A DNA stretch of 26,617 nt from Pirellulales bacterium (GTDB lineage: Bacteria; Planctomycetota; Planctomycetia; Pirellulales; JADZDJ01). A model generated the notes under the pieces. It saw nothing but the letters and a program-made list of their open reading frames with translations. It had not been told where the DNA came from and searched no databases. This document shows positions 1 to 26,617 of this stretch, piece after piece (the stretch's first letter is position 1; the number at the start of each line of letters is the position of its first letter). The DNA is taken from contig JADZDJ010000297.1 in assembly GCA_020851115.1 (NCBI GenBank), positions 1 through 26,617 on the forward strand. Direction: 5' to 3'. Position numbers and translations under genes: made by a program.

Positions 1-149
1 CAATTGCGAAAGGACGGCAATTTGGTATGTGCGATGTACATTTCCGGGTTTGCCATACACGGTATTGTCATCCATTGCAATTGAGACCTGGGAAAGTTTG
101 GAATACCGCATATTCTCCAGTCATATCTAAAAGTACGCGCTGGCCCTGA

Positions 150-370
150 GCGGTCCGGCGGGTGTTCGATGATGAGTTCAAGCGTGAAGCCGTGGAGATG
201 CTACTGGACGGCCATACGGCCGCTTCGCCGTGCCGGCGGCGTCGGCAGTACCGACGGCATGACGAAGCTCCCGCCTCGATACCCCACCGCTTTTGTAGTA
301 GAATTAGCACATGTTCGGTCGTGCGCGCATAACGTCGCGGGATTGAAGGGCGACCGAACATTGTAGCAAT
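150..370 (+). mobile_element. Degraded remnant of an IS3-family transposase OrfA (HTH) 5' region; not intact
   Basis: Frame reading ...AVRRVFDDEFKREAVEMLLDGHTAAS... (approx. 158-232) resembles the conserved N-terminus of IS3-family OrfA ('RR.FS.EFKREAV.L...G'). No start codon (TGA immediately upstream). Frame is lost after 'TAAS'. No OrfB/DDE part follows; the Gfo/Idh gene begins at 411/429. Judged by recall of the family only. Confidence 0.3.
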
Positions 371-428
371 CGTTTTCGTCTTTGTTGATCACGTTCAGAT
401 TTAATCTTAGATGCCGAGGGAATGCCTG

Positions 429-1793
429 ATGCGACGCAAATCAAACCGGCGCGACTTTATCAAAACCTCTACAATGACCAGCGCCGGTTTCTGGATTGCT
501 GGAAGCCTGCATGCGGAAGGAAATGCTAGCCCGAACGAACGCATTCGCTTTGCCTGCGTTGGTGTCAGCGGCAAGGGAGAGAGCGATACGCACGATGCTT
601 CGCGGTTTGGCGATGTTGTGGCGATTTGCGACATCGACAATGAGAAGCTCGACGCAGCCGCCGCAAAATATCCCCACGCCAAGAAGTTTTACGATTGGCG
701 CGACCTGCTCGATGAGATGTCTGGCGGAATTGATGCCGTCACCATCAGCACCCCCGACCATTCTCACGCGGTTGCCGCTGCTGCTGCGATGCGGCTCGGC
801 AAGCACGCTTTCGTACAAAAGCCGCTGACGCACGACATCTACGAAGCACGCATGTTGGGACACATTGCGCGTGAACAGAAAGTGGCCACGCAGATGGGAA
901 ACCAAGGCACCGCCAATCGGAATTTGCGCAAGGCGGCACAGATGGTACAGGCAGGCATTCTGGGGCCTGTTCATGAAGTATACGTGTGGACGAATCGGCC
1001 GATCTGGCCTCAAGGCAAGCCACGTCCCGAACCTAAGCCGGTGCCGCAACATTTGCATTGGAACTTGTTTCTCGGCCCTGCGCCGCGCCGCCCATACGGC
1101 GACGACTATCATCCATTTAGTTGGCGCGGTTGGTGGGACTTCGGTACCGGTTCGCTCGGAGACATGGCTTGTCACACGATGAACATGCCCTTTATGGCGC
1201 TCGACCTGCGCGATCCGATCCGCGTGCAGGCCGAAACTACGGGGCACAATCGCGAAAGCTATCCAAGCAAATCGAAAATCACATATGAATTTGCCGCCAC
1301 GGCTCGACACCCAGAACTCAAGCTGCACTGGCTCGATGCCAACCAAAAGCCGCCGCGCGAGTTGATGCAACAGTTCAACAAGAAAAATAACGCCGCTGCG
1401 GGCGAGGGAGATAAGAAACAACATCGCGGCTTCGCCGATGCCGGTTCGCTGCTGGTTGGTGAGAAGGGAATGCTTTATTCGCCGGGCGACTACGGCGGCG
1501 ATTATGAGTTGAGCGGCGTCGCGGAAGTATCGACGTCGATCGAAACGATGGATCATTTCGAGGAATTCGTCCGCGCAGTCAAGGGAGGCCCGGCGGCCAC
1601 TTCGAATTTCCCTGACTATGCTTCGCCTCTCACGGAAACTGTATTGCTGGGTAATCTGGCGATCTGGGTCGCCCATGAGGCGGACGTACCGGGAAAGAAG
1701 ATTGAATGGGACGCAAAATATTTGACTGCGAAAAACGCACCCGAAGTCGCTCACATTATTCGTCGCGAGTATCGACCGGGATATACCTTGTAG
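429..1793 (+). CDS. Gfo/Idh/MocA-family NAD(P)-dependent oxidoreductase with twin-arginine (Tat) signal peptide
   Basis: ORF 411..1793. Tat motif SNRRDFIKTS followed by a hydrophobic stretch and AxA-like site (SLHAEG). Rossmann N-domain (FACVGVSGKG...ICDIDNEKL) and EKP-like motif (FVQKPLT) typical of Gfo/Idh/MocA. GAGGG sits 9 nt upstream of ATG 429; ATG 411 is an alternative start. Confidence 0.85.
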   Translation: MRRKSNRRDFIKTSTMTSAGFWIAGSLHAEGNASPNERIRFACVGVSGKGESDTHDASRFGDVVAICDIDNEKLDAAAAKYPHAKKFYDWRDLLDEMSGGIDAVTISTPDHSHAVAAAAAMRLGKHAFVQKPLTHDIYEARMLGHIAREQKVATQMGNQGTANRNLRKAAQMVQAGILGPVHEVYVWTNRPIWPQGKPRPEPKPVPQHLHWNLFLGPAPRRPYGDDYHPFSWRGWWDFGTGSLGDMACHTMNMPFMALDLRDPIRVQAETTGHNRESYPSKSKITYEFAATARHPELKLHWLDANQKPPRELMQQFNKKNNAAAGEGDKKQHRGFADAGSLLVGEKGMLYSPGDYGGDYELSGVAEVSTSIETMDHFEEFVRAVKGGPAATSNFPDYASPLTETVLLGNLAIWVAHEADVPGKKIEWDAKYLTAKNAPEVAHIIRREYRPGYTL

Positions 1794-1978
1794 GCAGCGA
1801 AACGGCGATTGAAATGAGAGGATCGTTGAAGGCAAGAACAACTTTCGCAATGACCAAGGACCAAACCCAAGTGAGCTATCATTGCATGTGGCGATCAGTA
1901 CCATCGAATCGAGTGCTCCGCCGCTGGAAGTTGCTTGCTCTGCGTCTTCGCGCCATTGCGGTTCAATGCGTGCCTCGG

Positions 1979-3232
1979 ATGCGACATCGCCACATCGCAC
2001 GCTTCGCATTGCTGATTGCGCTGGCTGGAATACCAACCATTTCTGTTGCCATAGACCAGCAATCGGCGACTGCCGCGCTAGAAAAATGCTACGCGGAAGT
2101 GTCGCTTGACGGCGATAAAAATGTAATTGCAGTCGATTTTAGCGACTCTGATTTTACCGATGCGGAGTTGGCGCTACTCCGCTCGTTACCGAAGCTGCAA
2201 ACCGTCGTGATTAGCGGCTCATCGTTCACTGACAAAGACGTTCCCTACGTTTGCGGCTTGAAAAGCGTGGCGCAATTGACGCTGGAAAATACCGAGCTGA
2301 CCGACGCTGGTGTGCTCAACTTGCGCGATTTGCCGGCGTTGCGATCGCTGAGTTTGCGGAGAACATCAAATCTTACCGATTTCGGCCTGTCGAAGCTGAA
2401 AGACGAGTTTTCCGAGTTGCAGCAATTGCATTTGCTGTTTAATAACATCACTGATGAGGCGCTCGAGCAAGTCGCCTCACTGCCGAATTTGCGGCTACTC
2501 GATTTGCGCGGCTGCGTCAAAATCACGGATACTGGAATCGCCAAACTCGCTCCGCTTAAGTTTCTCGAGCGTCTGAAGTTGCGCGCACCGCAAATCACGG
2601 ACGCCGCGATGGATACGATTGCGGCCTTTCCGAGGCTCGAGGGCTTGTGGATGGAAGATACGCGGCTGTCGAATGCGGGTATGCCCGCATTCGTGAAGTT
2701 GCCGATGCTCGACGAACTGTATCTGATGCGGACGCAAGTCGGCGATCAGGGGTTGGCGGCACTGGCGAATTTGACGAAGCTCAAACGGTTGGAACTGCGC
2801 GGCACACGCGTTCAAGGCTCCGGTCTGGCCAGCCTTAAAGGATTGAAGAACCTTCGTAGTTTGGATTGCAGCGAAACGCCGCTGGACGATGCCGGGCTGG
2901 CGCACCTGGAGTCGATTGTTTCGCTCGAGCGTCTCGACTTGTGGAATACGCATGTCACCGATGCGGGCTTGAAGCATTTAGCCGTGCTTCAAAACCTGAA
3001 GTGGCTGAACCTGGACGGCTTAAGAATCAGTGATACAGGCCTCGCGAATCTGCAATCGCTCGAAAAGCTCAATACCCTGAGCTTGAGTGGCGACAAGATT
3101 AGCGATGTCGGCTTGGCGAAATTACACGGTCTGAAATCGCTGAAATCGCTCGATCTATCCTTTACGACGGCTAGCGACCAAAGTATCGATCAGTTGAAAC
3201 AAGCAATACCGGGCTTGAGGGTGAAAAGATAG
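1979..3232 (+). CDS. Secreted leucine-rich-repeat (RNI-like LRR) protein
   Basis: ORF 1706..3232 overlaps the upstream gene, so an internal start is likely. M at 1979 gives MRHRHIARFALLIALAGIPTISVA, a signal peptide. Body is ~18 tandem 24-25-aa LRRs (L..L..L.L..T.ITDAGL..L). ATG 1814 is an alternative start. Confidence 0.7.
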   Translation: MRHRHIARFALLIALAGIPTISVAIDQQSATAALEKCYAEVSLDGDKNVIAVDFSDSDFTDAELALLRSLPKLQTVVISGSSFTDKDVPYVCGLKSVAQLTLENTELTDAGVLNLRDLPALRSLSLRRTSNLTDFGLSKLKDEFSELQQLHLLFNNITDEALEQVASLPNLRLLDLRGCVKITDTGIAKLAPLKFLERLKLRAPQITDAAMDTIAAFPRLEGLWMEDTRLSNAGMPAFVKLPMLDELYLMRTQVGDQGLAALANLTKLKRLELRGTRVQGSGLASLKGLKNLRSLDCSETPLDDAGLAHLESIVSLERLDLWNTHVTDAGLKHLAVLQNLKWLNLDGLRISDTGLANLQSLEKLNTLSLSGDKISDVGLAKLHGLKSLKSLDLSFTTASDQSIDQLKQAIPGLRVKR

Positions 3233-3294
3233 CGCGGACGGGCAGTCCTTCGACTCGCGGCGATGATGGCCGTCCACTTATCGGAGCGTTCCTC

Positions 3295-4304
3295 ATGCGT
3301 GCCCTCCATCAGAACATGATTTTGCTTGGCGCGTTCATCGTTAGCGCCGCTTCGGACCAAATTCTGCGTTTAGTCGTTGCCGAAGATTCGCAAGCCTTCA
3401 CAGATCCTGCCGCGGCGGGTAACAATTTTGGACTTCAAGGCGAATACACCGGCGGTTCGACCAATTCCGACGGCACGCCACAGAAATTGGGCGTGCAAGC
3501 AATTGCGCTGGGCGATCGAAAATATCAGGTCGTGCGATACACTGGCAGACTCCCTGGTGCCGGCTGGGATTAATCGGTCGCGCCGAATCGTCGCGATGTC
3601 GAAGCAAAAGATGGCAAGCTCGTGATGAACGATGATGACAATCAATATGAAGCGACCAGCGACGCGATCGAATTTACAAGCATATCGGGCAAGATAGTTG
3701 GTCGGCTTGAGCAAATCGAACGAAAAAGTCCGACGCCTGGTGCCAAGCCGCAGACAGGTGCCGTCGCCCTGTTCGATGGTTCGTCCGCCAACGAATTTGT
3801 TGGCGGAAAAATGACCGCTGAAAAGCTGCTCGAAGTTGGCGCGGTCAGCAAGCACAAGTTCGCTAATTTCCTGATGCACCTCGAATTCCGCACCCCTTTT
3901 ATGCCCAATGCATGCGGGCAAGGGCGCGGCAATAGCGGCGTCTATTTGCAAAATCGCTACGAGGTGCAATTGCTCGATACATTTGGCCTGCAGGGAAAAG
4001 ATCATGAATGCGGCGGCATCTACTCGGCCCGCGCGACGAAAGTCAACGTGTGCTTCCCGTAACTCGCTTGACAGACTTGCGACGTTGATTTCACTACGAC
4101 GCGTCTCGGCGAGGGTGGCAAAAAGATCAAGAACGCGGTGGTCCCGGTCCGCCAGAATGGCATCCCGATTCATGATCGTTTCGAATTGCCGACTTTCACC
4201 CCGGGGGAGAAAGTAAGAAATCTCCGACACCCGGCCCCTTGCAATTACAAGATCACGGCATCCCGAAAAACTTCCGCAACATTTACGTCATGCCCCACGG
4301 ATGA
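3295..4304 (+). pseudogene. Disrupted DUF1080 (3-keto-disaccharide hydrolase-like / LamG-fold) gene: 3 in-frame stops plus 1 frameshift
   Basis: Signal peptide (MRALHQNMILLGAFIVSAAS). Frame-1 reading continues through TAA 3571-3573, TAA 4060-4062 and TGA 4069-4071 (TGA at a position that is Trp in homologues, by recall). A -1 shift occurs in the CCCCGGGGG run at about 4198-4208. The C-terminal piece is in frame 3 to TGA 4302-4304. Motifs: LFDGSSANEFVGG, EFRTPFMP...GQGRGNSGVYLQNRYEVQLLD, ECGGIY, QT(C)DVDF, GKKIKNAVV.VRQNGIPIHDRFELPTFTPGGESKKSPTPGPLQLQDHGIPKNFRNIYV. Confidence 0.55.
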
Positions 4305-4439
4305 ATTGGCTGAGTAGAAGTTAGTCCAATTTGAAAGCCTACCACGGTGGCCGAAGTTGAGCAAAGAACGCTTGAACAAGGTTTCGTTGCCTTTCTTGCT
4401 GTCGCATTGCATTCCCTGACCGGTGCCACGACGGGCACG

Positions 4440-4697
4440 TCACCAAAACGCCGCTTCGTGCCGTCGTTTGGCCTGCTCTACGCGGTCGTAGAGTGCGGGC
4501 ATCGCAGGCAATTCTGTATAGAATTTCGCGCTCGGATCGATTCCCCAGCGCTCGTTCCGCTCGATATACGAGCGAACCGTCGATTGTCTCCCCACTATCG
4601 GCAATGCGATCAGCCAGATCGACGCCACCAGGACGAGGCAACCGGCCAGCCGCACTGTCTTGGCCCAGCGATCACTGTGCGAGCGAAATAGCTGCAT
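4440..4697 (-). CDS. Candidate small single-pass membrane protein (85 aa), overlapping the 3' end of the YeiH-like gene by 26 nt
   Basis: ATG at 4697. One predicted TM (LAGCLVLVASIWLIALPIV). High GC3 consistent with neighbouring genes. Protein-like C-terminus (YIERNERWGIDPSAKFYTELPAMPALYDRVEQAKRRHEAAFW). No family recognised. Confidence 0.4.
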   Translation of the reverse strand: MQLFRSHSDRWAKTVRLAGCLVLVASIWLIALPIVGRQSTVRSYIERNERWGIDPSAKFYTELPAMPALYDRVEQAKRRHEAAFW

Positions 4698-6204
4698 TCG
4701 GAAATACCTTTTCGAACATGAGCCATGCCATGGCGAGCGTTAAGATCAAGTTCAGTGTCTGACCGCACACGTAGAGCACCAGCGGCTTGCCCCCCTTGAA
4801 GAACTGCCGCAATTCTCGGAAGTTCGTCTCCAGCCCAATGCTGACAAAGGCAAAGCAGAAAAACCAACCGCGCAAAGTCGCTGAAGTGCCCGACAATACG
4901 GCCGACACGATCGCGTTGCCCTCAACTCCGCTTGCTGCAATTCCCGAAAAAACGAGCGAGGCTGCCAGGAATCCTAGGATGAACTTGGGAAACCGCCGCC
5001 ATACTTCCTTCAAACTTGGTCGCGACTGACTCGACTTCCGATCCACATAAGTCACCCAGTACACCGCCACGCCGAAAGCCACGACACCGATCAAAATATT
5101 CTGAATCATTTTGATCGTAACCGCCACCGCCAGCGCGGTTTCACCAAGCATTCCGCCGGCGGCCGCCACTGCCCCGGTGGAATCGATGGTTCCACCGATC
5201 CAAGCTCCGCCCAGCACCGGGCCCATGCCAAGTGCTTCGATCACCGCCGGCATGACGACCATCATAATGACCGTGAACGACAGCGACAGTCCGATTGCCA
5301 GCGACAACTCCTCTCGCTTTGCTCGGCACGCTGCTGCCGTCGCCACCGCCGCTGACACCCCACACACCGACATATCTGCGCTAATCACCATGTTCAGCGA
5401 CCGCGAGGGAATGCGCAGAATTCGCTGCCCAAACGCATACGTTGCGATCAGCACCGTGGGCGTCACCACCCAGGAAACAAAGATTCCAGGTGCGCCAAGC
5501 GACAGCAACCGGTTAAACAGCACCTCGGCACCGAGCAACACCAGGCCTGTCTTGATATAAAACTCCGTGCGAACCGCCGGCCGAAGCCATTGCGGCGTGC
5601 CGATTGTATTGCTGATGATCAGTCCTATCACCAAAGCCCATAGTGCATATTCCAAGTTGTAATGTTTCACCACCTTCTGGTCGGCTAACACGAACGACAA
5701 TATCGACAACAAGTACACCGTAAAAAATGCGGCTGGAAATCCGCGTAGCCGTTCACCCATTCCCGCGACCCCGAGACCGAAAAGCAACAGCCCCACGAGA
5801 AACATGCCTGCCAGTCCGACCCACTGTGTATTGCCATCAGACCCCACAAAGGCATCCAGCGGGTTGTCGCTCCAAGAACGAAGTTTCGCCAGATAGGGAC
5901 GCAGCGGGTTGCGGGCCAATTCCTTGCGCAGTTCCTCTCGCTGCGTTTGCAACTCCGTGATCTGGATGCTATTCGTGTCCGACGTTTTTAACGCATTAAG
6001 CTGCCGAGTCAATGCTTCATACCGACCCACCAGCGACTGCACCCCATCCGGACGCGACCACCATGTGGCCGCCAGCGCCACCGCCAGTACGATCCATCCT
6101 AGCCAAATGGCCCATACATCCTCACTACGAAACGCGCTCGGTTGATCGCTCGCCGCGGCAATGCCGGAATCCGACGCGTCTGAGTTTTGCTGCGATTGCG
6201 CCAT
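4672..6204 (-). CDS. YeiH/UPF0324-family membrane transporter (putative sulfate exporter family) with ~150-aa N-terminal extension
   Basis: ORF 4672..6225 begins with TTG. The first ATG (6204) is preceded by GGAG at -8. The C-terminal ~350 aa are polytopic, Gly/Ala-rich TM segments typical of YeiH. The N-terminus adds an acidic/Ser-rich region, one TM helix, and a coiled-coil-like segment (LTRQLNALK...QREELRKELARN). Confidence 0.75.
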   Translation of the reverse strand: MAQSQQNSDASDSGIAAASDQPSAFRSEDVWAIWLGWIVLAVALAATWWSRPDGVQSLVGRYEALTRQLNALKTSDTNSIQITELQTQREELRKELARNPLRPYLAKLRSWSDNPLDAFVGSDGNTQWVGLAGMFLVGLLLFGLGVAGMGERLRGFPAAFFTVYLLSILSFVLADQKVVKHYNLEYALWALVIGLIISNTIGTPQWLRPAVRTEFYIKTGLVLLGAEVLFNRLLSLGAPGIFVSWVVTPTVLIATYAFGQRILRIPSRSLNMVISADMSVCGVSAAVATAAACRAKREELSLAIGLSLSFTVIMMVVMPAVIEALGMGPVLGGAWIGGTIDSTGAVAAAGGMLGETALAVAVTIKMIQNILIGVVAFGVAVYWVTYVDRKSSQSRPSLKEVWRRFPKFILGFLAASLVFSGIAASGVEGNAIVSAVLSGTSATLRGWFFCFAFVSIGLETNFRELRQFFKGGKPLVLYVCGQTLNLILTLAMAWLMFEKVFPNAAISLAQ

Positions 6205-6247
6205 CGAATCTCCACTGATGTTCAAGAATGATTAGTCCCGCGAACAT

Positions 6248-6715
6248 TCAAACGCCGAGCGCTGCTCGCTTTGCCTCGATAAACCGCACGTGATGAGGAA
6301 TGTGGGCGGTGATGTCCACCAGCAACTGTTCCAGCGATAACGGCCCAGACGCCGAATGATTGCCGATCCGCTGAAAATCGTCGCTGCTGAGTTCTCGTAG
6401 AATCGCCGCCATGTGCCGACGAACGGCCGTAATCATTTCCAGTTCGATGTTAATCTTCCTTCGTGTGTACGCCAGACCTGCAGCAAAAGTGTCTGGATTG
6501 CCACCGAAAAACGTCGGGCAGTATTCGGCAATAACGCGTTTCATGCGATCGACATAAATTGGCTCAAAATCTGCAACATGGCAAACTACCTGACGAATCG
6601 ACCATTGTCCCACAATCGGCTTAGCGTCCAACTGCTCGGACGTCAATCCTGTTACCGATCGAGCCGCGAGGTCCGATCCAGAAAGATACTGATCGATGAG
6701 ATCACGATAGTGCAT
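6248..6715 (-). CDS. DinB/DinB_2-family (four-helix-bundle, His-containing metal-dependent) protein
   Basis: 155 aa. Conserved His positions (CHVADFEP...; ...HIPHHVRFIEAKR) are characteristic of the DinB_2 superfamily. SD GAGGAAGGA upstream of ATG 6715. A 43-nt gap to the YeiH-like gene suggests an operon. Confidence 0.7.
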   Translation of the reverse strand: MHYRDLIDQYLSGSDLAARSVTGLTSEQLDAKPIVGQWSIRQVVCHVADFEPIYVDRMKRVIAEYCPTFFGGNPDTFAAGLAYTRRKINIELEMITAVRRHMAAILRELSSDDFQRIGNHSASGPLSLEQLLVDITAHIPHHVRFIEAKRAALGV

Positions 6716-6747
6716 GGCGAATTCTCATCCTTCCTCAATAGGTGCGT

Positions 6748-6775
6748 ATTCTACATATTTGCATACAGCATTCAA
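6748..6775 (-). promoter_or_regulatory. Candidate sigma70 promoter for the dinB-like/yeiH-like operon (TTGAAT-16-TAGAAT)
   Basis: Minus-sense TTGAAT(6775-6770)-16 nt-TAGAAT(6753-6748), about 30 nt upstream of SD and ATG 6715. Confidence 0.35.
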
Positions 6776-7009
6776 TTGGAACCTACAAGTAGTGCCGAGC
6801 GGATGAAGGTTTCAATCGCCTCTCTGCGGAACGCGAAAGGGTGGCCCAAGCTCGAAGCGAAAAACTGGGAAAAGCGAGACGACGGTTCCACGGCAAGTGG
6901 AAGCACCAGCGATCACCACTCCGCACGACTACGCAATATCAGTTCGCTGCGGTTGCCATTGACTTTGGCATGGTTCCTGGCTTGCTATCCCGCAGAACGT
7001 GGCGTCGGT

Positions 7010-8377
7010 CTAATTTTCATCACCGCCAAGCAATTTTTCTTCGACTTTGTCAGCCTGCCAAGCAATGGCGGTGATGACTCGGGTGACTGCGAGGGGATCT
7101 GCCATTCTTGCCAATTCATTCGCGCGAACTGCAAGCACGTCACCGGTTGGTCCTGATTCGATCGCAAACGCTCCATGTACCATCTGCGCGTTGTATTTGA
7201 GCAGCGAAATCGCATTCTTGTCGCTCGCGGGGCCGCAAACGGAACTGAAGACGAGCATTTGATTTCCATCAGGGTCTTTTACATCAAATCGTACCGTCAC
7301 GCGTTGTTTACGCAGCGGCCCGATGGGAACAATCACTTGCCATTGCTCTCCCGTGTCAGTCAGTTGCCAACCGGCCGACTGGGCAACGCTGCGGACGAGT
7401 TGCTTCGGATCAACGACCAGCGGTTTCAAATCGGCGAAATCTGGCCCAGCGGTTGCGGCCACAGCCGATGCGGCTGCTCCCGACGCCGCTCCCGGAGCAG
7501 CCTGGTAGGGTGCGGAGGGATTTGCGCCTTGCATCGCATCGCGCATCATCCCGGGGAACATCATGCCGAAACCCGCACCCATGCCCATTCCCATTGCCCC
7601 GGCACCCACGCCACCACCGCCGTGCTTGGCCATCTCGGCCATGCTGTTGGCGGCCTGATACATGGTGAACGACTGTAAGCCGCCCAAAGCTCCGATGCGG
7701 CTACGAGCGTTGATTGCTTCTTGCACTTCGTCCGGTGGCGTGACTGCATTAATAATGAAATCGACTAACTCCAGGCCGTATTTCGCAAAATCGTCGGCCA
7801 CTTTCGCCTTCGTGCCGGCCTCGATTTCGTTGGCCTTCGATTGCAATTCGAACACGCCGAGGCCGACGGAGGCCAGCAAGTCTCGCAGCCGCGAGACGAT
7901 GATGTCCTTTAAGAACGACGTGACTTCGTCGGTTGTGTATTTTCCCTGCGTACCGACGAGTGTATTTAGCAACAATGCTGAATCAACGACGCGGATCGAA
8001 AACTTGCCGTTGGCGCGCAATTGCACCATGCCGCCGAAGTCGGCGTCGCGCAATGGAATCGGCTGGCGCGTGCCCCACTTCTGGTCGAGGAACGTCTGCT
8101 TTCCAATGAAGTAAACCTGCGATTGGAACGGCGACTTTTCCCAGGGAATTGTCAAGATCCGGCTGATGATTGGCAGATTTTGCGTCGTCAACGTATAACG
8201 TCCTGGGCCAAAGCAGTCCATCGCTTTGCCATCGCGGAAAAATACCGCGTCTTGGTTCTGCTGCACGATAAGCTGCGCACCGTACTTGATGTCGGCCGAG
8301 CCTTCGGACGGAATTCGCTGGACGAGTGAACGGTTCGACTCGTCAAAAAACTGAATGACTTCGAGACGAAGGGACAT
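7010..8377 (-). CDS. SPFH/band-7 (COG4260 'virion-core-like' clade) domain protein fused via a Gly/Met/Ala-rich low-complexity linker to a C-terminal YbjN-like domain
   Basis: 455 aa. N-terminal ~250 aa are SPFH-like. Linker [26 protein letters not shown]...[19 protein letters not shown]. The C-terminal ~130 aa ([19 protein letters not shown]...[19 protein letters not shown]...) resemble YbjN/putative-sensory-transduction-regulator fold proteins. No TM helix. Confidence 0.8.
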
Positions 8378-8385
8378 AGTAGGGT

Positions 8386-8398
8386 CCAGGGTTCAGGG
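8386..8398 (-). repeat. 13-nt motif CCAGGGTTCAGGG (mRNA sense CCCUGAACCCUGG) ending 8 nt upstream of the SPFH-gene ATG; identical copy at 19251-19263
   Basis: Exact 13/13 identity with 19251..19263. Both copies are in minus-strand intercistronic regions, each exactly 8 nt from a start codon. Both are part of an approximate tandem of GGGTYCAG 8-mers and are followed by a shared AAAAT at the same offset. Confidence 0.5.
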
Positions 8399-8489
8399 AA
8401 TGCAAAATGAAGAATGAAGAATCAGGAGCAACGAAAATTCTCAGCTTTTTTAACTTGCATCGTGCAAATTATATTTTCGTTTTGAATCA

Positions 8490-8999
8490 CTACTCCAATC
8501 CTTTAAGCATATCGCTGCGATGGTCGATCGCTTGCTCAACGGCCGCAAGTTGTTCATTCCATTTTGCGACCTGCGGTGCGATTTCAGCCGTCGCAGTTGT
8601 CATCTGATCGAGGTTGTCGCCCAGTGCATCGACAGCGTCCATCATTTTCACATCATATTCATAGACGCGTTCCAACCGTCCTTCGTCCACTTGCACGAGG
8701 TCAAAAAATCCACTGTAGCCCGCCATTGCCCCGCGGAGTCGGCTAATCGACTTGTCAAGCCGTCCCTTGAATCGATCGACTTGCCCGACCGCATCCAGTT
8801 TGCCGGCATCGACGAGCGCGCGACTGTAGGCATCGAGTGCCCGCTTCGACCGCTGAAGTCGGTCGGCCAACCAACTGCGCTGCAGGGCGTCGCTGTCGCG
8901 GCGATATTCCTTTTCCAAGTACCCCTTAAAACCTGGAATTCGGCGAAGGATGCTTTCAATCCACCCCCGATTTTTTGCATGCTCGCGTGGTTCCGGCAT
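8490..8999 (-). CDS. Hypothetical protein (169 aa, predicted all-alpha, coiled-coil-like)
   Basis: ATG 8999 with GAGGT SD at -7. Charged helical sequence. No family recognised. Immediately upstream of the SPFH-YbjN gene on the same strand (112-nt spacer). Confidence 0.6.
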   Translation of the reverse strand: MPEPREHAKNRGWIESILRRIPGFKGYLEKEYRRDSDALQRSWLADRLQRSKRALDAYSRALVDAGKLDAVGQVDRFKGRLDKSISRLRGAMAGYSGFFDLVQVDEGRLERVYEYDVKMMDAVDALGDNLDQMTTATAEIAPQVAKWNEQLAAVEQAIDHRSDMLKGLE

Positions 9000-9178
9000 A
9001 TGTTACCTCTACGGTAGTGCAGGATTCGAATTCCTTGAAGGCTTGCTCAACGCCCGGAAAGGTGTTCGTTGGCAAGACTGAATTATTGCGCATTCCGGCT
9101 TCAACATCATAGCAGTTTTCAGCCGTTCGAGGCAAATGGGACCGTGAAGATGAAATTGGGAAATAGAATCGGGTGCTG

Positions 9179-11587
9179 CTATTTTTCACTAGGAATTTCG
9201 CGACCGTGTGGATCGACTACCACCGATACCTCTGCTGCAAGTTGCTGTTGCACCTGGTGGCCGATGAAATGCTCCATGCGTTCAGCGGGTGCGTGAAGGT
9301 GATCGAGCGGCAATTCGGCCTGCTCCTCCAAATAGGCCTCCCACAGGCGGTGCGATCGAACGAGTGACCTGCCTACCTCGCGCCCCGCATCGGTCAGTTG
9401 CCAGCGTCCATCGGTTGCGAGTTGAATCTCTCCGCGGCGGCGCAAATACGGTACGGCAAGCAGGTGGGCCAAGCCGGTAACTGCGCTGCGATTTTTGATC
9501 GCTGTATTGGCCAACGATTCGCCGCGTGCGAGCAACTCTTCGGTTCGATAGAGCGCTGCAACCATATCTTCGCTTGTAATCCGCAGCGATAGCAAGAAAT
9601 TTCGCCACCACTTGCTCACCAGCCCATGCTGGGGTGCGATGAACACGGCCAGCAAGAATTGCAGCCCCACCGCGACGGCCATCATGGCAGCGACGTTCGT
9701 ATTGAACACTTGCGCCCCGATGTCCCCAAGAATAGCCGATACAATAGCTACCGCAACCGCGCAGCCGATCATCGGGCCCAAACGATCGGCCAGTAACTGC
9801 GCGGTCGCCGCCGGAACAATGAGCATTGCGACGACTAAAATCGAGCCAATTGCTTCAAATGCCGTCACCGTCACTCCTGCGACGACGGCCATCAGCAAGT
9901 AATGGATCACCGCAGCGTGTATCCCCATTGCGGTTGATAAACCAGCATCAAACGAGGCGATTTTCAGTTCCTTCCAAAGTATGCCGATGAACAAAATCAC
10001 TGATGCGCACATCCCCAACATCGTTGGCAGTGTGCGCGGCACTTCGTACGATCCGATGTTGATGACATCCACCGCGACGGTATCGAGCATTCCGTAAAGC
10101 ACGCACTGGGCGTCCAAATCGGTCCCCGCTGCATAGCGCGAAATCAGGATCACGCCGATCGAAAATAACGTCGTGTAGACAATGCCCATGCTCGAATCTT
10201 CCGGTACGCGGCCGAGATCCTTGAGTGCGTGTGTTAGAAATGCGGTCATGAAGCCAAACACCATCGCGCCGGCCAGAATTGGCCAGCCCGTGATCTGTCC
10301 TGTCAACATGAAGCCCAATACAATACCGGGCAGCACTGCATGGCTAATTGCATCCCCCAGTAAACTCATGCGCCGCAATACCAGATAGCAGCCGAGAATC
10401 GCGCATGGGATGTTGACGAGGCAGCCGATCAAGATGGTCCAACCGGCTAGCGGCCGATCGGTGGGTGGCACCAACCGCCACCAAGCAGCAAACAAAAGCA
10501 CGGCGCCAATAGCAACTCCGCCAAACTGAATGGCAAGATACAGCCATGATTTCTGCAAAGTTGTTGGCATTGGCCGTCGCCATTGGAAATCGTCGGGATG
10601 ATCTGAAATTGCATTGCCGAATCCCAGTTTCAACTTCATCGGGCCGCCAATGTCTTCCAGTGGCAATGCAAGCGACAATGTGGTCTCTGCTCCTTCAGTT
10701 GCTCGATAACCACCAGCCGCCAATAGACGGCGAAATTGCAACTGTCGAATGCCACGGGCCAACGCGCCGCGCCGCGGGGCGAAAAGCATCGAGATCAGAA
10801 AAATCATTGCGCCGGCGACAACGATAATTGGCCCCGTCGGGATGCCGGCCATTTGCACGCTGATTGCCGTACCAAACAATCCCATCGTACTTCCAAAAAT
10901 CGCCGACAAGACCAACATAATGTCCAGCCGATCGGTCCAGAACCTTGCGGCGGCTGCCGGTAAGATGAGCAGTGCCGCCATCAAGATTGCACCAACCGCC
11001 GGCAATCCAATCACCACGGCGACCGCCATTAGCGACATCAATAGCAGATCGAGCCGCCACACCGGCCAGCCTTGGGCCTTCGCAAAGCCCGCGTCGAAGG
11101 CCATCAGTTTGAATTCTTTGTAGAGCAGCAGAATCAATATCGCGCAGACGGCTGCCATTGCGGCAATTAAATAGACGTCGCTCGCAATCATGCCGGCTGT
11201 CTTGCCGAAAATATAGGAATCGAGGCCAGCTTTGCTGCCGCCGATCGACGACTTTTGGATATAGCCGCTCAATGCAATGCCGCCACCAAAAAAGACGCCA
11301 AGTACGATCCCGATCGCGGCGTCTTCTTTGATGCGAGTCCAACGCCGCAAGGCGGAAATCACCGCCACCCCCAGCACACCCGTGCAGAGCGCTCCGACCA
11401 GCATTGCCGGCAAACTACGCTCACCGAGTACGAGAAAAGCCAAGCACAAACCCGGCAAGGTGGCGTGCGAAAGCGCGTCGCCGGTCAGAGCGCGGCGGCG
11501 CAACACAGCAAAACTACCGACTACTCCAGCTCCGGCGCCGAGCAGCGCAGAACCAGCCAGCACGACCATCGAGTTATATGCGATCAT
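9179..11587 (-). CDS. Metal ABC importer permease: tandem fusion of two MntB/ZnuB/TroC-TroD-type permease domains plus a C-terminal DtxR/MntR-family metalloregulator domain (Chlamydia YtgCR / Treponema TroCD-TroR-like)
   Basis: 802 aa. Permease 1 is about aa 1-290 (...[13 protein letters not shown]...). A cytoplasmic linker follows. Permease 2 is about aa 355-650 (...[13 protein letters not shown]...). The C-terminal ~145 aa is DtxR-like: [17 protein letters not shown]...[11 protein letters not shown]...[17 protein letters not shown]...[11 protein letters not shown] 11585-11587 overlaps the ATPase stop TGA (ATGA coupling). Confidence 0.85.
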
Positions 11588-12345
11588 GGCGTGCGTGCGC
11601 CGGCTTGATAGGCTTGGCCGACGCTCTCCAGAACGTCGAGCCGGCCACCGTAGGTCTTCTGCAAGTTGACACTCGTGAATGTCTTCTCCGTCGGGCCGCT
11701 GGCAACCAGTCGCATATTTATCAACACCACATGGTCGAAATACTGGGGAACGGTGCGTAAATCGTGATGGACGACAATGACCGTCTTGCCGTGCTTACGC
11801 AGCTCGTTGAGCAAGCCAAACACGACGTGCTCAGTCGCCGCATCAACGCCCGCCATCGGTTCATCCATAAAATACATGTCTGGCTTTTGCGCTAACGCTC
11901 GGGCCAAGAAAGTTCGCTGCTGCTGTCCGCCCGAAAGCTGGCCGATTTGCTGCTGAGCGAAATCGGCCAGACCAACTTTGGCGAGACATTCGTGAGCGAA
12001 CTGGCGCTCGATATGCCCCGGTCTACGAAACCATCCAAGCCGGCCATAGCTGCCCATCAGTACGACATCCAGGACAGTGACAGGAAAATCCCAATCCACG
12101 CTTTCGCGCTGCGGCACGTAGCCAATTCGCTTCCGTACCTTGCCAATCGGTTGATCAAAGACGCGGACGGAGCCACTTGCCAACGGCACTAGTCCCAACA
12201 CTGCTTTGATGAGCGTGCTTTTGCCCGCCCCGTTCGGACCGATGATGCCAACCAGATGTGGCTCATTCAGCACTAAATCGATGTCCCACAGCACCGGTTT
12301 GCGATGATAGGCGACCGTCAGATCGTGAACATCGAGTAAAGGCAT
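11584..12345 (-). CDS. Metal ABC transporter ATP-binding protein (MntA/ZnuC/TroB family)
   Basis: Walker [10 protein letters not shown], signature LSGGQQQR, Walker B MYFMDEP, H-loop VVHHDL. 253 aa. Confidence 0.9.
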
Positions 12346-12361
12346 GGCCGGGAATGATCGC

Positions 12362-12438
12362 TTGGTGGTCTTGTTGTCGTACCGGGTGGTATTCTTGACG
12401 CATCTTTCCTACCAAACACCAGACGTCCAGACCACCAG
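12362..12438 (-). other. Intercistronic long-range inverted repeat / stem-loop between the SBP and ATPase genes
   Basis: TTGGTGGTCTTG (12362-12373) against CCAGACCACCAG (12427-12438). A 9-bp perfect core TGGTGGTCT/AGACCACCA and 10/12 overall, with a ~53-nt loop. Lies in the 105-nt SBP-ATPase spacer, immediately 3' of the SBP stop in mRNA sense. Confidence 0.3.
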
Positions 12439-12450
12439 TTACTGTTTTAT

Positions 12451-13446
12451 TTACTCCAGTGCTTTCACAATCGTTTCCACGTTGTGTCGAACCATGCCTG
12501 GATAAGTTCCATCCGGCGTGCCTGGCTTTCCCATTGCGTCAGAAAACAATTCGCCGCCAATTTTCACTTCGTGCCCGCGAGCCTGACAGCCTTCGACCAG
12601 CGCTTTGATATTGCGGTCTGAGACACTGGTTTCGATAAAAACGGCTTTGATCTTGCGGTTGACCAGCAAATCGACCAGCGAATTGATCTCCTTCACTCCC
12701 GCTTCGCTGTCGGTGCTGATGCCTTGAATGCCACGGACTTCGACATCGTACGCGCGTCCGAAATATCGAAACGCGTCGTGGGCCGTCACCAATACACGTC
12801 GATCGGCGGGAACTGTCGCCAGCCGCTGTCTTGCTTCTTCGTGTAAGCCTTCGAGTTCTTTGGCATAGGCCGCTGCTCGGCGTTCATATTCCACAGCATA
12901 TTTCGGATCGAATTTCGCCAGCGCATCCCGCACGACATCCAAGCACTGCTTCCACAGCGACACATCAAACCAAGTGTGAGGATCGTGAGCTCCTTCATTG
13001 GTTTCGAGAACTTGCGCTTCGTCGATTCCTTCTGTCACTGCAAACGTCGGCTTTCGTCGCGCCATCCGTACAAATAGGTCTGCCATTTTTCCTTCCAGGT
13101 GCAAGCCCGAGTAGAAAATGATGTCGGCATGACCAAGCGCGCTCATATCTCCTGGCGAGGCTTTGTAAAGATGCGGATCGACCCCCTCGCCCATCAATTG
13201 CGTGACGGCTATTCGATTACCACCCACCTGTTTCACAAGGTCGGCGACCATTCCTGTAGTGCATACTGCGCGGATAGGATAGTTGCCGCGGAATGCGCCA
13301 TGATGATAATCGCCTGACTTCTCAAACTCTGAAGCGCCGGCAGTATCGCCGATGGCATCGATTCTCCCGCAACCAATCAACGGTAGAAGCAAAAACAGTC
13401 CTGCGATTTGCCAATTTCTAGGCCGGCGATTTATCGCTGCAATCAT
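12451..13446 (-). CDS. Metal ABC transporter substrate-binding lipoprotein, cluster A-I TroA/ZnuA/MntC-like
   Basis: ORF extends to ATG 13485. ATG 13446 gives a canonical lipoprotein signal MIAAINRRPRNWQIAGLFLLLPLIGC (lipobox LIGC). Metal-site motifs DPHLY, DPHTWFD, HDAFRYF, SVSDR. No His-rich loop. The third ligand position is His, as in TroA/ZnuA rather than PsaA (by recall). Confidence 0.85.
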   Translation of the reverse strand: MIAAINRRPRNWQIAGLFLLLPLIGCGRIDAIGDTAGASEFEKSGDYHHGAFRGNYPIRAVCTTGMVADLVKQVGGNRIAVTQLMGEGVDPHLYKASPGDMSALGHADIIFYSGLHLEGKMADLFVRMARRKPTFAVTEGIDEAQVLETNEGAHDPHTWFDVSLWKQCLDVVRDALAKFDPKYAVEYERRAAAYAKELEGLHEEARQRLATVPADRRVLVTAHDAFRYFGRAYDVEVRGIQGISTDSEAGVKEINSLVDLLVNRKIKAVFIETSVSDRNIKALVEGCQARGHEVKIGGELFSDAMGKPGTPDGTYPGMVRHNVETIVKALE

Positions 13447-13499
13447 TCGAACCGCTACCAGTTCTTGAGCCACGAAAATAAACATTTTGATACACCAAA

Positions 13500-13528
13500 A
13501 TTATCGGCGGTTTTGGTGGTATAGTCAA
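13500..13528 (-). promoter_or_regulatory. Near-consensus sigma70 promoter for the metal-uptake operon: TTGACT-17-GATAAT
   Basis: Minus-sense TTGACT (13528-13523), a 17-nt spacer, GATAAT (13505-13500). About 45 nt upstream of ATG 13446. Overlapped by CCAAAA/TTTTGG inverted repeats (see findings). Confidence 0.45.
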
Positions 13529-14073
13529 GATTACTTTTGGCGGCGAAATCAATTGGCCTATTTCGCGTTTACCCGCTCATAATTCCAGGCCGATCCGTTT
13601 GTCGATGCTGCCCCGAAAGCCACGTCCAGAAACTCTACAGAGTTTTAACCCAAAATAGAGAGTTGCGACGTTTGCGAAAGGCCTGAGGTACAGGTTAGGA
13701 GTGGTGGTTTCACTACAAATGGAGATTGTCGAGCCGGCGGAGCCGGCGCGGGAGTGAGGCCGCGACGCTGTAATAGCACTGCCTATGTTCGGTCGGCTCC
13801 ATCACGTATCGCAACGTGATCTGCCGCTCCGTGTCGAGGGCCGCGGAGCCCGCTCGTAAGCCATCCTCGAACTCTCTAACTTGGGTTAGTCCAGTGCCTG
13901 AACCGACGGCAGGGATGTGGGCGCTCTACGTGCTTGCTGCTATCACACTCCTGCGCCGCCGAGTGTCGAATCACTGAATCCTCCGGCAATTGCTTGGTAA
14001 TTTCTGCTGTTTCCAGTCAGATTCTGGTTGCGACCTTGAGGCTGCTGTGAGGCGACTTCGTGAGAACGGTCGG

Positions 14074-15999
14074 CTAGGCGTCGTAGGGCATCAAGATTTC
14101 ATCGGGGTGCAATCCCGCGATTGACTTAAATCCGCCCTCGGCAATCGTTTCTCCCAGCTTTGTCGCCCTGCGGAAATCACGGTCGCTCGGTGCGCGACCG
14201 GTGAGCTTGCGCGTAAGATCCGTGCAAAGCACGTCGGCAGCCGCTTGAACGACCTCATCGGATTGCCGGGTCGCATACAATGACGTGCAAAGAATTGTCA
14301 CGGCATCTTGCAATTGTTGCGAGAGATAGGCCATGCGGCACTGTCGATCGGCCAGCGCCAATTGATGTTTGCGCATCACGCCGTCAATTCGCAGCGGCGA
14401 GTCTTGCAGCCACTGCGCGGCAAACGTGGCGTGGGCCGCGAGCGTCGCAGGCATTTCCGCTGGGAGTTGTGGCTTCGGCTTCGAGTTGAACTTTTGGCCA
14501 AGCATCCATTTCAGGTAAGGGAACATTACTCCGCGGAGCGTCCAAGTATGGCCCGGATTGATCGGGTTTAGTTTCTTGATTCCTGCCGCTGCCAGCGCTT
14601 TGCCGATTGGTTCAAAAAATCTCATGCCATGTTGTTTCACCAATGACTTGAAAAACGCCATGCCGAGCATTTCCCCTTCGCCTTCGTAGATGCAAGGGGC
14701 GAGGTATTCATGTACGTTGTCGCCAAACATGTGGCCGTGTAGGAACGACCTCCCGCCATGCGTTTTCATGAACAGTTCGACGGCGGCTTCTTTTTGAGCC
14801 TCGCTGCCGAAGATTTTGGCGACAATGCACTCCATCTCGCCGCGATAGCCCTGATCCAATAGCCCCGCACACCATTGCACCAGCGCATCGCAGGCGACCA
14901 CCAGGCCAGCGAGCCGCCCCAGCCGCCGACGGACTAATTCTCGCTTCGCAATTGTTTCGCCATACGTGCGGCGAAACATTGCCCAGGGAATAATGCTCGC
15001 CATCATGAGCCGCATGGTGCCTGCGGCATTCGCACACAGCGCGACGCGTCCCAGATTCAAGCCGTGATAGGCGATGGTTAACCCGTCGCCCCGCGACGGC
15101 GTCAGCAAATTCTCGGCGGGTACGTGGAAGTCGCGAAACACGATGCCTTGGTTATCGGTGTGTTTCAGAGCATATAACCCGTACTTTTTCAGTTGAAACT
15201 GATCGTTTTCCCGATTCGGCAAATCGACAATGAGCACCGCCGGTCGCTTGTCGATCAAGCACACCAAGCCGATTGTTCGGCCGGGAACAACGTTGGTGAT
15301 AAACAGCTTTTCACCATTCACAACAAATTCGTTGCCAACCTGTCTCGCTTCCGTTCGCAAGGCAGTCAGGTCGGAACCCGCGCAGGGTTCAGTAAGGGCG
15401 AAGGCCGACAATCGTTGGCCACTGGCGAGCATCGGCAAGAATCGTCGCTTTTGCTCGGAAGTGCCAAACGTTCGCACGGGATCGACGGCCCCGATGCAAC
15501 CGTGGACTGAAGCGAGACCCGCGACTGTCGGATCGATCATCGCCATCTGAGTCAGAAATGGCGCGAATGCTGAAAATGGCGCTCCGCTGCCGCCGTAATC
15601 GCGATCGACAAGCAATCCCCAATAGCCGGCGCTCGCCAAATCGTTAAGCACGGCATCGGAGACTTTCCTTTGATCGGTCTGCATCGTCCCAGCCGCACGA
15701 TGACGGCGAACCACCTCGAGTGAATTCTCCATCACGCGTAGCACGTCGGTTGCCGTTGTTCCTGGCGCACTGCCGAACAATTCCGTCGGCAGGCCGCGCT
15801 GCCAAACGGCTCGATGCACAGGACTGTTTGCCGTTTGGAATCGCGCCGCAAAAAGCGCCTCAACTTGATCGTCGGCTTGATCGACCGCTCCCATGCGGCG
15901 AGCTTCTTCTTCACTCTTGCCGCCGAGCTTCATCGCGGTTTCAGCGAACGACGTTTCCGGCGACTCGTGAACGGTGGTGGATCGAGAATGATCGGTCAT
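14074..15999 (-). CDS. fadE: Acyl-CoA dehydrogenase (large ~640-aa form, FadE-like)
   Basis: ACAD-type core (...YGGSGAPF..., [25 protein letters not shown]). Long C-terminal extension. The ORF starts with GTG at 16038. The first ATG (15999) gives MTDHSRSTT.... Confidence 0.85.
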
Positions 16000-16252
16000 T
16001 GCATTGCTGTTGAAAGAGAACGTAAACGGCCGAGGCACTGACGCTCATAAAGGCGAGTTAATGGCCGTTCAACTTGTGATGTCGAGGAAACACGGGTGAA
16101 CACGGTGAGGGCGTAAGCCCGCAACCAGAACCAGAGGAGGCACCAGAGATTGCATAGGTTTTCCAGTGGTGAATCTCCGTTGTGGCCTCTGCATTTCTGC
16201 CATTCAAAAATGTTGTCAAATTAACAAAGTATTTCGGATTTATAATACAAAT

Positions 16253-16274
16253 CCATGCAGAGACCGTTGCATGG
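16253..16274 (-). terminator. Candidate intrinsic terminator downstream of the fadD-like gene
   Basis: In minus sense, CCATGCA-8 nt-TGCATGG (7-bp stem) followed by AUUUGUAUUAUAAAU. Located in the AT-rich 320-nt spacer between fadD stop 16360 and the fadE start. Confidence 0.3.
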
Positions 16275-16359
16275 CAGGCGGTAAGGTAATGTGAAACTCG
16301 TCTGTTGCATCCTTTTCCATCTCTATTCACCCGCCTTGACTTGCATTCCCTGGACTTTG

Positions 16360-18084
16360 CTATTTTGAATGTTCTGTTCCGCAGTTCAATGTTAGGTCGG
16401 AGTACAACGTCTCAATTTCGGCCGCAAAATGCTCATGAATCATTTTGCGACGGAGTTTCAACGTCGGCGTGAGTTCTTCTTGTTCCATCGTAAAGCCGCG
16501 TGGTAGCAGCTTGAATCGCTGGATTTGCTCGCAGTCCGATGCTTCGGCCAGGCGTGAATCGATTCGCTCCCGATAGAGTTCCAAAACCGATGGATGTGCT
16601 AGCGCCTCGGCTGGCGAGATAACCGGAAGGTGTCGTGAAATAATCTCCGCTCGCAAAGCATCTGGATTTGGCACGATCAGGGCGGTTAGATACTTACGAT
16701 TGTCGCCGATTACAATGGCTTGCGCCACCAGGGGGTCTTGCGTCAGCAGCGATTCGAGATAAACCGGCGCGATGTTCTTGCCGCCAGCGGTGACGATGAT
16801 CTCCTTCTTGCGACCGGTAATTCGCAAATATCCGTCGGCGTCGAGACTGCCCAAATCTCCAGTTTGCAACCAGCCATCGCGCATCGTCGCGGTGGTAGCA
16901 TCGGCTCGGTTCCAATAACCAAGCATCACATGTGGCCCGCGAGTGAGGATTTCGCCATCGTCCGCGATTTTTACTTCGACGCCTTTGATTGGTTGGCCGA
17001 CGGTGCCCAATTTGTGCCGGCTTGGTGTGCCGGTGGTTATCACCGGCGACGATTCCGTCAGCCCATAGCCCTGCACCAGTGGCACTCCCTCCTGCCAAAA
17101 GAACTCGGCGACATGGTTGGGCAATGCTGCGCCGCCGGAGCAACAAGCGCGTATCCTTCCTCCTAGCAACCGCTGTAAATGAGTCGGCCCGCCGGGTTCC
17201 GCAGGGCCGACCTTGCCGGCGTCGACCAGCGAGCGTTTTACCTTCTCAAAAAAGTAGGGAACTCCGTTCATCAGCGTCGGACGAAGTTGGCTGCAATGCA
17301 TGATGATTTTCTCGCGATTTTCTGCCAATCCAAGCTGTGAACCGCGAACCAGCCACGTATAAAGATCGCACGTGCGGGCAAAGATGTGAGACAGTGGCAG
17401 CCAACAAAGCCGAATGTCCTCGGCTTCGGTTTGGAATGCATCGCAACTGCCGATGGCGTTGCTCACCAGATTTCCGTGGCTGAGCATGACTCCTTTCGCT
17501 TCGCCCGTCGTACCGGAGGTATAAAGGATGGTCGCCAGGTCGGTGGCCTTGACGTTTTCGATGGCCTCTTGCTCGATACCCGCGACTCCATCTCTGGCGA
17601 CCGCCGCGAACAACTCGGTGAAGGGCAAGACATCGTCACCGGCGATCGACTGCTCGCGGGGATCGAATGAAAAGTACTTCAAACCGCGCGGCAAAGCTAC
17701 CTTCTCCGACAATAGTTTGGTCACTTGCGATTCACCGGACACGATTACGATTTTTGACCCACTGTCGGCAATTTGAAACGCGATCTGCGGCCCAGAAAGG
17801 GAGGCATGAATCGCCACATGGACTCCGCCGGCAAGATGCACGGCCAAGTCGACGACGATCCATTCATAGCGGTTTTCCGAAACTTGACAGACACGATCTC
17901 CCGGCTCAACTCCAGCGCGACGAAGGCCCGCGGCCAATCGGCGAACCTCTTGGGCCAGATCGTTCCAAGTAAGTACTTGTAACGCGGCCGGATCGCTTTT
18001 GAGCAGATGTAAGGCGACGTTGTTGCTGCTGGCCGCGACGCGACGGATAAACAGCGACGGCAGCGTGCTGGGCAGTTGGGACAT
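16360..18084 (-). CDS. fadD: Long-chain-fatty-acid--CoA ligase (AMP-binding, FadD-like)
   Basis: AMP-binding motif YTSGTTGEAKGVMLSHGNL, GYGLTESS, and motifs around GDLGSLDADGYLRITGRKKE. ATG 18082-18084 directly abuts the fadA stop (18085-18087). Confidence 0.9.
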   Translation of the reverse strand: MSQLPSTLPSLFIRRVAASSNNVALHLLKSDPAALQVLTWNDLAQEVRRLAAGLRRAGVEPGDRVCQVSENRYEWIVVDLAVHLAGGVHVAIHASLSGPQIAFQIADSGSKIVIVSGESQVTKLLSEKVALPRGLKYFSFDPREQSIAGDDVLPFTELFAAVARDGVAGIEQEAIENVKATDLATILYTSGTTGEAKGVMLSHGNLVSNAIGSCDAFQTEAEDIRLCWLPLSHIFARTCDLYTWLVRGSQLGLAENREKIIMHCSQLRPTLMNGVPYFFEKVKRSLVDAGKVGPAEPGGPTHLQRLLGGRIRACCSGGAALPNHVAEFFWQEGVPLVQGYGLTESSPVITTGTPSRHKLGTVGQPIKGVEVKIADDGEILTRGPHVMLGYWNRADATTATMRDGWLQTGDLGSLDADGYLRITGRKKEIIVTAGGKNIAPVYLESLLTQDPLVAQAIVIGDNRKYLTALIVPNPDALRAEIISRHLPVISPAEALAHPSVLELYRERIDSRLAEASDCEQIQRFKLLPRGFTMEQEELTPTLKLRRKMIHEHFAAEIETLYSDLTLNCGTEHSK

Positions 18085-19242
18085 TTAGACTCGTTCGAAA
18101 ACCGTGGCGATACCCTGTCCGACGCCGATGCACATGGTTGCCAGCCCAGTTTGTGCGCCACGGTCGAGCATGTTATGCAGCAGCGTCGTCGTGATACGGG
18201 CGCCACTGGCGCCAAGCGGATGACCGATGGCAATCGCCCCGCCGCGGACGTTGACTTTCGCTTCATCGAACTTCGACATGCGGATGCAAGCCAGCGATTG
18301 CGACGCGAAGGCTTCGTTCAGTTCGATCAAATCAATGTCGCTCAGCTTCATGCCAGCGCGCTGCAGGGCTTTCTTCGTCGCCGGCACCGGGCCAGTGCCC
18401 ATAACGGCCGGTTCGACGCCGACAACGGCCGTCGCAACGATTCGCACGAGCGGCTTCAGGCCGAGCGACTTTGCTTTGTCTTCGGACATGACCAATAGGG
18501 CCGCGGCACCGTCGTTCAGCGGTGAACTATTGCCGGCCGTCACCGTTCCCATCCCCGGCATAAACGCTGGCTTGATCGCCGCAAGGGCTTCCATGCTAGT
18601 GTCCGGACGCACGCACTGATCGACTTCGACCAACACGCGATGGCCGGCCTCATCGCGGCCGTAGATGGGCACGATCTCTGGTTTGAATTCGCCTTTGGTA
18701 TGTGCCGCCGCGGCACGCTGATGGCTGCGCAGCGCGAACCGATCTTGCTCCTCGCGGGAAATGCCCTGCGTCTGCGCAAGGAATTCCGCCGTGACACCCA
18801 TGAGCAGCGCGCCTTTGCTGGTGCGCTGAAAGAGCCGAGGATTCAGATTGATCCCTGCGTCCATCGGAATGTGCTGCATGTGCTCCAGTCCGCCGACGAT
18901 CTGCACATCTTCGCCGCCGGCGATGATGGAATGCGCTGCTTGATTGAGCGCTTGCAAGCTGGAGCCGCACAGCCGGTTAATCGTTGCCCCGGCCGCATGC
19001 ATCGGCATCCCAGCCATGAGGGCCACCGTGCGAGCGACGTTCATTCCCTGCTCGCCTTGCTGCTGCGTATTGCCCAGCACGACGTCTTCGACTTCGTTCG
19101 GATCGATGCCGCTCCGCTCCACGACGGCTTTGACGACAGCCGTCGCCAAATCGTCCGAGCGAACATCGCGAAATACACCCTTTTCTTGATGTGACCGGCC
19201 AATTGGAGTGCGTGCGGCAGCGACGATGACGGGGCGTATCAT
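18085..19242 (-). CDS. fadA: Acetyl-CoA C-acyltransferase (3-ketoacyl-CoA thiolase)
   Basis: Thiolase motifs NRLCGSSLQA (active-site Cys), the C-terminal GGAIAIGHPLGASGARI, and CIGVGQG. Confidence 0.9.
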   Translation of the reverse strand: MIRPVIVAAARTPIGRSHQEKGVFRDVRSDDLATAVVKAVVERSGIDPNEVEDVVLGNTQQQGEQGMNVARTVALMAGMPMHAAGATINRLCGSSLQALNQAAHSIIAGGEDVQIVGGLEHMQHIPMDAGINLNPRLFQRTSKGALLMGVTAEFLAQTQGISREEQDRFALRSHQRAAAAHTKGEFKPEIVPIYGRDEAGHRVLVEVDQCVRPDTSMEALAAIKPAFMPGMGTVTAGNSSPLNDGAAALLVMSEDKAKSLGLKPLVRIVATAVVGVEPAVMGTGPVPATKKALQRAGMKLSDIDLIELNEAFASQSLACIRMSKFDEAKVNVRGGAIAIGHPLGASGARITTTLLHNMLDRGAQTGLATMCIGVGQGIATVFERV

Positions 19243-19250
19243 GGCAGGAG

Positions 19251-19263
19251 CCAGGGTTCAGGG
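19251..19263 (-). repeat. Second copy of the CCAGGGTTCAGGG motif, 8 nt upstream of the fadA ATG (within tandem GGGTTCAG x2)
   Basis: Identical 13-mer to 8386..8398. Lies in the 40-nt fadB-fadA intercistronic spacer (19243-19282). Followed by GTTCAGAAAAT. Confidence 0.5.
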
Positions 19264-19282
19264 TTCAGAAAATCGGTCAGAT

Positions 19283-21424
19283 TCAGCCATAGAATCTTGA
19301 TCCGGCGTGTGCCATTTCTTCAAGCATCGGTGTGGGCTTCCAGCGCTGGCCGAGCGATTCAAATGGCTTGAGCATTTCGATAATCTTGCTTGCCCCCAGC
19401 GTGTCGGCCCAAAACAGCAGGCCCCCTTTGAACGGTGGAAAGCCGAGGCCATAAATCAGTCCGAGATCCACGTCGCGAATGTCTCGTACAATCTTATCCT
19501 GAAGCAGCCGGGTAGCTTCGAGAACCATCGGAAGAAACAGCCGTGCCGTGAGCTGCGCTTCGCTAAATTGCTGCTGACTGCGGACCATTGACTCCACAAT
19601 CGATTGGAGCGCTGGGTCCGGTTCGCCGCGGTCTTTACCGGGGTGATACTTGAAAAAACCAGCGCCAGATTTCTGCCCGAGACGACCAGCTTTGATGAGC
19701 GCCGGCACGACGGGTGAAACAACGACTCGCTCCGGAAAAGCGTCGTACATCACACGTCCCGCATAAAACGCTGTATCGAGCCCGACAACGTCAAACAGCG
19801 TAATCGGTCCCATCGGCATTCCAAAATTTTTTGCGGCTCGATCGATTGCAGCAATATCTGCGCCGTCAAGCAGCAATTCGATCGATTCATTCATATAGGG
19901 CAGCAACAAGCGATTGACCAGAAATCCTGGCCCATCGTTGACAACGATCGGCGATTTGCCGATCGCTTTGGCGTAGGCGACCGCCGTAGCGATGGTTTCG
20001 TCGCTGGTTTGCTTCCCGCGGATCACTTCCACCAGTGGCATTTTGCGGACCGGATTGAAGAAGTGAATCCCACAAAATTGCTGCGGTCGCTTTAACGCCT
20101 TCGCAAGTTGCGTGATGGGGATTGTCGAAGTGTTGGATGCCAAGACGGCGTGTTCGCGCAATTGGGGTTCAAGCCGCGCAAAAACCTGCTGTTTCACGGC
20201 GGCATTTTCGACGACCGCTTCAACCACTAAATCACAGGTGGCGACTTCGGCATCGGTCGTCGTGGCATTCAGCAGCGCGGCGAATTTCACGGCACGCGCT
20301 GGATCGGCGCCTTTGGTTTGTTTATTGTACGAAACTTCTTCGAGCACTTTTTGCACGCCTGCCGAAAGCGCCTTTGCGGCGGCGTCGGTCATGGTCACCG
20401 GAACATCGCGACGCAAATTTGCTGCCGCAATTCCTTGCCCCATGATACCCGAACCGATGACGGCGACCGATTGGATGGGTCGCGCTACGATATTTGGCCG
20501 ATCAATGCCGAGGTCTTTCTTGTTGCGATCCGATAAAAAGAAAACATTGATCAGCGACCGGTTTACCGGTGAGCCAAACAAGGCCGCCATACCCTTGGCT
20601 TCTTCCTCGCAAGCAGCGTCGATGTCGAGGGCTGCAGCGCCGAGCATTACTTCAAGCGCCGCGAATGGAGCGGGGTAATGACCCTTGGTTTGCTGTTGAA
20701 TGAGCGCCGAAGCGGTCGCACCGAGGAAGCCCAACTCCGTCTCATTGATTTTGATCGGCGCGCTCCAGCGCTGGCGGTCGTCAAGAAACTGCTTCGATTG
20801 CTGTTCGTCGCGAATCATCCGAATCGCGGCGTCTTGCAATCGCTCGGCCGGCGCTACATCGTCGGCAATTCCTAGCTTGAACGCAGAGGCCGCATCGATA
20901 TTTTCCGCGCCGGTGACCAGTTCCACGGCGTTGCTCAATCCAATCATCCGCGAAGTTCGGGCCGTGCCGCCCCAGCCGGGAAACAGCCCCAGTTTGACTT
21001 CGGGAAATCCAAACTGTGACTTTGGATTTAAGCTCAGAACGCGTCGGTCGCACCAGATGGCCAACTCTGCTCCGCCGCCGACACAAATTCCATCGATCGT
21101 CGCAACTGTCACAAACGGGTACGTCGATAACCGCTGAAACAGCTTTCGACCGCGATGGCAAAACTCGACAATTTGCTGCTTTGGCATCTCAAACGATGCG
21201 GCAAACTCGCGAATATCGGCACCTGCGATGAACGATCCTGGCTTGCCAGAGCGAATGACAAGCCCCGCGAGGCCAGTGCGCTTTTCGAGCGAGTCCAATT
21301 GTACCGATAATTCTTCGAGCACATGCGATGTGAGCACGTTCGCGCCCTTTTTGGGGTCATCAAACGTCAACATGGCTATGTCGGCTTCAGGAAACGAGAG
21401 TTTGACAACCGATTCGTTGGGCAT
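19283..21424 (-). CDS. fadB: Fatty-acid oxidation complex alpha subunit (enoyl-CoA hydratase / 3-hydroxyacyl-CoA dehydrogenase, FadB/FadJ-like)
   Basis: N-terminal crotonase fold and a central NAD-binding GSGIMGQGIA. ~714 aa from ATG 21424 (MPNESVVKLSF...). The ORF extends to ATG 21547 but the extra 41 aa are low-complexity, so the start is uncertain. Confidence 0.85.
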   Translation of the reverse strand: MPNESVVKLSFPEADIAMLTFDDPKKGANVLTSHVLEELSVQLDSLEKRTGLAGLVIRSGKPGSFIAGADIREFAASFEMPKQQIVEFCHRGRKLFQRLSTYPFVTVATIDGICVGGGAELAIWCDRRVLSLNPKSQFGFPEVKLGLFPGWGGTARTSRMIGLSNAVELVTGAENIDAASAFKLGIADDVAPAERLQDAAIRMIRDEQQSKQFLDDRQRWSAPIKINETELGFLGATASALIQQQTKGHYPAPFAALEVMLGAAALDIDAACEEEAKGMAALFGSPVNRSLINVFFLSDRNKKDLGIDRPNIVARPIQSVAVIGSGIMGQGIAAANLRRDVPVTMTDAAAKALSAGVQKVLEEVSYNKQTKGADPARAVKFAALLNATTTDAEVATCDLVVEAVVENAAVKQQVFARLEPQLREHAVLASNTSTIPITQLAKALKRPQQFCGIHFFNPVRKMPLVEVIRGKQTSDETIATAVAYAKAIGKSPIVVNDGPGFLVNRLLLPYMNESIELLLDGADIAAIDRAAKNFGMPMGPITLFDVVGLDTAFYAGRVMYDAFPERVVVSPVVPALIKAGRLGQKSGAGFFKYHPGKDRGEPDPALQSIVESMVRSQQQFSEAQLTARLFLPMVLEATRLLQDKIVRDIRDVDLGLIYGLGFPPFKGGLLFWADTLGASKIIEMLKPFESLGQRWKPTPMLEEMAHAGSRFYG

Positions 21425-21785
21425 TGGGCTAATATTCCTATTGGGAGTTTCCCTCCACTCAAGGATAGAGCTGCCGGGCTGCCTCGTAAACCCAGATTGA
21501 ATGCCGCCGGACGAGGTGGTAAACTTCGTCCATAAGCCTTGACCCATCTAGCATGGCGATCCTGCGGTCGCCGTTCGAGCCGTTTAGGCTGGTCATGTCA
21601 AGGAGGGAAATACGAAGAAGTCAAGCATCCAACGGCAGCGCTTTTAGTCAAGGATGGCAGGTTTAGGGGGATTCCGTCCGAGGTTGATGATCTGCTAGAA
21701 CGAGCAGACGATTGCCAGGTGCGACATCGCCTGGCAGTCGAAATAGCTTGCATTGGGCTGACTACTGTATTGATTAGGATTTTTT

Positions 21786-22373
21786 ATGGAGAACTTCAAA
21801 GTGATGAAACGCGAAACGATGATCGAACTAGGCGTGTTTGCCGGATTAGTCGCCCTGGGTGTAGTCACTCGACTGATTTCCGCCGAATTTACGGAGCTTT
21901 CGAATTTTACTGCGACCGGAGCGGCTGCCCTTTTTGCAGGCTACTATTTCCGCAATCGCTGGGTTGCAACTCTCGTTCCGCTTGCGCTGATGGTCATTAG
22001 CAATTTGGCACTGCGGCAGTACGATTCGTTCGGACAGATGGCCATTGTATACGCGGCCTTGGCGCTGCCGGTGGTTTTGGGCCATTCGTTGCGCGGACGA
22101 GAGAACGGATGGCGAATTGGAGGCTATGCGTTTTCTACGTCGATATGGTTCTTCTTCATCACCAACTTCACCTATTGGGCTTGGAACAACCTTTATGCGA
22201 AGAATACGGCAGGTCTCATTGAAAGTTACGCGATGGGACTTCCTTTCTTGCGCAACATGGTGGCCTCGGATTTGCTGTTTTCGTTCCTGCTGTTTGGCGC
22301 CTTTGCCTTTGCCGTGCAAGTTGGAATGTTGCCGCGGCGATTGGCCACTACTTCAGTTGCGGCAAACACTTAG
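21786..22373 (+). CDS. Small polytopic membrane protein (4-5 predicted TM), function unknown
   Basis: AGGA at -7 of ATG 21786. Hydrophobic segments (GVFAGLVALGVV, ATLVPLALMVISNLAL, IWFFFITNFTYWAW, LLFSFLLFGAFAFAV). Alternative starts at 21804 or 21819. Confidence 0.55.
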   Translation: MENFKVMKRETMIELGVFAGLVALGVVTRLISAEFTELSNFTATGAAALFAGYYFRNRWVATLVPLALMVISNLALRQYDSFGQMAIVYAALALPVVLGHSLRGRENGWRIGGYAFSTSIWFFFITNFTYWAWNNLYAKNTAGLIESYAMGLPFLRNMVASDLLFSFLLFGAFAFAVQVGMLPRRLATTSVAANT

Positions 22374-22539
22374 CTTCATTGCTTCTTTGCCCGCTTCATC
22401 AGATCTCACGGCAACAGCCGCTCGCACTCGGCGTTGCTATGTGCATCTCCTGCAAATTCGGAACAAATTACCTGCGCTTGCGACAGCGTGGCTGCACCGG
22501 TCGATAGTATAGCCTGTCGGCATTGGATGCCGACCCGGA

Positions 22540-24204
22540 TTGTGCCGCTGGCTCGCCGATCCTGCGCGTTCGCAATGGAGTGTCCTTGCCAACATCGGAC
22601 TCTCACCCTGCGAGTGTGCAGTGCCTCAAGCGATTCCTCCGTATTTGAAACTTCGTGCGGTGGATGCGGCCGAAGTTGTTCGTCCCGATATTGCGGACCT
22701 CGATTGCCTGGCCGATTTGTGCCGGACGTTTGCTGAAGCGACCGGCTTTCCGCTACGCTATGTGCCGTCGCCAGAGCCGACTGACGATCTCGATCTGCTA
22801 TGGTCCGCCCCGGTCAACCCGGGCGTTGGAGCAACTCCCGGACATCTGCGGATCGATTTATCGCGAACCCCAGCCGACGGCGAAACATGGCGGATCGATT
22901 GGCATGCCGCCGAAAGCTTGGCGACCGCCATCGGCCAACTCGTCAACGAAGCGGTTGCCGCACGCCACGCGCTTTGGCAACGCGAAGCCGAACTGGCAGC
23001 CGGCGTTCCTGTCACGCCCCATGCGAACGAGGAAACGCACTTAGCCCTTCGACTGGAAGCAACGCTGCAAGCCGGCGTCAAAGCCATTCACGCCGACTCG
23101 GCAGCCCTCTATCTGCTCGACGAAGCCACGAGCCAGCTCAAGTTACGGGCTGCATCGGGGATGCCGATCGCGAAATTTCAAGAACCTGCGCGAGAGCTAT
23201 CTGGTCAATTGGCGGATCTCGAAGCGCTGCTCGGCCATGCTGTGGCGCTCGAAAGTCGAAAGGATATGGTCGGCTCCTGGCGTTCGCCCGAGCCTGCTGG
23301 CGCGGCGTTGTGCGTGCCGGTTTCTAGTCCGACAGTTCCGCTGGGAACGCTGTGGTTCTTCAATCGGCGCGCGCGGACATTTACCGACGAGCAAACGAAC
23401 GTCGCGGAAGTCATCGCGGCGAAAATTGCGTCCGATTTGGATCGGGCCGTATTGCTGGATCGCGAAGCAGCCCGGTCGAATATCGAGCGAGAAATGACGG
23501 CCGCCAAGCGATCGCAAGAGCATCAACTGCCGATCACGCCGCCGCCTCTTGCCGGATGGAAGATCGCTGGTTGGGCGGCACAAGCCAGTTCGCTGGGCGG
23601 AGCGTTCTACGATTGGCGGCTGCTCGACGACGATACGCTGCTGGTGTTGTTGGGCGATGCCAGCGACGGCGGTATCGAGGCCGCATTATCGTCGGCCGCA
23701 TTGCGGGCGGCGCTGCGCACCAACGATCGAACGCCCGCCGATTTGAGAGCGCTGCTCGCGCAGGCCAATCGCGTGCTGTGGGAAAGTTCGGCGGGTGGCT
23801 GGTGGGCGGGGTTATGGGCAGGGGAAATCAACTTGAAGGATGGCCGTTGCGAATTTGCCAGTGCCGGCAGGCCGTCGGCGATGTGTTTGAGCGACGATCG
23901 TTGGCTCTCGCTGCTCAAACCGCAAGCTCCACTCGGTCTGGAACCGATCTTCAAGCCGCAGCCAAAGCAGATCATTCTGACTCCCGGCGAATCGCTCGTT
24001 GTTTGCAATCGCGGCATTATGGATGCCGTCGATGAACGCGGGCGGCCGATGGAAGAAGCGGCGCTCGCTCGATCGCTGATGGCCGATCTCTCCGGACCGC
24101 CCGATCGGTTGATCGACATCGTGTGCGACCGAGTAGCCGCCCATGCCGTGCAGCCCGATCAATGGGATCGTAGTATCCTGATTGTCAAACGGCTGGCGGA
24201 GTAG
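22540..24204 (+). CDS. GAF-domain-containing PP2C-family (SpoIIE/RsbU-like) serine phosphatase
   Basis: GAF-like region (about aa 170-300). C-terminal SpoIIE-like region (GGAFYDW..., LLGDASDGGIEAALSSAALR..., ...AGRPSAMCLSDD..., ...PGESLVVCNRGIMDA). No in-frame ATG in the first ~200 codons, so a non-ATG start is likely (TTG 22540 or a downstream GTG). Confidence 0.75.
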   Translation: MCRWLADPARSQWSVLANIGLSPCECAVPQAIPPYLKLRAVDAAEVVRPDIADLDCLADLCRTFAEATGFPLRYVPSPEPTDDLDLLWSAPVNPGVGATPGHLRIDLSRTPADGETWRIDWHAAESLATAIGQLVNEAVAARHALWQREAELAAGVPVTPHANEETHLALRLEATLQAGVKAIHADSAALYLLDEATSQLKLRAASGMPIAKFQEPARELSGQLADLEALLGHAVALESRKDMVGSWRSPEPAGAALCVPVSSPTVPLGTLWFFNRRARTFTDEQTNVAEVIAAKIASDLDRAVLLDREAARSNIEREMTAAKRSQEHQLPITPPPLAGWKIAGWAAQASSLGGAFYDWRLLDDDTLLVLLGDASDGGIEAALSSAALRAALRTNDRTPADLRALLAQANRVLWESSAGGWWAGLWAGEINLKDGRCEFASAGRPSAMCLSDDRWLSLLKPQAPLGLEPIFKPQPKQIILTPGESLVVCNRGIMDAVDERGRPMEEAALARSLMADLSGPPDRLIDIVCDRVAAHAVQPDQWDRSILIVKRLAE

Positions 24205-24210
24205 CCGCGG

Positions 24211-25044
24211 CTAGACCACACGCGATTCCTGCGCCAGCACGCCCAGCACGATTTTTCGCAGCTTCGGCTCGGCGATGCCGGCGGCATGAAGGATTTCTTG
24301 GATCTCGACCGGCTTGAGTGAATCGGGGAAGCACATGTCGGTGATCGCGGACAATCCCAGCACGCGCATGCCGCTGTGGACCGCGACCAGACACTCGGGC
24401 ACGGTGGACATGCCGACGCAATCCGCGCCGATGGTCCGCAGGAACCGATATTCTGCCCGCGTTTCTAAATTTGGCCCGCTGACGGCGGCAAATACGCCGC
24501 GGTGCGCGACAAAGTTTTCCCTCCGCGCCACTTCCAAGGCCCGCTCGACTAGCTCCGGCGTATAGGCCCGCGACATGTCGGGAAATCGCGGTCCGAGCCG
24601 GTCGTCGTTGATGCCGATGAGTGGATTGCCGTTCATCAAATTGATGTGATCGTCGATCACCATCACCTCGCCGATGCGGTACAGCGGATTCATCCCGCCG
24701 CATGCATTGGAAACGATCAGCAAATCGGCGCCGAGGAATTTCATCACCCGCACGGGAAAGGTGATCTGTTGAAAGCTATAGCCTTCGTAGGAATGGACTC
24801 GCCCTTCCATCGCGACGACCGTCGCTCCGCCCAGCCGCCCACACACCAGCGTTCCGGCATGGCCGATGGCCGTCGATCGCGAAAAATGCGGAAGCTCGCC
24901 GTAGTCGATCGACGCTTCCACTTCGATTTCCCGAGCCAGACCGCCTAATCCGGTGCCGAGGATGATTCCAGCCTGCGGCTTTCCTTGCCACACCTTGCGG
25001 ATGGCGCTAACCGCTGCTTGGATTTGGTCGAAGAGAGCGTGCAT
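24211..25044 (-). CDS. punA: Purine nucleoside phosphorylase (PunA/trimeric PNP-MTAP family)
   Basis: Motifs GIILGTGLGG and HFSRSTAIGHAGTLVCG, the C-terminal GADCVGMSTVPE, and overall PNP-I colinearity. 277 aa. Confidence 0.85.
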   Translation of the reverse strand: MHALFDQIQAAVSAIRKVWQGKPQAGIILGTGLGGLAREIEVEASIDYGELPHFSRSTAIGHAGTLVCGRLGGATVVAMEGRVHSYEGYSFQQITFPVRVMKFLGADLLIVSNACGGMNPLYRIGEVMVIDDHINLMNGNPLIGINDDRLGPRFPDMSRAYTPELVERALEVARRENFVAHRGVFAAVSGPNLETRAEYRFLRTIGADCVGMSTVPECLVAVHSGMRVLGLSAITDMCFPDSLKPVEIQEILHAAGIAEPKLRKIVLGVLAQESRVV

Positions 25045-25097
25045 GGAGCAAGACCGATGGCTGAAGGCAGCAGTATTGGAAGTTTTGGCAGACGAAG

Positions 25098-25472
25098 CTA
25101 TTCAGAATCTTCCTCGTCGAAGTCGTCCTTGTCGTCGCCGGCCCCTTTGTTGTCGTCGAACGATAAATCGCTGGCGTCTTCTTCAAAATCATCATCAAAA
25201 TCGTCGTCGAAGTCGTCTTCATCCCATTCTTCGTCGTCTTCGATCGTCGGGGCGTCTTCAATCAACGCATCGTCGTCGAGGTCGTCGTCCTTGTCGTCGT
25301 CCTCTTTATCCTCCTCCTTATCGCTATCCTCCTCGTCATCTCCCGCAGCCATGGCGCCGGCAGCGCAACCGCCGCGGGCCGACTTTTGAAACGGGAATGC
25401 TCCCGCTGGCAATTCCGCGCATGCGCCGCCGGGCATCGACATCAAATTCAACAATGGATCAGTGACCGTCAT
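25098..25472 (-). CDS. Highly acidic small protein (125 aa; ~45-aa Cys/Gly/Ala-containing N-terminal part followed by ~80 aa of D/E-rich low complexity), upstream of and co-oriented with punA
   Basis: ATG 25472 with GAGGG at -9. Sequence MTVTDPLLNLMSMPGGACAELPAGAFPFQKSARGGCAAGAMAAGDDEEDSDKEEDKEDDDKDDD...DDFDDDFDDDFEED.... The opposite-strand Ser-rich frame is the mirror reading of the same repeat. Confidence 0.45.
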   Translation of the reverse strand: MTVTDPLLNLMSMPGGACAELPAGAFPFQKSARGGCAAGAMAAGDDEEDSDKEEDKEDDDKDDDLDDDALIEDAPTIEDDEEWDEDDFDDDFDDDFEEDASDLSFDDNKGAGDDKDDFDEEDSE

Positions 25473-25838
25473 GTAAGACCCTCGACAATGGCTGAAAAAT
25501 GGGGCTTTTACTTCAGTCGACGCAGTGCCAAGCCGCACCCCGCTTGGAAGCAATCCGCCACTCGAACCGCTTTCTGGCAGACGCTAGTCCGATTCGGAAA
25601 CGAATCGCTGGCGACTGTGCAAAGCATAGGATTCGCTCTTGTTATCCGACCCTGGCGGCGTTTGTCAACCGGCGCGGCAACAGCGACCGACATTGTTTGC
25701 CGAAATGGCGACGCAGCGACGGCATTCGGCGTCTGTTTCGGGGCGATTTTCGCGTACGCGGCAGCGGACGGCCGCCGCCATAGGTTCCAACGACGAGCGT
25801 GCCGTTCGGCTGGCCGTCCGTCCTTGACCAATGAAAAC

Positions 25839-25872
25839 GGGCAGGGTCCAGCAACACGCAAAGACCCTGCCC
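25839..25872. other. Perfect 10-bp GC-rich hairpin GGGCAGGGTC-(14 nt)-GACCCTGCCC in an ORF-poor region
   Basis: Seen directly. On the minus strand it is followed by GUUUUCAUU (a weak U-tract), so it is a possible terminator in that orientation. No clear partner gene. Confidence 0.25.
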
Positions 25873-26430
25873 ACACACGGGGGTGAGAAAGCCGTGGTTT
25901 ACCCCCGCACGCCGGCCCAAAGACAACGGCATGCGGGATTCTGGCAAAACATACAGCGCACCGCCGGGCCGCCGTGCCGAAAATCGAGCGAATATGCAGC
26001 ATTCGAGGAGTTTTCTCATGGCGAAAAGTCGGCGCATTCCAACGGTGCGGAGTATAGCGGCAAGCGGCGCAGGGGCGCGACCATGGATGGACCGGGAGAG
26101 TAGATCGTTGACGGGATTCGAGATTCAGGGGCAACTTCCAACGGACCCAACGCCAACCAGCGCGCGGTTAGGAGTTGCCGGTGATCGGATGGCATTGGTC
26201 GCGGGCTTCATGTTTACACGGGTCCGACTTCTTGGTTGCTTGGCCTTTCTGTGTATCTGTGTTTATGATTACTGTACTGGCGTATCATAGCGGTCATTTG
26301 ATCTGCGTCAAGAGGCGGGGAGCATTTATCGATTTGGCGAAGGGCGAGACGAAGTGTCCCCGCAGCCGTCGGGATTGCCGCGTGATTCGCGGTTGGCGTC
26401 GTGGCGTGATTTTCAAATATTTATTTTGCG

Positions 26431-26511
26431 TGGAAATGAAAGAACCGGAAAAGTGCATTTCGATCGAGCGTCGTGCAGATTATCGCGGAATTCATTTCCG
26501 GTTCATTTCCG
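26431..26511. repeat. Tandem 11-mer TTCATTTCCGG x2 (26490-26511) with an imperfect inverted partner GGAAATGAAAGAACCGGAAAAG (26431-26452)
   Basis: Seen directly. Lies in a lower-GC segment at the window edge. A G7 run follows at 26511-26517. Confidence 0.4.
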
Positions 26512-26617
26512 GGGGGGTGTGCAAAAAATCGGCGGGCGGAAGCGAAATGGATCGAGAATTTACGAGTGTTTTTGAGGTTTGAGGCGTGGCGAGGGTCGAT
26601 GGAAAATAAGGGGGTGG

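Follow-up and report, generated by a model that had tools for sequence, protein, structure and literature searches.

Short tandem heptanucleotide arrays precede the start codons of an SPFH gene and of fadA in a Pirellulales bacterium and belong to a repeat family found in many phyla

RESULTS

Two intercistronic spacers end in short heptanucleotide arrays

The DNA analysed here, referred to as the window, is a stretch of 26,617 nt from a Pirellulales bacterium and makes up one entire MAG contig. Two gene junctions on its minus strand are the subject of this study. At the first, an SPFH/Band_7 gene (7010..8377, minus strand; Pfam PF13421 at 1.2e-60), whose product is identical to an NCBI MAG protein of Pirellulales bacterium, follows a co-directional 169-aa ORF taken from the ORF list (8490..8999, minus strand). 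This ORF matched no Pfam family, and the same gene precedes the SPFH gene in the related loci L081 and L082. At the second junction, the thiolase gene fadA (18085..19242, minus strand; Pfam Thiolase_N and Thiolase_C, FadA by its NCBI name) follows a fadB-like ORF of 754 aa, also from the ORF list (19283..21547, minus strand), whose orthologues in L083-L085 carry ECH and 3HCDH domains and which ends with TGA 40 nt ahead of the fadA ATG. Both sites are intercistronic, with spacers of 112 nt (SPFH) and 40 nt (fadA). In L081, the closest relative, the SPFH spacer measures 31 nt; the ∼80 nt by which the window exceeds it (8427-8489 region, minus strand) are AT-rich (aaaacgaaaatataatttgcacgatgcaagttaaaaaagc) and hold no consensus promoter or terminator match. 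Elsewhere in the window, an 802-aa ORF (9179-11587, minus strand) combines an ABC-3 permease profile in two stretches with a C-terminal Fe_dep_repr_C domain, an architecture also present in L081 and in a 12-kb JGI contig; this candidate metal transporter-regulator fusion may deserve attention of its own.

A preliminary description of this DNA had drawn attention to a 13-mer shared by the two junctions, and an exact match search confirmed it. CCCTGAACCCTGG (mRNA sense) stands 8 nt before the ATG of both the SPFH gene (8375-8377) and fadA (19240-19242), two unrelated genes, and the window holds exactly two copies of CCAGGGTTCAGGG, at 8386-8398 and 19251-19263. On the minus strand both copies read as the 13-mer, then 8 nt, then ATG (cattttgcattCCCTGAACCCTGGaccctactATG at site 1 and gattttctgaaCCCTGAACCCTGGctcctgccATG at site 2). 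The AAAAT reported at a common offset is also there, as ATTTT in mRNA sense, 5 nt upstream of the 13-mer at site 1 and at site 2. The surrounding sequence had been read as near-tandem octamers of the form GGGTYCAG. This had to be corrected, as TRF gave a period of 7 with the unit GGGTYCA, i.e. CCCTGAA in mRNA sense.

TRF found period-7 arrays at these two places only in the window, with 3.6 copies in array 1 (8398-8422) and 2.4 copies in array 2 (19252-19268); both are short, their scores of 34-36 lying near the threshold of 30. A separate lag-7 detector agreed with TRF and gave site 1 a span of 8398-8428. In mRNA sense, the full series at site 1 reads CCTGATT CTTCATT CTTCATT TTGCATT CCCTGAA CCCTGGA CCCTACT ATG. 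Its last three units form the proximal part of the array (8378..8398, minus strand), which ends at the base before the SPFH ATG, and the four T-rich units in front of them (8399..8426, minus strand) are a degenerate continuation with the same period. Array 2 consists of the four units TTCTGAA CCCTGAA CCCTGGC TCCTGCC (19243..19270, minus strand) and ends at the base before the fadA ATG. Both arrays end at -1, in phase with the ATG, and each of them makes up the last 21-28 nt of its spacer. The 13-mer starts at -21 at both sites, three units before the ATG, and the 8-nt spacing is simply the consequence of this phase (21 minus 13). An in-frame TGA is found at -18 at both sites, so neither the SPFH nor the fadA ORF can start further upstream. 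The two 13-mers mark where two short tandem heptanucleotide arrays are best preserved and are not a discrete shared motif; that both sites are heptamer simple-sequence repeats is, in our judgement, highly probable. Such an array precedes two of the ∼16 gene starts in the window and is therefore not a general initiation signal.

The identity of the two 13-mers and their spacing had been called improbable. The identity by itself is not, since exact 13-mer pairs number 15 direct and 21 inverted in the window, where second-order Markov simulations predict ∼15 direct and ∼17 inverted pairs. The shared offset is improbable indeed: when the 60-nt upstream regions of 16 likely genes of the window were shuffled, an identical run of at least 13 nt at a shared offset was obtained in one of 50,000 shuffles (P ∼2e-5). 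A further sequence, TTGCATTCCCTGA at 4407-4419 on the plus strand, repeats, on the reverse strand, the first unit of array 1 together with its 5' flank (8398-8410). It was considered as a third copy and rejected, because there is no tandem array at this place and inverted 13-mers occur at chance level (about 17-20 expected).

A C-rich period-7 array persists at the orthologous junctions

Relatives of the fadA junction (L083-L085) came from a separate FadA protein search; tblastn found neither FadA nor FadB in 82 SPFH loci. In L084 (92% FadA identity), the fadB-fadA junction reads TCCTGAC CCCTGAA CCCTGAA CCCTAGC CCCTGCC ATG. With the flanks aligned, this array has five units, against four in the window, and lacks the exact 13-mer; this difference of a single unit between relatives is a direct hint that slippage is the generator. 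An orthologous array of another copy number is present in L083 as well (91% FadA identity; CCCTGAA CCCCAAA CCCTGAA CCCTTCTC ATG). L085 (89% FadA identity) has no CCCTGAA and carries inverted TTCGAAG-type heptamer arrays instead.

A comparable picture was obtained at the SPFH junction. In L003 (75% protein identity), the leader reads CCCCGAA CCCTGAA CCCTGTC ATG, an orthologous array in the same phase as in the window. In L082 (81%), an inverted pair of GGGGCGA arrays is followed by CCCCTAA CCCCTCA GTCTCCC ATG. In the closest relative, L081 (89%), the 31-nt spacer ends in CCACTCA CCACTAC A ATG, without the 13-mer. L081 and L084 come from one sample, in which the SPFH leader is thus built of CCACTCA units and the fadA leader of CCCTGAA; the SPFH unit has changed while fadA keeps CCCTGAA, and the pairing of the two genes is therefore not conserved. 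A C-rich period-7 array persists at both junctions but changes fast in sequence, copy number and length. The CCCYGAA unit also stands upstream of the SPFH orthologues of L003, L039 and L065; in L065 it is repeated in 5.3 perfect copies.

Period-7 arrays are in excess outside coding sequence

Many of the 79 SPFH orthologues have heptamer arrays of other units just upstream, such as CCCGACA, TCCCGAC, CTGACCA, TGCTGAA, GTAGATT and GAGTTGA. In 711 kb of related DNA, we counted 56 period-7 arrays (at least three copies, at least 85% lag matches), vs ∼5 in Markov simulations, an excess of about tenfold. The 13% of this sequence outside long ORFs contains 36 of the 56, and several of the remaining arrays lie within spurious ORFs. 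No excess was seen for period 5 in the same DNA, and period 8 gave 8 arrays against 0.2 simulated. The autocorrelation at lags 7 and 14 is raised in non-coding DNA only. When all heptamer units at the SPFH loci were compared by orientation, 10 of 51 arrays vs 2 of 47 in the opposite sense were found within 30 nt of a start (p=0.03), a weak trend in the C-rich-sense direction that comes from related, not independent, loci.

Two other arrangements were observed in these loci. Purine-rich heptamer arrays of up to 10 copies (AAGGATG, GATGAAC, GAGGGAC, GGAAGGC) follow the stop codon of the SPFH orthologue by a few nucleotides in several distant relatives (L034 3754-3794, L078 2498-2535, L008 2201-2225, L017 5970-5994, L051 3614-3645 and L075 3374-3448). 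Heptamer arrays also often form inverted pairs, 50-250 nt apart and always with the G-rich arm first and the C-rich arm second (L082 2624-2694; L085 9845-9990 and 11180-11300; L026 18194-18283; L035 8590-8694 and 11042-11121; L066 2065-2293; L068 14180-14309; and L086, L098, L100, L145, L155 and L156). Such pairs would form long intergenic hairpins. An inverted-pair arrangement has been reported for Xanthomonas repeats too (PMC4692102).

The (CCCYGAA)n family adjoins start codons in many phyla, mainly in one orientation

When one genome per species was scanned for CCCYGAACCCYGAACCCYG, at least 120 loci were obtained, where our own estimate, based on uniform composition, would predict ∼35 chance matches over the whole collection. 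Among the loci listed, ∼35 are from Planctomycetota and ∼19 from other PVC phyla (∼45% together, from a hand tally of record titles), ∼17 from Acidobacteriota, 9 from Desulfobacterota, 8 from Pseudomonadota and 7 from Actinomycetota. Several loci can fall in one MAG, as in CAZIEA, DASXUX, CAZXCE and JBBDYH.

From the listed loci, 137 arrays were taken for a strand-symmetric test on the ATG near the array 3' end, a positive being an ATG that opens an ORF of at least 100 aa no more than 20 nt from that end. Positives numbered 29 of 120 with the C-rich strand as sense and 5 of 121 when the G-rich strand was taken as sense (Fisher p=5e-6; listed loci). The gene calls behind this comparison are crude ORF calls, with Pfam validation for 20 ORFs only. 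Nine of the ten ORFs that start no more than 5 nt from an array end have Pfam domains from the N-terminus and are real genes; they include those of glutamyl-tRNA reductase (hemA), chorismate synthase (aroC), GlgB, a class II tRNA synthetase and an aminotransferase. The genes downstream of the arrays are functionally unrelated housekeeping genes. Since the family shows a start-codon bias and the ORFs it adjoins are genuine genes, some connection with translation starts is still plausible. C-rich-sense arrays lie at a median of 12 nt from the downstream start and 73 nt from the upstream stop, and 15 of 20 are nearer the start. L087, L099, L142 and L195 do have a Shine-Dalgarno (SD) sequence, and there the array immediately precedes it.

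With the G-rich strand as sense, (TTCAGGG)n arrays were observed directly after stop codons in L096, L100, L113, L139, L155, L170, L183, L189, L193 and other scan loci. In the median they lie ∼12 nt behind the stop and ∼130 nt ahead of the following start (14 of 16 nearer the stop), and nine of ten ORFs ending at such arrays are real genes by Pfam. With C-rich-sense arrays at starts and G-rich-sense arrays at stops, the coding sequence is in both classes on the side of the array's 3' end, as read on the C-rich strand. Heptamer arrays are also found at a distance from starts, behind stop codons and in inverted pairs, and their unit sequences differ widely between loci. Such varied units and placements make a single function unlikely.

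Very long arrays of 13-23 units are found in Pirellulales and other MAGs (L105 3851-3957, ∼15 units; L163 2713-2871, reverse strand, ∼22 units; L134 587-676, reverse strand). Long arrays mix CCCTGAA with AAACTGA or ATCCTGA, which indicates that the unit drifts within one array around a constant CTGA core. In L128, L147, L177 and L182, the array sits at position 1 or at the contig end, which suggests that heptamer arrays break short-read assemblies.

The exact 13-mer is absent from all 734 kb of related loci, the orthologous sites included, so the proposal of a specific element is not supported, and the fixed spacing ascribed to it dissolves into copy numbers and ATG distances that vary among relatives. 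The suggestion of a tiny dispersed repeat proved right: the 13-mer is part of a tandem (CCCYGAA)n family present at the orthologous junctions and at no fewer than 120 loci in many phyla. The wider search for a start-codon bias, which had been recommended as a check, gave a positive answer for this family. The exact 13-mer was found seven times in the scan loci listed, at varying distances from any ATG. Five of these seven copies form the 3' border of a (CCCTGAA)n run that is uninterrupted; L092 and L157 show a broken array context or none at all.

The leaders are predicted to be unstructured and lack a Shine-Dalgarno sequence

In RNA folding, both arrays were predicted to be unpaired. Compared with shuffled sequences, the folds of site 1 and the longer fold of site 2 had z-scores of -0.52 to +0.41. 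The bare 43-nt spacer of site 2 gave a z-score of -2.5 owing to two small flanking hairpins, with the array still unpaired. Rfam returned no match at gathering thresholds in the whole window, and a promoter and terminator scan of 8300-8600, which covers site 1, gave no sites. Neither site shows the features of a structured RNA element or of a palindromic dispersed repeat of the REP/MITE type.

The arrays of the window occupy the -5 to -20 region before the start codon, where an SD sequence would be sought, and have no complementarity to CCUCC. Neither ccctggaccctactATG nor ccctggctcctgccATG contains GGAGG or AGGA, and no canonical ribosome-binding site stands between repeat and start at either site. 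Compared with the anti-SD core CCUCC (the host 16S rRNA lies outside the window), the C-rich leaders have no GGAGG-like run at -5 to -12. A single patch of purines is present, UGG(A) at -11 to -8, produced by a shared A-to-G change. It was considered as a weak SD and set aside; it is not conserved, being missing in L084 and L003.

DISCUSSION

Relation to known heptanucleotide repeats

Among the long simple-sequence repeats of many bacteria, heptamers are the most abundant, and polymerase slippage has been put forward as their source (Mrazek 2007, as cited in PMC4692102 and PMC4679880). The arrays of the window resemble these repeats, as far as they are described there, and the STRR heptamers of Calothrix PCC 7601 (PMC4692102) in their period of 7, intergenic position and variable copy number ascribed to slippage, and probably in their dispersal; unlike them, they are degenerate and, at 2.4-3.6 copies, very short.

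Of the known systems, the most similar one is the TAACTGA repeat, which occurs in marine Beggiatoaceae, some Cyanobacteria and Bacteroidetes (MacGregor 2015, PMC4679880). TAACTGA repeats are tandem 7-nt units in 2-6 copies, mostly intergenic, and in Beggiatoaceae they lie mostly in forward orientation a few nucleotides from start codons without a ribosome-binding site; binding by S1, Csp or CsrA-type proteins has been suggested (PMC4679880). Forward orientation a few nucleotides upstream of start codons is shared by both window arrays and the (CCCYGAA)n family, and leaders without a canonical ribosome-binding site are shared by both window sites. In both systems, the downstream genes are unrelated and include housekeeping genes, and the unit contains stop codons, with a common CTGA core (TAACTGA vs ACCCTGA). 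They differ in that the window unit, CCCTGAA, is C-rich and in that the hosts of (CCCYGAA)n are Planctomycetota, other PVC phyla, Acidobacteriota, Desulfobacterota and others.

The repeats GGGAATC of Xanthomonas and GGGGA(C/T)T of Nostoc (GGGGAYT; Rehm et al. 2015, PMC4692102) share with the window arrays a G3N4 unit on one strand. They are intergenic, often lie between the same genes in related species, vary extensively in length and sequence between relatives and sometimes form inverted pairs. The window arrays differ from them in their unit, in having too few G-tracts for a quadruplex and in having the C-rich strand as the mRNA strand before start codons.

The searchable literature contains no description of CCCTGAA or CCCYGAA repeats, or of heptanucleotide repeats in Planctomycetes. 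Matches in the literature to the repeat sequence itself were rat Kiss1 primers only, and, in a survey of prokaryotic satellites, Rhodopirellula baltica appears in a table only. The window arrays are a new example of the known, poorly understood heptamer simple-sequence repeats of bacteria, with another unit and in other hosts.

A putative role as leaders for SD-independent initiation

We propose that the arrays are created and resized in steps of 7 nt, most probably through slippage of the strands at replication. Beside genes they persist mainly in one orientation, and in the leader the C-rich strand is the mRNA strand. Directly before a start codon, a C-rich-sense array may take the place of an SD sequence. 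As a leader that is unstructured and poor in G, it would leave the start codon open to SD-independent initiation, possibly through ribosomal protein S1; it carries the in-frame UGA at -18, and its length could be tuned by slippage. Planctomycetes have few SD genes, and non-SD genes are weakly structured around the start (PMC5397173). The proposal of an unstructured, SD-less leader fits both properties.

Taken as a whole, the reading of these arrays as slippage-generated heptamer repeats kept as G-poor, unstructured, SD-less putative leaders seems to us evenly poised between right and wrong. A real contribution of the arrays to initiation, with a positive effect on translation, is at the very best an even call and may be a somewhat less probable one.

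The main rival of the leader reading is that the arrays are a neutral by-product, slippage-prone filler tolerated in spacers without a positive role. The orientation bias could then stem purely from selection against the opposite orientation, that is, from the removal of harmful arrangements such as G-rich structured or quadruplex-prone leaders before starts. The fast turnover, with replacement of the unit between close relatives, the many unit types and the occurrence of arrays far from genes and at contig ends all agree with neutral filler, as do the mere two window genes that have an array, and slippage is the standard explanation of the heptamer excess (PMC4692102, PMC4679880). Against it, some C-rich period-7 array is kept at both junctions down to 75% protein identity as its sequence changes, and arrays are placed near the start rather than spread through the spacer (median 12 vs 73 nt; 15 of 20 nearer the start). 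We consider neutrality the less likely account, and still a serious one.

It is also conceivable that CCCUGAA repeats bind a trans-acting RNA-binding protein of the S1, Csp or CsrA type, or a small RNA, with the SPFH gene and fadA as members of a regulon. The same unit in the same phase at two unrelated genes, the adjacency of CCCYGAA to start codons in many phyla and the hypothesis advanced for TAACTGA repeats (PMC4679880) would be in line with this. However, the closest relatives, from the same sample, have CCACTCA in the SPFH leader and CCCTGAA in the fadA leader, the exact 13-mer does not recur in the 734 kb of related loci, arrays precede housekeeping genes of unrelated function, and no candidate binding protein was identified. 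As the pairing of SPFH and fadA is not conserved, we regard a sequence-specific regulon as improbable.

Still less probable, and by our estimate very much so, is an effect at the DNA level in which (GGGTTCA)n would form a G-quadruplex, or its complement a C-rich i-motif, and modulate transcription or replication, an effect that has been studied for the GGGAATC repeats of Xanthomonas. The antisense-strand unit is of the same G3N4 type as the repeats of PMC4692102, and long arrays elsewhere (L105, L163) have enough G-tracts. The plus strand of the window, in contrast, carries three GGG tracts at site 1 and two at site 2, where an intramolecular quadruplex needs four, which makes a quadruplex role unlikely here, and site 2 lies within a 40-nt operon spacer. 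Pure coincidence between two unrelated spacers would accord with the chance frequency of 13-mer repeats in the window, but it is effectively refuted by the shared offset, by the independent period-7 arrays at both sites and by the recurrence of the unit at orthologous sites and in many genomes.

Returning to the arrays as putative leaders, a wider proposal may be put forward, namely that (CCCYGAA)n, and perhaps C-rich heptamer arrays generally, would be a cross-phylum cis element for SD-independent initiation. Arrays set right against the start codon, with their C-rich strand as mRNA, would bring in or place the 30S subunit by means of S1 or another protein that binds single-stranded RNA, slippage by 7 nt would act as a heritable, reversible expression dial for ordinary housekeeping genes, and the G-rich-sense arrays after stop codons would be a 3'-end counterpart. 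We hold this proposal to be unlikely.

Implications

For annotation, the arrays can be of practical use, as their in-frame TGA at -18 marks true start codons. They probably also break assemblies, several of the scanned arrays lying at contig ends, and they should not be taken for a regulatory motif common to the genes behind them. The purpose of heptanucleotide repeats, the most over-represented long simple-sequence repeats in bacteria, is a standing puzzle, and a second one is the way in which ribosomes locate starts in SD-poor phyla, Planctomycetota among them. A family that adjoins verified housekeeping starts across phyla, mainly in one orientation, links both puzzles, and the CCCYGAA arrays offer a concrete sequence for reporter work. 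The lasting interest of the finding lies in this cross-phylum, orientation-specific tie to start codons.

What the first reader, a model, noticed from the sequence alone, without database searches (positions are those of the whole stretch)
9179..13528. Tro/Ytg-like metal importer operon in which both permease domains and a DtxR/MntR-type repressor are fused into one 802-aa polypeptide
In Treponema (troABCD-troR) and most bacteria the repressor is a separate protein. In Chlamydia a single permease is fused to the repressor (YtgC-YtgR), and the repressor is released proteolytically. Here both permease domains (ZnuB/MntB-type, each with the ...LGDA(L/I)SHA.LPG... signature) are fused to a C-terminal DtxR-like domain. 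The ORF follows an SBP lipoprotein gene and an ATPase gene, with an ATGA start/stop overlap. A membrane-tethered, possibly cleavable, metal-sensing repressor built into its own transporter would make uptake and regulation stoichiometric. This architecture looks rare and under-described outside Chlamydiae, and fits a PVC-superphylum relationship.
Basis: partly seen in the sequence, partly recalled or inferred. Interest (0 to 1): 0.7.

Follow-up and report, generated by a model that had tools for sequence, protein, structure and literature searches.

The report
Metal importer with built-in DtxR-like sensor
A planctomycete metal-uptake ABC transporter has both membrane halves and a DtxR-type metal-binding module fused into one protein, and comparison with relatives suggests the module senses metal for the transporter itself rather than acting as the operon's repressor, as its Chlamydia counterpart does.

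Summary
The 802-aa ORF (9179-11587, minus strand) is intact. It follows a ZnuA-family lipoprotein gene and an ATPase gene (ATGA overlap). It contains two ABC-3 permease halves plus a C-terminal DtxR/MntR-fold module.

It is not rare. It is one of at least three arrangements in a large, mainly planctomycete family: perm1-perm2-DtxR, perm1-DtxR-perm2, and unfused forms in which both permeases carry a module. Some members add an Nramp transporter. Permease-repressor fusions outside Chlamydia were already reported in 2012.

The "repressor" reading is doubtful here:
- The metal-ligand positions are 85-100% conserved, but the DNA-reading helix is hydrophobic, varies in length and is only 23-33% identical between proteins whose operons share an identical operator.
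- That operator (TTTTGA-N4-TCAAAA, just after the -10 box) is conserved across all arrangements.
- In the perm1-DtxR-perm2 loci it lies next to a canonical free-standing DtxR repressor gene.

I judge the module most likely to be a built-in cytoplasmic metal sensor that throttles transport (confidence about 0.5). A YtgCR-like autorepressor is the main rival (about 0.3). This is a new variant of a known kind.

The parts
13500..13528 (-). Sigma-70-type promoter of the operon: -35 TTGACT (13528-13523), 17-nt spacer, -10 GATAAT (13505-13500).
   Evidence: (10 of 12 matches) and sequence. The same TTGAC-N17-GAyAmT layout occurs upstream of the orthologous operons in L003, L004 and L010.
13485..13500 (.). 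Candidate operator: palindrome TTTTGGTGTATCAAAA (family consensus TTTTGA-N4-TCAAAA). It starts at the last base of the -10 hexamer and ends at the first base of the listed ATG.
   Evidence: It is the only exact match in the 26.6-kb window. The exact 16-mer lies at the same promoter position in L004, L006 and L010. It was also found, out of sample, in L011, L012 and L013. L003 has one mismatch. The core TTTG-N6-CAAA occurs once per locus in type-B loci L007-L009. Chance expectation is about 1e-4 per 250 nt.
13511..13518 (-). Extra half-site CACCAAAA in the promoter spacer. It pairs with TTTTGGTG (13500-13493) as an 8-N10-8 inverted repeat that overlaps the operator.
   Evidence: Function not tested.
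12451..13485 (-). Substrate-binding lipoprotein gene (ZnuA/TroA/PsaA cluster A-I family). The real start is probably the ATG at 13446 (Met14), because the listed ATG overlaps the operator and the likely transcription start.
   Evidence: Pfam ZnuA 5e-80. The best NCBIfam matches are AztC and MntC, both below cut-off. Lipobox LLLPLIGC and motifs DPHLY / HDPHTW / TAHDAF / FSDAM are read from the translation. They suggest a His-His-His-Asp, TroA/AztC-like ligand set, which is an inference from known SBP motifs.
11584..12345 (-). ABC ATPase gene. Its stop overlaps the permease start (ATGA). It has no Cys/His-rich C-terminal sensing tail of the ZnuC type.
   Evidence: closest to the MntA and Mn/Fe ATPase models. 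The tail sequence was read. The ZnuC sensing motif is described.
10718..11587 (-). Permease half 1 (aa 1-290): nine long helices plus a cytoplasmic amphipathic helix (275-290). It carries the Asp37/His41 coordination-site motif.
   Evidence: PsaC TM 0.81-0.89. PsaC has 9 TM helices and an Asp46/His50 site.
10562..10717 (-). Cytoplasmic linker (aa 291-342), disordered and poorly conserved. It occupies the place where unfused relatives carry a second, degenerate DtxR-like module on permease 1.
   Evidence: pLDDT is below 50 for 303-341. Identity among type-A relatives is 7-46%. The perm1 extensions in L011-L013 score Fe_dep_repr_C at 1e-4 to 1e-6.
10472..10561 (-). Extra transmembrane helix (aa 343-372). 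It returns the chain to the outer face so that the nine-helix second half can insert in the correct orientation.
   Evidence: Helix 343-372 in the model. A nine-TM topology puts the two ends on opposite sides of the membrane. Type-B proteins have an equivalent hydrophobic segment after their internal module.
9623..10471 (-). Permease half 2 (aa 373-655), with the invariant Asp412/His416 motif.
9524..9622 (-). One continuous helix (aa 656-688) that runs from the membrane exit into helix 1 of the DtxR-like module. It carries the invariant Glu673-Asp674 (DtxR Glu9/Met10 positions; MntR Asp8 position).
9395..9523 (-). Winged-helix-like region (aa 689-731: H2, H3, wing). The fold is kept but the sequence is decayed.
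   Evidence: PF01325 is not detected. Positions matching DtxR DNA contacts are 15-78% conserved and mostly hydrophobic. Identity is 23-33% between proteins whose operons share the same operator. Length ranges from 32 to 57 aa. The region is still net positive in 88% of members.
9191..9394 (-). Metal-binding/dimerisation domain (aa 732-799) with His746, Glu750, His765, Glu769, Glu772 and His773 at DtxR positions 79, 83, 98, 102, 105 and 106.
   Evidence: Pfam Fe_dep_repr_C 57-61 bits. Ligand positions are 85-100% conserved over 41 type-A/C sequences. Foldseek matches DtxR/IdeR/DR2539.

Best explanation
Shown. The ORF encodes the whole membrane unit of a PsaBC/ZnuBC/TroCD-class ionic-metal ABC importer as a single chain:
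- permease half 1 (nine helices);
- a disordered cytoplasmic remnant;
- one extra transmembrane helix that restores topology;
- permease half 2 (nine helices);
- a long rigid helix that leads straight into a two-domain DtxR/MntR-fold module with no SH3 domain.

The module keeps a complete MntR/DtxR-type ligand set. Two ligands (Glu673, Asp674) sit on the long helix that continues from the last transmembrane segment. The other six sit on the dimerisation domain. The operon is transcribed from a sigma-70-type promoter whose start region is covered by a palindromic operator, TTTTGA-N4-TCAAAA.

Inferred. When cytoplasmic Mn2+/Fe2+ (or Zn2+) rises, metal bridges the long helix to the body of the module. 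This stiffens or re-orients the connection to the last transmembrane helix and slows or locks the transporter. It is a post-translational feedback brake analogous to the zinc-sensing tail of ZnuC. Transcription of the operon is controlled separately, by a canonical free-standing DtxR-family regulator that reads the conserved operator.
For: 1. Constraint pattern. Ligand positions are 85-100% conserved, while positions matching DtxR DNA contacts are 15-78% conserved and hydrophobic. No member of the top 120 scores for the wHTH model PF01325.
2. Same operator, different 'recognition helix'. P0001, P0017, P0007 and P0099 have the identical operator 16-mer, yet they are 23-33% identical in H2-H3-wing against 53-74% in the metal domain. 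P0099 lacks helix 2.
3. Control. In 119 free DtxR regulators at 67% overall identity, H2-H3-wing is 76% identical against 83% for the metal domain, and the recognition helix is almost invariant.
4. The operator core is shared by all arrangements.
5. In type-B loci the operator lies in the divergent region next to a 225-aa canonical DtxR with PF01325.
6. In type B and in the Nramp fusions the module is internal, so one cut cannot free it.
7. In unfused type-C systems both permeases carry such a module, so it behaves as a standing part of the transporter.
8. The model shows one continuous helix from the membrane to the ligand pair.
9. Precedent. The ZnuC zinc-sensing domain locks ZnuBC closed. 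The ATPase here has no such tail.
Against: - No experiment exists on any planctomycete member.
- The closest studied relative, Chlamydia YtgR, binds DNA and is released from YtgC.
- The winged-helix fold is retained with high confidence. It stays net positive in 88% of members, mean +2.8.
- Type-A and type-C loci have no regulator gene within 6-10 kb.
- I could not show that their genomes encode the free regulator elsewhere: two searches gave no Pirellulales names.
- Known trans-inhibition domains sit on the ATPase and act as pairs. Here the module is on the permease and is single in type A.
- I could not inspect model coordinates to see where the module docks.
Confidence: 0.5

Rival explanations
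1. YtgCR-like autorepressor. The C-terminal module is the operon's own metal-dependent repressor. It is either freed from the membrane (by proteolysis, or by internal initiation near the conserved Met635-Met636) or acts while tethered. It dimerises with metal and binds the promoter-proximal palindrome.
For: - The architecture parallels Chlamydia YtgC-YtgR, where DNA binding, autorepression and cleavage were shown experimentally.
- The full DtxR two-domain fold is present, with an intact metal site.
- The wHTH region is net positive in 88% of members.
- A strong palindromic operator covers the transcription start.
- No other regulator gene lies near type-A/C operons.
- No Pirellulales free regulator was found.
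Against: - The recognition helix is not conserved among proteins whose operons share the identical operator. It is hydrophobic at the DtxR Gln43/Ser42/Pro39 positions.
- Helix 2 is missing in P0099 and in the type-B model.
- PF01325 is never detected.
- The same operator core occurs in type-B loci, which have their own canonical repressor.
- The module is internal in type B and in the Nramp fusions.
- There is only one module per transporter in type A, whereas DtxR proteins bind DNA as dimers (established knowledge).
Confidence: 0.3
2. Metal acceptor or scaffold. The module takes the ion as it leaves the channel (buffering it or handing it on to cytoplasmic clients), or it simply holds transporter units together. 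It has no regulatory role.
For: - The metal site is conserved and lies at the cytoplasmic exit side, on a helix continuous with the last transmembrane segment.
- The module is physically joined to two different importers in the Nramp fusions.
- One module sits on each permease in type C, which suggests a structural pair.
Against: - No precedent is known to me for a DtxR fold acting as a chaperone.
- The perm1 module has lost several ligands in type C yet is retained. That argues for a structural or allosteric role over metal hand-off.
- Nothing tested here separates this reading from the sensor model.
Confidence: 0.12
3. Artefact. A frameshift or assembly misjoin has merged separate troC, troD and troR-like genes.
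For: None beyond the fact that the window is a metagenome-assembled contig.
Against: - 16 full-length type-A proteins from independent assemblies and sources share the arrangement.
- A dedicated extra transmembrane helix restores topology between the halves.
- The whole chain is modelled with high confidence, pTM 0.88.
Confidence: 0.01

Closest known systems
Chlamydia trachomatis YtgC-YtgR (ytgABCD operon)
   Same: An ABC-3 permease carries a C-terminal DtxR-like module in the same ORF. The operon has a TroA-like SBP and an ATPase. The DtxR metal-ligand positions are conserved.
   Different: - In Chlamydia only one permease (the first, ytgC) is fused and ytgD is separate. Here both halves are one chain and the module follows the second half.
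- YtgR binds DNA and is released as a fragment of about 28-30 kDa. Here the DNA-reading region is decayed and no cleavage evidence exists.
- No direct sequence comparison was possible.
troABCD-troR (Treponema) and psaBCA/PsaR, mntABC/MntR systems
   Same: The transporter class is the same: ABC-3 permeases with the Asp/His coordination motif, a cluster A-I SBP, and a DtxR/MntR-family metal sensor linked to the system.
   Different: In those systems the regulator is a free soluble protein with a conserved wHTH. The type-B relatives of this locus have that as well, in addition to the fused module.
ZnuC zinc-sensing domain of E. coli ZnuBC (2025 cryo-EM preprint, PMC12236471)
   Same: A cytoplasmic metal-binding domain built into a transporter of the same class. 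It locks the transporter when the imported metal is plentiful.
   Different: It is a short Cys/His tail on the ATPase, is present twice and acts by dimerising. Here the module has a DtxR fold on the permease and is present once in type A.
E. coli FhuB
   Same: A natural single-chain fusion of two type-II importer permease halves. The model superposes over 689 columns (TMq 0.53).
   Different: Each FhuB half has ten helices, so no extra linking helix is needed. It has no sensor module, and its substrate is a siderophore complex.
Two-domain DtxR-family regulators (Deinococcus DR2539, MntR, IdeR N-terminal domains)
   Same: The fold matches (TM 0.72-0.80), and the module likewise has no SH3 domain. 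The Asp/Glu/His-rich ligand set resembles the Mn-responsive members.
   Different: These are soluble dimers with conserved DNA-contact residues. The fused module lacks those residues.

Membership tests
ABC-3 / cluster A-I ionic-metal ABC importer (PsaBC, ZnuBC, TroCD, MntBC class) | Permease matches the ABC-3 family model | tested here: met
   PF00950, 1.3e-108, two copies.
ABC-3 / cluster A-I ionic-metal ABC importer (PsaBC, ZnuBC, TroCD, MntBC class) | Nine-helix PsaC-type fold in each half | tested here: met
   The AF2 model has nine long helices per half. Foldseek TM to PsaC is 0.81-0.89. PsaC has nine TM helices.
ABC-3 / cluster A-I ionic-metal ABC importer (PsaBC, ZnuBC, TroCD, MntBC class) | Asp-x3-His coordination site on TM2 | tested here: met
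   D37/H41 and D412/H416. The latter pair is invariant in 83 sequences. The site is defined.
ABC-3 / cluster A-I ionic-metal ABC importer (PsaBC, ZnuBC, TroCD, MntBC class) | Operon partners: ZnuA-family SBP and ABC ATPase | tested here: met
   The partners are conserved in L002-L004, L006 and L010-L013.
ABC-3 / cluster A-I ionic-metal ABC importer (PsaBC, ZnuBC, TroCD, MntBC class) | Which metal is transported | not testable with these tools
   The SBP scores below cut-off for both the AztC (Zn) and MntC (Mn) models. Motifs suggest a His-His-His-Asp set, which is ambiguous.
DtxR/MntR family metalloregulator | Metal-binding/dimerisation domain (PF02742) | tested here: met
   57-61 bits against a cut-off of 27.
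DtxR/MntR family metalloregulator | Conserved metal ligands | tested here: met
   E673, D674, H746, E750, H765, E769, E772 and H773 are 85-100% conserved.
DtxR/MntR family metalloregulator | N-terminal wHTH DNA-binding domain (PF01325) | tested here: inconclusive
   The sequence model does not match, even at E<=10. The fold is present in the model and matches DtxR structures.
DtxR/MntR family metalloregulator | Conserved DNA-contact residues in the recognition helix | tested here: not met
   with the free-regulator control.
DtxR/MntR family metalloregulator | Metal-dependent dimerisation and operator binding | not testable with these tools
   This needs EMSA, ChIP or a structure.
YtgCR-type permease-repressor fusion | ABC-3 permease and DtxR-like module in one ORF | tested here: met
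YtgCR-type permease-repressor fusion | Module on the first permease, with a separate second permease | tested here: not met
   Here the module follows the second half and both halves are fused. Orthology of YtgC to half 1 was not tested.
YtgCR-type permease-repressor fusion | Proteolytic release of the module | not testable with these tools
   No cleavage motif is known even in Chlamydia.
YtgCR-type permease-repressor fusion | Module binds its own promoter | not testable with these tools
   Indirect evidence points against it: the operator is conserved but the recognition helix is not.
Trans-inhibited ABC importers (ZnuBC sensing tail; MetNI and ModBC from established knowledge) | Cytoplasmic domain that binds the transported substrate | tested here: inconclusive
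   The ligand set is conserved, but the bound metal and its match to the substrate are unknown.
Trans-inhibited ABC importers (ZnuBC sensing tail; MetNI and ModBC from established knowledge) | Regulatory domain on the ATPase, acting as a pair | tested here: not met
   The module is on the permease and single in type A. It is paired only in type C.

The most novel reading that the evidence does not exclude
A transcription-factor fold (DtxR/MntR) has been taken over as an allosteric gate of a transporter. In this planctomycete family the module no longer reads DNA. It senses cytoplasmic metal and brakes the importer it is welded to, and in some members a fused Nramp as well. An unlinked canonical DtxR handles transcription through the TTTTGA-N4-TCAAAA operator. 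Under this reading, the Chlamydia YtgCR repressor would be one specialised outcome of an older sensor-in-transporter design that started with one module on each permease half.
Probability: 0.45. Interest if true: 0.8.

Novelty: new variant of a known kind. Interest (0 to 1): 0.6.

Why it matters
Metal importers must be shut off quickly, because excess Mn, Fe or Zn is toxic, and transcriptional repression alone acts slowly. Direct feedback on this transporter class has only just been seen, in the ZnuC sensing tail.

If the DtxR-like module is such a brake, it is a second, independent solution, and an example of a DNA-binding fold re-used as a transporter regulator. If it is a repressor after all, the family offers free-living, culturable organisms (Pirellula staleyi and relatives) for studying the membrane-tethered-repressor problem that is hard to address in Chlamydia.

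Either way, the set of natural permutations gives ready-made constructs for structural and transport work:
- the module on half 1;
- the module on half 2;
- a module on both halves;
- the module placed internally;
- the module joined to an Nramp.

The conserved operator also gives a concrete site for regulon prediction in Planctomycetota.

Tried and rejected
- Thompson et al. 2012 could not be read by DOI or PMC id. Its claim is cited second-hand from a review.
- The afdb50 fold library was unavailable.
- Model coordinates are not exposed to scripts, so I could not measure where the module docks or whether its dimer face is free.
- Two searches with free DtxR regulators were meant to show whether Pirellulales also encode one. 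The top-120 lists are filled with Phycisphaerae-type proteins and name no Pirellulales member, so the question stays open.
- The default inverted-repeat search of the promoter region found nothing, because the arms are shorter than its minimum length. The dyad came from reading the sequence and a custom scan.
- I first considered the 8-N10-8 repeat CACCAAAA/TTTTGGTG as the operator. It is not conserved in relatives, whereas TTTTG-N6-CAAAA is.
- A class of 164-176-aa 'free' relatives turned out to be truncated gene calls that start at a conserved Met-Met in the last transmembrane helix.
- I could not obtain a chlamydial YtgC sequence, so homology of this module and its permease partner to YtgCR was not tested directly.

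Full report
**1. Observation**

The window holds an uninterrupted 802-aa ORF on the minus strand (9179..11587). It is preceded by a 253-aa ABC ATPase gene (11584..12345; ATGA stop/start overlap) and a 344-aa substrate-binding protein gene (12451..13485).

- Pfam finds two ABC-3 permease domains and a DtxR-family metal-binding/dimerisation domain at residues 732-799 (57 bits, cut-off 27). The partners are an ABC_tran ATPase and a ZnuA-family SBP. NCBIfam agrees.
- The DtxR N-terminal DNA-binding model PF01325 does not score, even on the isolated C-terminus at E<=10.
- phmmer against PDB aligns residues about 678-799 to DtxR residues 14-133.
- An AlphaFold2 model built on 83 homologues (pLDDT 89.6, pTM 0.88) shows H1 (656-688), H2 (693-700), H3 (706-717), a wing (721-731) and three dimerisation helices.
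- Foldseek matches each permease half to the solved Mn importer subunit PsaC (TM 0.81-0.89). It matches the two-half arrangement to FhuB, and the C-terminal module to two-domain DtxR/IdeR/DR2539 (TM 0.72-0.80).

The protein is identical to an NCBI entry from a Pirellulales MAG on a 26,617-bp contig.

**2. It is real, and built for the fusion**

PsaC has nine transmembrane helices, so its two ends face opposite sides of the membrane. The model shows nine long helices in half 1. These are followed by a cytoplasmic amphipathic helix, a disordered stretch (303-341), and one extra long helix (343-372) immediately before the first helix of half 2. That extra helix is what a head-to-tail fusion of two nine-helix units needs.

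Sixteen full-length proteins with the same order come from independent assemblies. Four other loci have the same SBP-ATPase-fused permease operon. A frameshift or misassembly is excluded for practical purposes.

**3. It is one permutation of a large family**

Cutting the query into segments and comparing them with the 120 best database hits shows three arrangements:
- **Type A** (24 clusters including fragments; the window type): half 1, half 2, then the module.
- **Type B** (37 clusters; named members are Phycisphaerae, Phycisphaerales and Isosphaera): half 1, the module, a hydrophobic segment, then half 2. The module is therefore internal. An AlphaFold2 model (pLDDT 77) agrees and lacks helix 2.
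- **Type C** (59 clusters, including Pirellula staleyi DSM 6068): a separate half 1, and half 2 with the module.

Further points:
- Types A and C share flanking gcvT/H/P genes, so A most likely arose from C by fusing adjacent genes.
- In type-C loci the separate half 1 is 425-437 aa. In L011-L013 its extension also scores as Fe_dep_repr_C (1e-4 to 1e-6). It aligns to the same helix-wHTH-dimerisation layout but with altered ligand positions that resemble the type-B module.
- The simplest history is an ancestor with one module on each permease half. Type A kept the half-2 module and retains only a disordered remnant after half 1. Type B kept the half-1 module.
- Two type-A relatives carry a complete Nramp transporter after the module (1072 and 1291 aa).
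- A search of 1.84 billion cluster representatives with the module alone gave 2,104 hits at E<=1e-3 and 393 at E<=1e-10. The best 150 are almost all C-terminal to ABC-3 permeases or are fragments of such proteins. Named divergent members come from Gemmatales, Phycisphaerales and Ca. Sumerlaeia.
- A review states that Thompson et al. 2012 had already found permease-repressor fusions in 11 phyla.

So the fusion as such is neither rare nor new. I found no paper describing the double-permease form, the internal form, the two-module form or the Nramp form.

**4. What the module conserves and what it does not**

I aligned 41 type-A/C modules with DtxR and MntR.
- Residues at the DtxR Glu9, Met10, His79, Glu83, His98, Cys102, Glu105 and His106 positions are Glu, Asp, His, Glu, His, Glu, Glu and His. 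Conservation is 85-100%. This is a Mn-regulator-like Asp/Glu/His set. The DtxR 15-133 sequence used for numbering appears; the N-terminal residues and the MntR sequence came from memory.
- Positions matching the DtxR DNA contacts (Arg27, Ser37, Pro39, Thr40, Ser42, Gln43, Arg47, Arg60; established knowledge, and Pro39/Gln43 variants appear among the IdeR-DNA entries) are only 15-78% conserved and are mostly Leu, Ala or Trp.
- The region ranges from 32 to 57 residues in length.
- As a control, 119 canonical free regulators at 67% overall identity keep H2-H3-wing at 76% identity (metal domain 83%), with a nearly invariant recognition helix.
- The fused region does remain net positive in 88% of members (mean +2.8, against +4.6 in the free regulators). 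Some interaction with DNA or the anionic membrane surface cannot be excluded.

**5. The operator**

The operon has a TTGACT-17-GATAAT promoter (13528..13500). Starting at the last base of the -10 hexamer is the palindrome TTTTGGTGTATCAAAA (13500..13485), the only exact TTTTG-N6-CAAAA in the window.

- The exact 16-mer lies at the same place in L004, L006 and L010, and with one mismatch in L003. Chance expectation is about 1e-4 per 250 nt.
- Three type-C loci fetched afterwards each have exactly one core match in 21 kb. It lies 55-70 nt upstream of the SBP gene, and each is TTTTGA-N4-TCAAAA.
- The core TTTG-N6-CAAA also occurs exactly once in each type-B locus, again immediately after the -10.
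- There it lies in the divergent region shared with a 225-aa free DtxR-family gene that has PF01325, PF02742 and an SH3/FeoA domain.

**6. The key inconsistency for the repressor reading**

P0001 (window), P0017, P0007 and P0099 sit behind identical operator 16-mers. Their H2-H3-wing regions are 23-33% identical, against 53-74% in the metal domain. Their 'recognition helices' ([56 protein letters not shown]) share only buried-type hydrophobic positions, and P0099 has lost helix 2. A conserved operator read by a non-conserved reading head is implausible. A conserved operator read by the highly conserved free regulator is straightforward.

**7. Mechanism proposed**

The model shows one continuous helix (656-688) from the membrane exit to helix 1 of the module. 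It carries Glu673-Asp674, while the other six ligands lie on the dimerisation domain. In DtxR/MntR proteins, metal binding ties helix 1 to the dimerisation domain (established knowledge).

Here the same event would stiffen the link to the last transmembrane helix. I therefore propose a cytoplasmic metal-sensing brake on transport. The ZnuC zinc-sensing tail, which locks ZnuBC, is a precedent in the same transporter class, and the ATPase here has no such tail. This step is inference.

Points against:
- the experimental Chlamydia precedent for DNA binding and cleavage;
- the retained fold and positive charge;
- the absence of a regulator gene within 6-10 kb of type-A/C operons and in the window;
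- my failure to show a free regulator elsewhere in those genomes;
- the single copy of the module in type A.

I put the sensor model at about 0.5, the YtgCR-like autorepressor at about 0.3, an acceptor/scaffold role at about 0.12, and artefact at about 0.01.

**8. Comparison with known systems and verdict**

As a transporter, this is a clear member of the ABC-3 / cluster A-I ionic-metal importer class. All the sequence and fold features tested are met; the substrate metal is undetermined.

The module is a DtxR-family domain by its metal/dimerisation half and by fold. It fails the test for conserved DNA-contact residues, so I do not file it as a DtxR-type repressor.

It resembles YtgCR in being a permease-DtxR fusion. 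It differs in which half carries the module, in the fusion of both halves, and probably in function.

The finding is a new variant of a known kind. The rarity claim is wrong. The regulatory interpretation is probably not right for this clade.

Interest is 0.6: the architecture alone is ordinary for Planctomycetota, but the family-wide evidence for a transcription-factor fold re-used inside a transporter is unexpected and directly testable.

Noticed in passing
L006:6001-9876 (P0007, 1291 aa); also P0006 (1072 aa): Triple fusion: two ABC-3 halves, the DtxR-like module, then a complete Nramp transporter (PF01566, 4.7e-137) in one ORF. Two different metal importers flank one sensor module.
   Followed up: partly
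L007:6001-8469, L008:6001-8427, L009:6001-8475 (P0021, P0026, P0044): Type-B arrangement, with the DtxR-like module between the two permease halves. A conserved VPASPHPI motif and a hydrophobic segment follow it. The ligand positions differ (Gln-Asn for Glu-Asp; Asp/Asp for His98/Cys102).
   Followed up: partly
L007:2937-3614, L008:2455-3132, L009:3284-3952 (minus strand): A canonical 222-225-aa DtxR-family regulator (wHTH + dimerisation + SH3/FeoA) is transcribed divergently from every type-B operon examined. It shares the operator-bearing intergenic region. The family is very large and highly conserved (7,835 hits at E<=1e-10).
   Followed up: partly
L011:8727-10004, L012:8727-10004, L013:8727-10004, L010:4688-6001: In unfused (type-C) systems the first permease (425-437 aa) also ends in a degenerate DtxR-like module. 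One transporter would therefore carry two modules, possibly a built-in pseudo-dimer.
   Followed up: partly
P0183 (411-aa fragment): The DtxR-like module is followed by another C-terminal domain with a YDGGCGLCH motif, which looks like a DCC-type thiol-disulfide oxidoreductase. This is another fusion variant.
   Followed up: no
window 9680-9685 (codons Met635-Met636); P0131, P0140, P0185, P0189 and others: Many database entries of 164-176 aa start at a conserved Met-Met inside the last transmembrane helix. They are most simply truncated gene calls. A conserved internal start that yields a one-helix-anchored module cannot be excluded.
   Followed up: partly
window 13446-13485: The listed SBP start codon (13485) overlaps the last base of the operator and lies only about 8 nt from the likely transcription start. 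The ATG at 13446 (Met14) gives a normal lipoprotein signal (RR, hydrophobic core, LIGC) and is the more likely start.
   Followed up: partly
window 13511-13518 with 13493-13500: A second inverted repeat, CACCAAAA-N10-TTTTGGTG, overlaps the promoter spacer and the operator. It is not conserved in the related loci examined.
   Followed up: partly
L008:3248-4108 and L006:2894-3922: A Phenol_MetA_deg (outer-membrane channel-like) gene lies directly upstream of the SBP gene in two related operons. It may be the outer-membrane entry route for the metal.
   Followed up: no
window 14074-21547 (minus strand): A fatty-acid beta-oxidation cluster sits next to the operon: acyl-CoA dehydrogenase (654 aa), acyl-CoA synthetase (574 aa), thiolase (385 aa) and a FadB-like hydratase/dehydrogenase (754 aa). 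No link to the transporter is apparent.
   Followed up: no
window 7010-8999 (minus strand): Downstream of the operon lie a 169-aa ORF with no Pfam match and a 455-aa SPFH/Band-7 protein with a long Gly/Ala/Met-rich middle segment.
   Followed up: no
window 21180-21193: A second match to the relaxed core TTTG-N6-CAAA lies inside the FadB-like gene. This is consistent with chance.
   Followed up: no
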